A stretch of DNA of 64,000 bases, taken from IMG/VR virus record IMGVR_UViG_3300045988_117195, positions 31,385 to 95,384 of that record. One strand, given 5' to 3'. The notes below the pieces were generated by a model, which was not told the origin of the DNA, searched no databases, and worked only from the letters and a program-made list of their open reading frames with translations. A program made the translations under genes and the position numbers. This DNA is from a virus. This document shows positions 1-64,000 of this stretch, in pieces. Position 1 is the stretch's first letter; each line of letters opens with the position of its first letter.

Positions 1-17
1 TTGATTATGAGTCGGCA

Positions 18-3000
18 ATGGAAGATCTTTTGTCTGCACCTATAGAGGTTAAAGAACGTATCGTAGATAAGATATATACAGGTAATCAAGATCTTTTATC
101 TCCAAGGGAGAAGGAGATATATGAAAAGTATAAACAGGATATTGATGATTATATATCAAATCTTGGTGATAGTCCGGCTAAGATGATAAAAGATTTATCA
201 GATAAAGTTAGGAGGCTTACTGAACCTCGATCTGTGTATGAGGATAATAAAGCTATTATTGATATGGCTAAATCCAATTTAGAACCAGATCAAAGGAAGG
301 AACTTGATGATGCTATTTCTTCGTATGTTGATATAATGAACAGACGGGATAAAGGGGAGAAGGTTGACGAAGATAAGCTTGCTGATTCGGTATTTACCAT
401 AGAAGATCTTGGTCAGGTTGGAAACATCACAGATCTCCTTCCTTATATTGAACAAAACAGGATTATTGACAAAGGTCGTATTTCCGAATCTACGTTAAGT
501 AATTTTGGGGAGGATGATGCTAATATAGATTCTCTTGTAAATGAATTAGACGAATCTGATAATACACCTGGAACTAACATAGATAGTGCCCAGAATCCAG
601 AGATGTTGATGGTAAGAAGAATCTCCAATGATGGCAACGAAAGGTATGAAATTGCGGGTCTTAGAGCTGATAAATTTATATCTTCTATAAAATCATTGGT
701 TCCTATTCAAATAAGCTCTGAAACGAACGCTAATGGGACTAAAAGGTATTTCCTTAACATAGGTGGAGAAACAGCTACCGTGATAGAACGTCCTTATCAT
801 GCGAGATGGTCTATAGACAAAGAATCGGCTCGTGTTCTCAACCGTTACACAGATGTGTCTATTCAGGACGTGGGTAATTCATATTCTTTGGTTTATAAGC
901 GTCTTGATTCAGATGAGTTGGTTCCGTACAGAACAGGTGTTGGGTTCGGAGAGAATGAGGTAGATAAAATAGATCAGGAAGCATTATCTTCTTTGAAGAA
1001 AGGAGATAAGGTTAATCTCGAAATAGATGCAAATGATACCTATAATCAGTCTCTTTTTACCGAATACAATGACGCTGTTCAGTCCGGCGATAAAAAAAGA
1101 ATAGAATCTGCTGAGAATAAACTGGTGTCCAATATGGTTATCAAGGTCATGAGTGGGAACAGATTCGTTTCTGTTGTAAAAGCTGATACAGGAGGCATAG
1201 ATGGTATAAGTAAAATAAGAAGAACGGCTTTTAACAACTGGAAGAAGGACGCCGGCCGGTCGGCTACCATCGGCGTCGGCACGCATGTTGTTGCCCAGAC
1301 CCTTCCTGGAAGACCGGTGTTTAACATGAGAGTAAACGGTCAAGGATATGGTCAGGTAGAAAATCTACCTATTACCGAAAAAGGAGCTGAAAAAGTATCT
1401 GATGTGGGGTATGTCTTAAATGGCAAAGTCGTGCTTAAGAACGGTTCTAAATACACAGGATTCCCATTTGCTTATTCTATATTAAACGATAAGAAAAACA
1501 ATTACAAAAATGTAAGAGTTCCGGTAGTCGTTATCAAGGGTAAGAATGGTCTTAATTATCTTTTCCCGGTTAGTCTACGTTCTGTGGAATCAGAGGAAGG
1601 AAAGAAATGGATGTCTTTTATAGATATGCTGCTTGAATCTGGTGATTCTGAATTGCTACAGATGGGTCAAGATGACATACAAGATCTTAATGCGTATCTG
1701 ACCAAGTTAGGTCTTGATCCAGCTTCGTATCAAGTATCGTATTTGAATCCTATTTCAGGTCTTAGAAAAGCTCGTGAGGCTATAGAAAAATTATCTACAG
1801 TTCCTGATGTTGTTAAGTGGGTAGAAGATGAAAGTAGGAGTGTGAAAGACATTGTGACGTCTGAGGTAGAATCTGGAATAGATTTCGAAGGTGAGATGTT
1901 TGTTGCTCCTAAGATCAGGATTCAGTTTGGTAAATCATCTTCCAGACCTAAATCACTTATAGAAGATGATCTCCCTTTCTCCGATGAGGGTAAGACCGTT
2001 ACTTCCAAGGAAGATGTGGATATTTACGAAGAGGAAATGCCAGAGGAAGAGCCTGTCCAGGCGACTCAGCCGACGCCATCAACTCAGCCGGCTCCTGCGG
2101 CACAAGCTGCGCAGTCTTTACCTGGCAAGAAGCGTACCTCCAGGAAAAACTTCTCTCTTATGTTAAACGAAATAGAATCTCATATAGAAAAAGAAGGATT
2201 GCCGCCTTATGCTAATATTTTTGATTTTATAGCAAGGAAGATTGTAGGAGGCGATTTGAGGTTTCTTCGTGATAGAGGTAATCCAAAAAGTCTTAAGGAG
2301 GAAATGGGATTAGAACCTAAAGGAACAGTAGGTGATAAAATATCCACTCCTTCTAAAAAGGGAGGTAAGACCTTAGATGAATACGTTTCTTGGCTTCGTT
2401 CTCAAACGGATCAGGTAGTAGCGGATTATGTTGGGCCAAGATCTGACGAACAAATTATATCAGAGTTGAAAAACTTTTTGAAATATATTAATTTTGTTCC
2501 AAGCAAGGCTTTGAATTATTCTCTTAGAGTCAATGGTATGGATACCCTAAAAGAATATGGCACAAAAGAGGAAGTAGAAAAAATGGAATCTGACATCAAT
2601 AGTTTGGTTTCTGAAGTTTTGCCTACGGTAGATAATCAAACTGTAGAAGATGTTTCTACTGCAATAGAATCAAATAACTTGCCTGCCATATGGGAGCCTA
2701 TGGAAAGCCTTGATATGACAAACGAGGAAAAAATAGAGTTTTTGAATAACGTAGCAGATTTCCTTAGTGGCATTCCAGAGTATGATGCTGTTGTGGAGTC
2801 TATAGAGTCAGAATCAGATAATATTTTAAATAATGGAAAAGAAGGAAGTGCAGAAGGCGGTGCAGTACGCACTGAGGAAGATGGCGATAAAAAGGGAGAT
2901 GGAGAAGGCAAAGGACAATCCAGAACAAATGTCGAAGTTAAAGGAAATGTCGAATTACCTGGATCTCAAGAAGGAAGAGTAGATAACTATAGAAAGAACG

Positions 3001-3758
3001 GAGATAAGTTCTCTGACATTGCTGAAGTTACTTTATGGCTACTTAGAAGGGCTTCCGGCATAACCTCTATTCCGGAAGGAGAAGAGGTTTATGTAGAGGG
3101 AGATGAGGTTAATAGCATTATGACCGATATGGAATCAAGGTACGGGATAGACACCATCAACCACTCGCATACGACTAAGGCTATAAGGGATCTTAACGGC
3201 GTGTCGGGTTATAAAGTAGAATACGGCTTAACCTTTTTGACATACGATCCTTTTATTAGAATATCCAATCCAAGGAAAGAATCTAAGGCTGAGAAAGATG
3301 AGCTTCGTATATCCGAAGAGCCGCTTACTCACATATCAAGGGTAACAACCCCTTATTTCCTGTACGGCGGTGATGAAGCATATACATCTGTTCCGGCTAA
3401 GGTAGAGCCTATACCGGAGAAGATAATGGGTCGTAATGGTATTAAATTTGGTATGAGTGTAACTGAGCTAACCAAATTAGGGTACAAAAAAGCTGGTGGA
3501 AACTGGATATATAAATTCTATATGAACTCAGGTGTGTATGATTTGTATAATATCAGTACCGGTGAAGCGTTTAGGGCGAAACCGGATCTTGGAGTTAAGA
3601 TAAGCTCCAGCGCATTCATCCGCTCTTTATCTCAATCTGGTAGAAAAATACAAAATATGATGAGCAACATGAGCCAGGAAGAGATAGATAGGAATAAGAA
3701 TCTTGTAGAAGGTTCTGATAATTCGGATTCGATAAATGAGTTAAATAAAGAGTGTTGA
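18..3758 (+). CDS. large (1246 aa) probable virion-associated protein, function unknown; frame is open to window start so may be 5'-truncated
   Basis: Long uninterrupted ORF in plus-strand block; Pro/Thr/Gln-rich linker (PTPSTQPAPAAQAAQ); no catalytic motif recognised. Confidence 0.6.
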   Translation: MEDLLSAPIEVKERIVDKIYTGNQDLLSPREKEIYEKYKQDIDDYISNLGDSPAKMIKDLSDKVRRLTEPRSVYEDNKAIIDMAKSNLEPDQRKELDDAISSYVDIMNRRDKGEKVDEDKLADSVFTIEDLGQVGNITDLLPYIEQNRIIDKGRISESTLSNFGEDDANIDSLVNELDESDNTPGTNIDSAQNPEMLMVRRISNDGNERYEIAGLRADKFISSIKSLVPIQISSETNANGTKRYFLNIGGETATVIERPYHARWSIDKESARVLNRYTDVSIQDVGNSYSLVYKRLDSDELVPYRTGVGFGENEVDKIDQEALSSLKKGDKVNLEIDANDTYNQSLFTEYNDAVQSGDKKRIESAENKLVSNMVIKVMSGNRFVSVVKADTGGIDGISKIRRTAFNNWKKDAGRSATIGVGTHVVAQTLPGRPVFNMRVNGQGYGQVENLPITEKGAEKVSDVGYVLNGKVVLKNGSKYTGFPFAYSILNDKKNNYKNVRVPVVVIKGKNGLNYLFPVSLRSVESEEGKKWMSFIDMLLESGDSELLQMGQDDIQDLNAYLTKLGLDPASYQVSYLNPISGLRKAREAIEKLSTVPDVVKWVEDESRSVKDIVTSEVESGIDFEGEMFVAPKIRIQFGKSSSRPKSLIEDDLPFSDEGKTVTSKEDVDIYEEEMPEEEPVQATQPTPSTQPAPAAQAAQSLPGKKRTSRKNFSLMLNEIESHIEKEGLPPYANIFDFIARKIVGGDLRFLRDRGNPKSLKEEMGLEPKGTVGDKISTPSKKGGKTLDEYVSWLRSQTDQVVADYVGPRSDEQIISELKNFLKYINFVPSKALNYSLRVNGMDTLKEYGTKEEVEKMESDINSLVSEVLPTVDNQTVEDVSTAIESNNLPAIWEPMESLDMTNEEKIEFLNNVADFLSGIPEYDAVVESIESESDNILNNGKEGSAEGGAVRTEEDGDKKGDGEGKGQSRTNVEVKGNVELPGSQEGRVDNYRKNGDKFSDIAEVTLWLLRRASGITSIPEGEEVYVEGDEVNSIMTDMESRYGIDTINHSHTTKAIRDLNGVSGYKVEYGLTFLTYDPFIRISNPRKESKAEKDELRISEEPLTHISRVTTPYFLYGGDEAYTSVPAKVEPIPEKIMGRNGIKFGMSVTELTKLGYKKAGGNWIYKFYMNSGVYDLYNISTGEAFRAKPDLGVKISSSAFIRSLSQSGRKIQNMMSNMSQEEIDRNKNLVEGSDNSDSINELNKEC

Positions 3759-3760
3759 GT

Positions 3761-4339
3761 ATGAGAAGGAGATATGAAGATGTTTCAGGTCTTGTTCAGT
3801 ATCAGTTGAAGACCAATCAGCAGGGGAATATAGAGGTTTATGTTGATGACGGGTTTGTTGGAAACGTAAGTGAAGGAGTCTGTAATTGGAAGGATGTTGA
3901 ATACAAGAGTAAGGTTACTATATCTTTGAAAGGAGTCGAGAATAAGGCTAAAACTTCAAGTAAAAGAGTCGGTCCCTATTGTCACATTTATAGCATATTT
4001 GGAGGAAATGAATCTTATCATGAAGGTCCGGATAGTAATATAAAAAAGAGTCCGGTTACCACCTTTATAATGTATTGTTATAAAAATGGGGATATTACAA
4101 CTACCACCACTTATACTAAAAATTTATCTGGAACTCTTCAGATAGGTAAAACACAATTGACTATCAATTACAAACAAAGTAAAAGTCAGTCTTTTTCTGG
4201 TGGTGATAAAGATTATGTAACATCCGTATCTGATTTCCCTTTTGTTACTGGTCCAGGAGATAATAGCGTTGAGTTTGAAGGAGAGGGAAGATTAATAGTT
4301 GAAACAAAGGCTTCGCATTATGAAATAGAAGTTTCATAA
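3761..4339 (+). CDS. hypothetical protein, cassette gene 1 (N-terminus MRRRY; ORF track uses GTG at 3752)
   Basis: ORF with AAGGAG-like SD inside duplicated junction; Thr/Ser-rich. Confidence 0.5.
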   Translation: MRRRYEDVSGLVQYQLKTNQQGNIEVYVDDGFVGNVSEGVCNWKDVEYKSKVTISLKGVENKAKTSSKRVGPYCHIYSIFGGNESYHEGPDSNIKKSPVTTFIMYCYKNGDITTTTTYTKNLSGTLQIGKTQLTINYKQSKSQSFSGGDKDYVTSVSDFPFVTGPGDNSVEFEGEGRLIVETKASHYEIEVS

Positions 4340-4472
4340 TTTCTATTTTTATAGTATTTTGTCTAAAATATTTATCACTATGGGTGTCAAATGTCAGATA
4401 GAAAAATAAGAATCTCGTAGAAGGTTCTGATAATTCGGATTCGATAAATAAGTTAAACAAGGAGTGTTGAGT

Positions 4473-5003
4473 ATGAGAAGGAGATTTTTTAATGCTGCGG
4501 ATAATTTCGTGGGAGGATGTTATAATAAGTTATCTAATGAGGATATAAAAAGGCTTGGAGGAAAAAGATCTTATGTATGTCAGTTTAATAAAATTCATAT
4601 ACATATAGGACCTGTATTAAAAGATAATGATTCCGAAGAAAGTTATATAATGTTTAATAGTGATTGGAATCATGGTGGTTATGAATCTATAGTTTATCAC
4701 CATAGTAATAATGGTATTTTTATATTAGGTGAAAATAAAATTGGTAATATAGAAGATCATATACAGGATCTAACATATTGGTACGAATATGATCCAAACA
4801 TTAATGAAAATTATTGTTATTGTTATTATGAAGCTGATAACAGCGGAAATGCTATTAAGTTGAGCCGTGAGTTTGGTGATGTTTGCACTGTTTTTAATAT
4901 TCCCAGTTTGAAAGTTACTACTCTTCGTGATGGCGGTTTAAGTTTTCCAGAGATTTATATAGAAGGAGTTTGGGATCCGTTATTGTATAAGTCGGTTTTA
5001 TAA
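4473..5003 (+). CDS. hypothetical protein, cassette gene 2 (N-terminus MRRRF; unrelated body)
   Basis: ORF preceded by the duplicated junction with the same SD/start context as cassette gene 1. Confidence 0.5.
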   Translation: MRRRFFNAADNFVGGCYNKLSNEDIKRLGGKRSYVCQFNKIHIHIGPVLKDNDSEESYIMFNSDWNHGGYESIVYHHSNNGIFILGENKIGNIEDHIQDLTYWYEYDPNINENYCYCYYEADNSGNAIKLSREFGDVCTVFNIPSLKVTTLRDGGLSFPEIYIEGVWDPLLYKSVL

Positions 5004-5029
5004 TTAACTTTGCAAAAAAGTTAATCATT

Positions 5030-7288
5030 ATGGGTGTCAAATGTCAGATAGAAAAAAAGGAAAATGAAATAAAACGGGTTAAGGCTCCTAACGGGGAGCC
5101 TTCCGTTCTTTACGAAAGTGCCTTAAAATTATTAGGAAACAGCGAGCGGGCCCTTCAGGTATGGGCTAAGGCTTACACTCCTGGTTTTTTGTCGTATTAC
5201 GGTCATTGGAATAACCCGGCTCCAGGGGAGATGTTTAATACCGATTCCAATGGTGAACCTCTTTTAGAAGACGTGCTGTCGTATATGAAGCGTCAAACTT
5301 ATTTTGCCGATCCTCTAACGGATCAGGATGTTAAGGATGTAAGAGATTTTCTTTTATCTACCTATGGTGTTTATACGGCACCATCATTATCCAACATCAT
5401 TCTTCATTATTTTTATGTAGATGGTAGTTTGATACTGAATGAGCAGAATTTAAGAAGATCAGGCTTGTATAATGAAACAGAGATAAGTAGAATCTTATCT
5501 GATCCTTCTGTTCTTAATGAAGTTTCGACATCCATGAGGAAGTTATTGGATTATTCCAATAACGAACATGATAGGGAAAAAGATAATTATTTTATGTCTG
5601 TTGACTATCAGTATGGTCCTATTGTTTACAAGGAGGGAGTGTTTAACCAATTTGGTAAAAAAGTACCATATAATCCTTCTGAGCTTTATTATGCTATGCG
5701 TAAAACAGTAGCCGGCATAAAAAAATTTTCTGAATTTTCATCTGCTTTTGAATCGTTGAGAAACTCATATCCTGAACTGGTTGAGAAATTTGTTTCTGAT
5801 AAAGAATTTGCCGAATCTATGTTTGATGAGTTTTTATCTACGAATAAGATTCCGGTAATAAACATAGAAGGGGATGATGTGGTAGAAGGCAAGAGAAGAT
5901 CCTTGTCTAAGCTACAAGATCTGTCTTATTACAATCCTGGCAAAATAGAGTTCCTAAGAGCTCGTATATCAGCTTATTTAAATAGGGCTAACGCTGACAC
6001 CGAATCTGATTTAAGAAGCATGATATGGGATATAGAAGAGGCTTGTACGTGGTTTGGCATAGATATAATAGGGGCGTCAGAAACTTATGATGGCACAGAA
6101 GAATCTTTGAATAAGATAGATAATTTGATGCTGGATCTTGATATTTATGTGGCCAGGCACAATGATGTAAATTATGCTCCTACGTTGGCATCTTCTATTG
6201 ATGATGTTCTTGGTGATAGTACAGACTATTATTTTGGATTATTGCCGGAGTATATGGATAATTTGAATATCGTTTATTCTGAATCAAATATAGACCCAGT
6301 AGAAGCATTTGAGAAACATTCATTGCTTAAGGTAGGAGATAATCTATATCAAAGGATCAGCAAAGATGATCTTAACGAGATGTATCAAATATCAACAGTG
6401 TTAGCCAAGCACAACCTAACTCACTTTCCTGCTAAAATATATCCTGAATCTTGTTTTAAGAACGGCGTTTTGGATAAAGAGAAAGTACGGAACGTAGATA
6501 ATAATACGCTCATGGATTCCATTAAAAAATACGTCAGATCGTTCATGGATTCTCAGAACACGGAGGACATGATAATGACCAGGATGGCGTTTGGGCACCC
6601 GGCGGTACTTGATGTTTCTTACGCGGATGTGGATCGGGAATTTAGTCGGTACATGAACAAAAAACAAGATAGCGAAAACCCATTATCCTTATTCGATTTA
6701 TACCAATATTACCTTGACAACAAACTCCATAAAACAAAATTATATGATAATGCCTATAAGTATCTTGACTTCAAATCTGGTCCATCTTTGGGTCTTATTT
6801 CTGATGATCCTGATATTTTGAAATCAATAGAATTATCTTTATCTGGAAAAGACAGGTTGATGTTGTTTGATTATAGCATGACCAGCACCGACCCTTTTTT
6901 ATCAAAATTGTTTTATTTGGATAGGTATGACCCTTCGTATGCCGAGAATGATTTTGAACACTATTTTTACACCAGGCACCCGTATCTGTTAAAAGAAAAA
7001 TCGGGCCCTAATATCGTAGAGCAAGATGGTGTTATAACAGCCGAAGGTATTTATGATAATTTTATAAGAGTAGGTAATAAGATATGGTCTAAAGTAAGCG
7101 AAAGTAGTTCCGGCTCTATCTACCAAAATCTGACAGGGACCGAATCGGAGGTGAAATACGATTCTACCCAGAAGGCTAAGACAGTAGAAACCGATTACGC
7201 TCCATACCAAAACAGATCTGGCTTGACGCAAGATATGACCATAAGCAAGTCTGAATTGGATGATCTTAACAAATTAGAATGCAAATAA
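5030..7288 (+). CDS. hypothetical 752-aa protein (probable structural/virion protein)
   Basis: Long ORF in plus block; no recognisable motif. Confidence 0.6.
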   Translation: MGVKCQIEKKENEIKRVKAPNGEPSVLYESALKLLGNSERALQVWAKAYTPGFLSYYGHWNNPAPGEMFNTDSNGEPLLEDVLSYMKRQTYFADPLTDQDVKDVRDFLLSTYGVYTAPSLSNIILHYFYVDGSLILNEQNLRRSGLYNETEISRILSDPSVLNEVSTSMRKLLDYSNNEHDREKDNYFMSVDYQYGPIVYKEGVFNQFGKKVPYNPSELYYAMRKTVAGIKKFSEFSSAFESLRNSYPELVEKFVSDKEFAESMFDEFLSTNKIPVINIEGDDVVEGKRRSLSKLQDLSYYNPGKIEFLRARISAYLNRANADTESDLRSMIWDIEEACTWFGIDIIGASETYDGTEESLNKIDNLMLDLDIYVARHNDVNYAPTLASSIDDVLGDSTDYYFGLLPEYMDNLNIVYSESNIDPVEAFEKHSLLKVGDNLYQRISKDDLNEMYQISTVLAKHNLTHFPAKIYPESCFKNGVLDKEKVRNVDNNTLMDSIKKYVRSFMDSQNTEDMIMTRMAFGHPAVLDVSYADVDREFSRYMNKKQDSENPLSLFDLYQYYLDNKLHKTKLYDNAYKYLDFKSGPSLGLISDDPDILKSIELSLSGKDRLMLFDYSMTSTDPFLSKLFYLDRYDPSYAENDFEHYFYTRHPYLLKEKSGPNIVEQDGVITAEGIYDNFIRVGNKIWSKVSESSSGSIYQNLTGTESEVKYDSTQKAKTVETDYAPYQNRSGLTQDMTISKSELDDLNKLECK

Positions 7289-7333
7289 TTTTTGTATATA
7301 TATAATATAGTTTTTTCATAGTTATAATTTGGG

Positions 7334-7366
7334 AAGTGAGGCTTGTGAAAGTCTCACTTTTCTTAT
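7334..7366 (+). terminator. rho-independent terminator (11-bp stem with one G.U, GTGA GNRA loop, T-tract)
   Basis: aagtgaggctt-gtga-aagtctcactt then ttcttatat, 45 nt after stop of 752-aa gene. Confidence 0.5.
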
Positions 7367-7786
7367 ATATGCACGTATATCAATAACATACAAGAAAAGT
7401 TAGATTTTCGTTGTTTATGAATTATTTTTATTAAGTTTGCAATATTAGTTTCAGGAAGGGATTATAGAAAATAGGGAAGGTAAGAACAGAACGTAACTAA
7501 TAACGGTAGGAAATGAGAATCAGTACCATCAAACGTAATAACAGCATTCATCTTATGTATAAAAACATTATGAATGATTTAGGTCAATTAAGAACTGTAG
7601 TTTCAAAATCCTATATTTATAATCTGATACGAAATCAAACCGGATTAAGTATCAGAACTATATCCCATGTCTTGAATCACACAAAAGAACAGGATACAGA
7701 TTCTTTGTGAAAAGCGTACATTTTCATACATTTGTGTATTCTTTAGTTTTTAGATTTAAGTTTTTTCATGGTATTAGTTTAGAGAT

Positions 7787-7822
7787 CAGGGCTCGCAGTG
7801 ATGCGGGCCCTGGTTTGATTTA
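7787..7822 (+). terminator. hairpin terminator-like element (11-bp stem, GTGA loop, T-tract) inside 690-bp non-coding region
   Basis: cagggctcgca-gtga-tgcgggccctg followed by gtttgattt. Confidence 0.45.
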
Positions 7823-8035
7823 CAGCGCTTTACCCAAAATGGGAAAAGCGTAAGTTTCTGATTATCAGTTTTTCACCTTAAATGGGGAAAATTAATTATT
7901 GTGTATTATACTTCCGTTTTTGCTGAAAATACTTCTCTTCTATAGGAAATAAACACACCTGTATTCCACCCTGCAATCATGATCTTTGTTACGTGCTTCA
8001 TGCACGTATGTTTAACAATTAAATACTATAAAATT

Positions 8036-9043
8036 ATGGGTGGTGATAAAATCGTCCTTTTAGATGGAGCCGGGGCTAACGGTGGTGGTGCAGCCACTAA
8101 CGGTCTTCTTTCAATGATTCCCGGCATGTTTGCTAATTTGATAGGTGGTAATAAAATGGATCCGAATCTGGTAGCGGCTTTGATGAACGGTCGTAACAAC
8201 CAGGACGGTTTCGGTGGGGCTAACGGTTGGTGGCTCTGGATAATTGTTTTGTTCTGGCTGTGGGGTGGACGCGGCTTCGGTAACGGTTTTGGAAATGGTG
8301 GTGATTGTTGCGCCAATGGTTTGCCGGCTCAGTTGAATAACGATTACGGTCGTGAACTTTTGATGCAGGCAATTCAAGGTAATCGTAGTGCCATAGATCA
8401 GATCGCTTCTGCTTTGAACTGTTCTACTACTCAACTTCAGAACGCTATCTGCAACGTACAGGGTGCTATTGATAAAGTAGCTGGTCAGGTAGGTATGACT
8501 TCTCAGGCTGTTATCAACGCAGTTCAACAACAAGGTTGTGAAATAGGAAATCAAATCAGCTCTTGCTGCTGCAATCTGAGTTCGTTGATCAATCAAAGCA
8601 CTTGCCAGACTCAGGGAATGATTACTCAGCAAGGTTTTGATAACCAGCTTCGCACGTTGGAACAAACCAATATCTTGCAGAACGGTCTCAACCAAGGTCT
8701 GGCTAACAATCGTGAGCAAGCTACAAGCCAATTCAATATCTTGTCTGCGAAACTTGACGCTCAAACCGTTATGATCAACGACAAATTCTGTCAGTTGGAA
8801 ATGAGGGAGATGCAGAACACTATTGCTCAACTTCGTGAAGAAAAAGCGGCTTTGACAGCTTCGGCATTATCTCAGCAACAAACCCAGAATATCGTTGGTC
8901 AATTACGCCCGACGGCCGTCCCAGCCTACCCCTCTTGTTCTCCTTACCAGGCTTATTCTTGGGGACAGGTATTCGGAGGAGGTTACTGCAATAACGGATG
9001 TGGATGTAACAACGGATGTTGCAATAACAACGCTGCTGTCTGA
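8036..9043 (+). CDS. Gly-rich, Trp-rich transmembrane, coiled-coil protein with Cys-rich C-terminus (GYCNNGCGCNNGCCNNN); function unknown
   Basis: ORF 7979-9043, likely start at MGGDK (8036); GFGNGFGNGG repeats; hydrophobic WWLWIIVLFWLW; Q/N-rich heptads; terminal CxxC-like clusters. Confidence 0.55.
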   Translation: MGGDKIVLLDGAGANGGGAATNGLLSMIPGMFANLIGGNKMDPNLVAALMNGRNNQDGFGGANGWWLWIIVLFWLWGGRGFGNGFGNGGDCCANGLPAQLNNDYGRELLMQAIQGNRSAIDQIASALNCSTTQLQNAICNVQGAIDKVAGQVGMTSQAVINAVQQQGCEIGNQISSCCCNLSSLINQSTCQTQGMITQQGFDNQLRTLEQTNILQNGLNQGLANNREQATSQFNILSAKLDAQTVMINDKFCQLEMREMQNTIAQLREEKAALTASALSQQQTQNIVGQLRPTAVPAYPSCSPYQAYSWGQVFGGGYCNNGCGCNNGCCNNNAAV

Positions 9044-9066
9044 TTTTATTAAGAGAGGAGGCTAAT

Positions 9067-9480
9067 ATGGCTTGTGTTTCTAAAATAGGATCGTTGTATG
9101 AGATGGTTACGAAGAATGTTATTGTCAGTACGACAAATACAATCTTCGGTATTAACCCACGGGCTTGGATCGCCCTTCCGTGTGAGGGTCTTATCCTTCT
9201 TAAGATAAGGCAAGTAGTCCCCACAGCCGGAAGTGCTCTACCGGTACAGATTGCGGTCCCGGCAAACAGCACAGTTTCAACAGTAGGAGCCGACACCTGT
9301 TGCTCGGTTACGGGAGTGAATGTCGTGAACCCTATTAACGTAGCTGTAACGGGTGCTGCTATGGTAAATGGCACAGAACGCCTTCTGTACTTCAATAAAG
9401 TTCGTGGCGTGTTAAGATTAATGGATTGCTGTGTTCCAGTAGCGGCAGCCCAGGCGTCTGAAGTTAAAGCAGGTAAATGA
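9067..9480 (+). CDS. hypothetical protein (Val/Thr-rich)
   Basis: ORF with strong SD agaggagg 7 nt upstream of ATG. Confidence 0.5.
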   Translation: MACVSKIGSLYEMVTKNVIVSTTNTIFGINPRAWIALPCEGLILLKIRQVVPTAGSALPVQIAVPANSTVSTVGADTCCSVTGVNVVNPINVAVTGAAMVNGTERLLYFNKVRGVLRLMDCCVPVAAAQASEVKAGK

Positions 9481-9530
9481 TTTCAGTAGGGTGATGGAGA
9501 TCATCACCCTATTTTCACCTAAATAATATT

Positions 9531-10025
9531 TTGATCATGTTTTCAGATTTGAAGAAGGGGTTTCAGGTACATACCCTTGATACTAATACAGTACCTAAAT
9601 ACGAATTGGGAAAGGTAGTAGCCGTATCCGAACCCAGGTATCTTCCTCCTCAGCCGGGTCAGTATCAGGCGATGCAGACCCGCGTGGTGGATCTGACGGT
9701 AGAGCTCACTGGCGAAACCAAGACCTATACGGTTCCGGAATCCCAGAATGTGGCTAAGGCTATGGGTATAACATTATCTACCAGCATAGATCCGATTATG
9801 AACGAACTGAATGCTATAAAAAGCACCAGTCAAGACATAATAGACAGCGTAGATACCCATCGTGCCAAGATAGAGGCTTGTGAATCTATATTAGAAGACA
9901 TCAATCCGGCATTCAAACAAACGAGAGAGCAGGATCGTAAAATAGCTGGTATAGAAAATAAGGTGAATGACCTTACTGATTCATTCGAAGATTTAAAGAA
10001 GTTAATTGTAGAACGTTTGAAATAA
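9531..10025 (+). CDS. hypothetical coiled-coil protein
   Basis: ORF in plus block. Confidence 0.5.
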   Translation: MIMFSDLKKGFQVHTLDTNTVPKYELGKVVAVSEPRYLPPQPGQYQAMQTRVVDLTVELTGETKTYTVPESQNVAKAMGITLSTSIDPIMNELNAIKSTSQDIIDSVDTHRAKIEACESILEDINPAFKQTREQDRKIAGIENKVNDLTDSFEDLKKLIVERLK

Positions 10026-10032
10026 GTATAAT

Positions 10033-10410
10033 ATGATAGTATATGATTTAAATTCAGGACACAGAGAATATCCTGGATATGATGAGATAGAAGACAGGCG
10101 AGGTGGAGGCAGAGGCAGAAGCCGGCGTGCTGATGGAACGTACATGGAGTACGGACATGGGTTCCTTCCTCCTTATGATCATTACGGTATGCATGAGAAG
10201 ATGAAGGAAATGGAAGAACGCGAAAACGAGCTGGAAGAAAGGGAAAGAAGGCTTGAGGAGCGCGAACGTCGTCATGAAATGGAGGACCGGGAATACCGGA
10301 GGATGGGTTACGAATCCTACCCGACCGATTACTATGGAGACGACAGATACTACGGTGACGGACCTCAGATGCGTAGAGGTCGCGGACGTGGCAGAGGTCG
10401 TTCTTATTGA
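10033..10410 (+). CDS. RGG/RG-rich and Glu-Arg repeat (EERERRLEERERR) low-complexity protein, possible nucleic-acid-binding
   Basis: N-terminal RGGGRGRSRR, central ER repeats, C-terminal RRGRGRGRGRSY, many Tyr. Confidence 0.5.
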   Translation: MIVYDLNSGHREYPGYDEIEDRRGGGRGRSRRADGTYMEYGHGFLPPYDHYGMHEKMKEMEERENELEERERRLEERERRHEMEDREYRRMGYESYPTDYYGDDRYYGDGPQMRRGRGRGRGRSY

Positions 10411-10503
10411 GGAGCAGACGCAGAGGATCCAGCTTATCAGAAATATGTAGATACTTACGGCTACCATTTTTCTAATGCTCTTGCTGATGAGGCGGTAAAG
10501 AAG

Positions 10504-10797
10504 ATGGTCAACGTCGATGGATCCAAGAGGATCTGGAAGCAGCCGGAAATAAAAGATATTTTTGAAAAGTGCGGAGCGAAGAAGCCGGATAAAGCGACAT
10601 GGGGCGATGTCCAATATGTCTTTGCAATGTACTATTCGGATGGTTTTCCGAAGGTCTTCAAATGTGAGAACGAGTTGGTGAAAGCTACGTTAATGTATTT
10701 GGATGATCCGGATGCTCCCGAAGGAGTAGCCTTTATAAGATGGCTTGCCGTGCAAGATTACCTCGGCGAAAAAATAAACTGGAAGGATCTGACCTGA
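10504..10797 (+). CDS. hypothetical protein
   Basis: ORF in plus block. Confidence 0.45.
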   Translation: MVNVDGSKRIWKQPEIKDIFEKCGAKKPDKATWGDVQYVFAMYYSDGFPKVFKCENELVKATLMYLDDPDAPEGVAFIRWLAVQDYLGEKINWKDLT

Positions 10798-10903
10798 GAT
10801 CCAGGCCCAGGCCCTTCCGGTGGTGCGGGAGCCATAGTAAAAAATATGATTCCCGCATTCCCGTTTTTCCCGTTTGGAAAAAAAGGAATAAAAAAAATGT
10901 TAT

Positions 10904-10960
10904 ACCGGTCGGCGGGCAATAGAATACCCGTGGCCGGTTTGTTTCACATAACTTTTTTTT
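10904..10960 (+). terminator. imperfect GC-rich hairpin followed by T-tract
   Basis: accggtcggcggg...cccgtggccggt then ttgtttcacataactttttttt. Confidence 0.35.
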
Positions 10961-11141
10961 GGACATGAATATGGCACACGAATCTAAATCAAATAAAACC
11001 CCATTGTATTTAATAGGAGAGTTGATTGGCGTACCGAATACGGTTATGGACTCAGCATTGCATGAACTGAAAGATAGAATAGACAAAGACCCTAAATATA
11101 AAGATGTTAAAAATTGGCTCGAATCTTTACCCAAGATCTGA
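10959..11141 (+). CDS. hypothetical small protein
   Basis: 60-aa ORF between two terminator-like hairpins. Confidence 0.3.
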   Translation: MDMNMAHESKSNKTPLYLIGELIGVPNTVMDSALHELKDRIDKDPKYKDVKNWLESLPKI

Positions 11142-11164
11142 ACCTATTTTTTTTCAATACCAGG

Positions 11165-11200
11165 CCCGATGCGATTTTAACGTATCGGGTTTTTATTTTA
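11165..11200 (+). terminator. rho-independent terminator
   Basis: cccgat...atcggg stem then tttttatttta. Confidence 0.4.
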
Positions 11201-11269
11201 ATTCATATTGTTTTATTTTAAATCTAATTAATTTATGAATGTCGTACTTTTGTTGAAAAAGTATTTTTT

Positions 11270-11497
11270 ATGGAAAATAAGGAAGATTACGTTGGTTACG
11301 AAGATCAAGAACTGTGTAACCGGTATTACAAAGAGGCTGAAGCCATGAGGCAAAAGCAGGACTGGTCTCGGCTTAGGGCTGTCCCTGCTCCGGCTAAGGG
11401 AACGCCATCGCCCGGCTGGGGTCAGCTTGGACGTGGAAATGATGTCCGTGTCAAGTATGTTAGCATCAATTCAGGATTAGGAGGGGACAGATTATGA
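11270..11497 (+). CDS. hypothetical protein
   Basis: ORF in plus block. Confidence 0.35.
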   Translation: MENKEDYVGYEDQELCNRYYKEAEAMRQKQDWSRLRAVPAPAKGTPSPGWGQLGRGNDVRVKYVSINSGLGGDRL

Positions 11498-11709
11498 CCG
11501 TAGAAGAATTGGCTAATAAAAGATACGGTGGCGAATTTGTTTTCATGTTTGGTCATCTTGAAGGTAGAACAAGATTCGTTTTTGAATGCTTTGATCCAAG
11601 ACCTGATCATGAAGGTAAAAACACTTATATAGTTTCTTATTTTGATAAGGGACTTCGTAGAAGAGATGTGGTAGATGTGCCATGTTATATGAATGTTTTA
11701 GCAAAATAA
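11494..11709 (+). CDS. hypothetical protein
   Basis: ORF with SD aggaggg upstream; overlaps previous stop (ATGA). Confidence 0.45.
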   Translation: MTVEELANKRYGGEFVFMFGHLEGRTRFVFECFDPRPDHEGKNTYIVSYFDKGLRRRDVVDVPCYMNVLAK

Positions 11710-11729
11710 ATTAAAATATTGTAAATATC

Positions 11730-12365
11730 GTGGTTAGAATCGCATATTTCGGAACCGATGGCTGCCCCGGTCATCACGTTATTCCAATACGAGGTAAATT
11801 CACAGAAGAGGATATTAAGGTAATAGAATCTGTAGATTGTGATGATTTCTATAAGGTGTTTGATGTCATGCGTTTTAAGATAGCTGAGTTTAAAGGATGG
11901 ACGATATTGGGAATCCCGGCAAGCTTAGACGATCATAGACCTGGAAGCAAAACCGTTATCTTCATAGAGGGTGAAGCTAACGAAGCTGATTTTATAGAAG
12001 TCACACAAGAGTATTCTTTTCTTAAAAATAAGGTAAAGAAACTTGCCGAATTGTATCATGATGGAGAATGGCTTGCGACTGGTAAATTGAATCAAGATCC
12101 GCCTACTAACAAGGAGCGGTTTCAATTTACGTTAGACAAGGATGATATTATTAACATGATTAGGGGAGTCGATTTAGATCCTTATTCTGATGTGGCGAAT
12201 GAAATGGAGAAAATCGGATTGGGATCATCATCTGATTCTTCATATGAGGGTCCCACATGGTCTTGGTTTGTTAACAAAGTAGAACTTTGGCAGAAGAATA
12301 ATGTATGGGATAGTTTCTCCGCTGAGTTTTTGTGGGGTTTGTATTGTAGGATAAAGAAAGTATAG
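11730..12365 (+). CDS. hypothetical protein
   Basis: ORF in plus block. Confidence 0.5.
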   Translation: MVRIAYFGTDGCPGHHVIPIRGKFTEEDIKVIESVDCDDFYKVFDVMRFKIAEFKGWTILGIPASLDDHRPGSKTVIFIEGEANEADFIEVTQEYSFLKNKVKKLAELYHDGEWLATGKLNQDPPTNKERFQFTLDKDDIINMIRGVDLDPYSDVANEMEKIGLGSSSDSSYEGPTWSWFVNKVELWQKNNVWDSFSAEFLWGLYCRIKKV

Positions 12366-12388
12366 TAACAATTAATTTAAAACAAATC

Positions 12389-13264
12389 ATGGAATTAAAA
12401 GATTTTAAAGATGTGGTTAGAGTAATGACAAAAGAAGAGTTCGAATCAACAATCGAAGAAGATATTAAATTCGTTGAGGGATTCAAGAATTTCTTAAAAC
12501 ATGATGATGCCACGAGGATAGTAGAGCATATCAAGTCTGTGTTAGAAGCATCAGTAGATTACTACTATCCTAATCATCCTGAAGTAGAATTTGAAAAAGA
12601 TTTTAATATACAATACGATGTCAATAATATCTTGAACAAATACGGCCACACCGAAATGGGTATGTATAAAATACAGCTCTATATAGAGAATATTTTGGGT
12701 AGTATTCAAAACAAGAAGCCTGTAGACGTGGGAGAAGTCTCTGACGGATACCACACTTTCAATGAATTGTATCGGTATCGCATGTTGTATAACGCTGCCT
12801 TCTTTAATCTATTAGCCAGAAGCGGACAGGTTGAAGTTTGCAAATCAAGGAGACACAGCGACGGAGAAAAATGCTTCGGTTCTGATGATTGGTTTATTGT
12901 GATGGCGATCCTGCCTACCGGTCAGGTATCTAATCACTATGAAAGCAAATACTGGGATTTGTTTGATGTTCCTGAAAGAAAAACCGCTTTCGAATACGAT
13001 GGCCATACACCAAATGAAGCCGCCGACAGACTTGAAAAGTATCTCAAACTGCCTCGTCATGGCATGACATTCGAAAAGGCTTTAGAACAGCTTAAATTAG
13101 GTCGTAAGATAAAAAGAATCGATTGGGGTAAAAAGTATATCTGTATGTTTATTGTAGAATCTGACGTAAATATATTGATGGTAGATACAGGTCAAAAAGT
13201 AGCATCAAATTGGAATCCAACCGAACATGATATTATGTCTAATGACTGGGAGATTGCGGGATGA
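12389..13264 (+). CDS. hypothetical protein with C-terminal DUF2829-like motif (tentative)
   Basis: C-terminus FEKALEQLKLGRKIKRIDWGKKYI...NWNPTEHDIMSNDWEI resembles small phage DUF2829 module. Confidence 0.5.
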   Translation: MELKDFKDVVRVMTKEEFESTIEEDIKFVEGFKNFLKHDDATRIVEHIKSVLEASVDYYYPNHPEVEFEKDFNIQYDVNNILNKYGHTEMGMYKIQLYIENILGSIQNKKPVDVGEVSDGYHTFNELYRYRMLYNAAFFNLLARSGQVEVCKSRRHSDGEKCFGSDDWFIVMAILPTGQVSNHYESKYWDLFDVPERKTAFEYDGHTPNEAADRLEKYLKLPRHGMTFEKALEQLKLGRKIKRIDWGKKYICMFIVESDVNILMVDTGQKVASNWNPTEHDIMSNDWEIAG

Positions 13265-13536
13265 GTTTGTTTGTATGTTCAAAATGTGGCTGGGTAGATA
13301 AAAAAACCACGTCCCGTTACTGGGCTCTTGTGAGACCTTGTAAGAATCGTGTCTATGATGAGTCGCTAAAGGGATATGAAGGCAAGCCTCTTTGTTCTGA
13401 ATGTGCCGCTATTGAATATCATAAGGATGATAAGCCGGTGGTGGTTCCTGGAACGTGGCATGGTAATTTCAAGAAGGAATGGCCTACTGAAGAAGAAAAG
13501 AAGCATATTGGTAAAAATGGTATTTTAAATTATTGA
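13261..13536 (+). CDS. zinc-ribbon protein
   Basis: CSKCGW...C and CSEC pairs; overlapping start/stop with neighbours. Confidence 0.45.
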   Translation: MSLFVCSKCGWVDKKTTSRYWALVRPCKNRVYDESLKGYEGKPLCSECAAIEYHKDDKPVVVPGTWHGNFKKEWPTEEEKKHIGKNGILNY

Positions 13537-13539
13537 TTT

Positions 13540-13845
13540 ATGTGTGATAAGGAAATTGTTATATGCGCAGCTATCTGGGTTCAAGATTACAAGAACAAGC
13601 CTCACGGTCCAGTAAATATACCATCTGGAACCGTATTTTGTGGATTGAGACACTGTTCCATAATATCGCAACTTGCGGCATACGGTATAGCTCATAAAAA
13701 CCGCAGTGTTCAAGGATTTTTGACAAGCAAGAACCGGTTTCTGACGAGAGAAGAAGCGTCTGAGCTTGTTAAGAACAATAATCAGGAGATGGTAGTAGAT
13801 AGGAATGCTATTAGAGAACAATTGTATTCAGAAGATTTATATTAA
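13540..13845 (+). CDS. hypothetical protein
   Basis: ORF in plus block. Confidence 0.45.
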   Translation: MCDKEIVICAAIWVQDYKNKPHGPVNIPSGTVFCGLRHCSIISQLAAYGIAHKNRSVQGFLTSKNRFLTREEASELVKNNNQEMVVDRNAIREQLYSEDLY

Positions 13846-13862
13846 CTAAAAAACAAAACAAC

Positions 13863-14219
13863 ATGGGGTTTAAAATCAAAAAGTCAATCATTTATAATAT
13901 GATGAACGGCAGTCGGGTAGAGTACGAATTTGACAATACCAAGGATTTTGATTATATTACATTTAAGGGTGATGGCAAAGAGTCTTTTTCATTTAACGCA
14001 ATCCTTGTTAAACAATTAATTGAAACATTTGAAATCATGTTGCAGGATATATATTCTGATAATTATAAGCTTAAGGTTTATGCTGGTAATTGCATAGCTC
14101 AATTGAACGTAAATCCAAAGGACTCAAGTGAATCCTTTTTTGACGTATATGATAAAGATGAAACGAAACTGATATATGGAATAGAGATCGGTATTCTGAA
14201 AGAAATGTTTGGCATATGA
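13863..14219 (+). CDS. hypothetical protein
   Basis: ORF in plus block. Confidence 0.45.
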   Translation: MGFKIKKSIIYNMMNGSRVEYEFDNTKDFDYITFKGDGKESFSFNAILVKQLIETFEIMLQDIYSDNYKLKVYAGNCIAQLNVNPKDSSESFFDVYDKDETKLIYGIEIGILKEMFGI

Positions 14220-14536
14220 TTACTAAACAAGATATACAAGCAGCAGCATCGTATATTTTCCGAAGCAGTTTTGTCTCAGAAGACCAGGCAAGGAAAGTAA
14301 CGATAAGAGCCGGTAATAACGCTACCAAGAACCTTGTCAAGACCTTCAGAGGAAAGTTGTTCAAGAAGGCTTTTGGAAGAGCTCGTAGAGGAAAGGATAT
14401 CAGTTCTTTTGAAAGACAAGAAAAAGAAAGTGGTTTTAATTTTCTTTATAATCCTAATAATGGTCGTATGCGAAGCGGTCATATTATAATAGACGGAATT
14501 GGTCTGTTTAAACAAATAATAGAGTCGGGTACGTAA
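14216..14536 (+). CDS. hypothetical basic protein
   Basis: ORF overlapping previous stop. Confidence 0.4.
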   Translation: MITKQDIQAAASYIFRSSFVSEDQARKVTIRAGNNATKNLVKTFRGKLFKKAFGRARRGKDISSFERQEKESGFNFLYNPNNGRMRSGHIIIDGIGLFKQIIESGT

Positions 14537-14564
14537 GTTATCCGACTTTTTATATATTTGTGGC

Positions 14565-14888
14565 ATGGCAAGAGGTTATTATTGGATACCACAAACAGAT
14601 GAAACGTTAAATGGCAGAAGCTATTACGTGGCTAAGATAGTAGGGGATATCACGTTTGATACTAAACGAAAAAGAATCGTATTTCAAGCTGATAGGTATT
14701 TCCCTGTAGGATCTGTTTTCCATTTTACGCACAATTGCTTCAATTATATCATAACTTGCCGACTTCGTAAGCCTGGGTTGTGGTATGAGGCAAGGAGGGA
14801 AGACTGCGGACCTATTGGACCGGATGATGTGGAAAGGTTCGAATCAGGAAGGTTTATTCATAGAAATGGGTACAAATACAATGCATAA
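14565..14888 (+). CDS. hypothetical protein
   Basis: ORF in plus block. Confidence 0.45.
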   Translation: MARGYYWIPQTDETLNGRSYYVAKIVGDITFDTKRKRIVFQADRYFPVGSVFHFTHNCFNYIITCRLRKPGLWYEARREDCGPIGPDDVERFESGRFIHRNGYKYNA

Positions 14889-14939
14889 GCGTAACTTGAC
14901 GATTTGCGTCAGATTATAATTTTTTTTCATATTATTTTT

Positions 14940-14978
14940 AAGCCATCAGACTGAGAAGTTAGATGGCTTAATTTTTTA
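14940..14978 (+). terminator. rho-independent terminator (8-bp stem aagccatc/gatggctt, T-tract)
   Basis: Perfect 8-bp inverted repeat then aatttttta, upstream of giant gene. Confidence 0.5.
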
Positions 14979-15029
14979 TGATATGCTTGATTTTTAGCTA
15001 CCTTTGTCTCATAACAAAAATGTTTTATC

Positions 15030-18000
15030 ATGGTATCAACGTGTATTATTAAAAGAGATAATAAAAAGAAAGTTGTTTCTGTCTCTACCAGATCAGGGGA
15101 CAGGTCTATGTTATTCGATAAGATAGCATCTATTCCTCTTATGGAAAATAGGGAACGGGCTACTACTGTTTTTAAAACCGTATTTTCTAATAAGTTCTTA
15201 AAGGCTTTTGGTGACTGGAGAAGGAATGTGCCTATCAACAAACAGGCTTACAATAAGGTAAAATCCAATATCGACCTTATTCCGGAAGCCTATAGAGAAA
15301 GGGTGCTGGATAAGGCTTCTAAGATGAGCAACCCTATTCTTGTGTCGAAATCAGATGCACCTTATGGGATTCAAGAATCAGGCTTTGGATTCTATAGCCA
15401 GGATCTGGGTGATAATATTATGTTGGTGGATGCTATGGTTCCGTCAGGTATTTCCATACCGGAAGGACCGGGAATAGACGCCGGCCAGTATCTACAAGAT
15501 GCTATATCTTCAGACTTCACTCCCGTATCTATGGTACAGGATAAGGGTGTTGATTATATGGTCATAAAAGACGGTCTTAAGATATTTAGCCCAGAAGAGC
15601 TACCAGAGGCAGATTCTAATCCTGTGGGTGTAACGTATCAGACTGGAGAGCCTCGTTTGTTTTTCATGAACGATCGTAATCAATTATTTGAAGATTACGG
15701 AGAAGCTCTTCGCTCTGGAGGGAATGATATTAGAATAGGATTCTTATCAGGCATCGTTCAAGAATCTACCGTGGATGGAGTGGCAGACATTACTTACAAG
15801 GCTGGAAAGTATGTTCTTAATAATCCCAAGTCTTTTATACCGGTCATGACCGCTTCCGCTTCTACTTCTTTATCAACAAAAGGCGGTATAATTAACTACC
15901 TTATAAAGAAAGGTCTTTTGTCCGGATCCAAGATATTCGATCCGGAAACAAGAAGCTATTATATTACAGGAGAAGGACATACAGGACAAATTAGACTTTT
16001 CAATTCAGCATTATCCTACACTGAGCTCCGTAATCATTTTGGTTCTGATGTTTCCATGAATGATCAAGGCATGATAACCATAAATTCATTGGATAATAGT
16101 AAGGTAACTATGAGACTCGCCACCGGAGGAACGGAAAGGGTTAGCAGGGGGCAGATAAAGAACGATCTCAAGTCAGGAAGATACAATGAATTGGATGCTA
16201 AATACGATCACTTTGATGCGCTTGTAGTTTCATTTATATTAGAAGACAATGATCTTTATGCTGATACTAAAGCTAAGATAGTATCGGATTATAGCCAAGA
16301 GGAACGTAATCAACGAAATTCTATTGTTGAGATACTGAAAACGCTGGGCGTTAGTGTCGTTGGCATGACCGATTATATAGAGAAGTACCAAACTAAATAC
16401 GGACACGAACCTTCTGCTAAAGCATTGGCGGATATTGCCAATAACGTAATAGCAGTCGGTGAAGATGCTACTTTGTCTGACTTAGTAGAAGAAACAGCAC
16501 ACTTTCTCGTAGAGGCGTACAGAGATCAGAATGCTGTTGAATCTGTTTTGCAAGATGTAGAAGGCACTGAAGAATGGAATCAGTATGCAGGTCAGTATTA
16601 TAATACATACGGTAAGGTATATGAAGGCTCTGAACTTGATAATGCTGTTAGGAGAGAAATTCTTGGAAAGATCCTCGCCAGGGAGATGCAGACCGGCACA
16701 GCACAGGCGCCGGTAGAGCCTACCTCCTTCCTGGGGCGCGTCCGGCAGCTTCTCTCTGGAATAGTAAGCTGGCTTAAATCAGCTTTATCTACCCAAAGAC
16801 AAGATTTGAATAATGTTATTAAAAACATTCGCGATCTTGCTATTACCGACATAGATAAAGGATTTGACACCTCTCTGTTAAAGGATAATGATTTTACATT
16901 ATACTCTCTTTCTTCTATGAACAAGAACAAGTTTCTTGAGTCTAAGATCAGATCACTAAGAAAAACCTTAAGAGACTTACGTCAGATAAGCTCTGATAGG
17001 GCTGTAACTACGTCTATGACTCTTGCTCAGCTTAAGACCATAGAAGATAAGATAAATAAGGTAGAGACCGAAATAGACAAGAATGAGATGGCGGCTGCCA
17101 TGAACAGCATGATCTCCACAGCCGAAGCTCAGGTCAGATACTTAAGTAATGTGGTAAACACCATCCTTCATGGTGATACCAAAGACGGTAAGCTTCACTT
17201 CAATACCAATGATCGAAAGAACGTAGATATTATCAACAATCAGGTTCTTCCGATCATGAACGATCTTCGAGGATATATCCGTAACAGAAGTACCGAATTT
17301 GATGAGCGTGAAAAGCAGGATTATACAAATAGGATCAATACCGTCATTGCCGACATCAACGGTATTCAGTCTGATATTAAATCAGTACAAGATCTTGATG
17401 AAAGTACGTTGCTTGACAAGTTAATGAACGAACTTCATGTGCCGGCAGATAAGGTAAAGAGAGTAAAAGAGTTCTTTGATAAGGTTCAACACGATGTTTC
17501 TTGGATAAGTAGGTGGTTCGGTATATTAGAGCATTCTTCCAGCCCGTTCAACAACGCTCTTGGAGCTATGATTGCCAAAGACAATTACAATGCGATGGTG
17601 AATGCCCAGCCCGCCATATCCGACTTCCTGGCATATGCGAAAAAGCATGGTTTCAATAAATCTGAATTTGAAAAACTGCTTCAGAAAGTAGACGGCAAAA
17701 CTTCTAATTACCTTCGTAGTGCTCTTGATATGGCTAAATACGATCGTAATAAGAAGCTGGCGCAGATGCGAGCGTTTGCGACCGCCATGAACATAGAGAT
17801 ATCAGAAGAAGAAATCAATGATGTGGTTGACAATAACCGTAATTACGTATTTAAAAGAGAAGTAGTTGACAAGGACGGAAATACGGTTACTGAGAACGCT
17901 AAATTTAAACCGTCGTCCGATAGGGTTAATACCGATATTTTTACTATCGAACAGGAAAAAATCTATACGGAACAGATGGAAAAATGGGATGCTGAAAATT

Positions 18001-21000
18001 CGGAACTGGAATTTAGCGAAAGTTATGCCACAAGAATGGAATCCATATACAAAAAGGCTGAAGAAGAATTAGGGCATCCGGTTTCTCAAACAACCAAAGA
18101 ATACCTTAATGCTCTTTCTCGGCAGAAGCGGATATTGAGGCAGCCTTTTATTGATAGCAATGGTAATTTTGATGAGGTTGCTTACTATAAGAGTAGTAAC
18201 TACGAAGAAGAAGGACTGCTTCGTAAACAACGTAAGGAAGCAGCTTCAGAATACATATATGTAGGAACCAGGAGAGTGGAAAAAACTGGCGACCAACTTA
18301 AGATGGCCAAAGAAATACAAGCCATAAATGAAGTTTGGAGAAAAGAATCAAATAATGCCACTAATGCCGTATCAGAATCGTTTTTGCAAAAATTAAGAAC
18401 GATTCAGAACGAGTCAGGAGGAGAAGCTGCGCTGAAGACACTTATGTTGGGGGGGCACCTGTCATTCAACGATCGGTTTTGGAATGACGTAGAATCAGAA
18501 CAATCGGCGCGTACCGAATCAAATAACAAGGCTTCGTATCTTAAAATGGCACAAGACATCATTAGTTCTACGACAAGTGATAGAGATGCAACTGACGTGG
18601 ATTCGATTGTAAAAGATATAGAAAAAAATAAGGCTATTATAAAGGAAATAATCGGAAACAATCGCGATGTGGCTGATATCGGAGAAATTAATGAAGCGAC
18701 ATTTACCTCATCTGAAAGAGATGCTTTTAGGGCCGCATCTGAAGCTATTGAAGCCGATTACGCTATCTTAATAGATTATGCTAAGATGGTGGGTCTTGAA
18801 GATATTGATAAGTACCTTACTAAAAGCAGTAAGGCTGAAAACGAAGTAAATCAGTCTTATTTAAATGCTCTTGCTGACTCCAAGGAAGTGGAATGGAAGT
18901 TCGTACAACGTCATACTACGGCGAAGAAAGCAAAAAGGATTCAAGCCTTAAGGGATAAGTTATTCAAAGCTGCTGATAACCGGTATCTGTTTACCGTATC
19001 TGAAACCAACTACTTGTCAGAAAAGCTTGGAATAAGCAAAGAATTAGACGGTAGAGATTTTAGGAATGCCGTCAATGCTAAAATGGCCAGCTTGTTTTTA
19101 AATAACACAAGAGAATCAGGTATAGAAGAGGCTAATGCTATTGTTAATGAATTTGCCAGGAGCCAGGTCTTTTCATACTATAAACGCATGGCGCCTACCG
19201 GATATGCGGCTATGATCGACAAAATTGGTCGAGGTGAGATAGATGTGGCGCAGATGGTTAAGGACGTACAAAACGGTACATCCACCCAAGATTATGGCAT
19301 GGACATATCGTACCTGTCTTTCGACCCTGCAAGGGCATGGGTGGCTGAATCTGAAGCCGAAAATAGCGGTCGTAATCCTGATTATGTAAAAGATCATGGG
19401 TATGGTCATCGCATGCCTAAGAAAAGCCTGTATCGTGATGAATCGTATCTCAATGACTTTGGTATCAAATATGATGCTGATGGTAATGAGGTCGCTACTA
19501 AAAACGTAGAGCAGTGGAATATGATTCAAAAACTCAAGGAAATAAAAAGACAATCCCTTGATCTATACAAAGAGCAGAGCCCGAACCTGTATGCTATTCC
19601 ACAGATATCCAAACAAGATATAGAACGTATAGAAGGGTTAGGTATCAGCCTTAAAAGTACGGTCAGGAACTTCGTATCCGACTTATGTCTTGACCGCGTA
19701 GATGACTCCCTGTATGGTAAAACACGCCAGGGTGAGGTATATGATCCGGAAGATAGGGTTCGGTCCATACCTAAATACTACATATATGAATTAGAGAACC
19801 AAGATGACGTATCTCATGATTTTGGTTACTCTTATTCGATGCTTATGATGCAATCATCATTATACAACGAAAAGCAGAAATCTATAGAGCTTGCCCAAGG
19901 ACTGGAGCAGATGTTACTGAATAAACAATTTGAGGGCGGTAAGAAGGCTGAAGCAACCCAAGCATATCAGATGTTCAGGGACTTCTTCAACGATCATTAT
20001 TATGGCATTAGGATGAACACCAAAAAACTTACGGTGAACATCGGAGGATATACGGTAGACCTTACAAGAATTATGATGGCCGTTGAAAGATTTATGTCGG
20101 TTATGAACCTGGCGCTGTCTCCGTTTGTGGCAGCTACCGGCGCCTTAACAGGTCATATCAACCTCATCATGGAATCTGCCGTAGGACAGTATATAAGCAA
20201 AGACTCCCTTAAATACGCATCGGCTGAATTTTCACGCCTTGCTCCATCTTGTATAGCAGAAACCGGAGACATAGATAGGAAAAGCAAATTATATGTCATA
20301 GGTGAGAGAATGGGGATATTCAATATCCGAAATCGTATGTATGGTGCCGGATACAATAGAGTGGCCAGGACCTTAATGCGTTCGCCTATGTATGCTTTTA
20401 TGGAAATCCTGAACTACCCTCTTGATCCGCAGGTTATGATTGCTACTATGGACAATGTTCGTTATTACAAAGGTCGGTTCTACACGTTCCAAGATTTCAA
20501 GATGGAAAAAGAACGTAATAAAGAACAGAGTACCATAAAAAGAGAATGGAATGCATTAAAAGATCGTACTTTATGGAGTATGGTAGATGTCGTGGATGGG
20601 AAGGTGGTTGTAAAGCCCGGATCAGGTGTTACTGTTGAGGAAGTTGAAACCCAGATGGCTATAACCAGAAATCAAGTTCGTAGCTTGTCGCAGATATGTA
20701 ACGGATCTTTGAATGAAGAAAACCGAACTGCCGCATCGCGCAACTGGATAGCCAGGTTCATGACCGCCCACCGAGGATGGTTGGTGCTGGCGGCTCAACG
20801 TCTGTGGAAAAGACGTGGCTTCAATTTCCAGACAATGCAAGAAGAGGAAGGACTGTCAATTACGTTAAAGAATATGATAGCCAAAACATTTAGCTTAGCT
20901 TCCGAGTCTGGTATGAAAAACATCATAGATGCCTGGAACGAAAATAAAGACAATATGAATGAGGTAGAAAAAACCAATCTCAAACGTCTCAGTGTCTATG

Positions 21001-21452
21001 CCGGCACGTTCCTTATCATGCAGGCCGTATCTATGCTTCTTGCCGGATGGCGTGATGATGATGAAAACGAAGAAAGTTGGCTTACTCAATTTGGATCCTA
21101 TGTCGGATTCAGAACCATAAACGAAATAGCTTCACAGATGCCGTTTATTATGGAGCTTAACGTGGTAGATATCATTAACGATCCGTTCGTCATGGGACGG
21201 AAGCTGAAGGATCTTACCGATCTTAGGAATTATTCACTTGATAAAGTAACATCCGGTACATACAAGGGAGAGTCTAAGTTATTTAGGCAACTCGCCAAAC
21301 AGACGTTTATCAAACAATGGTATAATATCAAGACGCCGGAAGACGTAGCGCGCGCCTATAATTGGTGGCAGCAGACGAACAACAAGTCAATGATGTTCTT
21401 CATCGGCGCCACTCCTGATTCGGAAGGAGACGATGATGTTAGCTACAAATAG
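15030..21452 (+). CDS. giant 2140-aa protein, probable virion cargo/structural or tape-measure-like protein; C-terminal hydrophobic segments
   Basis: 6.4-kb ORF; coiled-coil-rich middle; hydrophobic stretches near C-terminus (LSPFVAATGALTG, FLIMQAVSMLLAGW); no DxDGD RNAP motif found. Confidence 0.65.
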   Translation: MVSTCIIKRDNKKKVVSVSTRSGDRSMLFDKIASIPLMENRERATTVFKTVFSNKFLKAFGDWRRNVPINKQAYNKVKSNIDLIPEAYRERVLDKASKMSNPILVSKSDAPYGIQESGFGFYSQDLGDNIMLVDAMVPSGISIPEGPGIDAGQYLQDAISSDFTPVSMVQDKGVDYMVIKDGLKIFSPEELPEADSNPVGVTYQTGEPRLFFMNDRNQLFEDYGEALRSGGNDIRIGFLSGIVQESTVDGVADITYKAGKYVLNNPKSFIPVMTASASTSLSTKGGIINYLIKKGLLSGSKIFDPETRSYYITGEGHTGQIRLFNSALSYTELRNHFGSDVSMNDQGMITINSLDNSKVTMRLATGGTERVSRGQIKNDLKSGRYNELDAKYDHFDALVVSFILEDNDLYADTKAKIVSDYSQEERNQRNSIVEILKTLGVSVVGMTDYIEKYQTKYGHEPSAKALADIANNVIAVGEDATLSDLVEETAHFLVEAYRDQNAVESVLQDVEGTEEWNQYAGQYYNTYGKVYEGSELDNAVRREILGKILAREMQTGTAQAPVEPTSFLGRVRQLLSGIVSWLKSALSTQRQDLNNVIKNIRDLAITDIDKGFDTSLLKDNDFTLYSLSSMNKNKFLESKIRSLRKTLRDLRQISSDRAVTTSMTLAQLKTIEDKINKVETEIDKNEMAAAMNSMISTAEAQVRYLSNVVNTILHGDTKDGKLHFNTNDRKNVDIINNQVLPIMNDLRGYIRNRSTEFDEREKQDYTNRINTVIADINGIQSDIKSVQDLDESTLLDKLMNELHVPADKVKRVKEFFDKVQHDVSWISRWFGILEHSSSPFNNALGAMIAKDNYNAMVNAQPAISDFLAYAKKHGFNKSEFEKLLQKVDGKTSNYLRSALDMAKYDRNKKLAQMRAFATAMNIEISEEEINDVVDNNRNYVFKREVVDKDGNTVTENAKFKPSSDRVNTDIFTIEQEKIYTEQMEKWDAENSELEFSESYATRMESIYKKAEEELGHPVSQTTKEYLNALSRQKRILRQPFIDSNGNFDEVAYYKSSNYEEEGLLRKQRKEAASEYIYVGTRRVEKTGDQLKMAKEIQAINEVWRKESNNATNAVSESFLQKLRTIQNESGGEAALKTLMLGGHLSFNDRFWNDVESEQSARTESNNKASYLKMAQDIISSTTSDRDATDVDSIVKDIEKNKAIIKEIIGNNRDVADIGEINEATFTSSERDAFRAASEAIEADYAILIDYAKMVGLEDIDKYLTKSSKAENEVNQSYLNALADSKEVEWKFVQRHTTAKKAKRIQALRDKLFKAADNRYLFTVSETNYLSEKLGISKELDGRDFRNAVNAKMASLFLNNTRESGIEEANAIVNEFARSQVFSYYKRMAPTGYAAMIDKIGRGEIDVAQMVKDVQNGTSTQDYGMDISYLSFDPARAWVAESEAENSGRNPDYVKDHGYGHRMPKKSLYRDESYLNDFGIKYDADGNEVATKNVEQWNMIQKLKEIKRQSLDLYKEQSPNLYAIPQISKQDIERIEGLGISLKSTVRNFVSDLCLDRVDDSLYGKTRQGEVYDPEDRVRSIPKYYIYELENQDDVSHDFGYSYSMLMMQSSLYNEKQKSIELAQGLEQMLLNKQFEGGKKAEATQAYQMFRDFFNDHYYGIRMNTKKLTVNIGGYTVDLTRIMMAVERFMSVMNLALSPFVAATGALTGHINLIMESAVGQYISKDSLKYASAEFSRLAPSCIAETGDIDRKSKLYVIGERMGIFNIRNRMYGAGYNRVARTLMRSPMYAFMEILNYPLDPQVMIATMDNVRYYKGRFYTFQDFKMEKERNKEQSTIKREWNALKDRTLWSMVDVVDGKVVVKPGSGVTVEEVETQMAITRNQVRSLSQICNGSLNEENRTAASRNWIARFMTAHRGWLVLAAQRLWKRRGFNFQTMQEEEGLSITLKNMIAKTFSLASESGMKNIIDAWNENKDNMNEVEKTNLKRLSVYAGTFLIMQAVSMLLAGWRDDDENEESWLTQFGSYVGFRTINEIASQMPFIMELNVVDIINDPFVMGRKLKDLTDLRNYSLDKVTSGTYKGESKLFRQLAKQTFIKQWYNIKTPEDVARAYNWWQQTNNKSMMFFIGATPDSEGDDDVSYK

Positions 21453-21588
21453 ACGAAGAATATCGGACTTGCATTGTTTTGGTATGATTCCAATATGCTA
21501 TATTAGCATCGTCAAAGAGTAGATTGTACGTTTTTTGTTCTTACTTGAAAGATTATGTAGGTTTAATTTTTTCTGAAATTGTTTTCTT

Positions 21589-21630
21589 ACCGGTTCTCAG
21601 TCAGGGATGATAGGGAACCGGTTTCTTTTA
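21589..21630 (+). terminator. rho-independent terminator ending plus-strand block
   Basis: accggttc...gaaccggt 8-bp stem then ttctttta. Confidence 0.55.
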
Positions 21631-21673
21631 TGTTGTACCAAACAATTGCGATATGAGTTTAAATAAAAAACAA

Positions 21674-21703
21674 TTATGGCACCAAGAACTATTGGTGCCA
21701 TAA
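21674..21703 (-). terminator. terminator for minus-strand block (11-bp stem tatggcaccaa/ttggtgccata)
   Basis: Perfect 11-bp inverted repeat; on minus strand followed by TTGTTTTTTATTT. Confidence 0.5.
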
Positions 21704-21820
21704 TTGTTAAAACCGTTTATTGTAACAAGAGTCCACTACCTTTACCCTCTTTTCTTCTTTCTTACTTCCCCATTAGTTGATTTCCTTTCAACTATTCTAA
21801 GAGGAATATGAAACAAGTTT

Positions 21821-22309
21821 CTAAGCATTAATTTCATGACCTTCCCTATTTGTGAAAACTAAACCAATACCTTCTATAATATATCCTACTACAGGAGCTT
21901 TGTCAAATTCCTCCTTCGTAGCCCAGGTAGCATTATCAGGCATCAGATCCTTGAATGCGTCCGAAACATCACCTTGACACCAGCAGTTATTTGATACAAC
22001 AATGCCTTTCCCTTCGATATTGATATACATTTTTCTTCCACCACATCCAAGGGTGTTCCATCCGCTCGGTACGTTTTCCACCATAGGCTTAAGCACCCAG
22101 CTTACACCGTCTATCCTAACCCATCCAGGATCGTCTTTGTGCTTGTCGTACAAGTTTTGCCAAAAAGAGCATTCGTAGCACCACCCCCTGTCTTCCATGA
22201 CAGTTCTTATCTCACACCTTTCAAATCCATTTGCATCCATCGTGTGCGGAGAATGAGGCTGGTGAGGGGTGCCACATTTCGGACATACGAGTTTTAAATT
22301 ATTTTTCAT
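21821..22309 (-). CDS. zinc-ribbon protein, function unknown
   Basis: N-terminal CPKCG...H..H and further Cys pairs; last gene of minus block. Confidence 0.5.
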   Translation of the reverse strand: MKNNLKLVCPKCGTPHQPHSPHTMDANGFERCEIRTVMEDRGWCYECSFWQNLYDKHKDDPGWVRIDGVSWVLKPMVENVPSGWNTLGCGGRKMYINIEGKGIVVSNNCWCQGDVSDAFKDLMPDNATWATKEEFDKAPVVGYIIEGIGLVFTNREGHEINA

Positions 22310-22411
22310 ATTATTTCACTTTTACGATCTTAACAGAATCTCCGATATTGTATTCCCCTTGGTATCCACTGAATCAATAAAAGACTCTTTATTTTTTTTT
22401 TCTGAAAAGAT

Positions 22412-22906
22412 TTAGGCATTTAACTCTGATTTATAAAACTTCATTGTTGTTTCTTTGGAGATATAAACTTCGCATCTATCAGCTGGGCCATAACCTACAC
22501 GCGCTTGTATCCAAGGCAACTCTCTATGTATTGCTGTTTCAAGCTGAAACTGATTCCATTCTGAAAGATTTTCCAAAACAGTACTCACTAAATCTTTCTG
22601 GTCTGTTGTTAATTTGGCAAACTCAGCGTCAACATCTATATCACCGGGAGCATAACTATAGGACAATTCTGAATATAAAATTGATTTGTCTTTTAAACTG
22701 TCGTACACTTTACGGCTAACTGGCCCATGAACCCACGCTTGAAATTTATCAGAAACCAATTCTGTACCAAAGTAAGCAAGATGGTATGCGTCACAATAAA
22801 ACAACAATTTTTGCAATTTTAAGTGAGACATAGAGCCATAATGCTTAACAATATATTCACATAAGACTAATGAGTCTATCTTTTGAAGTTTTCGGCTCGT
22901 TTCCAT
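22412..22906 (-). CDS. Panacea-domain (DUF4065, SocA/PanA antitoxin-like) protein
   Basis: HLKLQKLLFYCDAYHLAYFG...AWVHGPVSRKVY matches Panacea core (LKLQKLLYFaqgwhL...W.yGPV..VY); ORF track start at 23002 is TTG, first ATG at 22906. Confidence 0.7.
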   Translation of the reverse strand: METSRKLQKIDSLVLCEYIVKHYGSMSHLKLQKLLFYCDAYHLAYFGTELVSDKFQAWVHGPVSRKVYDSLKDKSILYSELSYSYAPGDIDVDAEFAKLTTDQKDLVSTVLENLSEWNQFQLETAIHRELPWIQARVGYGPADRCEVYISKETTMKFYKSELNA

Positions 22907-23143
22907 TTTTCTATTTTTTTGATGACAAAAATACCCTTTTGTTTTTCTAAAACAAAGAAAATCCTTTATTTGTTTGTTAAACGTGTTTACAAACACTTTC
23001 AATAATAATCGGTATATATCACACGTTCACCATTTAAAGGAGATAGATCATATATAACCCATCCGTCATTAACCTGATTATCATCATGCGAACATGATGA
23101 TAACACAAGTGCCATCAATAAAACAAAATACCTCATATTATTT

Positions 23144-23335
23144 TCAGCATAAAAATTTGTAACCTGGTTTTACAGCTTCCGCTTCTTCTCTCGTATCAAA
23201 CATTAAGGTAGTGACAGCTCCTATTCCTTCACAAACGTAAGACACTTCCACCCACCACCTAAAAATCCCAGAGCCGTAATCATCATAGTACGGCTCAGAA
23301 AGAACTTCTTTCACGTACCCATCCAAATAATTCAC
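23144..23335 (-). CDS. small acidic hypothetical protein
   Basis: 63-aa ORF. Confidence 0.35.
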   Translation of the reverse strand: MNYLDGYVKEVLSEPYYDDYGSGIFRWWVEVSYVCEGIGAVTTLMFDTREEAEAVKPGYKFLC

Positions 23336-24048
23336 GATCGTTCCTCCTTGTTTTTAGATTCTGCCTCTTCGAGTATGCTGATCACCTTGTCAACAATATC
23401 CGAATCAGACATTTTCTCAATAAAAACATCCATTGCCTTAGTTATGTCATTGGCTTCTTTTTCTTCAAGAGCTATTTCTCCACCGGTAATAGCATCAGAT
23501 AATGATGTAGATAAGTGTCTTATCTTATCAATGCTCATAAACGTAAATGGATTACCACCTTGACCTCCACCCATTTCTTTCATGATCTGATATCCACCTG
23601 AGATAAGTCTGCCTGATGTCGTAGCCAAGGAGGATACGATTAGGGACAGTACCGCCGCTTCCGTCCGCTCCTCGGACACGCCCTTCGACCACACGGCTGC
23701 CCTTATAGCGCCGGCCAGGTCGTCTATGTATGGCATGAGGCAATCTTCCATCGCTTGTGTTATATCAGCTATAACCCCACTACGCTCTTTATTTATGTAG
23801 TAGATAGAAGCATTGTACCTCTTTATCTCTTTGTCCATGTCATTTAAAAGACGCTTGATATTGTGCTTATACATAGGACTGGTTTTAATTACTTCCTTTA
23901 GCTTAAGAATGTAATTATAAGCCTGGTCGTTTACAAATAATGTCATGGTCTCAACCGTTGAATGAAGTGTGTTAAGACTGTTAAGAATCTTATCGAAATT
24001 GTTTATCAAATAAGCCTTCCTGGCTTTTGCTGCGTAGTTAATCATCAC
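23332..24048 (-). CDS. hypothetical protein
   Basis: ORF in minus block, start/stop overlap with neighbours. Confidence 0.5.
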   Translation of the reverse strand: MMINYAAKARKAYLINNFDKILNSLNTLHSTVETMTLFVNDQAYNYILKLKEVIKTSPMYKHNIKRLLNDMDKEIKRYNASIYYINKERSGVIADITQAMEDCLMPYIDDLAGAIRAAVWSKGVSEERTEAAVLSLIVSSLATTSGRLISGGYQIMKEMGGGQGGNPFTFMSIDKIRHLSTSLSDAITGGEIALEEKEANDITKAMDVFIEKMSDSDIVDKVISILEEAESKNKEERS

Positions 24049-24568
24049 ATTCGAATTTTAGATTTTCAAGTTCATTCAATTGTTTCTTAATTGACTCGAT
24101 CAGGTGCGTTCTCCGTTCCTCTGCATGTTTTAAAGCTTCTTCTTTGCTCTCAAAAGCATCCCTTCCTATTTCATAAGAAGTGATCCTATCAGGAATGTCG
24201 GCTAACAAAAGACCACCATACTCTTCTATTTTAGCTTTTACTTTTCTTATTATACCGTCTCTCATGCACGCATCTGTAATCCATATAAACCTATCACATT
24301 CTTCTAATTCCCTTTCGTACAATTCATACCATTCTGGTTTAGGAAATCTTAATGTAAATCTAATCTCGGTATCTTTTTCTAAGACATTAATATCATACGC
24401 CTCCGGCCACAGTTCTTTTATGCTGTCTTCATCTTCAGCATACGCTACCAATACAAATGAATTACTGGATTCTGCGCTACACCAATATGGATATTTTATA
24501 GGCCATTTGACTGGACGGTAATCATTGTCACAGTCATCCTTTCTAATGTAAAATCTTGCTCTAATCAT
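24038..24568 (-). CDS. hypothetical protein
   Basis: ORF in minus block. Confidence 0.5.
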   Translation of the reverse strand: MIRARFYIRKDDCDNDYRPVKWPIKYPYWCSAESSNSFVLVAYAEDEDSIKELWPEAYDINVLEKDTEIRFTLRFPKPEWYELYERELEECDRFIWITDACMRDGIIRKVKAKIEEYGGLLLADIPDRITSYEIGRDAFESKEEALKHAEERRTHLIESIKKQLNELENLKFECDD

Positions 24569-24569
24569 G

Positions 24570-24878
24570 TTATTCTACTTTTTTGATTTCGCTCAAATCG
24601 TCTTCATACACCAAATAAGATCCTCTTCCAGGTCTTCCTTCTTTATTAGTTTTCTGGATTGTAAATATAACTGTTCCAGTATTCGTGATTTGCACGCTCT
24701 TAAAGAAACCAACAATAGGCTCTTTCGAACGTTTGTAAAGAACACTCACTTTATCTCCCTTCTTTAACCCATAAACAGAATCGAAATATTCCTTTTTAAT
24801 TCTTTCAATATTACTTCTATGTTTGTTCATTGCATCAAACTCGTCGTCTAACAGTTGAATCATTTGTTCTTTTGTCAT
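24570..24878 (-). CDS. hypothetical protein
   Basis: ORF in minus block. Confidence 0.45.
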   Translation of the reverse strand: MTKEQMIQLLDDEFDAMNKHRSNIERIKKEYFDSVYGLKKGDKVSVLYKRSKEPIVGFFKSVQITNTGTVIFTIQKTNKEGRPGRGSYLVYEDDLSEIKKVE

Positions 24879-25441
24879 TTCTTTTCCTCCTTATTTAATG
24901 GTATTAACCCTTTTCCGTGCTTATCATACCACAGCATAGTTATAACATTCCATGCAGCCGCAGCTAAATGGTGCACGTTCGTCTCTTTATCCATTCTCTC
25001 TCCTTTCAGGTATGCCATTATATGTCTGGCAGCCGCCGCACGGTACCGTTCAAAGCCGTTGTCAAGATCCTGCCAAGTATTAGGACCATATTTCTTGGCT
25101 CCGGCATGATAGACTCTTACAATATCTTCAATCTCTTCCATCGGAAGCAAATCCCATCGTAGTTTGTCGTCAATGATGTCATTTTTCACTGATTTTATTG
25201 AAGTACTTTTTTCTGGATCTCCTATACGAATAAGTTCCATAATGTCTGTTTCTATAATAATTGCGTCTCCATTGTAATAAACTTCAGCAAACTTGTCATT
25301 TTCTTTTATGTTTGTTGCTGAAGTCACTAAAGATCCTTTGTATATTATAGTGTTTTTATTTATCTTATCATCTTTCAGTGTTTGAAAAATAGATCCTTTT
25401 GGATAAAGGATGTTTTTAGTATTATTGTCCATTTTTTCCAT
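24875..25441 (-). CDS. MazG-like dATP/dGTP pyrophosphohydrolase (dNTP PPase N-domain family)
   Basis: RWDLLPMEEIEDIVRVYHAGAKKYGPNTW...ERYRAAAARHIMAYLKGE..DKETNVHHLAAAAWNVITML matches phage dATP/dGTP diphosphohydrolase domain. Confidence 0.7.
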   Translation of the reverse strand: MEKMDNNTKNILYPKGSIFQTLKDDKINKNTIIYKGSLVTSATNIKENDKFAEVYYNGDAIIIETDIMELIRIGDPEKSTSIKSVKNDIIDDKLRWDLLPMEEIEDIVRVYHAGAKKYGPNTWQDLDNGFERYRAAAARHIMAYLKGERMDKETNVHHLAAAAWNVITMLWYDKHGKGLIPLNKEEKK

Positions 25442-25485
25442 CGTTTTATCGTTGTTTTAATCAATTAGTATAATGATATAGTCCA

Positions 25486-25833
25486 TTATTTTTCTTCTTC
25501 GCCTATAAAGCGATCAAATTCTTCTCCGCTCATAACAATGCGGTTAATGATAATTATGCCGTTATCGCTATAATCACCACTTTTAACTCCCATATCATCA
25601 AGCTCCTTCTTTAATTCTTCAAATGTGGGACCTGTCTTGCTTTTAAAAAATAAAGTAGCATGTACAACCTTTCCGTTGTTTAGTTTTACTCTCACGGTAT
25701 AGACATATCCTTTTTCCTCTTCATCCTTTTTGTTGACACCATCAAGGATGCTATTTATCATGTTCTTATCCTCACGTGATAGGTTAGATATGGCTATTCT
25801 GCCCTTTAACCTAAATATTTCGTTTTCGTTCAT
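25486..25833 (-). CDS. hypothetical protein
   Basis: ORF in minus block. Confidence 0.45.
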   Translation of the reverse strand: MNENEIFRLKGRIAISNLSREDKNMINSILDGVNKKDEEEKGYVYTVRVKLNNGKVVHATLFFKSKTGPTFEELKKELDDMGVKSGDYSDNGIIIINRIVMSGEEFDRFIGEEEK

Positions 25834-26117
25834 AACCTTCCATTTTTGTTGTTTTCAAAATATTGTCTTACAGCTTCTATAGCCTTATCATCATCAAAAG
25901 CCTCTTCAAACTCCGTATAGAACCTATCTCGTTCCATGCAGAACGTGTTCTTCCCTTCTGGTATAGGACGGAATACAACCACCCTCTCTTCAGCGTGATT
26001 GGTTCCTATTATTCTATTATCTAAGATAATAGAATATCTTCTTGAACTTTTGTTGATAACAACATCATGTTGAAGACCATACAATTTAAGTATTTCCCTT
26101 AATTCACTTGTTTCCAT
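25830..26117 (-). CDS. hypothetical protein
   Basis: ORF in minus block. Confidence 0.45.
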   Translation of the reverse strand: METSELREILKLYGLQHDVVINKSSRRYSIILDNRIIGTNHAEERVVVFRPIPEGKNTFCMERDRFYTEFEEAFDDDKAIEAVRQYFENNKNGRL

Positions 26118-26859
26118 TATTTGAAGATTTTATATTTTTAGAAGATACTGCTCCCGATCCCCACTTTTTCTTATATATAGTCCCCATCATGTTTATTAAA
26201 TCGGAAAAAGAAGATATGGTTCCCATTTCTATACAAAATGCAAGATTGGATTGAAGCATTTCAAGTTCTTTTAACTGCTCTTGAGTCGCTCTGTTTCTTA
26301 TCATGCTCTCATGTTCGTTAAAAACGATCCAATTGAGGCCTTTAGCCATTCTTGTATAATCTGCATCAGGAAATCTTGATATAGCCCTTGATAGGACATT
26401 ATATTTATCTCCCGCCTCTATCCTATTTAAAATAAGTTTGTCCGTCAACCATGTTACTACTTCAGCATACAGCATAGGGTTAAGCTCCATAGCTACAAGA
26501 ACCCATATATAAGGATTGCACATCGTTCTCCTATTCTCTCCTCTTCCCATAGTTTTATAAGCCCCCATCTTTTTCATCACTTTTATAAGTGATTCTTTTT
26601 CAACAGATTGGATAAAACCAGGAAATCCTGCTTCTATCGTATATCCTTGTTTTTCAAGGATATAGTATATTCGTTCAGCACTTTCTTTGTTGGACAGAAT
26701 GTTTTCTATTCTCTTTTCATTCCATCCCATTTCTATCCTTTTTCTCGTATAAGCCTCTTGTAGGTCTGTTAAGGACATAAATGATGTTTTGGTGTCTTGT
26801 TTAATTATAACACCAAACAGTTCCCGATCTTTCGATACCATTGTAACATTTGTTTTCAT
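26104..26859 (-). CDS. KilA-N-like DNA-binding domain protein (tentative)
   Basis: N-terminal FMSLTDLQEAYTRKRIEMGWNEKRIENIL pattern resembles KilA-N/APSES; ORF track start 26871 is GTG, ATG at 26859. Confidence 0.4.
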   Translation of the reverse strand: MKTNVTMVSKDRELFGVIIKQDTKTSFMSLTDLQEAYTRKRIEMGWNEKRIENILSNKESAERIYYILEKQGYTIEAGFPGFIQSVEKESLIKVMKKMGAYKTMGRGENRRTMCNPYIWVLVAMELNPMLYAEVVTWLTDKLILNRIEAGDKYNVLSRAISRFPDADYTRMAKGLNWIVFNEHESMIRNRATQEQLKELEMLQSNLAFCIEMGTISSFSDLINMMGTIYKKKWGSGAVSSKNIKSSNNGNK

Positions 26860-26962
26860 GAAATATAACACTAAAAAAAAATATCATGATGCAAATATAT
26901 GCATCATGATACATTAATAAAAGATTATAGTGTTAAATTTTACTTATAGTGTTTTTATGGAC

Positions 26963-27319
26963 TCACATTATTCCTTCCAAATTTACTTTAATAGAACCAT
27001 TTATAGTTTTAATGCTCCCATCTATGGTTGAAATCACATCATCTAAATCATTTATAATACTTTCTATGTCATCAACCACCTCCTCCATATCAGTTACAGC
27101 CTGATCTGATTCCCAATATCTTTCTGAGTCTTGTAACGATTCCGGTATATTATCTCTCGCCTCAGTCTCTTCATCTAAAATCATATCAACATCATCCTTG
27201 GCTGAATTTATGTTGTACTTCAACTCCGATAACTTTGATTTGATGTATTCAAAATCTGTTTTATACTTATTTACGTTTTTGACAACATCTGATATTTTTT
27301 TTCTTCTCTTGTTGTTCAT
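26963..27319 (-). CDS. acidic coiled-coil hypothetical protein
   Basis: ORF in minus block. Confidence 0.45.
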   Translation of the reverse strand: MNNKRRKKISDVVKNVNKYKTDFEYIKSKLSELKYNINSAKDDVDMILDEETEARDNIPESLQDSERYWESDQAVTDMEEVVDDIESIINDLDDVISTIDGSIKTINGSIKVNLEGIM

Positions 27320-28737
27320 GCCTTTATCCTATTATAATATTCGATAATCTTTTCTTTCCTATCTCCCGGTTTTACTGCCATATTCTCAGCTAAGAACCTA
27401 AAATACGACACTGGTATGTCCTTGAATCTAATTCCTTCATATTTTCCAAACCACATTATTATGCTGTCAAGATCGTCTTCTCTTCTACCATCTCCATTCA
27501 CAGATTTAAGCGAGGCTGCCCGACGAAGGATCTCGTCTTTGGTAATAATATCACCCATCCTTATATTGGACAGAAGTTGATTGCCGGCAAACATACACCA
27601 GCCCTTAGAAGGAAATTGTTCGATCGTCAAGTCTTCTATCCGACCAAAACGTCTCATGTTGTCGCAGCAATCAACTATCAGCGCCTCTTTCTTATCAGGA
27701 TGGATGCGGACGGCGCGGCCTAATATTTGGTAATACGTTGAATATGAGAAAGTTGGTCGACCAAACATCACACAATCAAGTTCAGGAAAATCAAATCCGG
27801 TAGCAAGCGTTGAATAATTAAAAACCACCTTCAACTTACCTTCTTTGAAATCTGATATGATTTGCTCTCTTTTCTTTTTGGTTGTTAGCGATGTTACGAC
27901 ACCTGTTATGGCTCCCATTTTGGCATTCATAAACTCTGATATTCTATTACATGATTCGATAGAATCCATACAAACCAAAATGGCTTTACGCTCGTTCATA
28001 AGCTGAAGAAGACGCTTGTAGATAGAGTTGTTTAAGCCATTTCGTACGATGCTTTCTTTAATAGATTCGTTGGTATATTCGGCTCCGGTACTGTTTAACA
28101 TCAGAGCCGATTCATCAAACGACCATCGTTCGTACTTAAGAGGGCACCAAAATCCCTGAGAAGTTAGCTCTTGTATTTGAGTCACATGAACTATCTTCTT
28201 AAAGAAATTATGCTCGTCTTTCGTCAGCATATTAAGTTTGCTGTAGTTTCCTTCCAGCATGGAGCTGTAGGTCCGGAGGCGGCAGGGCGTGGCGGTGAAG
28301 CCCAGCACCTTCGCCTCTGGGAACCTGTTCATAAACTCCATAAATTCAGAACCTTCTTCAGGAGAATACCCGCTATGCACCTCATCTATCAATAATGTGT
28401 CTATCCCTATATCTTTCAACCTTGCTACGTCTTTCTTTATGCTTTTAAGTGTAGCATAAGTCATAGCCGATAACTCTTTTTTTTTACATGAAGCAGAATA
28501 TATGGTAGGTTTAGAACCGAATGATACAGCCTTCGCATAATTCTGCTCCAGAATCTCTTTAGATGGCTGTAATACAAGGATAGGTCTTTTTAATTCATGA
28601 GCTATCTTGCTAATTATCAAAGACTTCCCCGCTGCACACGGCAAGACTTCTATGCCAGGCTTCTTAGATCTTCCTGTAAGGAACTTAAGCCCGGCATCTA
28701 CTGCCTCTTTTTGGTAAGGTCTAAGTTCAAAGCCCAT
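27316..28737 (-). CDS. SF2 DExH-box DNA helicase
   Basis: Walker A PCAAGKSLI, motif II LLIDEVH, motif III FTATP, motif VI QILGRAVR. Confidence 0.8.
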   Translation of the reverse strand: MGFELRPYQKEAVDAGLKFLTGRSKKPGIEVLPCAAGKSLIISKIAHELKRPILVLQPSKEILEQNYAKAVSFGSKPTIYSASCKKKELSAMTYATLKSIKKDVARLKDIGIDTLLIDEVHSGYSPEEGSEFMEFMNRFPEAKVLGFTATPCRLRTYSSMLEGNYSKLNMLTKDEHNFFKKIVHVTQIQELTSQGFWCPLKYERWSFDESALMLNSTGAEYTNESIKESIVRNGLNNSIYKRLLQLMNERKAILVCMDSIESCNRISEFMNAKMGAITGVVTSLTTKKKREQIISDFKEGKLKVVFNYSTLATGFDFPELDCVMFGRPTFSYSTYYQILGRAVRIHPDKKEALIVDCCDNMRRFGRIEDLTIEQFPSKGWCMFAGNQLLSNIRMGDIITKDEILRRAASLKSVNGDGRREDDLDSIIMWFGKYEGIRFKDIPVSYFRFLAENMAVKPGDRKEKIIEYYNRIKA

Positions 28738-29104
28738 CGCAATCTATTTTACTGTTTTTTGAAAGTTCTATTATCGCCTCTTTCAACATCTCCCTTGCTT
28801 TATCTTCGTTATCTTCAAGCAAGCATACACTGCACGATATGCCCATACGATCCCCATAAGCCTCGGCATTACCTAATGTGAATGCGCAGCAGTAATCATA
28901 ATCCATGTTTTTTGCTACGGCAATAAACTGATTATCTTCTATCAGTACAGCATATTCAGCATCAGTTTCACACATGATAATGGCTTTATCTTTTTTTATA
29001 GACAACACCTTGTTTCTGAAAAGTCCGTTATAAATCCATAGTTCTTTTCCTGTATTTTTATAAAACGCAGCTATATCTTCCTTGATTGTGACTTCTTTTT
29101 TCAT
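28727..29104 (-). CDS. hypothetical protein
   Basis: ORF in minus block. Confidence 0.45.
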   Translation of the reverse strand: MKKEVTIKEDIAAFYKNTGKELWIYNGLFRNKVLSIKKDKAIIMCETDAEYAVLIEDNQFIAVAKNMDYDYCCAFTLGNAEAYGDRMGISCSVCLLEDNEDKAREMLKEAIIELSKNSKIDCDGL

Positions 29105-29107
29105 GAC

Positions 29108-29437
29108 TTACTTGTGTTTAACATCAGTAATTAAAATGTGTTTTTTAACAATATCTTCAAGACTCACAGAAGAACGTATATATAGTTTTTCTTCGTACTC
29201 ATATAGAACGTACCCTTCTTTTATGTCTAATATCTTAATCACATGCTTGCCTCTTTCAAATGGATCCTCAAAGTAGTTCTTATGTTCGTATCTTTGACCT
29301 ACTTTGATTTTGTCAGTTTTCTTCTTCATCTTATAACGATCTACTGCTCTACCTGTTTTTATGAAAGCTGTCGTGAGCAAGTATAATAAAACTAAATACA
29401 AAAGGATCGCTACTCCACATATTAGATCTTCTTTCAT
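29108..29437 (-). CDS. hypothetical membrane-anchored protein
   Basis: N-terminal hydrophobic helix. Confidence 0.45.
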   Translation of the reverse strand: MKEDLICGVAILLYLVLLYLLTTAFIKTGRAVDRYKMKKKTDKIKVGQRYEHKNYFEDPFERGKHVIKILDIKEGYVLYEYEEKLYIRSSVSLEDIVKKHILITDVKHK

Positions 29438-29454
29438 TGGACCTCTTTTAAGTA

Positions 29455-29607
29455 GTTAAACCATATATCCTCCAGCTTCTCCTGAAGCTCAAATGCTTTC
29501 TTGAAATTCCCGCATCTTACAGCAACATCTCTCATGTATTCTACGTTTATAACTTCCGGATCTTGCCGGTATTTTGTTCTTAACTTTTGAACGTCCTCGT
29601 ATTTCAT
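29455..29607 (-). CDS. small hypothetical protein (50 aa), translationally coupled (ATGA) to nuclease gene
   Basis: Unlisted ORF MKYEDVQKLRTKYRQDPE... with ATGA stop-start overlap at 29604-29607. Confidence 0.3.
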
Positions 29608-30623
29608 CGTTTTATCTTTTTAGACGGATCCCAATCTGAAGAGAAAGGGCATTCGTTTTTGTTATGTAATCCAAAGTCACAATAATAACACAGTGCCGAC
29701 GGGCAGGGCAGCTTGTTTTGCGAAACAGGCTGGCTTAGGGTGGCACGCCGCTTGCTATACCTGGCTCCTTCTGCTCCCTGGATGTACGCTTGAAATGATT
29801 TTACACTATTATCTTCAAAATCATACATTTTAGACAAAGTGTCATTTAGCATCTCTATAGATTTTGTTTTACGTTCCTCATCCACCTTAACCTTTTGGTA
29901 CTGCCTGGTCCTGGTAAAGAAATAGATGTTCATATCTGGAAGAACTCCACCATATTTTCTATAGATGTAAAATGAATATATAGGATGCTGTAAATTCGTT
30001 TCCAACTTCTTAGAATCAAAAACCTTATTACCTGATTTCCAATCTATGACATAATGGTGAACTACGTTCTTGCTTTTTATAGCCAGATGAAGGTCTACCG
30101 ATCCTACTATGTACACATGAGTATGAATTACTCCATTTATGTTAACAGGCTTAGGAAGACGGTACGGCAGCACAAAATCTTCTTCGACTCCAACTATAGC
30201 GCCGTGTCTGATAAGTTTCTCGCAGGGATTAAGATCACTATCAGCTATCATAAACCTATTGCCGTCTTTTTTGAACAGATCCACAATCCAAGCAAGAAGC
30301 TCTCCAGATTGCTTCATGGCTATCATCATATTTTCCGGTGATTGCCAAGGTATGTCTTCTTGGTAAGCATAGTAACTTATAGCTTCCCCCAGGTCTTTGC
30401 CAGAAGGCTGTCTTCCGTTCTTGAAGAAGTATTCCAGTGTCTTATGAATAACCGTACCATAAGACGTAGCTTCTTGTTTTTCCGTAGACCTTTTGCCCTC
30501 CACGTAAGTCTTATACCATTTCATTGGACAAGTAAGAAACGTATCTATCTGGGAATAAGATATGGCAAGACGTTTCACGCCATTAAACTCCTTATATAGC
30601 AAATGCGTTTCCGGGACCATCAT
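29604..30623 (-). CDS. Cas4/RecB-like PD-(D/E)XK exonuclease with 4-Cys Fe-S cluster
   Basis: N-terminal Cys (CPMKWYK) plus C-terminal CPSALCYYCDFGLHNKNECPF; GSVDLH...IDWKSG (D..D-x-K) and QHPIYSFYIY (QxxxY) motifs. Confidence 0.75.
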   Translation of the reverse strand: MMVPETHLLYKEFNGVKRLAISYSQIDTFLTCPMKWYKTYVEGKRSTEKQEATSYGTVIHKTLEYFFKNGRQPSGKDLGEAISYYAYQEDIPWQSPENMMIAMKQSGELLAWIVDLFKKDGNRFMIADSDLNPCEKLIRHGAIVGVEEDFVLPYRLPKPVNINGVIHTHVYIVGSVDLHLAIKSKNVVHHYVIDWKSGNKVFDSKKLETNLQHPIYSFYIYRKYGGVLPDMNIYFFTRTRQYQKVKVDEERKTKSIEMLNDTLSKMYDFEDNSVKSFQAYIQGAEGARYSKRRATLSQPVSQNKLPCPSALCYYCDFGLHNKNECPFSSDWDPSKKIKR

Positions 30624-30979
30624 AAGTCATTGTCTTTAAATCCTTCCGGGTAATATACGACATACTTCTTACCGTCCTCCGGCGTCATGGCAAACTGCAT
30701 GTAGTTATTACGATTACGATGCTTGCCATCTAATCCTCGTTTCCAATACAGGATACCGTCTATATCCACATAAGACCGTCCGCGTTCGGCTCTAACCACG
30801 TCCGTGTGTAGCAGATACCCGTCGGAAGACACGATCCACACTTTATCCCCTTTGTTTAAATAAGATATTCTTTTTCTTACAACAACCTTTTTCTTATTAT
30901 CCAATACAAATTCCTCGTCAGTCATACTCTTCATCCTCCTCTTCTTCTGTTTCAAAATCAATTCCATAACACTGATCAT
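30620..30979 (-). CDS. hypothetical protein
   Basis: ORF in minus block. Confidence 0.45.
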   Translation of the reverse strand: MISVMELILKQKKRRMKSMTDEEFVLDNKKKVVVRKRISYLNKGDKVWIVSSDGYLLHTDVVRAERGRSYVDIDGILYWKRGLDGKHRNRNNYMQFAMTPEDGKKYVVYYPEGFKDNDL

Positions 30980-31142
30980 AATGCTTGGTCAGTTCTTCTG
31001 GTTCTAAATCTTGTCCAAAATCCATGTTAAAAATATCGTAATTAGTAAAGCACTTAAAATCACTGTTCCCGCAGGCAGGAAATCTATGAATGCTGCTTTT
31101 ATTTCTTCAATTAGGCCCAAGTGTAACCTTGGGCCATTGTAT

Positions 31143-32843
31143 TTATTTTTTGTCATCTCCTTTTAATTTCTTTAAAGTATCTGCAATCGGAAGCTGATCA
31201 ATGACTCCCAATGCCGGAGCGACGGTCTTGACAACATTGTTAAGGAAATTACCGGTACTGTTCTGACCGCCGTCAAATACCGTGATATTTCCGAGATTAA
31301 TGTGCTCAAATGCTTTAACCTGTTCTCCAGCAATTTCTTTCCACTGATTAACCATCTTGTACTGGATGGCGATCTGAGGATTGGATTCTGCTGCTTCCAC
31401 CATAGCCTTAAATCCGTCGGCTTCTGCCATTAACGACTTTTTCTTACCTTCGGCTTCTGCCTCCAGCTTCATCTGAATAGCTTTTGCCTCTGCCTCAGCT
31501 TTTGCCAAATGTGCTGATGCCTCAGCCTCAGCCCGGCGTTTGATCTTCTCGGCCTCGGCATCAGCTTGCAAGATAGCCTCTTCCTTCTGGGTTTCAGCCG
31601 GCACAATCTTTTCAGCCTTAAGCGCAGCCTGAACTTTCTTAGCCTTAGCTTCTTCCACTTCTTTGTCTGCAAGCTCTTTTGCTGTTTTTACAGCCGCTTC
31701 CGATTTAACTTTTTCTTCTCCGGCCTTCTTTTCTGATTGAGCTTTGATAATCTGCAATTCTGATACTGACACAGCAACCTCCTTCTGGGCATTGTTGTAT
31801 CCTATAGACGCATTTTTCTCAGCCTCAGCCTTCTTAATCTGAGCTTCAGAGTTTTGTATTGCTATAGCTGCTTCCTTGTCAGCTTCAGCCTTGTTCTTTC
31901 CGACTTCTTCCATCCTTTCAGCCTCGGCTTTATTTACTTCAAGTTCTGCCTTAGATCTTACGATCGCCGATTCCTTGTCGGTTAAAGTTTTTGCGATAAC
32001 CGCAGCCCTATCTCTATCTGCTTGAGCTACACCAATCTGTTTTTCTTTATCGGTTAAAGCCAAAGCTATTTCTTTTTCTTTCTTCGTTTCAGCTACTATT
32101 GTTTCCTTTTCTTTTTCAGTACAAGCAATTTGAATCTCTTGTTCTTTTTTGGTATTAGCCACAGCCGTTTCTTTCTCCTTCTGCTGTACAGCAATCTTAA
32201 TAGCCCCCAGCTTCTCCTGTTCTTCGATATTAGCCTGTGCTTCGTTCAGAGCCCTACTTTCAGCCTCCTTACCAAGGTTCATAATATAACCGGCTTCGTC
32301 TCTAATGTCACTGATGTTGATGTTCAGGAGGTAAAGACCTAACTTGTTAAGCTCGTTATCAATGTTCTTTCTTGCCTTATCCAAAAACTCATCCCTGTCA
32401 GAATTAAGTTTTTCGATTGTCATTTCAGCAATAATCAAACGCATCTGACCGTAAACGATGTCCGTAATAAGATTTTCAGTAGATTCGGTATCCATTCCCA
32501 AAAGTCTTTCTGCCGCATTTTGCATGATCTCTGGATTTGTACTGATAGCTACTGTAATAGTCGTAGGAACATCTACTCTAATATTCTGAGATGACAAAGC
32601 ACCGGTAAGCTTGCAATCTATTTGCATAGGCTCCATTGACAAAACATCATAGCTTTGAATAATAGGCAAGACAAATGCCGCTCCACCATGATATAATTTC
32701 GCCGATTTCTTTTCCCCACCTGTCTTACCATAAACGACCAAGACCTGATTAGGCTTACATCTACGATACCTTGATAAGACTCCGATGATTGTCAAAATAA
32801 TCACTACAGCTAAGATAGCTGACACGTACATGATTGTTGTCAT
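31143..32843 (-). CDS. flotillin-like SPFH/band-7 protein (FloT/YuaG family) with N-terminal TM helix and long Ala/Glu/Lys coiled-coil
   Basis: Collinear with B. subtilis FloT: YRRCKPNQVLVVYG, GGAAFVLPIIQ, AGYIMNLGKEAESRALNEA, EA-repeat region, C-terminal NITVFDGG. Confidence 0.85.
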   Translation of the reverse strand: MTTIMYVSAILAVVIILTIIGVLSRYRRCKPNQVLVVYGKTGGEKKSAKLYHGGAAFVLPIIQSYDVLSMEPMQIDCKLTGALSSQNIRVDVPTTITVAISTNPEIMQNAAERLLGMDTESTENLITDIVYGQMRLIIAEMTIEKLNSDRDEFLDKARKNIDNELNKLGLYLLNINISDIRDEAGYIMNLGKEAESRALNEAQANIEEQEKLGAIKIAVQQKEKETAVANTKKEQEIQIACTEKEKETIVAETKKEKEIALALTDKEKQIGVAQADRDRAAVIAKTLTDKESAIVRSKAELEVNKAEAERMEEVGKNKAEADKEAAIAIQNSEAQIKKAEAEKNASIGYNNAQKEVAVSVSELQIIKAQSEKKAGEEKVKSEAAVKTAKELADKEVEEAKAKKVQAALKAEKIVPAETQKEEAILQADAEAEKIKRRAEAEASAHLAKAEAEAKAIQMKLEAEAEGKKKSLMAEADGFKAMVEAAESNPQIAIQYKMVNQWKEIAGEQVKAFEHINLGNITVFDGGQNSTGNFLNNVVKTVAPALGVIDQLPIADTLKKLKGDDKK

Positions 32844-32875
32844 AACTTTTAAAATTTAATTGTTGATAAAAAAAA

Positions 32876-33370
32876 TTAGATACTTAATTCTCCTTCTTCG
32901 TATTTTATATTCGCCTTGTCACCGTTTTTGTAAGTTTTTCCAGACAAGCATCTTACTCTCATTTGCTCCTGTCTTCCATTTTTCGAAATATTTACCATAT
33001 AATGATTCTTCCCTGATCTAAATACTATCTCCACCTCTCTGCCATTCAAATCTTCCGGACATTCGTACACCATTTCTTGTTTTAACTTAAGAAGTAACTT
33101 ATATACGTAAAACAAAACGATAAAGAAAAATGACCCTATTACGATCCCTACTAAATGGGAACCCGAAAAGTACGTAGTCCAGCTATATCCAAGAATAAAA
33201 TGTGTTATGCCTTTGAATGATATGATGTCCGACAAAGACATGCTTAAATCAGAAGCGTTATCAATGTCAATATCCGTATCCAGATCAGATCCTAATATCG
33301 ACAATAAAAACTGTATAACAAAAGCAAATGACGCTATTAAAGCCATGCATAAAATTATATCATTTCCCAT
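32876..33370 (-). CDS. NfeD-like (YuaF-type) membrane protein with C-terminal OB-fold
   Basis: Three hydrophobic helices then beta-rich C-terminus (DLNGREVEIVF..GKNHYMVN...GDKANIKYEEGELSI); immediately upstream of flotillin gene as in yuaF-floT. Confidence 0.65.
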   Translation of the reverse strand: MGNDIILCMALIASFAFVIQFLLSILGSDLDTDIDIDNASDLSMSLSDIISFKGITHFILGYSWTTYFSGSHLVGIVIGSFFFIVLFYVYKLLLKLKQEMVYECPEDLNGREVEIVFRSGKNHYMVNISKNGRQEQMRVRCLSGKTYKNGDKANIKYEEGELSI

Positions 33371-33611
33371 ATCCTTCTGTTATTATTTTGTAAACAAGAT
33401 CAGTCATATCTTTGATGGATTCTGTATCATAATCAATAATAACGATATTGAATTTTTGTTCCACCATCGTATCAAGCTCAATTCGATCAATAGAATCTAA
33501 TCCAAGTTCTTTAAACGACACATCTTCTTCATGAACTATATCCATTTCCGAATTAAGAAACTGAGTAATAATTATATCCTCTATTATCTTTCTAATTCTT
33601 ACTTTTTCCAT
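33360..33611 (-). CDS. acyl carrier protein-like (phosphopantetheine attachment Ser in LGLDSIDRIEL)
   Basis: 83 aa, acidic; alignable along full length to AcpP (VRIRKIIEDI..., FKELGLDSIDRIELDTMVEQKFNIVI, DLVYKI). Confidence 0.7.
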   Translation of the reverse strand: MEKVRIRKIIEDIIITQFLNSEMDIVHEEDVSFKELGLDSIDRIELDTMVEQKFNIVIIDYDTESIKDMTDLVYKIITEGYGK

Positions 33612-34312
33612 TGCTTTCTAATTTTGTTAAATAAATACGTTTTTATGTTTTTCAACCTCTCTTTGTCTGTTTCCGAACTTCCGGTAAACAAATAATCCGG
33701 ATTGCCTTTAGCCGGCGGCGTAGGCAATTTAGATACGGCAAACAACCAATCCATTTCCTTATTCTTCTTAGGCTCCAAATAAGGCTCGGTAGCGATCTTA
33801 AATTTTTCAGCTATTAGGTCAAAGAGCTTTGAGTTTTTAAGGTTCATATGGACTGAAAAAGCCTGAGAAGGCGGTTTCCATATGAAGTTACATAAGCTCA
33901 TTGTGTAATCTCCTGACTCTGCTATATAAGATTCCGTTACTTGAAGTATGACCTCTTTCTTAAATGAAGTATTACCCATAAACCAACACAATCTGGATTC
34001 CGCTTCTTTTCTGCTGACACCTATGTCTTTTGAATATGATTCGTACATTCCTATCATAATCTTCAACGTTTCCAGAACCTCGTCCGTCATTTCCGGTGTC
34101 TCTATATAATTCACAAAAGACGTTCCTTTGTTGGTTAATCTCATCACGCCTGATTTTAATTTCTCAACCAGGCCAAGCTCTATATATCTTCCAGCGTCTT
34201 CTTCCGGTATGGCTTCGATCATAACCGCATCCTTCTGTCTTATGGCAAGAAGATTAGCGAGATCATTAGGAGTCATGTCTGATGCTGTAAGTTGTCTGAA
34301 ATTGATGTACAT
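33599..34312 (-). CDS. hypothetical protein (first gene of ACP-NfeD-flotillin operon)
   Basis: ORF overlapping ACP start by 13 nt. Confidence 0.5.
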   Translation of the reverse strand: MYINFRQLTASDMTPNDLANLLAIRQKDAVMIEAIPEEDAGRYIELGLVEKLKSGVMRLTNKGTSFVNYIETPEMTDEVLETLKIMIGMYESYSKDIGVSRKEAESRLCWFMGNTSFKKEVILQVTESYIAESGDYTMSLCNFIWKPPSQAFSVHMNLKNSKLFDLIAEKFKIATEPYLEPKKNKEMDWLFAVSKLPTPPAKGNPDYLFTGSSETDKERLKNIKTYLFNKIRKQWKK

Positions 34313-34314
34313 TC

Positions 34315-34521
34315 CTAATCAGCTTTAATGAAAATAACATCTCTATTATCCTCCCTCTCCGCGTGACTACACGGACCTGCAATCACATCCACTGCCCCGC
34401 ATGTAAAGTAATTGAATATACATCCTTCACATCCTGCATTTGGCGCCGTAGGTTCCACACATTTTAATCTCACAAGTCCGGCATCAAACACTTCTCCTAC
34501 TTTAAATTCCTTCTTTTCCAT
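34315..34521 (-). CDS. small Cys-rich protein (5 Cys), possible metal-binding
   Basis: 68-aa ORF with CVEP...CEGC...C...C. Confidence 0.4.
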   Translation of the reverse strand: MEKKEFKVGEVFDAGLVRLKCVEPTAPNAGCEGCIFNYFTCGAVDVIAGPCSHAEREDNRDVIFIKAD

Positions 34522-34536
34522 ATTTCCTCCTTGTTT

Positions 34537-35139
34537 TTAACTGTTGTACCCTTCTTTGATAATCGAATTTCTACCGGTAGATACCGACTGTCGAAGATCG
34601 TCATGTACAGAATCTACCGTAGAATACTTGTTTCTGGTTGTAAAAATCACTTCCAGCATCTCCTTGTAATCACCTAAAGCTACTTCGTATCTCGGATCCA
34701 CTTTGGCTTTTCTTTCAGCCTCGGCATTACTTTTAGCCAGCTCTCGGTCGAGAAGGTCTTCTTTGATCCGGTCAGCAATCATATCAAGTTCTTTTTTAAT
34801 AACTTCTCCTGCTGCCCGAAGTTGACCTTCTACGTCACCAAGCTGGTCTTGGACGGTACCTATTTCTTTCTTTAGACGATCGTATTCGTTAATCATACCC
34901 ATATCACCTGCATAACCAGAAAAGTCTTTGATTATTCTGGTCCCTTCTTTAAGAAGCTCAATGACTCGTCTTTTGCGTTCTCTGCTTATTAAAGACGGAA
35001 GACGATAATTCATATCCGCTACTGCTTTATCATGTATGGAGTTGATTAAAAACATCTCTCTTTCATCCCCTGCGAACTCAGTAAGAACCAAAAGGAACTT
35101 ACTTATCAGGTATTCGTTTTCTTCTACGGTAAGTCTCAT
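34537..35139 (-). CDS. hypothetical coiled-coil protein
   Basis: ORF in minus block. Confidence 0.5.
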   Translation of the reverse strand: MRLTVEENEYLISKFLLVLTEFAGDEREMFLINSIHDKAVADMNYRLPSLISRERKRRVIELLKEGTRIIKDFSGYAGDMGMINEYDRLKKEIGTVQDQLGDVEGQLRAAGEVIKKELDMIADRIKEDLLDRELAKSNAEAERKAKVDPRYEVALGDYKEMLEVIFTTRNKYSTVDSVHDDLRQSVSTGRNSIIKEGYNS

Positions 35140-35152
35140 ACGTTTCTTTTTT

Positions 35153-36277
35153 TTAATATACTGACTGTTCTTCCTTTACCTCTTGTTCTTGATCTTGATT
35201 GTTCGTAACGTCTTCCACAGTATAGAGCTTGGGCGGCGTCGGCGGCTGGTTGGGGTTCACGAACTTCGTCCCTCCCTCCCCGTACATCCATCCATGCCCC
35301 GGCAGGATCTCTGGGTGGATTGTATTAGTAAGCTCTTCCATACTAACTTGCCTTACCTTCAGTATATGATGAAACACCAGTCCGGCTGTCCTGAATGATG
35401 TTTTGTTTTCAGTTTTAAACCGGTCAAGAGTCTGATACCAATCTTTTCCAAATATCATATACTTATCCAGCCCGTATCTGCGAGGATTATGCAAGCCTAT
35501 CATTAACGTACATAGTTGTCCCAACGTATCAGATTGGTAAAAATCAGAAAGACGCGGAGGCTGCTCTTGGGGACTTTTTATCCGTCCTTCTATTTCTCTG
35601 TTGAATTGGGATATAATGAGAAAAAATATGTTTTTATACACTAATTTGGCTTCATTCATTACCGCCACCAAATCATCTATAGCCGACTTAGGATCCAATC
35701 CCATTCTTTTTATCAAAGCAATATGATCGACTTTAAATATTATAAGACGTTTGTCCTTGTGTCTGGTAGCTATATGATACACAGCCGCCTCAAATTCTTT
35801 TACCGTACATGGAGCATCAATGTATATTATATTATTTCTGATTTCACCCTGAAGGATTTCAAACATCCTCATCTCTTCTACTGTATTAGAATCTTGCCTT
35901 CTTAATATTTCAGGAGCCCGCTTTTTCATATCCTGGCTCATCCTGCGAAGAAGAAGATCTTGAGGATTCATTTCGAACTCGCAATTGACAAGAAAATAAT
36001 CTTCTGCTTGCGGGTTGATCATCGGATTCATCACATTTTCCAATATCTTTTGGGCCACATACGATTTACCCACAGATGGCCGAGCTCCTATGGCAATAGC
36101 ATGCTGAGGGAAAATACCTCCAAGCAAAGCCTCATCAATATAATCGTATCCGGTTTTAGCGGGGATAAGCTCTCCCCGCCTGTATTTTAAGATATTCTCA
36201 TACGCCTCCTCCATAACCTGTTTAGAGGTTTTGAATATCCTTCTTATATCTATCCTATTTGCTATCTCCTCTTGCAT
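35153..36277 (-). CDS. DnaB-like replicative helicase (RecA-fold ATPase domain)
   Basis: Walker A IGARPSVGKSYVAQKI typical of DnaB C-domain; Walker B-like IIYIDAP; ORF track start 36286 is GTG, ATG at 36277. Confidence 0.7.
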   Translation of the reverse strand: MQEEIANRIDIRRIFKTSKQVMEEAYENILKYRRGELIPAKTGYDYIDEALLGGIFPQHAIAIGARPSVGKSYVAQKILENVMNPMINPQAEDYFLVNCEFEMNPQDLLLRRMSQDMKKRAPEILRRQDSNTVEEMRMFEILQGEIRNNIIYIDAPCTVKEFEAAVYHIATRHKDKRLIIFKVDHIALIKRMGLDPKSAIDDLVAVMNEAKLVYKNIFFLIISQFNREIEGRIKSPQEQPPRLSDFYQSDTLGQLCTLMIGLHNPRRYGLDKYMIFGKDWYQTLDRFKTENKTSFRTAGLVFHHILKVRQVSMEELTNTIHPEILPGHGWMYGEGGTKFVNPNQPPTPPKLYTVEDVTNNQDQEQEVKEEQSVY

Positions 36278-36533
36278 TTTTGTCACCTTTCGTATCCGAT
36301 TTGGATCCCCTATTAGCTTTTACTGATTTATACCTAAGACCGTTCTTGGTATGAGAACAATCCTTGCCTTTCCTCCAGCTTTTGCCCTTCTTCTTGTCCG
36401 TTTCGTAGTTTTTACGACCAAGCTCCCGGCGTTTGGCTTTCTGTTCCGGTCTGGCATTTATCTCCTTGTCCTTTTTAGCCTTTTTCTTCCTGGCTTCGGG
36501 ATGAGTCCTGTAGTACTCTGTCGATCTACCCAT
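36255..36533 (-). CDS. Lys/Arg-rich highly basic small protein (tentative)
   Basis: 92-aa low-complexity ORF in minus block between zinc-ribbon gene and DnaB. Confidence 0.35.
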   Translation of the reverse strand: MGRSTEYYRTHPEARKKKAKKDKEINARPEQKAKRRELGRKNYETDKKKGKSWRKGKDCSHTKNGLRYKSVKANRGSKSDTKGDKNARGDSK

Positions 36534-36585
36534 GTGCTTATGTTTTTTTTGATTAATAATAGCACAAAGATAGGCAATTCGCGCC

Positions 36586-37152
36586 CTATTTCAATCTGCC
36601 GTAACTCATATCAGGATCACACCAGACATACCCGTCTTTCTCATCATGAAGATACTCAGGGCATCCTCTGCATGCGCTACTGCCTGACACTATTTGGTTG
36701 TTCTTATTAGGGCACTTATCTCCAGGCTTATGCCATTCTATTCTCGAACCTGATCGTTCTTTGTTTACATGACAGAACTGAAAGACTTTTCCCATCGTCT
36801 TCTCGCCGAACATACCTATATGTGTGTATTCTTCCGGTATAGATAGAAATTCGGATAAATCTTTATACATCCTTTCCCGTTCCTCCGGCGTAGACCATAG
36901 TCTATCAAGTTCGGCATGGACTCTTATCTTAAGAGACCTCAGTGATGGCCCCGCAAGCCGGCCTTTAGCTTTTCCCTTATTCGGCCCTGATTCATGAACA
37001 CCGACATAAGCATTGCATGGTTTACACATCATAACCATCCCTAAGCCTTTTCTGCTATATATTTTATCGGCATTGACCAACTCGGTTTCTCTTCCGCAAT
37101 AAGGGCAAATTTCGCCTCTTAAAATCCGTTGTTGCCGCACATTGAGTTCCAT
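36586..37152 (-). CDS. zinc-ribbon protein
   Basis: CPYCG...CKPC and CRGCPEY Cys clusters. Confidence 0.5.
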   Translation of the reverse strand: MELNVRQQRILRGEICPYCGRETELVNADKIYSRKGLGMVMMCKPCNAYVGVHESGPNKGKAKGRLAGPSLRSLKIRVHAELDRLWSTPEERERMYKDLSEFLSIPEEYTHIGMFGEKTMGKVFQFCHVNKERSGSRIEWHKPGDKCPNKNNQIVSGSSACRGCPEYLHDEKDGYVWCDPDMSYGRLK

Positions 37153-37397
37153 ACTCTATCCTTTTGTTTCTCTTTAAACTTTTCATACAAACTGCTTTCA
37201 GTTTCCATTTCCGAGATCTCCACCTCTACGTCCTCTCTTTTGAAAATTACTTTCTTGGCTGTAGGATACGCACATTTAGAGATACGAATAGCATTACGAA
37301 TAGCGTAAACAAAATACGTTTCTGGTGATGATTCGATCACCACTACCTCGTTTAAAGTGTTTTTATAATTTTCCATGTTGTTATCTACTTGCTTCAA
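37119..37397 (-). CDS. hypothetical protein
   Basis: ORF in minus block. Confidence 0.4.
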   Translation of the reverse strand: MKQVDNNMENYKNTLNEVVVIESSPETYFVYAIRNAIRISKCAYPTAKKVIFKREDVEVEISEMETESSLYEKFKEKQKDRVWNSMCGNNGF

Positions 37398-37734
37398 TTA
37401 CACACCCTGGATTATCTTCACATGCCTCTTTGTATTCGATAAGAAACTTAAGAAATGAATCATAAGACCCCCATCCGTTTTCTGGTTCGTATCTCAAAAG
37501 ACTCTTTCTCTTGGAGATCATAATATATATACCTTTTGTGAGTATCTTCGCCATCTCTTTGGTATCTATTTCCCTACCCAATTCTTCCGGTCTCCAAACA
37601 TAATCGTATAGTGTTTCTTTGTTTTCTGATACGAATATTTTTTGTGCCATCTTGTTCATGTTGTGGGTGATGTTTGCAACCCATTTACGATCCTCTTCTT
37701 TCTTCTTGCTCTTAATATAAACGTCCAGGCTCAT
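37381..37734 (-). CDS. hypothetical protein
   Basis: ORF in minus block. Confidence 0.45.
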   Translation of the reverse strand: MSLDVYIKSKKKEEDRKWVANITHNMNKMAQKIFVSENKETLYDYVWRPEELGREIDTKEMAKILTKGIYIMISKRKSLLRYEPENGWGSYDSFLKFLIEYKEACEDNPGCVIEASR

Positions 37735-38725
37735 AATATTTCTCTTTTACTTTGTTATTAATTATCAAATCTGCCACATCATCTCCGTCCCCTACATTCT
37801 CAACACTCTGAAGATAGTCCGATACTTTTATCCTTGACTTCATCATCATCCCATCTATCTTTTTACTCCATGTGTCAAATGCTTGTCCTTTGTCCGGAAA
37901 AGCTACAGTCTTTCTATCTTTTAAAACATCTATCACTTCCGGTCTTAAGTTCTGCAACCCACCGGTAGCTACAAACAACTCATCTGGTTTATTCACGGCG
38001 CATATAATAGCCGTCTTTTCTGACTCCACCAAATTAACTACCTTATCTGGATACTGGCTTAGAAGATGTTCTCCAAACAGGCATTGTCTAAACAAGAAGT
38101 CTCTTGCATGCAACGAGTGATAAAACATGACATGAGGTCGCTCATTGTCACCGTCTTTTTCCTTCACTCTTTTTACATCAATCTCATTCCCCTGGCTGTC
38201 GGTCTTTATATAAAAGTCCATGATCTTGCCGGTTCTACATACAAAATCTTTGTCTATCTGCCAGAATATACAACACCCTTTCCATCCCCATAAGTCCATT
38301 GTTCCAACATGATACCTTCTAAATACGTCAGATACCCTTTCTTTTCCCCATAGAGACGATAAAAATCTAAATACGGTGTTTCTATCGTCTGGAACTACAG
38401 TCCTCTCAAACTCGCTAAAAGGTATGTAATTTACAACGTCAGGATTTACAGGAGGACGATAAGCTCTTATGCACTTATTTCCCGAAATCCAAAGATCTTT
38501 GTCACCTACATCCTTGCCGGTAGGTCGTTTATCATAACCGCAAGTTCGTTCATGATCGCATCTTCCAAACTCATTGCCAACGACCTGACCGGTCGCCACA
38601 TCAATATAAGGGGTAAGGCACCGGCTTTTCCCGCAAGCCGGGCAGGTTAGCTTCAGTCGGCTCCTGCCAGGCCTGCGGTCAAGTTGAAACCGAGGTACGT
38701 TTTCGTATTTTCTAAAATCAAGCAT
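37712..38725 (-). CDS. DNA primase-like (zinc finger plus TOPRIM)
   Basis: CPACGKSRC...C..H..C zinc finger; TOPRIM-like VVNLVESEKTAIICA and downstream acidic DxD-like region. Confidence 0.55.
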   Translation of the reverse strand: MLDFRKYENVPRFQLDRRPGRSRLKLTCPACGKSRCLTPYIDVATGQVVGNEFGRCDHERTCGYDKRPTGKDVGDKDLWISGNKCIRAYRPPVNPDVVNYIPFSEFERTVVPDDRNTVFRFLSSLWGKERVSDVFRRYHVGTMDLWGWKGCCIFWQIDKDFVCRTGKIMDFYIKTDSQGNEIDVKRVKEKDGDNERPHVMFYHSLHARDFLFRQCLFGEHLLSQYPDKVVNLVESEKTAIICAVNKPDELFVATGGLQNLRPEVIDVLKDRKTVAFPDKGQAFDTWSKKIDGMMMKSRIKVSDYLQSVENVGDGDDVADLIINNKVKEKYYEPGRLY

Positions 38726-39068
38726 TTTTAATTCCTCTCATTGCTTCTATGATTCTATCTGCTATAGTTATAGACCATGACACCACATCCGGTACATATA
38801 CTCCGCAATCTATTTCACCTTTTCTATTTTGTGCTTTAATAAACTCAATAGAATAAGCCTTAACAAGATCGAATCTACGTTGCTCCCAGTCTACATCTTT
38901 GTTTTCATCATCCACAGGAAGGGTATCGAGATAAAAATTTAAACTCTCACTTATCACACTCCCATTATTACCATAGAACTGTATTCTGTCATGGTCGCTT
39001 CTTGTAGTTGAGCTACTAAAGGTGATTACGTCTATTATCTCTCCTGTTTTTCTAATTTTTCTCTTCAT
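38718..39068 (-). CDS. hypothetical protein
   Basis: ORF in minus block. Confidence 0.45.
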   Translation of the reverse strand: MKRKIRKTGEIIDVITFSSSTTRSDHDRIQFYGNNGSVISESLNFYLDTLPVDDENKDVDWEQRRFDLVKAYSIEFIKAQNRKGEIDCGVYVPDVVSWSITIADRIIEAMRGIKNA

Positions 39069-39298
39069 ACTCTTCTTGTATTTCTGACCAGTATAGGCAT
39101 TATTGTTTCAACGGTCTTGCCATATTTCTTATGAGATGCAAGTACGCATATTGCATATTTATCTCCTATTCTCAAATCTTTCGATAATCTTAATCTCGAA
39201 CCCCTTTCGATATTAATAAAATAATCACCAAAAGGATTGATATGTATCGGTTTTACGATTTCCACATAATCTCCTTTAGGAATAACAATATCGCTCAT
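39065..39298 (-). CDS. hypothetical protein
   Basis: ORF in minus block. Confidence 0.4.
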   Translation of the reverse strand: MSDIVIPKGDYVEIVKPIHINPFGDYFINIERGSRLRLSKDLRIGDKYAICVLASHKKYGKTVETIMPILVRNTRRV

Positions 39299-40614
39299 AT
39301 TACGAATCTTTTAGACATTTCCTCTGCAATATCATATACAACCGTATGATCTTCTTCATTGTACGGCTTATTGATATTCAACACTCCTTTTCTCACTTTG
39401 AACTTCTTATCTTTTCTAAGGTGATTCAACATACCTTGTTGGAACACACAGTCCGCCTTTTCAAGTGCCACACTGTTTTCTGTCCATTCTTTCAGCGTAT
39501 ATCCTTTACTGCTCGTGCTTTTTGGAGAAAAGTTCATAATACGTGCATCAATGCCATACCATGCTTTAACCATTCTTCTTTCAGCTTCCAATTGGAATGC
39601 ATATGATTCCCATATTCCTCCCGATTTAAAGTCAAGAATGACCACTTCTTCTTTTTCCACTTCTCTTACTTCCTTCTTCGGATCACCTTTTTTGAACTGT
39701 CCGGTAGCCCTTTGATATACGGCTCCAAAATAACCTTCTTCTTTGTATTTGAATGTCATTTTAACCATCGCATCAATAGGTGTTGCTACAAGGTAATCCT
39801 CTAAAGAAAGGATTCTTTCTATCATCATCGGTTTCACCTTGTAATCAGAACAGAATTTGGCAAACTTCATGACCCTGACAATCATATCGTCAAGATCATC
39901 TATGCTATTAAAGAACCGATCAAGATTTTTCTTAGATATCTTCAGCTTGCCTTCTTGCACTGTCTTAACTACAAAGCTTCGATTTAAGACCATATCTCTA
40001 CCTGTTAGGTACAATCCGTATAAGTAGTGCATGATCGTTCCCTTATCGGCTTCATACTGCGCTACCTCTTCTGGATTGCGACCAAGCATCTTCATCTCTT
40101 GCTTCCATTCCTGAAGTGCTGTCTTATCATCTACATACCCATCTTTGATTAAAGTTGTTACCGAAGCATATATCTTAGCCGTCCCATCATCCATCTTTCT
40201 TACATAAAAACGATTATCGTCTAATGTCAATCTTACGAATTTGGGTGTCTCAATCTTCTTCAACTCATCACAGATATAAAACGGCTCTAACGTTTCCTGG
40301 TTTTCTGTAAACGGATTCGAGTCTTCTTCTCCAGGGTTAGGAGCGGCTTCCTCCGCCGGAGCTTCCGGTTCCTCTCCCTGGACCGGCTCTGGCTCAGGCG
40401 CCGGCTCTTCAACTACTGGAACCTGTCCGCCTCTTTCTGCTATGTCTCTGTTCTTTATTAAAGACATAACCTCCTTCTTCAACTGCTCTGGTGTTTGGTT
40501 AGGATCTGATACTGACATCACAACGTCGTTCATTCTAAACAACGTATTTCCTTCTCCTTCCACCATAGGTACAAACCCTAAATCTATTAATATTTTAATC
40601 TTTTCTTCTATCAT
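39295..40614 (-). CDS. PD-(D/E)XK-family nuclease-like protein with Pro/Glu-rich linker (recombination exonuclease candidate)
   Basis: VVILDFKSGG (D-x-K) and YAFQLEAERRM motifs; PAPEPEPVQGEEPEAPAEE linker; ORF track start 40623 is TTG, ATG at 40614. Confidence 0.5.
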   Translation of the reverse strand: MIEEKIKILIDLGFVPMVEGEGNTLFRMNDVVMSVSDPNQTPEQLKKEVMSLIKNRDIAERGGQVPVVEEPAPEPEPVQGEEPEAPAEEAAPNPGEEDSNPFTENQETLEPFYICDELKKIETPKFVRLTLDDNRFYVRKMDDGTAKIYASVTTLIKDGYVDDKTALQEWKQEMKMLGRNPEEVAQYEADKGTIMHYLYGLYLTGRDMVLNRSFVVKTVQEGKLKISKKNLDRFFNSIDDLDDMIVRVMKFAKFCSDYKVKPMMIERILSLEDYLVATPIDAMVKMTFKYKEEGYFGAVYQRATGQFKKGDPKKEVREVEKEEVVILDFKSGGIWESYAFQLEAERRMVKAWYGIDARIMNFSPKSTSSKGYTLKEWTENSVALEKADCVFQQGMLNHLRKDKKFKVRKGVLNINKPYNEEDHTVVYDIAEEMSKRFVI

Positions 40615-41113
40615 ACCTATCAATTATTTCAATAATCAACCTACCTCTTTCCTTGATCATTCCTCTGCTTTCCATATCCAGTACCTTCTTTACCGCATAC
40701 TTCCACACAAAAGGAAATTCTGTTTCAAGTTTATCAAATTCCATCCGGTCAAGATACATGTCGAATACCGTATGCTCCGATTCATGAAGGAAAACTATAT
40801 TATCCCTGCAAGTAGCAACCGACTTATATATCCTTTTCGGAAGTATGTGACAGACGTTACATACTGTAGGAAAATGAATAGCCTTACCGGTCATAGACAT
40901 CCGACTATTATTTAACTCTTCCAGCATAAGACGAAAAAACCCGGATAAATCCGGGTTCTCTAACTTTTTCTTCTTGCTGCTGCTTTTAATGGATGTAATT
41001 CTGTCTTTTTTCTTCGGAGTCAACTCTTTGCTCCTGCAAGCCTGGCATAAGCCATGACTTCTTATCATCACTTTTCGTCCGCATCTTTCGCAGACGTACA
41101 ATTTCTTTTCCAC
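40595..41113 (-). CDS. zinc-ribbon / HNH-like protein (NinG/Rap-like guess)
   Basis: N-terminal CERCG...CQAC; C-terminal CNVCH...CRDN..LHESEH. Confidence 0.4.
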   Translation of the reverse strand: MEKKLYVCERCGRKVMIRSHGLCQACRSKELTPKKKDRITSIKSSSKKKKLENPDLSGFFRLMLEELNNSRMSMTGKAIHFPTVCNVCHILPKRIYKSVATCRDNIVFLHESEHTVFDMYLDRMEFDKLETEFPFVWKYAVKKVLDMESRGMIKERGRLIIEIIDRYDRRKD

Positions 41114-41298
41114 TCTTTATATTTCAATACAAGTGATATAATTGAAAAGGATCCTGCCGTTAAAGATAACGTATATGGTAAGTTCATTAACCATCTCGGT
41201 ACTTCTTCGGTCTTAATCACTATCAGCAAAGTAGCACCTGCTACTACCAATAATACAATTGCCGTCGCAAGTGCTACACGGGAAACAACATCACTCAT
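41068..41298 (-). CDS. small two-helix membrane protein
   Basis: 76-aa ORF filling gap; two hydrophobic segments. Confidence 0.35.
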   Translation of the reverse strand: MSDVVSRVALATAIVLLVVAGATLLIVIKTEEVPRWLMNLPYTLSLTAGSFSIISLVLKYKEWKRNCTSAKDADEK

Positions 41299-41761
41299 CA
41301 GTTTTCTTTTCTCCCAATTTTTCTACACCTTTTTGCAGATCGTATTTAAATACTTCAATGATTTTCGTTTCTGCAATAGACTCGCAATTCCAGTCGCCCA
41401 ACGTACCTTGCATCCCCTTAGTCAACACAGCTTCGGCGTCTTTAGGATTGCCGGCCTGGACATACATATAGCATGGCGTTTTCTTTTCTTTACCTTTCTT
41501 TTCATCCAGTGTAATGTAATTCACCTTACACTTATACCAGTACTCAGCTTCTCCGTTGAAGAAGATTTCCGACACTTTAATAGGGTTAATTTTTACAACC
41601 TCGAAAGAATTGTACAAATCTTTAAAGATCTCCAACGATCTTGATTCTGCCTCTGTATAAGACAAGGCATCTACCAAATACTTTTCAGTTACTTTCTTTT
41701 TTTTGCCGTTCTCGATATTATCAATCTCGGCTTTTACCGTAATTTCAAACCAGCGATTCAT
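41291..41761 (-). CDS. hypothetical protein
   Basis: ORF in minus block. Confidence 0.5.
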   Translation of the reverse strand: MNRWFEITVKAEIDNIENGKKKKVTEKYLVDALSYTEAESRSLEIFKDLYNSFEVVKINPIKVSEIFFNGEAEYWYKCKVNYITLDEKKGKEKKTPCYMYVQAGNPKDAEAVLTKGMQGTLGDWNCESIAETKIIEVFKYDLQKGVEKLGEKKTDE

Positions 41762-41772
41762 TGTATTAATAT

Positions 41773-42027
41773 TTAATTAGTTGATTTCTTTCCTTTCTCT
41801 ATACTGTTTTTAAATCTTTCAGAACACCACTGCAAAACGTCCATCATCATCATCTCATTGTTGGATAAGATACCTTTTATAACTAACGCCAATTGATGCT
41901 GTGACATTCTTTGACTCATATCAAATCTTCTTTCCTCTTCATTTACTATCGTAGCCACGAAATACTTACACCCCTCTAAGTGCGTCAGGGCTTCAATCAT
42001 AGCTTCTTTTATCTCTTTTTCTTCCAT
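41773..42027 (-). CDS. hypothetical protein
   Basis: ORF in minus block. Confidence 0.45.
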   Translation of the reverse strand: MEEKEIKEAMIEALTHLEGCKYFVATIVNEEERRFDMSQRMSQHQLALVIKGILSNNEMMMMDVLQWCSERFKNSIEKGKKSTN

Positions 42028-42102
42028 TCTGTTTGTTTTTTTTTGGACAAAGATATGTCTTTTGATAATAAAAAAGATTCAAAATGATTTAATTTAGCTT
42101 AA

Positions 42103-42771
42103 TTACTGCTCTTTTGATTCGTCCGGTATAGGCATGTCAAACTTTTTTCTGATAAACGACTCTGTTTCTTCATTGAATGGATAGGCCTCCTTAATAAAAT
42201 TCATAGCTACCTCCATATCACCGTCTGCTATATCTTTATACCTTTCAAAGATACCAACCAGGTCATTGTTATATGAACGCTCTTGTTTTATGTTGTACAC
42301 GTATTTCAACACCCTGTCTTTAATTTCATTGGCTTTTTTCACAGTATCATTGAAGGAATTTATACTTTCCAATTCTGGATCTTTGTTTTCCTTGTTTACC
42401 TTATCAAACTCTTCCTTGCTATATCCTGCTTCTCCTGTAATGGCTGGGCAAACACTTCCATTTATGATCCAAAACTGTTCATACGATCCTATCAGAAACT
42501 TTGATTCCATTTTAAATGCATTATATTTAACAAGCAAATTAGCCACCTCAGTTGCACCTTCTACGGTTCTAAAACCGATGCCGATATCTTTTAACATAAA
42601 TACCGGAACTCCAGTTCTTGGATACACGACTTCTTTTTTGTTCTTTATATTCCAGTTTTTAGCTTCAATTGGAATACCTTTACCAGCAAGCTCTTTGTCT
42701 ATATACAGATATATCTCTTTGCATGTCAATGACACAATCTCATCTCTGCTTAAATCAAAAACTGTTTTCAT
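42103..42771 (-). CDS. hypothetical protein
   Basis: ORF in minus block. Confidence 0.5.
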   Translation of the reverse strand: MKTVFDLSRDEIVSLTCKEIYLYIDKELAGKGIPIEAKNWNIKNKKEVVYPRTGVPVFMLKDIGIGFRTVEGATEVANLLVKYNAFKMESKFLIGSYEQFWIINGSVCPAITGEAGYSKEEFDKVNKENKDPELESINSFNDTVKKANEIKDRVLKYVYNIKQERSYNNDLVGIFERYKDIADGDMEVAMNFIKEAYPFNEETESFIRKKFDMPIPDESKEQ

Positions 42772-42971
42772 TTCTTTTTATTTATTAAATTAAACAACTT
42801 ACTTCTTTGTTCAGGCTCCGTATATTCCACCCATATATCGGCCGCCACATTTCTAAGAAATTCCATAAAGTCTTGATGATCTCTGTATTCAGTAGAATCA
42901 ACTTTTCTCACAAAACTTAGAATTTCCTTTAACATCTTATTGTTTTCTTCAAGAAGTTCTCTGTCGGTCAT
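42768..42971 (-). CDS. hypothetical protein
   Basis: ORF in minus block. Confidence 0.45.
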   Translation of the reverse strand: MTDRELLEENNKMLKEILSFVRKVDSTEYRDHQDFMEFLRNVAADIWVEYTEPEQRSKLFNLINKKK

Positions 42972-43091
42972 AACCTTTCATATTTTCTTCTTAAGTCTTT
43001 ACCTGCCCAGATATCATGATCTTTTTCTTGTTCTTGATAAATCTTTGCTGCTTTTTCAATATCTTCTCTTTTCATAATTTTATACTTTAAT

Positions 43092-43340
43092 CTAACCTCC
43101 AATAAAATCATCGGGAGTTATATATCCTACTGATTCCATACGGTCTATAATCTCATTCGCATTCATTTCTGAACCGTTCCATTCAAGTATGATTTCATTT
43201 CCTGAAGCCATGCTCAAATTAGGCTCATTATCTCTAAATCCTGAGAAAGCAAGATGTTCCCAAATGGATTGCAGTGCAAGGTCCGCTTCGTTTTGTTTGT
43301 TTTCTGCTTTCTTTATGGCATTTCTTAATTTTTTATTCAT
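43092..43340 (-). CDS. hypothetical protein (internal start MNKKLRN chosen to avoid overlap)
   Basis: ORF 43092-43427 trimmed to ATG at 43340 adjacent to upstream stop. Confidence 0.4.
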   Translation of the reverse strand: MNKKLRNAIKKAENKQNEADLALQSIWEHLAFSGFRDNEPNLSMASGNEIILEWNGSEMNANEIIDRMESVGYITPDDFIGG

Positions 43341-43342
43341 TA

Positions 43343-43594
43343 TCACCCCCTTTCTTCTTCGCATGGGAGCAAGTCCTCGATGTATGCCCAGCGCATATAA
43401 TGATCCTTTTCTGAAAGTTCTTCCCATGGCTTGCTCTTGGTTGAATAGACCAAATCATAAGCACCGTCAATATCCTCCACAATGAGCAGCTTCCCTTTGT
43501 CTGGCTTTTCTCTTGCATCGTGCCACACGCTGTTAATGCGCCATTCTGCACCAGCTTTAAAAAGAGGAACAGCATATTCTATATCTTGTTTCAT
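43343..43594 (-). CDS. hypothetical protein
   Basis: ORF in minus block. Confidence 0.45.
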   Translation of the reverse strand: MKQDIEYAVPLFKAGAEWRINSVWHDAREKPDKGKLLIVEDIDGAYDLVYSTKSKPWEELSEKDHYMRWAYIEDLLPCEEERG

Positions 43595-43638
43595 GTCTTA
43601 TTATTGTTTAATTAATTTAAATATTTTTAGTTTTGAAA

Positions 43639-43884
43639 TTATTTAATATGCTTATCGGCTGGATTGATTATCAATCCATCGTCACATGAAGGGAATGATA
43701 TGTTAGATTCTCCATTATCAAGATTAGTCAGTTTAACCGTTCCAGCATATTCATCATCCACAAAAAACAATTGACCCGAAAAAACCACAAACCTGCATTG
43801 ATATGCATTCATCATTGCTCCAAGTTGTCTAATCTTAGTTTTAATCTCTAAAAGTTGAGCGTTGTTGATTATATTCTTATTCAT
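43639..43884 (-). CDS. hypothetical protein
   Basis: ORF in minus block. Confidence 0.4.
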   Translation of the reverse strand: MNKNIINNAQLLEIKTKIRQLGAMMNAYQCRFVVFSGQLFFVDDEYAGTVKLTNLDNGESNISFPSCDDGLIINPADKHIK

Positions 43885-44037
43885 ATTTTATTAAAGTTTA
43901 TCTATTATTTTGTTACCCATTTCCTGCCATTCATCACTCACGCTTATAACCAATCCTATGACAGTGAATGATAATAACAACGTAAAAATAAGCCATAACA
44001 GAAAGCAGATAAAAACACATACATACCTCATGATTTT

Positions 44038-44784
44038 TTAGTTGTTAGATAAAAGCAAAATCGGTTCATTTGACTCCGCAATTGCTTTTATTTGTTCTGG
44101 ATTGATAAAACTCTTGACTTGTTCACTTATCTCACAAATAGATTTGATCATATCAACGAATAATTTTGAGGTGCATTCGTTGCATTCCACTTCCATTACC
44201 GGCTTATATCGATTGTATGATATGCATGTTACATAATTCAGCCAGTGCGCATAAGTTCCTTTTTCTGTATTTACCCTGCCGTATTCTACTTTTGTCTCTC
44301 CATTACCATATTCAATTACTCTTTTTAGAAATGGTTTTGCATAAACACTAAAACCGAAAGGTTGGGTGTTTAAGGCATCTAAACGGGAAGTTCCATCCCT
44401 CCATTTTCCATTCTCATCATTTCCTGTCCATTCCTTAGAGGGGTTAGGGACAATATTTCCGTTTTTGTCATAGGAAAACATGCAATTCGTTTCCAGTTGA
44501 TACTTAATAACAGGCACTTCTTCTACTATTTTATAACTTAAACATCTCTTCAGAACTTCCCTGATTTGACTTTCCAAATCAGAAAGTGCTATACTATTGA
44601 AATATCCTTCGTTGCCTAATCTGTTTGTAGGTAATTTGATCCCATAAGAATGAATCTTATCCACATCTTCTTTTGACAAGGTAGTGGTAAACACTCCTTC
44701 TTTGGTGACATTCACTTTAACAGTTACGGACAAACTGTTATTAGCGTTCTTTTCCGTTATATTTAGTGTTGTTAATGCTGCCAT
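44038..44784 (-). CDS. hypothetical protein
   Basis: ORF in minus block. Confidence 0.5.
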   Translation of the reverse strand: MAALTTLNITEKNANNSLSVTVKVNVTKEGVFTTTLSKEDVDKIHSYGIKLPTNRLGNEGYFNSIALSDLESQIREVLKRCLSYKIVEEVPVIKYQLETNCMFSYDKNGNIVPNPSKEWTGNDENGKWRDGTSRLDALNTQPFGFSVYAKPFLKRVIEYGNGETKVEYGRVNTEKGTYAHWLNYVTCISYNRYKPVMEVECNECTSKLFVDMIKSICEISEQVKSFINPEQIKAIAESNEPILLLSNN

Positions 44785-44802
44785 AATCAGATCTTTTTAA
44801 AA

Positions 44803-45054
44803 TCAATTCGAATAAATATAATACATTCCTGCTTCATATACCCTATGTACATCAGGGTCATTCTTGTCTTCCGGTTCCAATTCACTCTCTTCAAGAGTAT
44901 AATCCCATTCAGAGTTGTAGTACATATTCTCATTTGTTTTCTCCAAGGAGCAATCTTTCATCAAATTCAGATATTCTCCCCAAACTGCAACTTCCTGCTG
45001 TTGCTCTTCTTCTGTCATAAGAGATATTTTGTCTTTCAATTCTTTCCAGGTCAT
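44803..45054 (-). CDS. hypothetical acidic protein
   Basis: ORF in minus block. Confidence 0.45.
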   Translation of the reverse strand: MTWKELKDKISLMTEEEQQQEVAVWGEYLNLMKDCSLEKTNENMYYNSEWDYTLEESELEPEDKNDPDVHRVYEAGMYYIYSN

Positions 45055-45083
45055 AGCTTGATTTATAAAAGGTGATTACTAAT

Positions 45084-45467
45084 TTATTCCACATCAAAAA
45101 GTTGATCCAATATCAATAATTCTGCATTCATATCTTCATCTTTTTGGAAACGAACTTTTATGTTCCCGAACTTAGATGTCTTAAACAAGATGTAGGGGTT
45201 CATATCCTCGGCAGTTACCGGCTTATATTCCTTAACCTCCGACATCTTGAGATACCAGTCACCTATTTTCACAAATCCGGAGAAGACAGAACATAGATGC
45301 GCTTTCACGGACAGTATTTCCCTTTTATCTTTAAATGGTATAATTTCCTCCTTCCCTCTTATCCTGATTGATAGGAAAGGACGAATGTTATCTGTTTCAT
45401 TTTGAAACTTAAAGCCTGTTATAGCTTGCTTGGGAATCCTTCTCCCCATTAATATAAAATAGCTCAT
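45084..45467 (-). CDS. hypothetical protein
   Basis: ORF in minus block. Confidence 0.45.
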   Translation of the reverse strand: MSYFILMGRRIPKQAITGFKFQNETDNIRPFLSIRIRGKEEIIPFKDKREILSVKAHLCSVFSGFVKIGDWYLKMSEVKEYKPVTAEDMNPYILFKTSKFGNIKVRFQKDEDMNAELLILDQLFDVE

Positions 45468-45469
45468 TG

Positions 45470-45778
45470 TTATAAGTGATTTTGTTTTATATCAGGTAAG
45501 TAATTTGTAATAACATCAAGTGATATCCATAACTCTGGCTCTATGCTGTTTTTTATTCTATCACTGAAAAGAGAATTATCATCACAATCACAATGAGAGA
45601 TTGTGATATAACAATCTTGATAATCCCACCAATGAGCCGATTTAAAATCGTCTCCTCCATTCCAAAACCCTATTCTTATACCTCTTGGGTTGAAATCTTC
45701 ATCTATCCAACTTGGGTGATAAGCCAACACTTCTTCTCCCTCTGAAGGTTTTTCCTCTTTGAATTTCTTCCAGTTCAT
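45470..45778 (-). CDS. hypothetical protein
   Basis: ORF in minus block. Confidence 0.45.
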   Translation of the reverse strand: MNWKKFKEEKPSEGEEVLAYHPSWIDEDFNPRGIRIGFWNGGDDFKSAHWWDYQDCYITISHCDCDDNSLFSDRIKNSIEPELWISLDVITNYLPDIKQNHL

Positions 45779-45878
45779 CTCACCTTTAATTAATTAGACA
45801 CAAATATACAAGTTTTACTAAGATGCCCTTCTGTCATCTCTTTGACATACTCCCACACCTAAAGTTCGCGGTAGTATG

Positions 45879-46112
45879 TCAATCTATTGATTTCTTCCTA
45901 ATCTTTTTAATCTTTGTTGGTCTTGACAATCGATAATCCTTTTCTATCGGCCTATCGAATACGTCATTCCTATATCCTTTATATCCTTTCTCGTAAATAC
46001 TAACCCTTGCACAAAACTCAACCACATCGCCTGGTAATAAATCGGCGCTTTCGAATCCTTTTGTCAAATCAAACCACAAATGATCTGTTACTATTTTGCC
46101 ATCGAGTAACAC
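45879..46112 (-). CDS. hypothetical protein
   Basis: ORF in minus block. Confidence 0.4.
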   Translation of the reverse strand: MLLDGKIVTDHLWFDLTKGFESADLLPGDVVEFCARVSIYEKGYKGYRNDVFDRPIEKDYRLSRPTKIKKIRKKSID

Positions 46113-46238
46113 GTCTTGTAAAAGTATTGTCTTTACAGGTCCTTTATACCCATCCCTGAATCAAAAACGAATGAATGTCGCTGTAAATACGTGCCGATCT
46201 CTTGATCCTATTATTTTCAGTTCTTTTCTCATTCTCTT

Positions 46239-47051
46239 TCATTTATTTGTTTCACTTATGAAATTGACAACATCCTTTAGATATCCTTCTGTCATCTCTA
46301 TGAAATTCACACAATCTAATTTGCTTAACTTGTAAATCAATGCCGGATTGTGTACTATGGCTATAATTTGCGTTTGTAGTTTATGGAATGACAATACATT
46401 ATAAATTTGCATTATATTGTCAATGTCAAGATTCCTGTCTGGCTCATCCATGAGAACCGTGTATTCAAAACTGCTTTCTGCTAATGTTATGCGGTTTCTT
46501 TTATAATACTTCAACAGACTATCAATCCTTTTAATCCAAAACGCATTTGATTTTTTCTTGTATTCTACAAGATCTTGTATTGGAAACGTATAATCCTTTT
46601 GACCGAACATTAAATTGAAAAGTGATTCCAATGATAACACCACTTTCTCTCCATAAGATCTTCGAATATTATTCACATACAAATCTAAGTTGCTGATGTT
46701 TTTCAATACGCTATCTCGATTTATCTCCGCCGATGGCAATAAACGGAATACTTTCCCTGCATAATCGGATGATATGTCAATCCCATCAAGAACCTTGTCA
46801 TCATCATCATCATCAAATATAGGTGGAAAATCCAGTGCCTCGATCGGTATTTCAGAGCACATGGATTTCTCACATAACGCATACATTGATATGATGTTAA
46901 GCAAGGTTGATTTTCCACTACCGTTTTTACCTACAATCACATTCACTCCTGGCTTGAAAATAAATTCTCTGCCATTTTCAAACGCTTCTATGTCAGAAAC
47001 ATATTCAAATGGAGTTTTCGTATTGTCTTTTATTTTTACTGATGTTATCAT
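46239..47051 (-). CDS. ABC-type ATPase (AAA_21/OLD-like stand-alone ATPase)
   Basis: Walker A VGKNGSGKSTLLNI, signature-like SYGEK, Walker B TVLMDEPDRNLD, H-loop IAIVHNP. Confidence 0.7.
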   Translation of the reverse strand: MITSVKIKDNTKTPFEYVSDIEAFENGREFIFKPGVNVIVGKNGSGKSTLLNIISMYALCEKSMCSEIPIEALDFPPIFDDDDDDKVLDGIDISSDYAGKVFRLLPSAEINRDSVLKNISNLDLYVNNIRRSYGEKVVLSLESLFNLMFGQKDYTFPIQDLVEYKKKSNAFWIKRIDSLLKYYKRNRITLAESSFEYTVLMDEPDRNLDIDNIMQIYNVLSFHKLQTQIIAIVHNPALIYKLSKLDCVNFIEMTEGYLKDVVNFISETNK

Positions 47052-47062
47052 TGTAATCCTTT

Positions 47063-47917
47063 TTAAAAATCAATTACCGTCCGAACCATGTCTCCGATGT
47101 GCTTGTTGCCAGTGCCCGTGAGGCCACTGGAGAAGACCACGTACCACGCGACGGCCTGGCTGCTCTCAGTACTGGACCAATACCACGTCGAGGAGAGGGG
47201 AGATGCCGAAACATAAGTGAATGCTTTGTTTAGTTCGTCCATATTATGGGCCATTAAATTTAATTGACCAAGAGATGGTATATACTCGCCATCTTCCAGC
47301 AGATTTCTCAATTTTGGATTTCTGGCTACAAGGCGTTCCGTATTGCCGCGTCCGTCAATGTCAAACAGCGCATCACATTCACGTTCATAATATGTCCCAC
47401 TTCCGGATTCTTCACGGCTATCATCGTCAAGCAATTGTACGATATCATGCTCCGTCAGTGAGATTGCAAATGACATGTATCTGTGCTTCAACCCGATGTA
47501 TCGTACACAATCTTTGGAGTTATCGCCGGTAAACGGCTCTGCATGTCCGTCTTTGTAGATTATATACAGTCCGTCAGTTGACTCTTTCTTATCCTCTTCG
47601 GATGGTACTCTGTTTTCACATGTACATTTCTCACTTTTGGATCTTACGATTATATTCAACTCATTTAATACATGATCCCTGATGACGCTCTCGCACGCTT
47701 TTCTTACAAAATCATGATCTCTTCGTTTGAGTTCATCATTCACCATGCATCTGATCCAGTTTTCTATCTGGTTGTCACCTCCATATGTATTAACCATGTA
47801 CCGTTTTACGTGTTTCTCCAATAACGGCTCTATGTTTTTGATTATATCTTCTTTGGTAAGGTGAAGTTCATTTAATATACAGTTCCTTACTGCCTTGCAT
47901 TCTTTACTTGTGCTCAT
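47063..47917 (-). CDS. protein with C-terminal DUF1566 (Lcl C-terminal-like) domain; 3' end of gene is a GC-rich patch
   Basis: C-terminus IPSLGQLNLM...WYWSSTESSQAVAWYVVFSSG matches DUF1566 pattern; 47063-47200 far more GC-rich than surroundings. Confidence 0.5.
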   Translation of the reverse strand: MSTSKECKAVRNCILNELHLTKEDIIKNIEPLLEKHVKRYMVNTYGGDNQIENWIRCMVNDELKRRDHDFVRKACESVIRDHVLNELNIIVRSKSEKCTCENRVPSEEDKKESTDGLYIIYKDGHAEPFTGDNSKDCVRYIGLKHRYMSFAISLTEHDIVQLLDDDSREESGSGTYYERECDALFDIDGRGNTERLVARNPKLRNLLEDGEYIPSLGQLNLMAHNMDELNKAFTYVSASPLSSTWYWSSTESSQAVAWYVVFSSGLTGTGNKHIGDMVRTVIDF

Positions 47918-47928
47918 GATATGCCCAT

Positions 47929-48396
47929 TTAATACTGTGAATCATATTTTCTTTCTCTCCCGCTGTCTTCCCCTATAGGATTATCCCATCCGTATTTTAC
48001 AGCCGTAGCTTTAAATAGAGGTAGCCCGTAAAATCCATAATCATCCTCATCCCAGTCTTCAAGACCTTCTTCCAGGATGTAGTTCCACATCATCACACAT
48101 TCAAACATTAAACTGGCTGATATCCCTCTCTGATTTAATGCCTTTTCAAAACCGAATCTTACATCTTCTTCAAGCTGTTTCAAAACATTCTCCCTGGTAA
48201 ATTCAACTACAGTACTGTTCCACCTTTCTTCGTTATTGTATTCTTCGTTCGGCTCCATACCGAAATCCTTTATCATGTTATATGGGATAAATTTAGCCAG
48301 TCTGTTAAAATCTCTACCGTCTAAACATTTTGATGCTAATTCTTTAAGTTGTTCTAATGTTTTCATAAGCAATTTTGTTTTATAGGTTAATCCCAT
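47929..48396 (-). CDS. hypothetical protein, overlaps NTase gene by 10 nt (possible partner)
   Basis: ORF in minus block. Confidence 0.45.
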   Translation of the reverse strand: MGLTYKTKLLMKTLEQLKELASKCLDGRDFNRLAKFIPYNMIKDFGMEPNEEYNNEERWNSTVVEFTRENVLKQLEEDVRFGFEKALNQRGISASLMFECVMMWNYILEEGLEDWDEDDYGFYGLPLFKATAVKYGWDNPIGEDSGRERKYDSQY

Positions 48397-49049
48397 CCTC
48401 CAGTAGTGTACAAAGATACATCTTCCTCCTCTACGTTTACACCTTTAATAGCCTGTAGAAGTTTTTTCTTTGTCTCCCGGCACATATTGTAACCATATCC
48501 TTTATACCGATATGAGCGCTCCCATGTACTTACTGGAAAAGGGATATTTTCGTCAATAACCAGCCTCTTCATATGAAGATGTTCGAAGAATTTCTCATGA
48601 TAGAGTAGTTTGTACTCGTATGCTACTATACTTGCAGATGAGAATGGAAAATAATCATCTTCTTTTTCTTCGTATTTGGGCTCCTTATAGTAAGCCATTT
48701 TTGTCACAGTAAAATCGAAGCTCCTAAGAATCTCTTTCGGCTTTCCAAACTCTGACTCTATGAACTCTATCCATACCTTTTCTCCCTCTTTCTGGAACGC
48801 ACATACCTTCTCATTTCTGTACTTAAATTTCCATCCTTCTTTCTGATGTTTTTCATCATTGAACGAATCAATAGCCTCCTGAAAATCGCTTTCACTTTCA
48901 AAGAAAATATCAATGTCTTTTACTCTTTCTCCGGAAAGGATATTTTTAAAACATCCACCAGCTATGAATCCTTTGTGGCCTTCCATATACTTGTCAAGCC
49001 ATCTTATTTGCCAGAAATTATCTGGAGTATCTATTACAAAATTATTCAT
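48387..49049 (-). CDS. Pol-beta-superfamily nucleotidyltransferase, CCA-adding/poly(A)-polymerase head-domain-like
   Basis: GFIAGGCFKNILSGERVKDIDIFF aligns with class II CCA-adding motif GGAVRDLLLGRPVKDIDI (GG-x10-DxD). Confidence 0.6.
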   Translation of the reverse strand: MNNFVIDTPDNFWQIRWLDKYMEGHKGFIAGGCFKNILSGERVKDIDIFFESESDFQEAIDSFNDEKHQKEGWKFKYRNEKVCAFQKEGEKVWIEFIESEFGKPKEILRSFDFTVTKMAYYKEPKYEEKEDDYFPFSSASIVAYEYKLLYHEKFFEHLHMKRLVIDENIPFPVSTWERSYRYKGYGYNMCRETKKKLLQAIKGVNVEEEDVSLYTTGGWD

Positions 49050-49067
49050 ATTGTTTATGTTTTGCCG

Positions 49068-49322
49068 TTACCAAGCGAGATAAAAATTCCGCTTCACAAT
49101 AATACAATGAGTGTAATTACTCAGGTCGATTCCGTTGTCCGTAAATGCATCCAGGACCCGTTTTTCCACGTATTTGAGTTTTACTGTTATCCCCTTCTTA
49201 AACACTTCTATTAACTTCTCATTGCACTCAATAGGTCCAATAAAACAGTACCTATTTGAAGGACTGTCTGATATACAATATGTCTGACATCCTAACATGT
49301 TGCTTAAAATATTCTCATACAT
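49068..49322 (-). CDS. hypothetical protein
   Basis: ORF in minus block. Confidence 0.4.
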   Translation of the reverse strand: MYENILSNMLGCQTYCISDSPSNRYCFIGPIECNEKLIEVFKKGITVKLKYVEKRVLDAFTDNGIDLSNYTHCIIVKRNFYLAW

Positions 49323-49447
49323 ATTTTCTATATTTTACAATTTTTAGCTATGTTACTTAATTCAGCGGTCATTATCAAATCTGATAGTGATCGCCCCGCA
49401 TGCACATTTTTGAATAAATTTTATCTTTAATAATTTTCTCATTAGAG

Positions 49448-49921
49448 TTATCCTCTATTTACTTTTTTCTTTATTTCTTCCGCGATCTCTTCTAATGTTG
49501 TTGGAGATAAATAATCATCTATCCTCAACTCTCTTACATAACCTAAGCAATCCAAATCTTTAGCATCCATCTCCTGCTTCTCTTCGTCGACCCACCTTAA
49601 AGTGCCATTTTCTCCACATTCCGGGCATTTATCTGCCCCACACGGAAGAAGCATTTGCGCCCCACATAAGACACATCTTACCCAGTCTCCGTGCTGCACC
49701 CCTTCGTATGTTCTTGTTTTCATATTTGTCATTTTATCATTTACAACTTTCACTTCTTCGCTCCACAAACGTCTCTTATATATCGGAGTGATGCCGATCA
49801 GAATACCACTATCTTCACCCCAATACTGAAGTGTTTTGGACTCAATTTTATGATGCAATTCCTGTATTCCTCCTTTGTTTCTGTCATAAGGATAAAAATC
49901 AGATAATTTTACCATTTTCAT
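49448..49921 (-). CDS. zinc-ribbon protein
   Basis: CVLCGAQMLLPCGADKCPECG. Confidence 0.45.
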   Translation of the reverse strand: MKMVKLSDFYPYDRNKGGIQELHHKIESKTLQYWGEDSGILIGITPIYKRRLWSEEVKVVNDKMTNMKTRTYEGVQHGDWVRCVLCGAQMLLPCGADKCPECGENGTLRWVDEEKQEMDAKDLDCLGYVRELRIDDYLSPTTLEEIAEEIKKKVNRG

Positions 49922-50655
49922 TTTTCTGGATTTTCAGTAGTTCCTAAAAGACATTCATTACCCTCAAAATGAATACAATAATCCCATAATGTTCCATTGG
50001 AACATTCGTACTTATAAGGCAATCTATTATAATCGTCCACAATTTCCCTTGCAAACAAACTGATATTCCATTTTTTATTTCCTTCTTTTCTTACCAGCAC
50101 TTTATCAAACGGCTTAAACTCATATTTCGGCTCTTCTTTAATCCCGAAGAAGCGTTTCAGATACTCTTTAGCTTTAGGTTCTTTGCTTGCCTTTAATGCG
50201 TCAACCAACTTTTGTCTTTCGGACTCAGTGGCAAATCTGTATTTTTCTATCTGATTTTCCCCAGCAGATAAACCATCTTTTATTTTAAGAATACCTTTTT
50301 GATTTAAAGAGGCATAAAAAGACGTTAAATATTTCCCATGTGTATTTAAAATAAAGATATAGCTACCATCTTTATTACTTAACACCTCTCCATCTTTAAA
50401 TGTAATATATTCTGGAACTTCAAGAAGGAGGCGATTTTCGCTGCTAAGTGCTTTTCCTGTAGCAGAAAACCAGTCTGCCGATACAGAAATCGAATGAATT
50501 ACAACCAATAACGGACAATTTGACGAATTGTCTTCATATACGATTTCTGCTCTATTTTGTCCTTTCTCTGTCACAATACGACCTGCTATTTCCCCTATGT
50601 TTATTTTTTTCGCCGTTTCTAAATCAAACGGAATTGTTGCTGTTCTCTGTTCCAT
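49918..50655 (-). CDS. hypothetical protein, tandem paralog B
   Basis: Shares N-terminal (IPFDLETAKKI..GEI.G) and C-terminal (FKPFDKVLVR...W.NLHLFAR...YKYEC...G.E.LLGT) blocks with adjacent gene. Confidence 0.5.
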   Translation of the reverse strand: MEQRTATIPFDLETAKKINIGEIAGRIVTEKGQNRAEIVYEDNSSNCPLLVVIHSISVSADWFSATGKALSSENRLLLEVPEYITFKDGEVLSNKDGSYIFILNTHGKYLTSFYASLNQKGILKIKDGLSAGENQIEKYRFATESERQKLVDALKASKEPKAKEYLKRFFGIKEEPKYEFKPFDKVLVRKEGNKKWNISLFAREIVDDYNRLPYKYECSNGTLWDYCIHFEGNECLLGTTENPEK

Positions 50656-50659
50656 GATC

Positions 50660-51403
50660 TTATTTGCTTTTATTAGTTCCTAAAAGATGCTCATTTCCTT
50701 GGTATGGAATACACTCTTTGTATCTCAAACCTCCCAAGCATTCATATTTGTATTCTTCTTCTCTTACTCTGGCAAATAAGTGTAGATTCCAATTTCCCAA
50801 ATTGCTTGCTCTCACCAAGACTTGATCGAATGGCTTAAAATCGCATTTCTTTTCTTTAGTCAGCAAGTATTCGTACTCACTTAGATATTGTTTTATTATT
50901 CCTGCTTTTTTAAGGTTTTCTGTATTAGCAATTCTTTCAGCAAAAGATTTTTTCTCTTCCTCTGTGGCTAATCTAACATACTTGGATTTATCCTCACCAC
51001 ACACACTTGTCCATATTGGAACTTCTTCAGATGTAATCTCGCCATATGCCGATATACCATATATGCATCCCATATCTCCTTCTCTATTAATAATACCATT
51101 ATATATAAATGGGTTCCCAAGCGTGCTTATTAATACATCTCCTTTCTTAAAATACGCTCCAGCCTCTACTTCCAATTCCAGAACGTTGTTGAAAAAAGTA
51201 CGACCTTCTGTATCGGCATATATAGCACTTATCCCAGATTCATCTTTTTTTACAAAAAGTAAATTATAACGATCTGCACAGTCTTTTGACTCATATACAA
51301 ATTCTATTTTAATATTACCAATTAATACTGAACCTTCTATTTCTCCGCTTTTAATTTTTCTCGCCGTATTTAAATCAAACGGAACAATAATTGGATTTTC
51401 CAT
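50660..51403 (-). CDS. hypothetical protein, tandem paralog A
   Basis: Paralog of 49918-50655. Confidence 0.5.
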   Translation of the reverse strand: MENPIIVPFDLNTARKIKSGEIEGSVLIGNIKIEFVYESKDCADRYNLLFVKKDESGISAIYADTEGRTFFNNVLELEVEAGAYFKKGDVLISTLGNPFIYNGIINREGDMGCIYGISAYGEITSEEVPIWTSVCGEDKSKYVRLATEEEKKSFAERIANTENLKKAGIIKQYLSEYEYLLTKEKKCDFKPFDQVLVRASNLGNWNLHLFARVREEEYKYECLGGLRYKECIPYQGNEHLLGTNKSK

Positions 51404-51449
51404 ATCTTTTTATTTTTAATTATGTAATCAATAAAACAAGATGGGTTAC

Positions 51450-52511
51450 TTAAACCCATCCCAGTTGTTTTGCTATTCTCTCCATTTCGTTATATGCTAT
51501 CCTATGACATCCAGCGGTTAGCAAATCGTTTTCGTACCGATTTAGACTCCACTGGTGACCGGTGATGTCCTCCACCAGACCGTGCCGAAACTCGGCGCCC
51601 CGGTGCATTGCCGACACAGCCCTCCACAGTTTTCTGGCTTCTGCTATTCCAATCTTTATCTGTTTACTTGTCTCAATAATATTTCCTTTTATACGAATCC
51701 AGGCGTTAGGTTTTTCACCAGGAATATAGAAAGGTGTATTCAAGAAATTGATTTCTCCTGACTTCCACTCTTCCAGTTTTTCATCAAAATCCTTGTAACG
51801 GGCTTCTTCTTCCTTTCTTAATCTCTCTAATTTTATTCTTTCTCTTTCTTCCTCACCCTTTCTCCATCTTTCAGATCTTTCTGAATACTTAATCCATGTA
51901 CCTTCCCCGCAAACTTCATCAACAATCACATTTACGGTCCCTAACACTTTTAATCCTTGATGATCCAATAAAATTTGAAAGATGCGTTTTAATTCATGTA
52001 CGTGCTTACGCTTGATACTATCTCCGCTCTTGGATAATTCATGATTGGTTCCAAGCCAATCATTAGCACTCTTTTTAAGGATACTCTTAGCAGTCCCCAT
52101 GTTAAAGAACTGAATGTAATCCATCATATTCCCAAAAGCGCCCCAAATATCTGTATAAGATAATTCTGTTTTAGCTCTTTTGTATTTTTCAATAGACTTC
52201 TTAATTGATTCCAGTTTGCTGGCAACAAACCTCATATTACCAGTATCCGATATATTATCCCCTACACTGAAAACCATTGCCCAAGTTGGTATCGCATTAC
52301 GAACATAGCATTGATGTTTGCTCGTGGTAGCAGAATAATAATCTTCATTTATCAGGCATGCTTTCTTCCCTTGTTTGTTTTTTACTATTCTCCCGACTTC
52401 AAAGTGATGCCCATAAGAATAAATACTTGTACCTACAAAGAAGAAATTGCTCCCTGATGCTGATTCTTCTTGTTCATGAGCCCACAAGTGAGCGACCATT
52501 GAATTGTTCAT
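51450..52511 (-). CDS. hypothetical protein
   Basis: ORF in minus block. Confidence 0.5.
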   Translation of the reverse strand: MNNSMVAHLWAHEQEESASGSNFFFVGTSIYSYGHHFEVGRIVKNKQGKKACLINEDYYSATTSKHQCYVRNAIPTWAMVFSVGDNISDTGNMRFVASKLESIKKSIEKYKRAKTELSYTDIWGAFGNMMDYIQFFNMGTAKSILKKSANDWLGTNHELSKSGDSIKRKHVHELKRIFQILLDHQGLKVLGTVNVIVDEVCGEGTWIKYSERSERWRKGEEERERIKLERLRKEEEARYKDFDEKLEEWKSGEINFLNTPFYIPGEKPNAWIRIKGNIIETSKQIKIGIAEARKLWRAVSAMHRGAEFRHGLVEDITGHQWSLNRYENDLLTAGCHRIAYNEMERIAKQLGWV

Positions 52512-52523
52512 ATAAATATCTTT

Positions 52524-52838
52524 TTAATTGTTTAACTTACCTCTACTATATAATCCTCTTTGTTCATATTTTTCAATACATTCGGTTATCATATCGCAGA
52601 ACACTTGCCCTTCTTTTTCGGAACCTCTGAAGTAACCAATCATCTTCAGGATATTCCCGTTAAACTCATGGACAAACTTGTTGTAATAATGTTCCCCCAT
52701 AACTTTCCCGTATTTTTCCATGAACAAATCTTTGTCCAACGACTCATCCTTAAAACAACGGTTGTAATCCCATCTTACAACACGAAACAATGTTTCAAAA
52801 TTCAATCTTTCCATATCCTGTATTTTATTTAAGCTCAA
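52524..52838 (-). CDS. hypothetical protein
   Basis: ORF in minus block. Confidence 0.45.
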   Translation of the reverse strand: MSLNKIQDMERLNFETLFRVVRWDYNRCFKDESLDKDLFMEKYGKVMGEHYYNKFVHEFNGNILKMIGYFRGSEKEGQVFCDMITECIEKYEQRGLYSRGKLNN

Positions 52839-53721
52839 ACCTAATATCTTCCGGCAACTGAGAGCGGTCCACCTTGTTCACAAAATCATCAAACTCTTCC
52901 TGTGTGATTTTTTCTCCATAACTGTTCCAGTTGAAAGATAAAGTATTTAAGTGAGGGTAATATATAGCATTATCAGTAGACAACCCATAATCAAACACAC
53001 AGAGCATTATCTTTTTTTCTGCTTCTGCTTGTCTGATTCTCTTATCGTATCGCTCACAAATTTCAGCACGCTTTTTCAACATCTCTGCCTTATGATCCTC
53101 TTCCCTACGTTTTTCGATATTTTCTGCGGAATAATACCTGGCTTTAACGCGCTCTTCAATAAGAGATCGTTCCTCGTCCGTTAATGTCAAAGTAAGCCTT
53201 TCCTTTTCCGGCGTATGCGGATTTACCCATTTCTTGCCACACAGGTCTTCAAGTTCAACAAGAAGCTCGTCTGATTCACGTTTCCATCTATCCACAATCC
53301 CCAGATTGAAAAGCATATATTTGAAATACAGCTCATCCTCAGAAGCTATATATAATTTTACGCATTCTTGTTCTGATATACGCAGATACTTCATTGCCAC
53401 AGATATACCACTTTTTCTAATATGATATATTCCATTTCTAACCGGATACACAGGAGCACCATAATGATTACTGCAATGCAATGGTATAAATTTCGCCAAT
53501 TCCGGAAAATGTTTTGCAACCTCACCGTGGCAGCAACCTCCCATATACTCTACATACGTTCCTTGTTGATCTTTCTGTCTAATATCAGCCGTTACGCTCC
53601 AGTCACACATATTGTTATGACAATCATCATCTAAAGATATTGTGACTGTTATTCTGTATTCTTCTTTGTTTTCTATAAAGAATTTTGTACTTGAATAAAT
53701 TAGTTTGTTTGCAGTTTCCAT
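52825..53721 (-). CDS. hypothetical Cys/His-rich protein
   Basis: ORF in minus block. Confidence 0.5.
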   Translation of the reverse strand: METANKLIYSSTKFFIENKEEYRITVTISLDDDCHNNMCDWSVTADIRQKDQQGTYVEYMGGCCHGEVAKHFPELAKFIPLHCSNHYGAPVYPVRNGIYHIRKSGISVAMKYLRISEQECVKLYIASEDELYFKYMLFNLGIVDRWKRESDELLVELEDLCGKKWVNPHTPEKERLTLTLTDEERSLIEERVKARYYSAENIEKRREEDHKAEMLKKRAEICERYDKRIRQAEAEKKIMLCVFDYGLSTDNAIYYPHLNTLSFNWNSYGEKITQEEFDDFVNKVDRSQLPEDIRFELK

Positions 53722-53732
53722 ATTATTTTAGT

Positions 53733-53969
53733 TTAATCATTACGCTTGTAAAAAATAAAATCTGCACATTCCCCCGGTGTATTATTAGCGTTATTGTACC
53801 AATAAAAACCTTCTGTTTTCCAGTCTACATCTACGGGATCTTCTTTTACTCGTTCCAAGAAATTCCTTATTTCTCGTTCTTCATTATCTGACAAACCTGT
53901 ATAATCACCATTTATCAGAGCACAAGCCCAATAAACTGGAAGCCTGTATCTTGTTACCTTTATACTCAT
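53733..53969 (-). CDS. hypothetical protein
   Basis: ORF in minus block. Confidence 0.4.
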   Translation of the reverse strand: MSIKVTRYRLPVYWACALINGDYTGLSDNEEREIRNFLERVKEDPVDVDWKTEGFYWYNNANNTPGECADFIFYKRND

Positions 53970-54358
53970 ATCTTCATTAGTTTACAATTACTATCTTCAA
54001 ATACAGGGACCATGCCCTGTCCCCTGAAATAAGCAGTAGCTAACTTAAAAGCGTACAGCGGATTCACTTTCTTAATTTCTCGCTGTGATTTATAGAAAGA
54101 TAACGGCTGACATATATAGAAATTTTCATTGCCAAGACTTCCAAAAAGCCAATCCATACCACCTTCATCACAATTAGTGCCACCCAGTATTATTAAATCA
54201 CATCCGGTCTTCCTGGTTCCCAAAATAAATGCCTTATTTTCATTTTCTGGTCGCATAAATATCTTTTTATCAACTTCAAACCAATCATTCCGACAAGTAT
54301 CTAAATCTCGGCGGACAATTTCGTCAATTTCAAATGCATATTCTTCTTGTGTTTTCAT
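53966..54358 (-). CDS. hypothetical protein
   Basis: ORF in minus block. Confidence 0.45.
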   Translation of the reverse strand: MKTQEEYAFEIDEIVRRDLDTCRNDWFEVDKKIFMRPENENKAFILGTRKTGCDLIILGGTNCDEGGMDWLFGSLGNENFYICQPLSFYKSQREIKKVNPLYAFKLATAYFRGQGMVPVFEDSNCKLMKI

Positions 54359-54426
54359 AAGATATGTTATTAAATGTAGTTATATAATTTCTGGATAAAA
54401 TCACTCATGGCATCAGCATACACAAC

Positions 54427-55236
54427 CTATTCTTCTAAGCCATTCTCTATCATGACTTCCTTTATCAATTCATCTGTCTCCTCGTAACATCCCCAGCAAG
54501 AATCAACCTCTTCCCATTCTTCGCAATCTTCATCCTCTCTTGATTTGTCTTTGTATTTCTTGGTAAATGCTACCTTCTTTTCAAGAACGTACCCTTTTAC
54601 ATCTCCCCACATCCACATACCTATGGACTTTACTTCATTATCTATAATTTTGACACAATCTTCTCTCCAATCTCCTTCTTTGTCGCAGACTTCATTATCA
54701 TATTTTTCTTTTGTGGCGTATGCTATCCCTTTTATATAATCACCTTGGCTATAACCCCTTGTTGACCACTCTATGGCCAACACATCTTTTCCGTATTTGG
54801 ATATGATATCTAACAAATCTTCGTCATCCAGATCCTCTATTAATTCTCCTCTGTAATCAAAGTCCTTCAAATCACTTGGAAAAAACTCTTGACCTATATA
54901 TGGACTTGTCTTATGCTTCAACTCCCATACATTGCCACCTCTGTTGTATGTGAATGAGATCCCATTCGCTTCCCCTTTCTTTAAATATTTTACAATGTCT
55001 TTCTGTTCTATATGCTTCATTACAATAGCATCAATAACATCTCTAAGATTATGCTTGTTATCGTAGAAGAAAATTTTCCAATTGCATTCATCATGCAATC
55101 GATGCGTATCAGAGTATTCAAAGAAGAATGACCCAAACAAACCCCAATTAGTTATAGGGCATTCTGAATCACGGCAATAATACACTTTAATGCGATAATC
55201 GCCTACTTCTTTTGTTGTAATAAGGTTGTCTTCCAT
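54427..55236 (-). CDS. hypothetical acidic protein
   Basis: ORF in minus block. Confidence 0.5.
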   Translation of the reverse strand: MEDNLITTKEVGDYRIKVYYCRDSECPITNWGLFGSFFFEYSDTHRLHDECNWKIFFYDNKHNLRDVIDAIVMKHIEQKDIVKYLKKGEANGISFTYNRGGNVWELKHKTSPYIGQEFFPSDLKDFDYRGELIEDLDDEDLLDIISKYGKDVLAIEWSTRGYSQGDYIKGIAYATKEKYDNEVCDKEGDWREDCVKIIDNEVKSIGMWMWGDVKGYVLEKKVAFTKKYKDKSREDEDCEEWEEVDSCWGCYEETDELIKEVMIENGLEE

Positions 55237-55247
55237 GTCTTTATATT

Positions 55248-55706
55248 TTAAATAGTTCTTAACTTTTTATCAATAAATTCATCTATTTCATCATAGTATG
55301 ATCCATCAAAATCACAATTCCCATATTTCTCTGTAAACTCTTTAGCCCACTCTCGAATGATGTTAAATGCCTCTTCCCTGCTACATTCTTTTAGTCCTGG
55401 TAGATACTCCACGGCTTCCGCCGATAGCTCTTGCAGATTTCGTAAATAATTCAAATCTATGCTATATGGCAGCTTACCTACTTCTATACATACATAATGA
55501 CCCTGTTTAAAGGCATCCTGTAAATCTTCCAAACTTTCTATCAATGACTCGGACTCATCATCTACCCTCACCTTGTATAACTCAAAATCTTCATTTTCTG
55601 CCGACACCCATATCTTGTAGGCTTTTTCGTTGGACAATCTTTTCCAAACAAATCCGTCACTGAATACAATTAGGCTACCTGTTACTATCGTATTTTTCAT
55701 AATCAC
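55248..55706 (-). CDS. hypothetical protein
   Basis: ORF in minus block. Confidence 0.45.
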   Translation of the reverse strand: MIMKNTIVTGSLIVFSDGFVWKRLSNEKAYKIWVSAENEDFELYKVRVDDESESLIESLEDLQDAFKQGHYVCIEVGKLPYSIDLNYLRNLQELSAEAVEYLPGLKECSREEAFNIIREWAKEFTEKYGNCDFDGSYYDEIDEFIDKKLRTI

Positions 55707-55709
55707 TTT

Positions 55710-56024
55710 CTAATCTGTTACTCTGTAATAATAATCAAGCTCTTCTCCCTTAAAGTTGTTCATGGCATACTCGTCAGCCTCCCGCCACAACCGGTCATAC
55801 AGTGCAGCCAGTTCACGATTGCTGTCATAATGCTGCCAGATTTTATGATTCAATACGAGCGTTAATTCCGTGAAAAACTTATAATCATCTTTCCATTCAC
55901 TGAATGCACGTTTGTAGGTATCTTTGACACCTGCTACACCATACTTGTCGGCTATGCTGAAATCTTCCCAAAAGGTAGTCAGTAGGTTATAGCCCACTTC
56001 TTTCATAAATTCTTTGAATGTCAT
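55710..56024 (-). CDS. hypothetical protein
   Basis: ORF in minus block. Confidence 0.45.
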   Translation of the reverse strand: MTFKEFMKEVGYNLLTTFWEDFSIADKYGVAGVKDTYKRAFSEWKDDYKFFTELTLVLNHKIWQHYDSNRELAALYDRLWREADEYAMNNFKGEELDYYYRVTD

Positions 56025-56040
56025 AATCTAATTGTTATCC

Positions 56041-56799
56041 TTATTTCTTCCAACACCAAAAATTTATAGCATATTTATTACGAAGAGTAATGAAAATTTT
56101 TTCTCCACTTACCTGAGCAAGAACTTTCTCGCCAAGTATCCTTTCAAGAAGAGGTGCGTATTTTGCGTCAACAGGGAGATCTCTTGTCTCCGTTATTGGC
56201 TTGTACGGAAAAAATATCCTGTTCCCATATACCATTTTTAAATATAATCCATCCGGCGATTCAAATACGTCTTTCTTTGTTTGTCTCATCCCGGATTGTA
56301 TTACCTTCTCTTTTAACGATCGGATATATGATTTCTCATTGACCTCATTTATCTTATCAATTACCTCTTTCTTAAATTCGTAATACTCATATATACGACC
56401 TTTATAATCAGCCACCATTTCTTCAACCTTGCTTTTGGATGCCCATAGCCCGCAATACACATAGCAATCCAATAATCTATCTACTGAAGAAATGCCAATA
56501 AGCATCATCTCAGAAAAAGAATTTCCTTCTTTTTCTAATTCTTCTCTGGCTCTATCTGTCACCGCATCCCACCATTGTCCTTCACACTTCTCTACCTCTC
56601 CATTATCAAGTACGATATCGAACTTTCTGCCTCCGAAAGCTTCTCTTCTCTCATTTCTCTTTGCAAGGAAATCATAGAATATACCTCCTATTCTTCCAAT
56701 AATGGTATCATCTCCGTACTTTGTGCTAATTTTATCAGGCATTTCGTCGAAGACAAGAAACTTCGATTTTCCTGACTCTACTAAGTATAATAGCTTCAT
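56041..56799 (-). CDS. hypothetical protein
   Basis: ORF in minus block. Confidence 0.5.
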   Translation of the reverse strand: MKLLYLVESGKSKFLVFDEMPDKISTKYGDDTIIGRIGGIFYDFLAKRNERREAFGGRKFDIVLDNGEVEKCEGQWWDAVTDRAREELEKEGNSFSEMMLIGISSVDRLLDCYVYCGLWASKSKVEEMVADYKGRIYEYYEFKKEVIDKINEVNEKSYIRSLKEKVIQSGMRQTKKDVFESPDGLYLKMVYGNRIFFPYKPITETRDLPVDAKYAPLLERILGEKVLAQVSGEKIFITLRNKYAINFWCWKK

Positions 56800-56810
56800 G
56801 ATTTATCTCT

Positions 56811-57290
56811 TTAGATGTAAGTTATGCTGCCAACATTAATCTGCATTATATCGTTTTCCAGCGTAATGAAATTATTTTGTTTTATGGGTCCAAACATCAA
56901 TCCATATACACTTACTGTATTAAACAGCCTAACAGTGTGAAAATTTTCATTTAGCTCTACCCTGTTTTTATCCCAATATCCCAAATCGTTGATAGTCGCC
57001 GGGAATCCTCCTATATCGTTATGCCTGTAGTAATCGTTTTTATTGAAAACGATTCCCTTTATTAACAGGTTACCGATGCTTTTCATGTTGAATCCGGACA
57101 ACGCGATCTGCTCTGAGATATAACTAATCAAACAATTATGATACGTGTTTGGCCTATCTCCTCTCTCGTTAATAATTTTCTTCCATTTCTTCGTTAATGG
57201 AACCCTAATATCCATATATGTACCAAATACGACTATGTTAGGACATTCTCCTTCAAACTTCGTTAAATCTTCTACTTTCATAATTAACAA
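56811..57290 (-). CDS. hypothetical protein
   Basis: ORF in minus block. Confidence 0.45.
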   Translation of the reverse strand: MLIMKVEDLTKFEGECPNIVVFGTYMDIRVPLTKKWKKIINERGDRPNTYHNCLISYISEQIALSGFNMKSIGNLLIKGIVFNKNDYYRHNDIGGFPATINDLGYWDKNRVELNENFHTVRLFNTVSVYGLMFGPIKQNNFITLENDIMQINVGSITYI

Positions 57291-57383
57291 ACATTTGTAT
57301 TGTTTTCGTTGTTCACTATCTGATTAATGTATGATCCTGGCCACGAACAGCCAGGCTGACCTCATAGCAGGACGGGCGCTGCC

Positions 57384-57572
57384 CTACTCTAGCTGTTCTA
57401 CCCACTCTCTGTACCCTACGTTAAAACCAATAGGATCATACCTTTTGATCATAGTACCATAATTCTCTCTACCGCAATACCTGTTTTTTCCTCCAATAAT
57501 CCATCTCTCATCGTCTCTATCTGGAGATATGGAGTTAAGATACTTTTCATAATCCTTTCTACTCTTTCCCAT
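57384..57572 (-). CDS. hypothetical small protein
   Basis: ORF in minus block. Confidence 0.35.
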   Translation of the reverse strand: MGKSRKDYEKYLNSISPDRDDERWIIGGKNRYCGRENYGTMIKRYDPIGFNVGYREWVEQLE

Positions 57573-57918
57573 CTTTGTCTTGATTTAAACAATAGTTAAT
57601 AAAATAAGCAACCTGTTCATTTTCCCCTGTATTATCAAAATCACCTAAAGTCATATCATCATAATCCAGCAGAACCATACGAAAACCGTTTTTTTTGACA
57701 TACACCTCCGTTAAAAACATAGGAATCCCAGCAATTTCTATTATCACCGGAAACTGATCATCAAAGTCAAACGCATTATTATCTTCTCCCCATTTTTTAA
57801 ATTTTAGCTTTATACTTCCACCGTTCTCCACTAATGCCTCTTTGATGTACTTTAATCTTTTTGCATTCAGATCAATCTCTGCTTTTTCTATTTCTTTGTA
57901 CAATTCATTCAGATCCAT
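57559..57918 (-). CDS. hypothetical protein
   Basis: ORF in minus block. Confidence 0.45.
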   Translation of the reverse strand: MDLNELYKEIEKAEIDLNAKRLKYIKEALVENGGSIKLKFKKWGEDNNAFDFDDQFPVIIEIAGIPMFLTEVYVKKNGFRMVLLDYDDMTLGDFDNTGENEQVAYFINYCLNQDKDGKE

Positions 57919-58420
57919 ATTCCACTATATTTATGTTGTCAAATTTTTCTTTTATAACATCCAAGGCTCCACACTCGTTTGTTATCATAGCATGCATCCC
58001 TGGCTTCATTCTCCACAGATTAAAATACCTTGTCACATTCATAGTGGCATTAAATAATGATATTTCATATCTTGTGTTTCCATTTTTATCACGCCCTATG
58101 TTTTTAATATAACATATGTCTGGCTTGTATTTGAAATAATTAAAAAGCCTATACCATCCCTTCCCGTTACATGTTTCACGATTCCATATTCCAGCAAGCT
58201 TCCTATATCCCCTTACTGGTATTTTCTTTATTTCTTTTGGTACGATCTTGACATACTTTCCTTCTCCGATTGGTATGGTCATATTACCTGCCTCTTCAGT
58301 ACAAAAGTATTCTATTTCAGATGCCATTCCTTTATACACATAGAACCGGTATAAGTTCCCGTCAGGGTCTACCCGATCCATGTAATATAATATCACTTTG
58401 TCTACTTTTATCTTTTTCAT
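57905..58420 (-). CDS. hypothetical protein
   Basis: ORF in minus block. Confidence 0.45.
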   Translation of the reverse strand: MKKIKVDKVILYYMDRVDPDGNLYRFYVYKGMASEIEYFCTEEAGNMTIPIGEGKYVKIVPKEIKKIPVRGYRKLAGIWNRETCNGKGWYRLFNYFKYKPDICYIKNIGRDKNGNTRYEISLFNATMNVTRYFNLWRMKPGMHAMITNECGALDVIKEKFDNINIVEYGSE

Positions 58421-58668
58421 TCCTTTATTCTACTTATCTTTAAATTGTTATTCCCACAGTATTCCTTCAGCCAACTATCCGTTAGATAACGATTAACTCT
58501 ATCGTATTTCTTTTTCGGACCCTTGCTCCAGAATTTCCATTCGTTTGTGATATTGTACCCATATTTATCAAACCAATAGATATAATACACTACGTTACCA
58601 TATAAATCCACTCTTTTTCTTTCCTGTATGACTACCTCGTAAGGTATCTTCTTGTCTCTTTTCTCCAT
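58417..58668 (-). CDS. hypothetical protein
   Basis: ORF in minus block. Confidence 0.4.
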   Translation of the reverse strand: MEKRDKKIPYEVVIQERKRVDLYGNVVYYIYWFDKYGYNITNEWKFWSKGPKKKYDRVNRYLTDSWLKEYCGNNNLKISRIKE

Positions 58669-58745
58669 CTTTGTCCTCCTTTATTGAATAAAAAAACGGC
58701 ACCTATCTTCGCAGACCAGTGCCGGCAACTAACTTACATGGAAAA

Positions 58746-59156
58746 CTACTTAACCTCAACTAATTCTACAGAGCCGTAGAATTTAGTGAAGCTACCAACA
58801 AATTCTCTTATATTTTTATATTCTTCTGGTCGTTTTCTGTTACCATCTTTTATATAATTCACCCACAGTCTATCCTCTATGTTCTTAATCGCATTCTCTA
58901 TCGTAAATTCGTCGCTGACGCTCATTAAACACGAAGACCCGGTTTTCTTATGTGGTTTATATATCCTTGAAAAAGACCACATTTTTATTCTATCATATAT
59001 ATATCCGTTGTTGGGATAAACGAATCCTATCCGGCTGTCACCTTCTTTAGCGTAAAACACACCTGGCTCCTTCCCGCCCTTTCTATATACTACAAATCCT
59101 TTTTCTTTTAGGATATTAACCACTTTATCTAATTTATTTTCTACGTTCATTTTCAT
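58746..59156 (-). CDS. hypothetical protein
   Basis: ORF in minus block. Confidence 0.45.
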   Translation of the reverse strand: MKMNVENKLDKVVNILKEKGFVVYRKGGKEPGVFYAKEGDSRIGFVYPNNGYIYDRIKMWSFSRIYKPHKKTGSSCLMSVSDEFTIENAIKNIEDRLWVNYIKDGNRKRPEEYKNIREFVGSFTKFYGSVELVEVK

Positions 59157-59607
59157 GCAAAAATTTAAAAACGACTCTCATTATAGTTGCGAAGTTCTCT
59201 ACCTTAATCCACTCATGAGCTACTGCTCTAAGTACAGACGTTTCATATGTTGGAATATTGTCTTCTTCAAGCACCTTACAAGAAGCCAGAACTCCTTCGG
59301 TCGGCTTTAGTCCACGGTCATGCAGCTCGCAGAGACCGTCTGGCCGGCGGAATGCGCACCACCCGTCTTTCTCTGTCGGCTGGATCATCGCTATTGGTTT
59401 TTCCTTCACTGCAAGATACCCTACCATCCACATTGTTTCTTTTAACCTATCAGCGTATCCGGCATCTATGATAGCCTCTATGTCTTTTGGCGTACCAATA
59501 CAAGGAACCTTACACATGTTCTTGCATTTATCACATGTACAAGGTTGCTCCCATCTATTATGATCTATGCCTACCAACTTCTTTATCCGTTCTACTTCCT
59601 CTTTCAT
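59134..59607 (-). CDS. Cys-rich hypothetical protein
   Basis: ORF in minus block, several CxxC-like pairs. Confidence 0.45.
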   Translation of the reverse strand: MKEEVERIKKLVGIDHNRWEQPCTCDKCKNMCKVPCIGTPKDIEAIIDAGYADRLKETMWMVGYLAVKEKPIAMIQPTEKDGWCAFRRPDGLCELHDRGLKPTEGVLASCKVLEEDNIPTYETSVLRAVAHEWIKVENFATIMRVVFKFLHENERRK

Positions 59608-59608
59608 G

Positions 59609-59890
59609 TCACACTTCTTTCGTTAGTTTATCATAATATGCTTTCAATTCCGGTGAAGCATATTCCATAAATGCCTCAAATAAACATGGTACTTCTACTA
59701 TCGCGTATATAGCGCACCCTTTCATCGTTGAAAGCTGTTCAAGATCATTACTGTACAGGCACGTAACATAAGCACCTACATTAAATACATGTAAATCTAT
59801 CCTTACGTATTCCATACATAAAGATAATGACTTAAACAAATCCTTTACATCATTCTTATCAAAGAGTTCTACAAATTCTCTCAATTTCAT
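59609..59890 (-). CDS. hypothetical protein
   Basis: ORF in minus block. Confidence 0.4.
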   Translation of the reverse strand: MKLREFVELFDKNDVKDLFKSLSLCMEYVRIDLHVFNVGAYVTCLYSNDLEQLSTMKGCAIYAIVEVPCLFEAFMEYASPELKAYYDKLTKEV

Positions 59891-60270
59891 CTTACTACCC
59901 TTTCCACGTGTTTAATTAATACTACTGCCATCCCTTTGCCGGTTTTTATCGCACATTCCGATCCTTTTATCCATTCTACACATCCTACATACTTTTCTGT
60001 AGAATGAAAACCTGGATTGTATTTCCCGGATGTACTAAACTCTACCGTATCCCCTACCTTCAGATCCTCAAAAGCAATAGCCCATGTGGTCCAAATTCTA
60101 TCATGTCTTCCAGGCTGAATGGCTCCGATTACGCCTTTCTTACGACCGTTTTTTATTGCCCTTAGTATTATCTTCCTATCACCTTCGATAAGGCTGCAAA
60201 AGCGCCCGTAAAAGGTCAAATCAACCTGTTTTCCTCCTATTTCTTCTCTTATTTTTGTTATTCTGTTCAT
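59887..60270 (-). CDS. ASCH/PUA-like domain protein (tentative)
   Basis: EGDRKIILRAIK and KVGDTVEF resemble ASCH GxKxxExR and beta-barrel core. Confidence 0.4.
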   Translation of the reverse strand: MNRITKIREEIGGKQVDLTFYGRFCSLIEGDRKIILRAIKNGRKKGVIGAIQPGRHDRIWTTWAIAFEDLKVGDTVEFSTSGKYNPGFHSTEKYVGCVEWIKGSECAIKTGKGMAVVLIKHVERVVR

Positions 60271-60514
60271 TTTCTGATTTTGTTTTATTTTTTTCTTTGT
60301 TTTTTCTATCTTCTATAGAAGATGATAATAACATTATCTTTTCTATGTTACTTTTTGACTGTAAAAAAGAATCGCATTTCATTACTACTACCACCTTCTT
60401 AAGTTCCCCATTATCATACAGCGATACACGCATCATGTTTTGCACCTCGTCCACTATCAGACCTGGAGTAGTCTTAGCCATTTTGCGTAGCTTATTATAC
60501 TCCGGTCTTTCCAT
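60221..60514 (-). CDS. hypothetical basic protein
   Basis: ORF in minus block. Confidence 0.35.
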   Translation of the reverse strand: MERPEYNKLRKMAKTTPGLIVDEVQNMMRVSLYDNGELKKVVVVMKCDSFLQSKSNIEKIMLLSSSIEDRKNKEKNKTKSENEQNNKNKRRNRRKTG

Positions 60515-60779
60515 TTCCTCTGTTTATTACTCTATAGTATTTATCCTTATCCCCTTCTTTCAACTTCTCCAGATAGAAAATTCCATCATGTAAATGAGAC
60601 AAACAAAACCTGTATCCGTATTTCTGTACTCTTCTTACATGATCCCGCAGTCTTATCTCTTCACTTTTGTCTTGTACTTTGATTTTAATACTGTCTCCTT
60701 CTTTGATTGTGTATAAAATAGTTTGAATCTCTTCTTTTTTCATCTTATAAAATATTTTAACGGCAGCACCTATACTCAC
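60495..60779 (-). CDS. hypothetical protein
   Basis: ORF in minus block. Confidence 0.4.
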   Translation of the reverse strand: MSIGAAVKIFYKMKKEEIQTILYTIKEGDSIKIKVQDKSEEIRLRDHVRRVQKYGYRFCLSHLHDGIFYLEKLKEGDKDKYYRVINRGNGKTGV

Positions 60780-60806
60780 GCACCACTACTGCCTTATGTT
60801 TAACAA

Positions 60807-61616
60807 TTAAATACTTAACTCTTCAATGGTCAAGCCTTTTTCTTTTGCCCACTTTAGCATCGCGCATAATTCTGTTTCTGACTTATATTTCGGATCACGC
60901 CACGCCCATCCGAATTTATCCAGGACATGATGATATAATTCGTCGGCCTTTGCCGTGTAAATGTCTTTGAATAAATGCTCCGAACCTTCCGGTATAAGCA
61001 TCTCTGTTGTTGCAAAATCGGAATACGATAAACATCCGTAAGCATATTCTGTTATTTCACTCCATGCTTCTCCGGCTTTAAATCCAAATTCTTTTACAAA
61101 AGCCAAAGTTAGATACATATTTAATAATATTGTTACATCATATCCGGAATCCGACTTTCTTTCTATTATTTCCTTTTCAAATTCCTTTAAATCTTCAGGC
61201 CCTAAAAAGATGTATCCTGATACCGACCGGTAATTAGTCTCCGCATACTTCTTGCATTTATCATCATTGACAATCTTACTAATGTTAGATAACATCTTTT
61301 GCCTCCATTCATCACAAAACTCTACCTCTACGTTCATCCAATCAGTACCATAATTATATTCTTTCGGATATCCGACCGATGTTACCTTTATACTATTCAC
61401 GCCATATCCGTAAAGGCGTTCACTTACCTCATTCGCCCATTCCTGTACAAAAGGAATAAACTTATTGTAATAAGAATCAAAATCAAAATCCGATTCCTCC
61501 TCATATTCTGGCATCTCTTCATAATCCTGTTCAAAGAAATGACGAGGATCTGCTATTGTTTCGTAGAAACTTACGTTAATGAAACAAAACTCGTTAGTTG
61601 TCGTTTTTAATATCAT
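60807..61616 (-). CDS. hypothetical acidic protein
   Basis: ORF in minus block. Confidence 0.5.
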   Translation of the reverse strand: MILKTTTNEFCFINVSFYETIADPRHFFEQDYEEMPEYEEESDFDFDSYYNKFIPFVQEWANEVSERLYGYGVNSIKVTSVGYPKEYNYGTDWMNVEVEFCDEWRQKMLSNISKIVNDDKCKKYAETNYRSVSGYIFLGPEDLKEFEKEIIERKSDSGYDVTILLNMYLTLAFVKEFGFKAGEAWSEITEYAYGCLSYSDFATTEMLIPEGSEHLFKDIYTAKADELYHHVLDKFGWAWRDPKYKSETELCAMLKWAKEKGLTIEELSI

Positions 61617-61867
61617 AACTTTTTGTATTTACGTACATTTTTCTTGCCATAGAATCTACACATGGCACGAATCTGACTATAAAATACTTTTGTCCTCCTG
61701 GCCTCAAAGTATTTAAACATTTCTTCATTCTTTGTTTCCCAAACGTAATCCGTTTGGGAACTCATGCGATCTTTCTCCTTGCGTGAATAATGGTAATATG
61801 ATACCACAACACGTTTCATACCATTCTTTACAGGTACGATATTTACGTCTATACTATTCTCTGTCAT
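61613..61867 (-). CDS. hypothetical protein
   Basis: ORF in minus block. Confidence 0.4.
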   Translation of the reverse strand: MTENSIDVNIVPVKNGMKRVVVSYYHYSRKEKDRMSSQTDYVWETKNEEMFKYFEARRTKVFYSQIRAMCRFYGKKNVRKYKKL

Positions 61868-61986
61868 ATTATTATTGTTTTATGCATTATACAAATACAA
61901 AGAGCGCATACCTTCACAGGCCGGCGCTCCTTTCAATAAAAATGAAAAAACTAATATTACATAAACATATTGTTTTCTACTCTTTA

Positions 61987-62220
61987 TTACAATACTTTTG
62001 TTCCGCAATTATTATATCTTCCGTACTCTTTTTTCGTATCATTCAAGATTTCAAAAACCATCTTCTTGTGATCTTCGTTTGGTAACCTATCCTTAACAGC
62101 CGATATTACGCCCGCTATAGACGTAAAGCCTGAATCTGTTATTGAACACAGCAACACGCCTCTGTCGGCTCCGGTGCTTATTGCTGACGCCTTTATAATA
62201 TCATTCTTATATATTCTCAT
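61987..62220 (-). CDS. hypothetical protein
   Basis: ORF in minus block. Confidence 0.4.
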   Translation of the reverse strand: MRIYKNDIIKASAISTGADRGVLLCSITDSGFTSIAGVISAVKDRLPNEDHKKMVFEILNDTKKEYGRYNNCGTKVL

Positions 62221-62241
62221 AACTTTTTTGTTTTATTGTTT

Positions 62242-62336
62242 GTGAGATGCCCAGAATCGAACCAGGACCGGCACATACGCACCGGCACGCCGCGTCATCC
62301 CCTCTATGATGCAGAAATAGGCATGCCTATCCTCAC
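62242..62336 (-). tRNA. putative tRNA or tRNA-like element A (canonical T-arm GGTTCGATTC and 3' acceptor half ...ATCTCAC; 5' half non-canonical, anticodon undetermined)
   Basis: GC-rich 95-nt island in 175-bp intergenic gap; minus-strand CCTGG-TTCGATT-CTGGG T-arm followed by CATCTCA-C; preceded by palindrome TAGGCATGCCTA. Confidence 0.35.
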
Positions 62337-62395
62337 GAACCGACATGCCAAAACCCAAAACTTAATTTGATGAATAAAATAGATTAACAAAAATA

Positions 62396-62710
62396 CTATT
62401 CTAATTCTTTTATAATATCTTTCACAATATTCAGCCTTACCTCCTTCGTTTCTGGACTAATACAACCAAACCACCCATAAAACTTTCTTGTTTCCTCTGG
62501 TTCTGTGGCCATACTTATCTTCTCCTCCAATTCCGGGAAATATATTCTCACCATTTCGTCTGAACGAAACTCATAGATATTTTTATGTGTTTTGAAATAC
62601 ATAAACACTACATTTCTTAACGCAACACATATGTATTCCCCATCCTCTAACCTATCAATCATCTCATATACCTTTTTCCATATGAATAATCGCTCTTCTT
62701 TTGTAAACAT
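62396..62710 (-). CDS. hypothetical protein
   Basis: ORF in minus block. Confidence 0.45.
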   Translation of the reverse strand: MFTKEERLFIWKKVYEMIDRLEDGEYICVALRNVVFMYFKTHKNIYEFRSDEMVRIYFPELEEKISMATEPEETRKFYGWFGCISPETKEVRLNIVKDIIKELE

Positions 62711-62724
62711 ATCCTTCTTTATTT

Positions 62725-63066
62725 TTATGGTATTATTTGACTGTATGCAGACTTTTCCATGTACACAATATTATGCTCCTGTCCAAATATCTTCTTTGCC
62801 ACCTCTTTCTTTATCGCACAATATCTTCCTGTACGATACGGATTCTTTTGATCTGATCCATCCTCGACTTCGATAATAAAACAACCTCCGTCATCTATTA
62901 TCTTTTTGCAATTGTCACATATTTCTCCCGTGCATATATGATGCGGCGCCTGCCCTTTGATGTTATTCCCTAATAAAGCAATCCCCATCTCTTCACCGCA
63001 TACTATGCATAGTTCTATGGATGGATTCAACCCATGCTCTGGATGCAATACAATACCGTCTTTCAT
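62725..63066 (-). CDS. Cys-rich hypothetical protein
   Basis: ORF in minus block; CIVCGEE...C..C..C. Confidence 0.45.
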   Translation of the reverse strand: MKDGIVLHPEHGLNPSIELCIVCGEEMGIALLGNNIKGQAPHHICTGEICDNCKKIIDDGGCFIIEVEDGSDQKNPYRTGRYCAIKKEVAKKIFGQEHNIVYMEKSAYSQIIP

Positions 63067-63467
63067 TTTCTATCCTCCTTTATTAATTCTATTATAAACT
63101 TTTTATCTTGTTCCCACAATGGCAGCCCTTCTTTTACTGTGTATGCCACTGTTTCCCTCTCTCCTATTAATCGCACGGCAATCTCTCTTGCTTTCAAGTC
63201 ATCCTCCTCATGCGATTTGTTTATTAAATCATAGGCACATGATTCCACCTTTTGCCTTTCGATTATTATCGAACCCATTAACTCGCTTATATGCGATCCT
63301 AAAAACGATAAGACATTAATAGCTTTCCCAATATCATTTGAAATAGCACTTGCTAAATACATCTTATCCATATACTCCGGCAAAGCCTCGTATGCCGTTT
63401 CTATGTTTTTATACTGATTTTCGTTTACCTCCCTTTTAATCAGTTCTTCAAATTCTTCTTTTAACAT
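63063..63467 (-). CDS. hypothetical protein (start moved to MLKEEF to avoid tRNA-like element)
   Basis: ORF 63063-63536; N-terminal 23 codons coincide with tRNA-like element B. Confidence 0.45.
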   Translation of the reverse strand: MLKEEFEELIKREVNENQYKNIETAYEALPEYMDKMYLASAISNDIGKAINVLSFLGSHISELMGSIIIERQKVESCAYDLINKSHEEDDLKAREIAVRLIGERETVAYTVKEGLPLWEQDKKFIIELIKEDRK

Positions 63468-63488
63468 GTTCTTCCCTATTTTAATGTT

Positions 63489-63535
63489 GTGTGAGATCGC
63501 CGGAATCGAACCGACTTGCTGCACCATGAATCCCA
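63489..63535 (-). ncRNA. tRNA-like element B: 3' half of a tRNA (GTCGG-TTCGATT-CCGGC T-arm plus GATCTCA-C acceptor strand) without recognisable 5' half
   Basis: Shares TGTGAGAT-NCC-GGAATCGAACC 3' signature with element A. Confidence 0.3.
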
Positions 63536-63543
63536 TAAATCAA

Positions 63544-63571
63544 ATGCTCCGATCTTCGCAGATGGGAGCAT
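63544..63571 (-). terminator. minus-strand hairpin terminator (ATGCTCC-c-ATCT-GCGA-AGAT-c-GGAGCAT, GNRA loop) then TTTGATTTAT
   Basis: Extended near-perfect inverted repeat immediately 5' (minus-strand sense) of element B. Confidence 0.4.
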
Positions 63572-63744
63572 TCTGTCTAAAGCATAAGAAAATTAATGAA
63601 GAAAATTTTTCTCACTTACGCCATAGCATCTAAAATAGCTATCAACACTATTTCTATGACAAGCACAATAGAGAATGTCTTAAATATCTTTTTCATATCT
63701 CCTCCTTTTTTATCTGTTCTTTTCACGTTCCACAATAAACTGTT

Positions 63745-63826
63745 CCGGCTCTGCTCCGAACTACGTTCCACCTACAACCGCAGGCCTTAGCCCAAGGCGC
63801 CGCCTACTCCCCCTCTATGGCAGCCT
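63745..63826 (-). other. GC-rich element C sharing a 27-nt motif (CGCCGC.T..TCCCC(C)TCTATG) with tRNA-like element A; degenerate copy or related structured RNA
   Basis: 63797-63824 vs 62287-62314 about 20/27 identical; lies in ORF-poor terminal 450 bp. Confidence 0.25.
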
Positions 63827-64000
63827 GTTCGTACCTACAAATCCAATCTCCATCTACACAACTATCACTACGCGATAATAAACATTTATCCTTATAACAA
63901 TCATAAAAAATACACCTATCACAACTGTAATCCTTAACGTCTACACAGCTAACTACCTTAGCATATACTATACCATCACTGCCTTCTATTCCTTTTATCC

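What the first reader, a model, noticed from the sequence alone, without database searches (positions are those of the whole stretch)
62221..63840. Family of GC-rich tRNA-like elements with perfect T-arm/acceptor 3' halves but aberrant 5' halves
Elements A (62242-62336) and B (63489-63535) share the minus-strand 3' signature GGTTCGATTC-NGG-C-ATCTCAC, the textbook T-arm plus acceptor strand, with no encoded CCA. I could not fold a canonical D-arm, anticodon arm or acceptor 5' strand for either. Each is immediately preceded (minus sense) by a strong hairpin plus U-tract. A third GC-rich element, C (63745-63826), shares a 27-nt motif with A. Possibilities are non-canonical or intron-containing tRNAs, tRNA 3' fragments marking attP-like or recombination sites, or tRNA-like structures processed by RNase P/Z. 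The ORF-track ORF 63063-63536 would translate through B, which argues its annotated N-terminus is wrong.
Basis: seen in the sequence. Interest (0 to 1): 0.6.

Follow-up and report, generated by a model that had tools for sequence, protein, structure and literature searches.

The report
Minimal tRNA-like RNA modules between phage genes
Two short conserved RNA elements in this gut crAss-like phage mimic only the top half of a tRNA (acceptor stem plus T-arm); they sit between small genes, are neither real tRNAs nor integration sites, belong to an undescribed family also found in unrelated phages, and probably act as cutting signals for the host's tRNA-processing enzymes.

Summary
Elements A (62301-62242, minus) and B (63535-63491, minus) are real. 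Their shared 22-nt signature occurs exactly twice in the window against 0.02 expected. Each folds as a 6-bp stem starting G:C, a GG-containing D-loop mimic, an optional inner hairpin, a canonical 5-bp T-arm with a UUCGAUU loop, and an unpaired A-C tail. There is no D-stem and no anticodon.

- ARAGORN and Rfam 15 call nothing here.
- No genome among 185,579 species carries this 3' half in a tRNA, so the attP idea fails.
- The helices covary strongly in more than 170 copies from epsilon crAss-like phages.
- They also covary in an unrelated phage lineage sampled through a neighbouring protein, where acceptor sequences are fully replaced but pairing is kept.
- The elements always lie on the coding strand, about 20 nt before the next start codon. 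The downstream gene varies between genomes.

C is not a member. It shares a marginal 26-nt motif (p about 0.01), has no T-arm and shows no covariation.

My best reading, untested, is an intercistronic tRNA-like processing module cut by RNase P and RNase Z. It also serves as a recombination joint. I rate it a new variant of a known kind, of moderate interest.

The parts
62242..62301 (-). Element A, a minimal tRNA-like module. Acceptor 5' strand GGGAUG 62301-62296 (G at 62302 faces A73). D-loop mimic ACGCGGCGUG 62295-62286. Inner hairpin CCGGU/GCCGG 62285-62268. T-stem CCUGG 62266-62262. T-loop UUCGAUU 62261-62255. T-stem CUGGG 62254-62250. Acceptor 3' strand CAUCUC 62249-62244. Unpaired A 62243 and C 62242.
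   Evidence: Sequence read. CM R1 scores it 80.8 bits, E 5e-17. Pairing and covariation are shown. No tRNA call by ARAGORN or Rfam.
63491..63535 (-). Element B, the same module without an inner hairpin. U 63535. Acceptor 5' strand GGGAUU 63534-63529. Linker CAUGGUGCAGCAA 63528-63516. T-stem GUCGG 63515-63511. T-loop UUCGAUU 63510-63504. T-stem CCGGC 63503-63499. Acceptor 3' strand GAUCUC 63498-63493. A 63492 and C 63491.
   Evidence: Sequence read. CM R1 scores it 54.9 bits, E 7e-11. Natural variants keep pairing, for example GGGAUU/AAUUCC and GCUGG/CCGGC.
62320..62349 (-). GNRA-capped hairpin upstream of A (GGCAUGUC-G-GUUC-GUGA-GGAU-A-GGCAUGCC), followed by a 17-nt U-rich spacer.
   Evidence: Fold. 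Variants change one side only and keep pairs. The hairpin is absent in the L012 deletion variant while A is retained.
63543..63572 (-). GNRA-capped hairpin upstream of B (AAUGCUCC-C-AUCU-GCGA-AGAU-C-GGAGCAUU), followed by UGAUUUA.
   Evidence: Fold (z = -2.8 with B included). The same AUCU-GCGA-AGAU core occurs in a canonical terminator at 58727-58692 that has no tRNA-like element.
63745..63826 (-). Element C, a GC-rich region that contains the stop codon (63806-63804) and 3' flank of the Cys-rich gene running off the window end. It shares about 26 nt with the 5' part of A. It is not a tRNA-like module, and may be a decayed paralog.
   Evidence: reading frame; conservation in over 80 loci; no CM match; A-C similarity p about 0.01; no compensatory changes.
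61987..62220 (-). 77-aa gene whose start codon lies 21 nt after A. In other genomes a 141-aa Cys-rich gene is inserted between A and this gene.
63063..63467 (-). 134-aa gene (phrog_15742) whose true start lies 23 nt after B. It is absent in many relatives, where B directly precedes the next gene (62725-63066).
63616..63696 (-). 26-aa hydrophobic small ORF with a strong Shine-Dalgarno sequence, lying between C and the hairpin of B.
62396..62710 (-). 104-aa gene upstream of the hairpin of A.

Best explanation
A and B are two of three copies per genome of a conserved, transcribed, minimal tRNA-like RNA module. Each has the following parts:
- a 6-bp acceptor-like stem whose first pair is G:C;
- a short unpaired stretch with GG that can mimic the D-loop;
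- an optional inner hairpin;
- a canonical 5-bp T-stem with a UUCGAUU T-loop;
- an unpaired A-C tail with no CCA.

The modules lie on the coding strand inside a block of small genes, about 20 nt before the next start codon. There is no room for a promoter there, so they are made as part of a polycistronic RNA.

Shown here: the structure, its conservation and covariation in two unrelated phage lineages, and the exclusion of a decoding tRNA and of an att site.

Inferred: the host enzymes that trim tRNA ends recognise the acceptor/T-arm stack. RNase P would cut on the 5' side and RNase Z on the 3' side, possibly followed by CCA addition. They would cut the message at this point. The upstream mRNA would then end in the stable GNRA hairpin. 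A 45-60 nt tRNA-like RNA would be released. The downstream mRNA would get a defined short A-rich leader.

As repeats sharing 22 nt, the modules also act as joints for homologous recombination that swaps, deletes or inserts the gene just downstream.
For: Structure:
- On 25 distinct variants, 92% of cells are paired against 85% in shuffles (0 of 500 reach the observed value). The T-stem is 100% paired with compensatory changes.
- A lineage was sampled independently through a neighbouring protein, with no constraint on the RNA sequence. There, 86% of cells are paired against 66% shuffled, 8 of 12 pairs change on both sides, and every slid register falls to 37-53%.
- Acceptor sequences are fully replaced but stay complementary. 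Examples are GAAAUG/CAUUUC, GACAUU/AAUGUC, GGCGUU/AACGCC, GCAAGC/GCUUGC and GGAAC/GUUCC.
- A perfect 5' strand is found for 117 of 136 contexts, against 26 +/- 4 in controls.

tRNA-end mimicry:
- The first pair is G:C in 70 of 71 distinct elements.
- It is followed by unpaired A and then C, and the next base is never C.
- GG lies 4-6 nt after the 5' strand in 69 of 71.
- The phage's own tRNA genes (Cys, Arg, Gln, Met) also lack CCA and show the same N73-C74-notC pattern.

Context:
- The element is always on the same strand as the flanking genes, 15-30 nt upstream of the next start.
- The upstream partner is constant, but the downstream gene differs between genomes, with the junction right after the element.
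- L116 is a chimera of the B 5' half and the A 3' half that deletes everything in between.
- Only A and B, plus a third copy just outside the window, occur in the whole 151-kb relative.

Precedent: RNase P cleaves tRNA-like domains of bacterial Y RNAs, and CCA is then added (PMC4201824).
Against: - No expression or RNA-end data exist, so cleavage is pure inference.
- The acceptor/T stack is 11 bp (6+5 or 5+6), not the 12 bp of tRNA. PMC4201824 notes that a 7-bp acceptor stem is a major RNase P determinant and that shorter Y-RNA stems were not cleaved.
- There is no 3' RCCA.
- Only three sites per 151-kb genome carry the module, so it is not a general punctuation system. Other intergenic hairpins nearby, such as 58727-58692, lack it.
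- Single-sequence folding energies are not better than shuffles.
- RNAalifold alone recovers only the T-arm.
- Much of the crAss-like sample is closely related, so many counts are not independent.
Confidence: 0.45

Rival explanations
1. The module is chiefly a gene for a small stable tRNA mimic that acts in trans. Once excised and perhaps CCA-tailed, it would bind or titrate a protein that recognises the acceptor/T-arm half or the elbow of tRNA. Candidates are a host acceptor-end-directed toxin, EF-Tu, SmpB, a modification enzyme, or the phage's own RNA-repair proteins. Cutting the mRNA would be only a by-product. This partly overlaps the best explanation.
For: - The features conserved across lineages are those read by tRNA-binding proteins: the T-loop, GG, the G1:C72 pair and the A-C tail.
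- Inner parts are dispensable.
- The phage relative encodes Ro60/Rsr with adjacent tRNA-like RNAs, a polynucleotide kinase-phosphatase, and a protein annotated as a CCA-adding/poly(A) polymerase-type nucleotidyltransferase. The window copy of that last protein gives only a weak Pfam hit.
- Function is independent of which gene follows.
Against: - No partner has been identified.
- The G:U pair that would give alanine identity is not conserved: it is A:U or G:C in many members.
- An 11-bp stack departs from what EF-Tu-type readers expect (established knowledge, not tested).
- The fixed position just before a start codon is not needed for a trans-acting RNA.
Confidence: 0.2
2. The module is a cis-acting 5'-UTR element that controls translation or stability of the gene immediately downstream, for example a protective 5' structure or a protein-binding operator. 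Cleavage would not be the point.
For: The distance to the next start codon is constant and short: 21 and 23 nt in the window, and 15-30 nt elsewhere.
Against: - The downstream gene is the variable partner. At least three different genes follow B, two follow A, three follow the third copy, and several follow the copy in the unrelated lineage. A gene-specific regulator is therefore unlikely.
- The conserved letters are tRNA-end features rather than anything complementary to the ribosome-binding site.
Confidence: 0.12
3. A and B are decaying tRNA pseudogenes or recombination scars with no function of their own. They persist only because the genomes sampled are close relatives.
For: - Most crAss-like copies come from genomes about 93-100% identical in the neighbouring protein.
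- C looks like a decayed copy.
- A tolerates deletion of its inner hairpin.
Against: - Compensatory double changes keep both helices within the crAss-like set: G:C to A:U at pair 4:69 in L018, C:G to U:A in T-stems.
- The same architecture sits at a fixed position in a phage lineage whose neighbouring protein has diverged to 61% identity. There the acceptor sequences are completely different but paired.
Confidence: 0.08
4. A and B are tRNA 3' fragments that serve as attP-like integration or recombination sites matching a host tRNA gene.
Against: - The scan of 185,579 species' genomes found no tRNA with this 3' half.
- The elements have their own covarying 5' strand.
- No integrase is annotated in the complete relative.
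- There are three copies in one gene block.
Confidence: 0.02
5. A and B are unusual but functional decoding tRNAs that lack a D-arm or are split or intron-containing.
For: They have a canonical T-arm and an acceptor-like stem. Phages with recoded stop codons sometimes lack detectable suppressor tRNAs (bioRxiv 10.64898/2026.08.21.746148).
Against: - B has only 13 unpaired nt between the acceptor and T-arm.
- A's inner loop is 8 nt, varies in sequence and is deleted in some genomes.
- ARAGORN finds nothing, and the Rfam tRNA model has no hit at E<=10.
- The acceptor stem is 6 bp.
Confidence: 0.02

Closest known systems
tRNA-like domain of tmRNA, and the reduced tmRNA of jakobid mitochondria that consists of this domain alone
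   Same: The layout matches: acceptor stem, then an unpaired GG-containing D-loop substitute with no D-stem, then a helix inserted where the anticodon arm would be, then a canonical T-arm and the acceptor 3' strand. The only Rfam alignment spanning the whole of A was to tmRNA.
   Different: - The tmRNA score is 6.5 bits against a 47-bit threshold, E = 8.
- ARAGORN finds no tmRNA.
- The stem is 6 bp rather than 7.
- There is no CCA and no conserved G3:U70.
- There is no tag reading frame and no pseudoknots.
- The element is embedded between cistrons rather than being a stand-alone gene.
mascRNA at the 3' end of MALAT1, and the tRNA-like units of murine gammaherpesvirus 68 TMER transcripts (from my own knowledge)
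   Same: A reduced tRNA-like fold inside a longer transcript serves as a handle for RNase P or RNase Z. The neighbouring RNA gets its mature end from that cut, and the upstream RNA is left ending in a protective structure.
   Different: Those are eukaryotic or herpesviral and are recognised as near-complete cloverleaves with 7-bp acceptor stems. Here the host is bacterial, the fold is smaller, and the flanks are protein-coding cistrons. Processing is not shown here.
Bacterial and phage Y RNAs of the YrlA type (RF02553; PMC4201824)
   Same: These are tRNA mimics with a T-arm and D-loop contacts, found in phages. One is cleaved by RNase P and receives CCA. The complete relative of this phage encodes Ro60/Rsr with tRNA-like RNAs beside it.
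   Different: - A and B have no Ro-binding stem or GNCGAA motif.
- They have free acceptor ends rather than a capped acceptor hairpin.
- They lie about 75 kb from rsr.
- They give no YrlA hit.
RNase III sites between phage T7 genes, and the repeated promoter/stem-loop cassettes of T4-type phages that mediate modular gene shuffling (from my own knowledge)
   Same: These are intercistronic structured RNA signals that use a host endonuclease to punctuate phage polycistronic mRNAs and leave 3' hairpins. Repeated regulatory elements at gene borders also act as recombination joints for accessory genes. Cassette variation and an A/B chimera are seen here.
   Different: The structure differs (a tRNA mimic rather than a long duplex or promoter), and so does the presumed enzyme.
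Canonical phage tRNA genes
   Same: The T-arm sequence, the G1:C72 pair, the absence of encoded CCA and the N73-C74 pattern match the phage's own tRNAs.
   Different: There is no D-stem and no anticodon arm, the acceptor stem is 6 bp, and tRNA finders do not detect the elements.

Membership tests
Canonical tRNA (RF00005) | T-arm: 5-bp stem with a 7-nt UUCRANY loop | tested here: met
   A has CCUGG-UUCGAUU-CUGGG and B has GUCGG-UUCGAUU-CCGGC. The stem is 100% paired across variants, with compensatory changes.
Canonical tRNA (RF00005) | 7-bp acceptor stem followed by a discriminator base | tested here: not met
   The position that would be pair 1:72 is unpaired in 19 of 25 and in 31 of 32 distinct sequences. 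The stem is 6 bp, or 5 bp with a 6-bp T-stem.
Canonical tRNA (RF00005) | D-arm and anticodon arm with a 7-nt loop | tested here: not met
   B has 13 nt between the acceptor and T-arm. A has 10 nt plus a hairpin with an 8-nt variable loop that is deleted in L047 and L084.
Canonical tRNA (RF00005) | Detected by tRNA finders and the covariance model | tested here: not met
   ARAGORN finds 0 genes in the window and none at the elements in 30 related loci. Rfam gives no tRNA hit at E<=10 on 61800-64000.
tmRNA (RF00023 and permuted forms) | Covariance-model match, tag reading frame and pseudoknots | tested here: not met
   A scores 6.5 bits against 47 (E = 8). B matches only a 17-nt T-arm stretch of the beta_tmRNA model. 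ARAGORN finds no tmRNA.
tmRNA (RF00023 and permuted forms) | G3:U70 alanine identity pair and an encoded or added CCA on a 7-bp stem | tested here: not met
   The G:U is present in A and B but is replaced by A:U or G:C in other members. In the 6-bp register it is the second pair, not the third. No CCA is encoded.
YrlA-type Y RNA (RF02553) | Ro-binding stem with a GNCGAA motif, adjacency to rsr, and a covariance-model match | tested here: not met
   There is no Rfam hit. rsr lies about 75 kb away in the complete relative. The motif is absent from both elements and their hairpins (read).
tRNA-derived attP / integration site | Sequence identity to the 3' end of a host tRNA or tmRNA gene | tested here: not met
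   The pattern scan of one genome for each of 185,579 species gave 2 hits: a mis-binned fragment of the same phage and a coding-sequence chance match. Neither is a tRNA.
tRNA-derived attP / integration site | Neighbouring integrase | tested here: not met
   No integrase appears among the 206 annotated features of OR575929.
RNase P / RNase Z substrates (functional class) | Coaxial acceptor/T-arm stack of about 12 bp with a T-loop elbow and a single-stranded 3' tail lacking CC for RNase Z | tested here: inconclusive
   The stack is 11 bp plus a terminal N-A mismatch. GG is present to contact the T-loop. The tail is A-C followed by a non-C base in 71 of 71. There is no RCCA for bacterial RNase P.
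RNase P / RNase Z substrates (functional class) | Actual cleavage at the predicted sites | not testable with these tools
   This needs enzymatic assays or RNA-end mapping.
Intrinsic terminator (the upstream hairpins) | GC-rich hairpin directly followed by a U-run | tested here: inconclusive
   The hairpins are strong, but the U-tracts are interrupted and the consensus scan does not call them. A canonical relative with a U7 run lies at 58727-58692. In the unrelated lineage the hairpin abuts the element with no U-tract.

The most novel reading that the evidence does not exclude
Phages of at least two unrelated lineages encode a dedicated class of 'half-tRNA' RNAs: an acceptor/T-arm minihelix with a D-loop mimic on an 11-bp stack. 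The RNAs are excised from early polycistronic transcripts and completed with CCA, in the crAss-like phage possibly by its own nucleotidyltransferase. They then act in trans as decoys or adaptors. The target would be a host factor that reads the tRNA acceptor end or elbow, such as an acceptor-end-modifying defence toxin, SmpB/EF-Tu or Ro60. This would be a counter-defence or takeover function distinct from decoding.
Probability: 0.12. Interest if true: 0.8.

Novelty: new variant of a known kind. Interest (0 to 1): 0.55.

Why it matters
If the reading is right, it would extend tRNA-type punctuation to bacteriophage messages. That principle, a tRNA-shaped handle that lets the cell's tRNA-trimming enzymes cut a longer RNA, is known from mitochondria, MALAT1 and a herpesvirus. 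It would also define a compact natural RNase P/Z handle of 45-60 nt.

It gives annotators a reason why recurring 'almost tRNA' signals in crAss-like and other phage genomes are missed by tRNA finders and are wrongly translated through. The 157-aa ORF here is an example.

The family is well enough defined, with a covariance model, a fixed context and clear predictions, to be tested directly. Its position at the border between conserved and exchangeable genes suggests a role in how these abundant gut phages shuffle accessory genes.

Tried and rejected
- ARAGORN and Rfam (gathering score, and E<=10) on the window, on the region and on related loci gave no tRNA, tmRNA or Y-RNA assignment for A, B, the third copy or the other-lineage copies. 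The weak hits (BTnc231, RUF1, tmRNA 6.5 bits, tRNA-Sec 27-29 bits) are far below threshold.
- Single-sequence folding gave energies no better than shuffles for A, B and C alone.
- RNAalifold on both alignments returned only the T-arm. The acceptor helix therefore rests on pair counts and controls, not on energy.
- The alanine identity idea (G3:U70) is rejected as a family feature.
- The attB search in genomes was negative.
- BLAST of A and of the other-lineage locus against GenBank phages found only crAssE-Sib for A. For the other-lineage locus only the downstream methylase gene matched.
- PHROG and Pfam scans of neighbouring proteins gave no informative function.
- Five literature searches were run. 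The first was wasted on a misspelt name. One found the paper describing the phage (PMC11054128), which reports six tRNAs and says nothing about these elements. None of the five found a description of this element.
- The promoter and terminator consensus scan was not above background.
- C as a family member is rejected.
- I did not pursue a structure prediction of the putative nucleotidyltransferase. It would not discriminate between the explanations.
Full report
**What the window is.** Positions 60000-64000 are 97% identical to the right end of phage crAssE-Sib (GenBank title 'csAssE-Sib', OR575929, 151,256 bp, human gut). Its authors describe it as an epsilon crAss-like phage with six tRNAs (PMC11054128). 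The finding lies in a block of small minus-strand genes of unknown function.

**Checking the observation.**
- On the minus strand the signature GGTTCGATTC-NGG-NN-ATCTCAC occurs exactly twice in 64 kb, at 62242-62263 and 63491-63512. Shuffles give 0.02 expected.
- ARAGORN finds no tRNA or tmRNA in the window. Rfam 15 finds nothing at gathering score.
- A permissive Rfam search of 61800-64000 gives only noise. This includes a 6.5-bit alignment of A to tmRNA and a 17-nt T-arm match of B.
  - A reads G-GGGAUG-ACGCGGCGUG-[CCGGU-GCGUAUGU-GCCGG]-U-[CCUGG-UUCGAUU-CUGGG]-CAUCUC-A-C.
  - B reads U-GGGAUU-CAUGGUGCAGCAA-[GUCGG-UUCGAUU-CCGGC]-GAUCUC-A-C.
- Both are preceded by hairpins of the same design: 8 bp, a 1x1 mismatch, 4 bp and a GNRA loop.
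- The 157-aa ORF that reads through B is an artefact. The ortholog is annotated from the internal ATG. The PHROG profile aligns from residue 1 of the 134-aa form. In many genomes B precedes a different gene.

**Relatives and structure in the crAss-like set.**
- A pattern scan of IMG/VR returned 119 loci, most with two copies 850-1250 bp apart.
- These contain about 89 B-type and 83 A-type copies. A third group comes from unrelated small phages.
- Natural variants keep pairing:
  - T-stems: CCUGG/CUGGG, UCUGG/CCAGG, CCCGG/CCGGG, GUCGG/CCGGC, GCUGG/CCGGC.
  - Acceptor stems: GGGAUG/CAUCUC, GGAGAUG/CAUUUC, GGAAUG/CAUUC (G:C to A:U), GGGAUU/AAUUCC.
- On 25 distinct sequences, 92% of cells are paired against 85% in shuffles (0 of 500). 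The T-stem is 100% paired, and the slid registers fall to 27-61%.
- Two A variants have lost the inner hairpin through a deletion between GTGCCGGT repeats. They then look like B.

**An independent test in a second lineage.**
- I fetched 80 loci through the protein encoded upstream of the element in that lineage (phrog_870). These span 61-100% amino-acid identity, and no condition was placed on the RNA.
- The covariance model built from the first alignment hits the same spot, on the same strand, in 58 of 80 loci. A simple helix search finds it in 70 of 80.
- Acceptor sequences there are completely different yet complementary: GAAAUG/CAUUUC, GACAUU/AAUGUC, GGCGUU/AACGCC, GCAAGC/GCUUGC, GCAGUG/CACUGC. 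Some have a 5-bp acceptor with a 6-bp T-stem, such as GGAAC/GUUCC.
- Pair counts give 86% paired against 66% shuffled. Eight of 12 pairs change on both sides, and 82 cells show double changes against 24.5 expected. Slid registers give 37-53%.
- The position that would be tRNA pair 1:72 is unpaired in 31 of 32. The true register is therefore a 6-bp stem.
- Among 71 distinct elements, the first pair is G:C in 70. It is followed by unpaired A and then C, and the next base is never C. GG lies 4-6 nt after the 5' strand in 69.
- The 5' strand was located by complementarity, so I ran a control. A perfect partner exists for 117 of 136 contexts, against 26 +/- 4 when the 3' strand is shuffled.
- Caveats: RNAalifold alone returns only the T-arm. 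Single-sequence energies are unremarkable. Many crAss-like copies are close relatives.

**What it is not.**
- It is not a decoding tRNA. There is no D-stem, the anticodon arm is absent or dispensable, the stem is 6 bp, and no finder calls it.
- It is not an att site. One genome for each of 185,579 species was scanned for the A/B 3' half. The only hits were a 3.9-kb fragment of this same phage, binned into a 'Veillonella' MAG, and a chance coding match. No integrase is annotated in the complete relative.
- It is not a Y RNA or a tmRNA by any defining feature tested.
- C is not a member. It contains the stop codon of the upstream Cys-rich gene, and the model does not match it. It shares about 26 nt with A at p about 0.01, and it shows no compensatory change in 18 variants. 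It may be a decayed copy.

**Context.**
- The element is always on the coding strand, 15-30 nt before the next start codon: 21 nt for A and 23 nt for B. That leaves no room for a promoter, so I infer it is transcribed within a polycistronic RNA.
- The upstream partner is constant, while the downstream gene varies, with the junction immediately after the element.
  - B is followed by the 134-aa gene, by the 113-aa gene, or by a 141-aa Cys-rich gene.
  - A is followed by the 77-aa gene or by that same Cys-rich gene, which is a paralog of the gene ending in C.
  - The same holds in the other lineage, where a methylase or zinc-ribbon genes follow.
- One genome carries a B-5'/A-3' chimera that deletes the interval. 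This shows the copies recombine.
- In the whole 151-kb relative the model finds only A and B, plus a T-arm hit. That hit proves to be a third full element: GGUUGU...UCCGG-UUCGAUU-CCGGA-GCAACC-U-C. It overlaps the stop codon of its upstream gene, is conserved with compensatory changes, and again precedes variable genes. It lies about 1.5 kb beyond the window end on the pseudo-circular assembly.
- The phage's genuine tRNA genes also lack CCA and show the same discriminator-C-notC pattern. The missing CCA therefore does not argue against tRNA-type end processing.
- Hairpins of the same AUCU-GCGA-AGAU design occur elsewhere as ordinary terminators without the element. One natural deletion removes A's hairpin but keeps A. 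The hairpin is therefore a neighbour rather than an obligatory part of the module.

**Mechanism.**
- Shown: a conserved, covarying mimic of the acceptor/T-arm half of tRNA, with tRNA-end features, placed between cistrons in two phage lineages.
- Inferred: recognition by RNase P and RNase Z, which would punctuate the transcript. The upstream mRNA would end in a stable hairpin, and a small tRNA-like RNA would be released. [quoted passage not shown]
- The same paper warns that stems shorter than 7 bp were not cleaved. That counts against this reading, as does the 11-bp stack.
- The rivals are a trans-acting decoy or adaptor RNA, a generic 5'-UTR element, or functionless relics. They are ranked in the report sections.
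- The complete relative encodes Ro60/Rsr with adjacent tRNA-like RNAs, a kinase-phosphatase, and a gene annotated as a CCA-adding/poly(A) polymerase-type enzyme. The window copy of that gene gives only a weak Pfam hit. This keeps the trans-acting reading alive.

**Novelty.** No Rfam 15 family matches. None of the literature searches found a description. The general principle of tRNA mimics used as processing handles is known. This family, its 6/5 architecture and its position at gene-cassette borders in phages appear to be undescribed. Function remains untested.

Noticed in passing
L283 (OR575929) about 568-505, minus strand; outside the window: A third tRNA-like module of the same family: GGUUGU...UCCGG-UUCGAUU-CCGGA-GCAACC-U-C. 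Its 5' strand overlaps the last codons and stop codon of the upstream CDS. It is conserved with compensatory changes in many IMG/VR relatives and is followed by alternative genes. It has no Rfam match.
   Followed up: partly
L284 (OR575929) 22570-22990; outside the window: Three tRNA-like RNAs lie directly upstream of a phage Ro60/Rsr gene. Two are annotated tRNA-Tyr and tRNA-Lys (Rfam tRNA 43 and 53 bits). One gives a sub-threshold YrlA match (28.5 bits against 69, E 7e-4). They may be Y-RNA partners of the phage Ro60.
   Followed up: partly
window 48387-49049, minus strand: A 220-aa protein with a GGxFKNxLxGxxxKDIDIF motif. Its ortholog in the GenBank relative is annotated as a poly(A) polymerase/CCA-adding enzyme. 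Pfam PolyA_pol head domain scores only 14.6 bits (cut-off 23), and there is no PDB sequence match. It would be a candidate to add CCA to the phage's CCA-less tRNAs and tRNA-like RNAs.
   Followed up: partly
L001 5197-5622 and 7206-7466 (minus strand); window 63804-64000: Two paralogous small Cys-rich proteins. One ends inside element C. The other is a cassette found immediately after A in some genomes and after B in one, and is absent from this window. Neither has a Pfam or PHROG match.
   Followed up: partly
L203-L282, about 30 nt upstream of the element and in its inner hairpin: In the unrelated phage lineage, the loop of the upstream hairpin carries a conserved CCUUUC(C) motif and the inner hairpin loop carries GGGG(G). 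The two could pair with each other. Alternatively they could mimic the anti-Shine-Dalgarno and Shine-Dalgarno sequences, since the downstream genes use GGGGG-type ribosome-binding sites. Some members (L228 type) also have a D-arm-like hairpin GUGA-UGGU-UCAC and score 27-29 bits on the tRNA-Sec model.
   Followed up: no
L231 2265-2340 and L224 2278-2349: About 220 nt downstream of the element, these phages carry another odd tRNA-like gene. Rfam tRNA scores it 27-30 bits. ARAGORN calls the L231 copy 'tRNA-???' with a two-base anticodon.
   Followed up: no
L122 (NZ_DXLG01000138.1, 'Veillonella sp.' MAG HRGM_Genome_0346): This 3.9-kb contig is a fragment of this phage (small ORF, hairpin, element B, next gene). 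It is probably a binning contaminant rather than a host clue.
   Followed up: partly
window 58727-58692, minus strand: A canonical intrinsic terminator (CGGCAC...GUGCCG plus U7). It shares the AUCU-GCGA-AGAU core with the hairpin upstream of B and is followed at once by a Shine-Dalgarno sequence and start codon. Terminator-like hairpins between cistrons with no room for a promoter are therefore a general feature of this gene block.
   Followed up: partly
L077, upstream of its A copy: A tandem duplication of the 5' part of the hairpin preceding A: GGCATGTCGGTTCGTGAGGATAG occurs twice.
   Followed up: no
window 60000-64000 gene starts, e.g. 63710-63697 and 63085-63067: Several genes have strong AGGAGG-type Shine-Dalgarno sequences. 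The BACON-domain annotations in the relative nevertheless point to Bacteroidales. The host was not tested.
   Followed up: no
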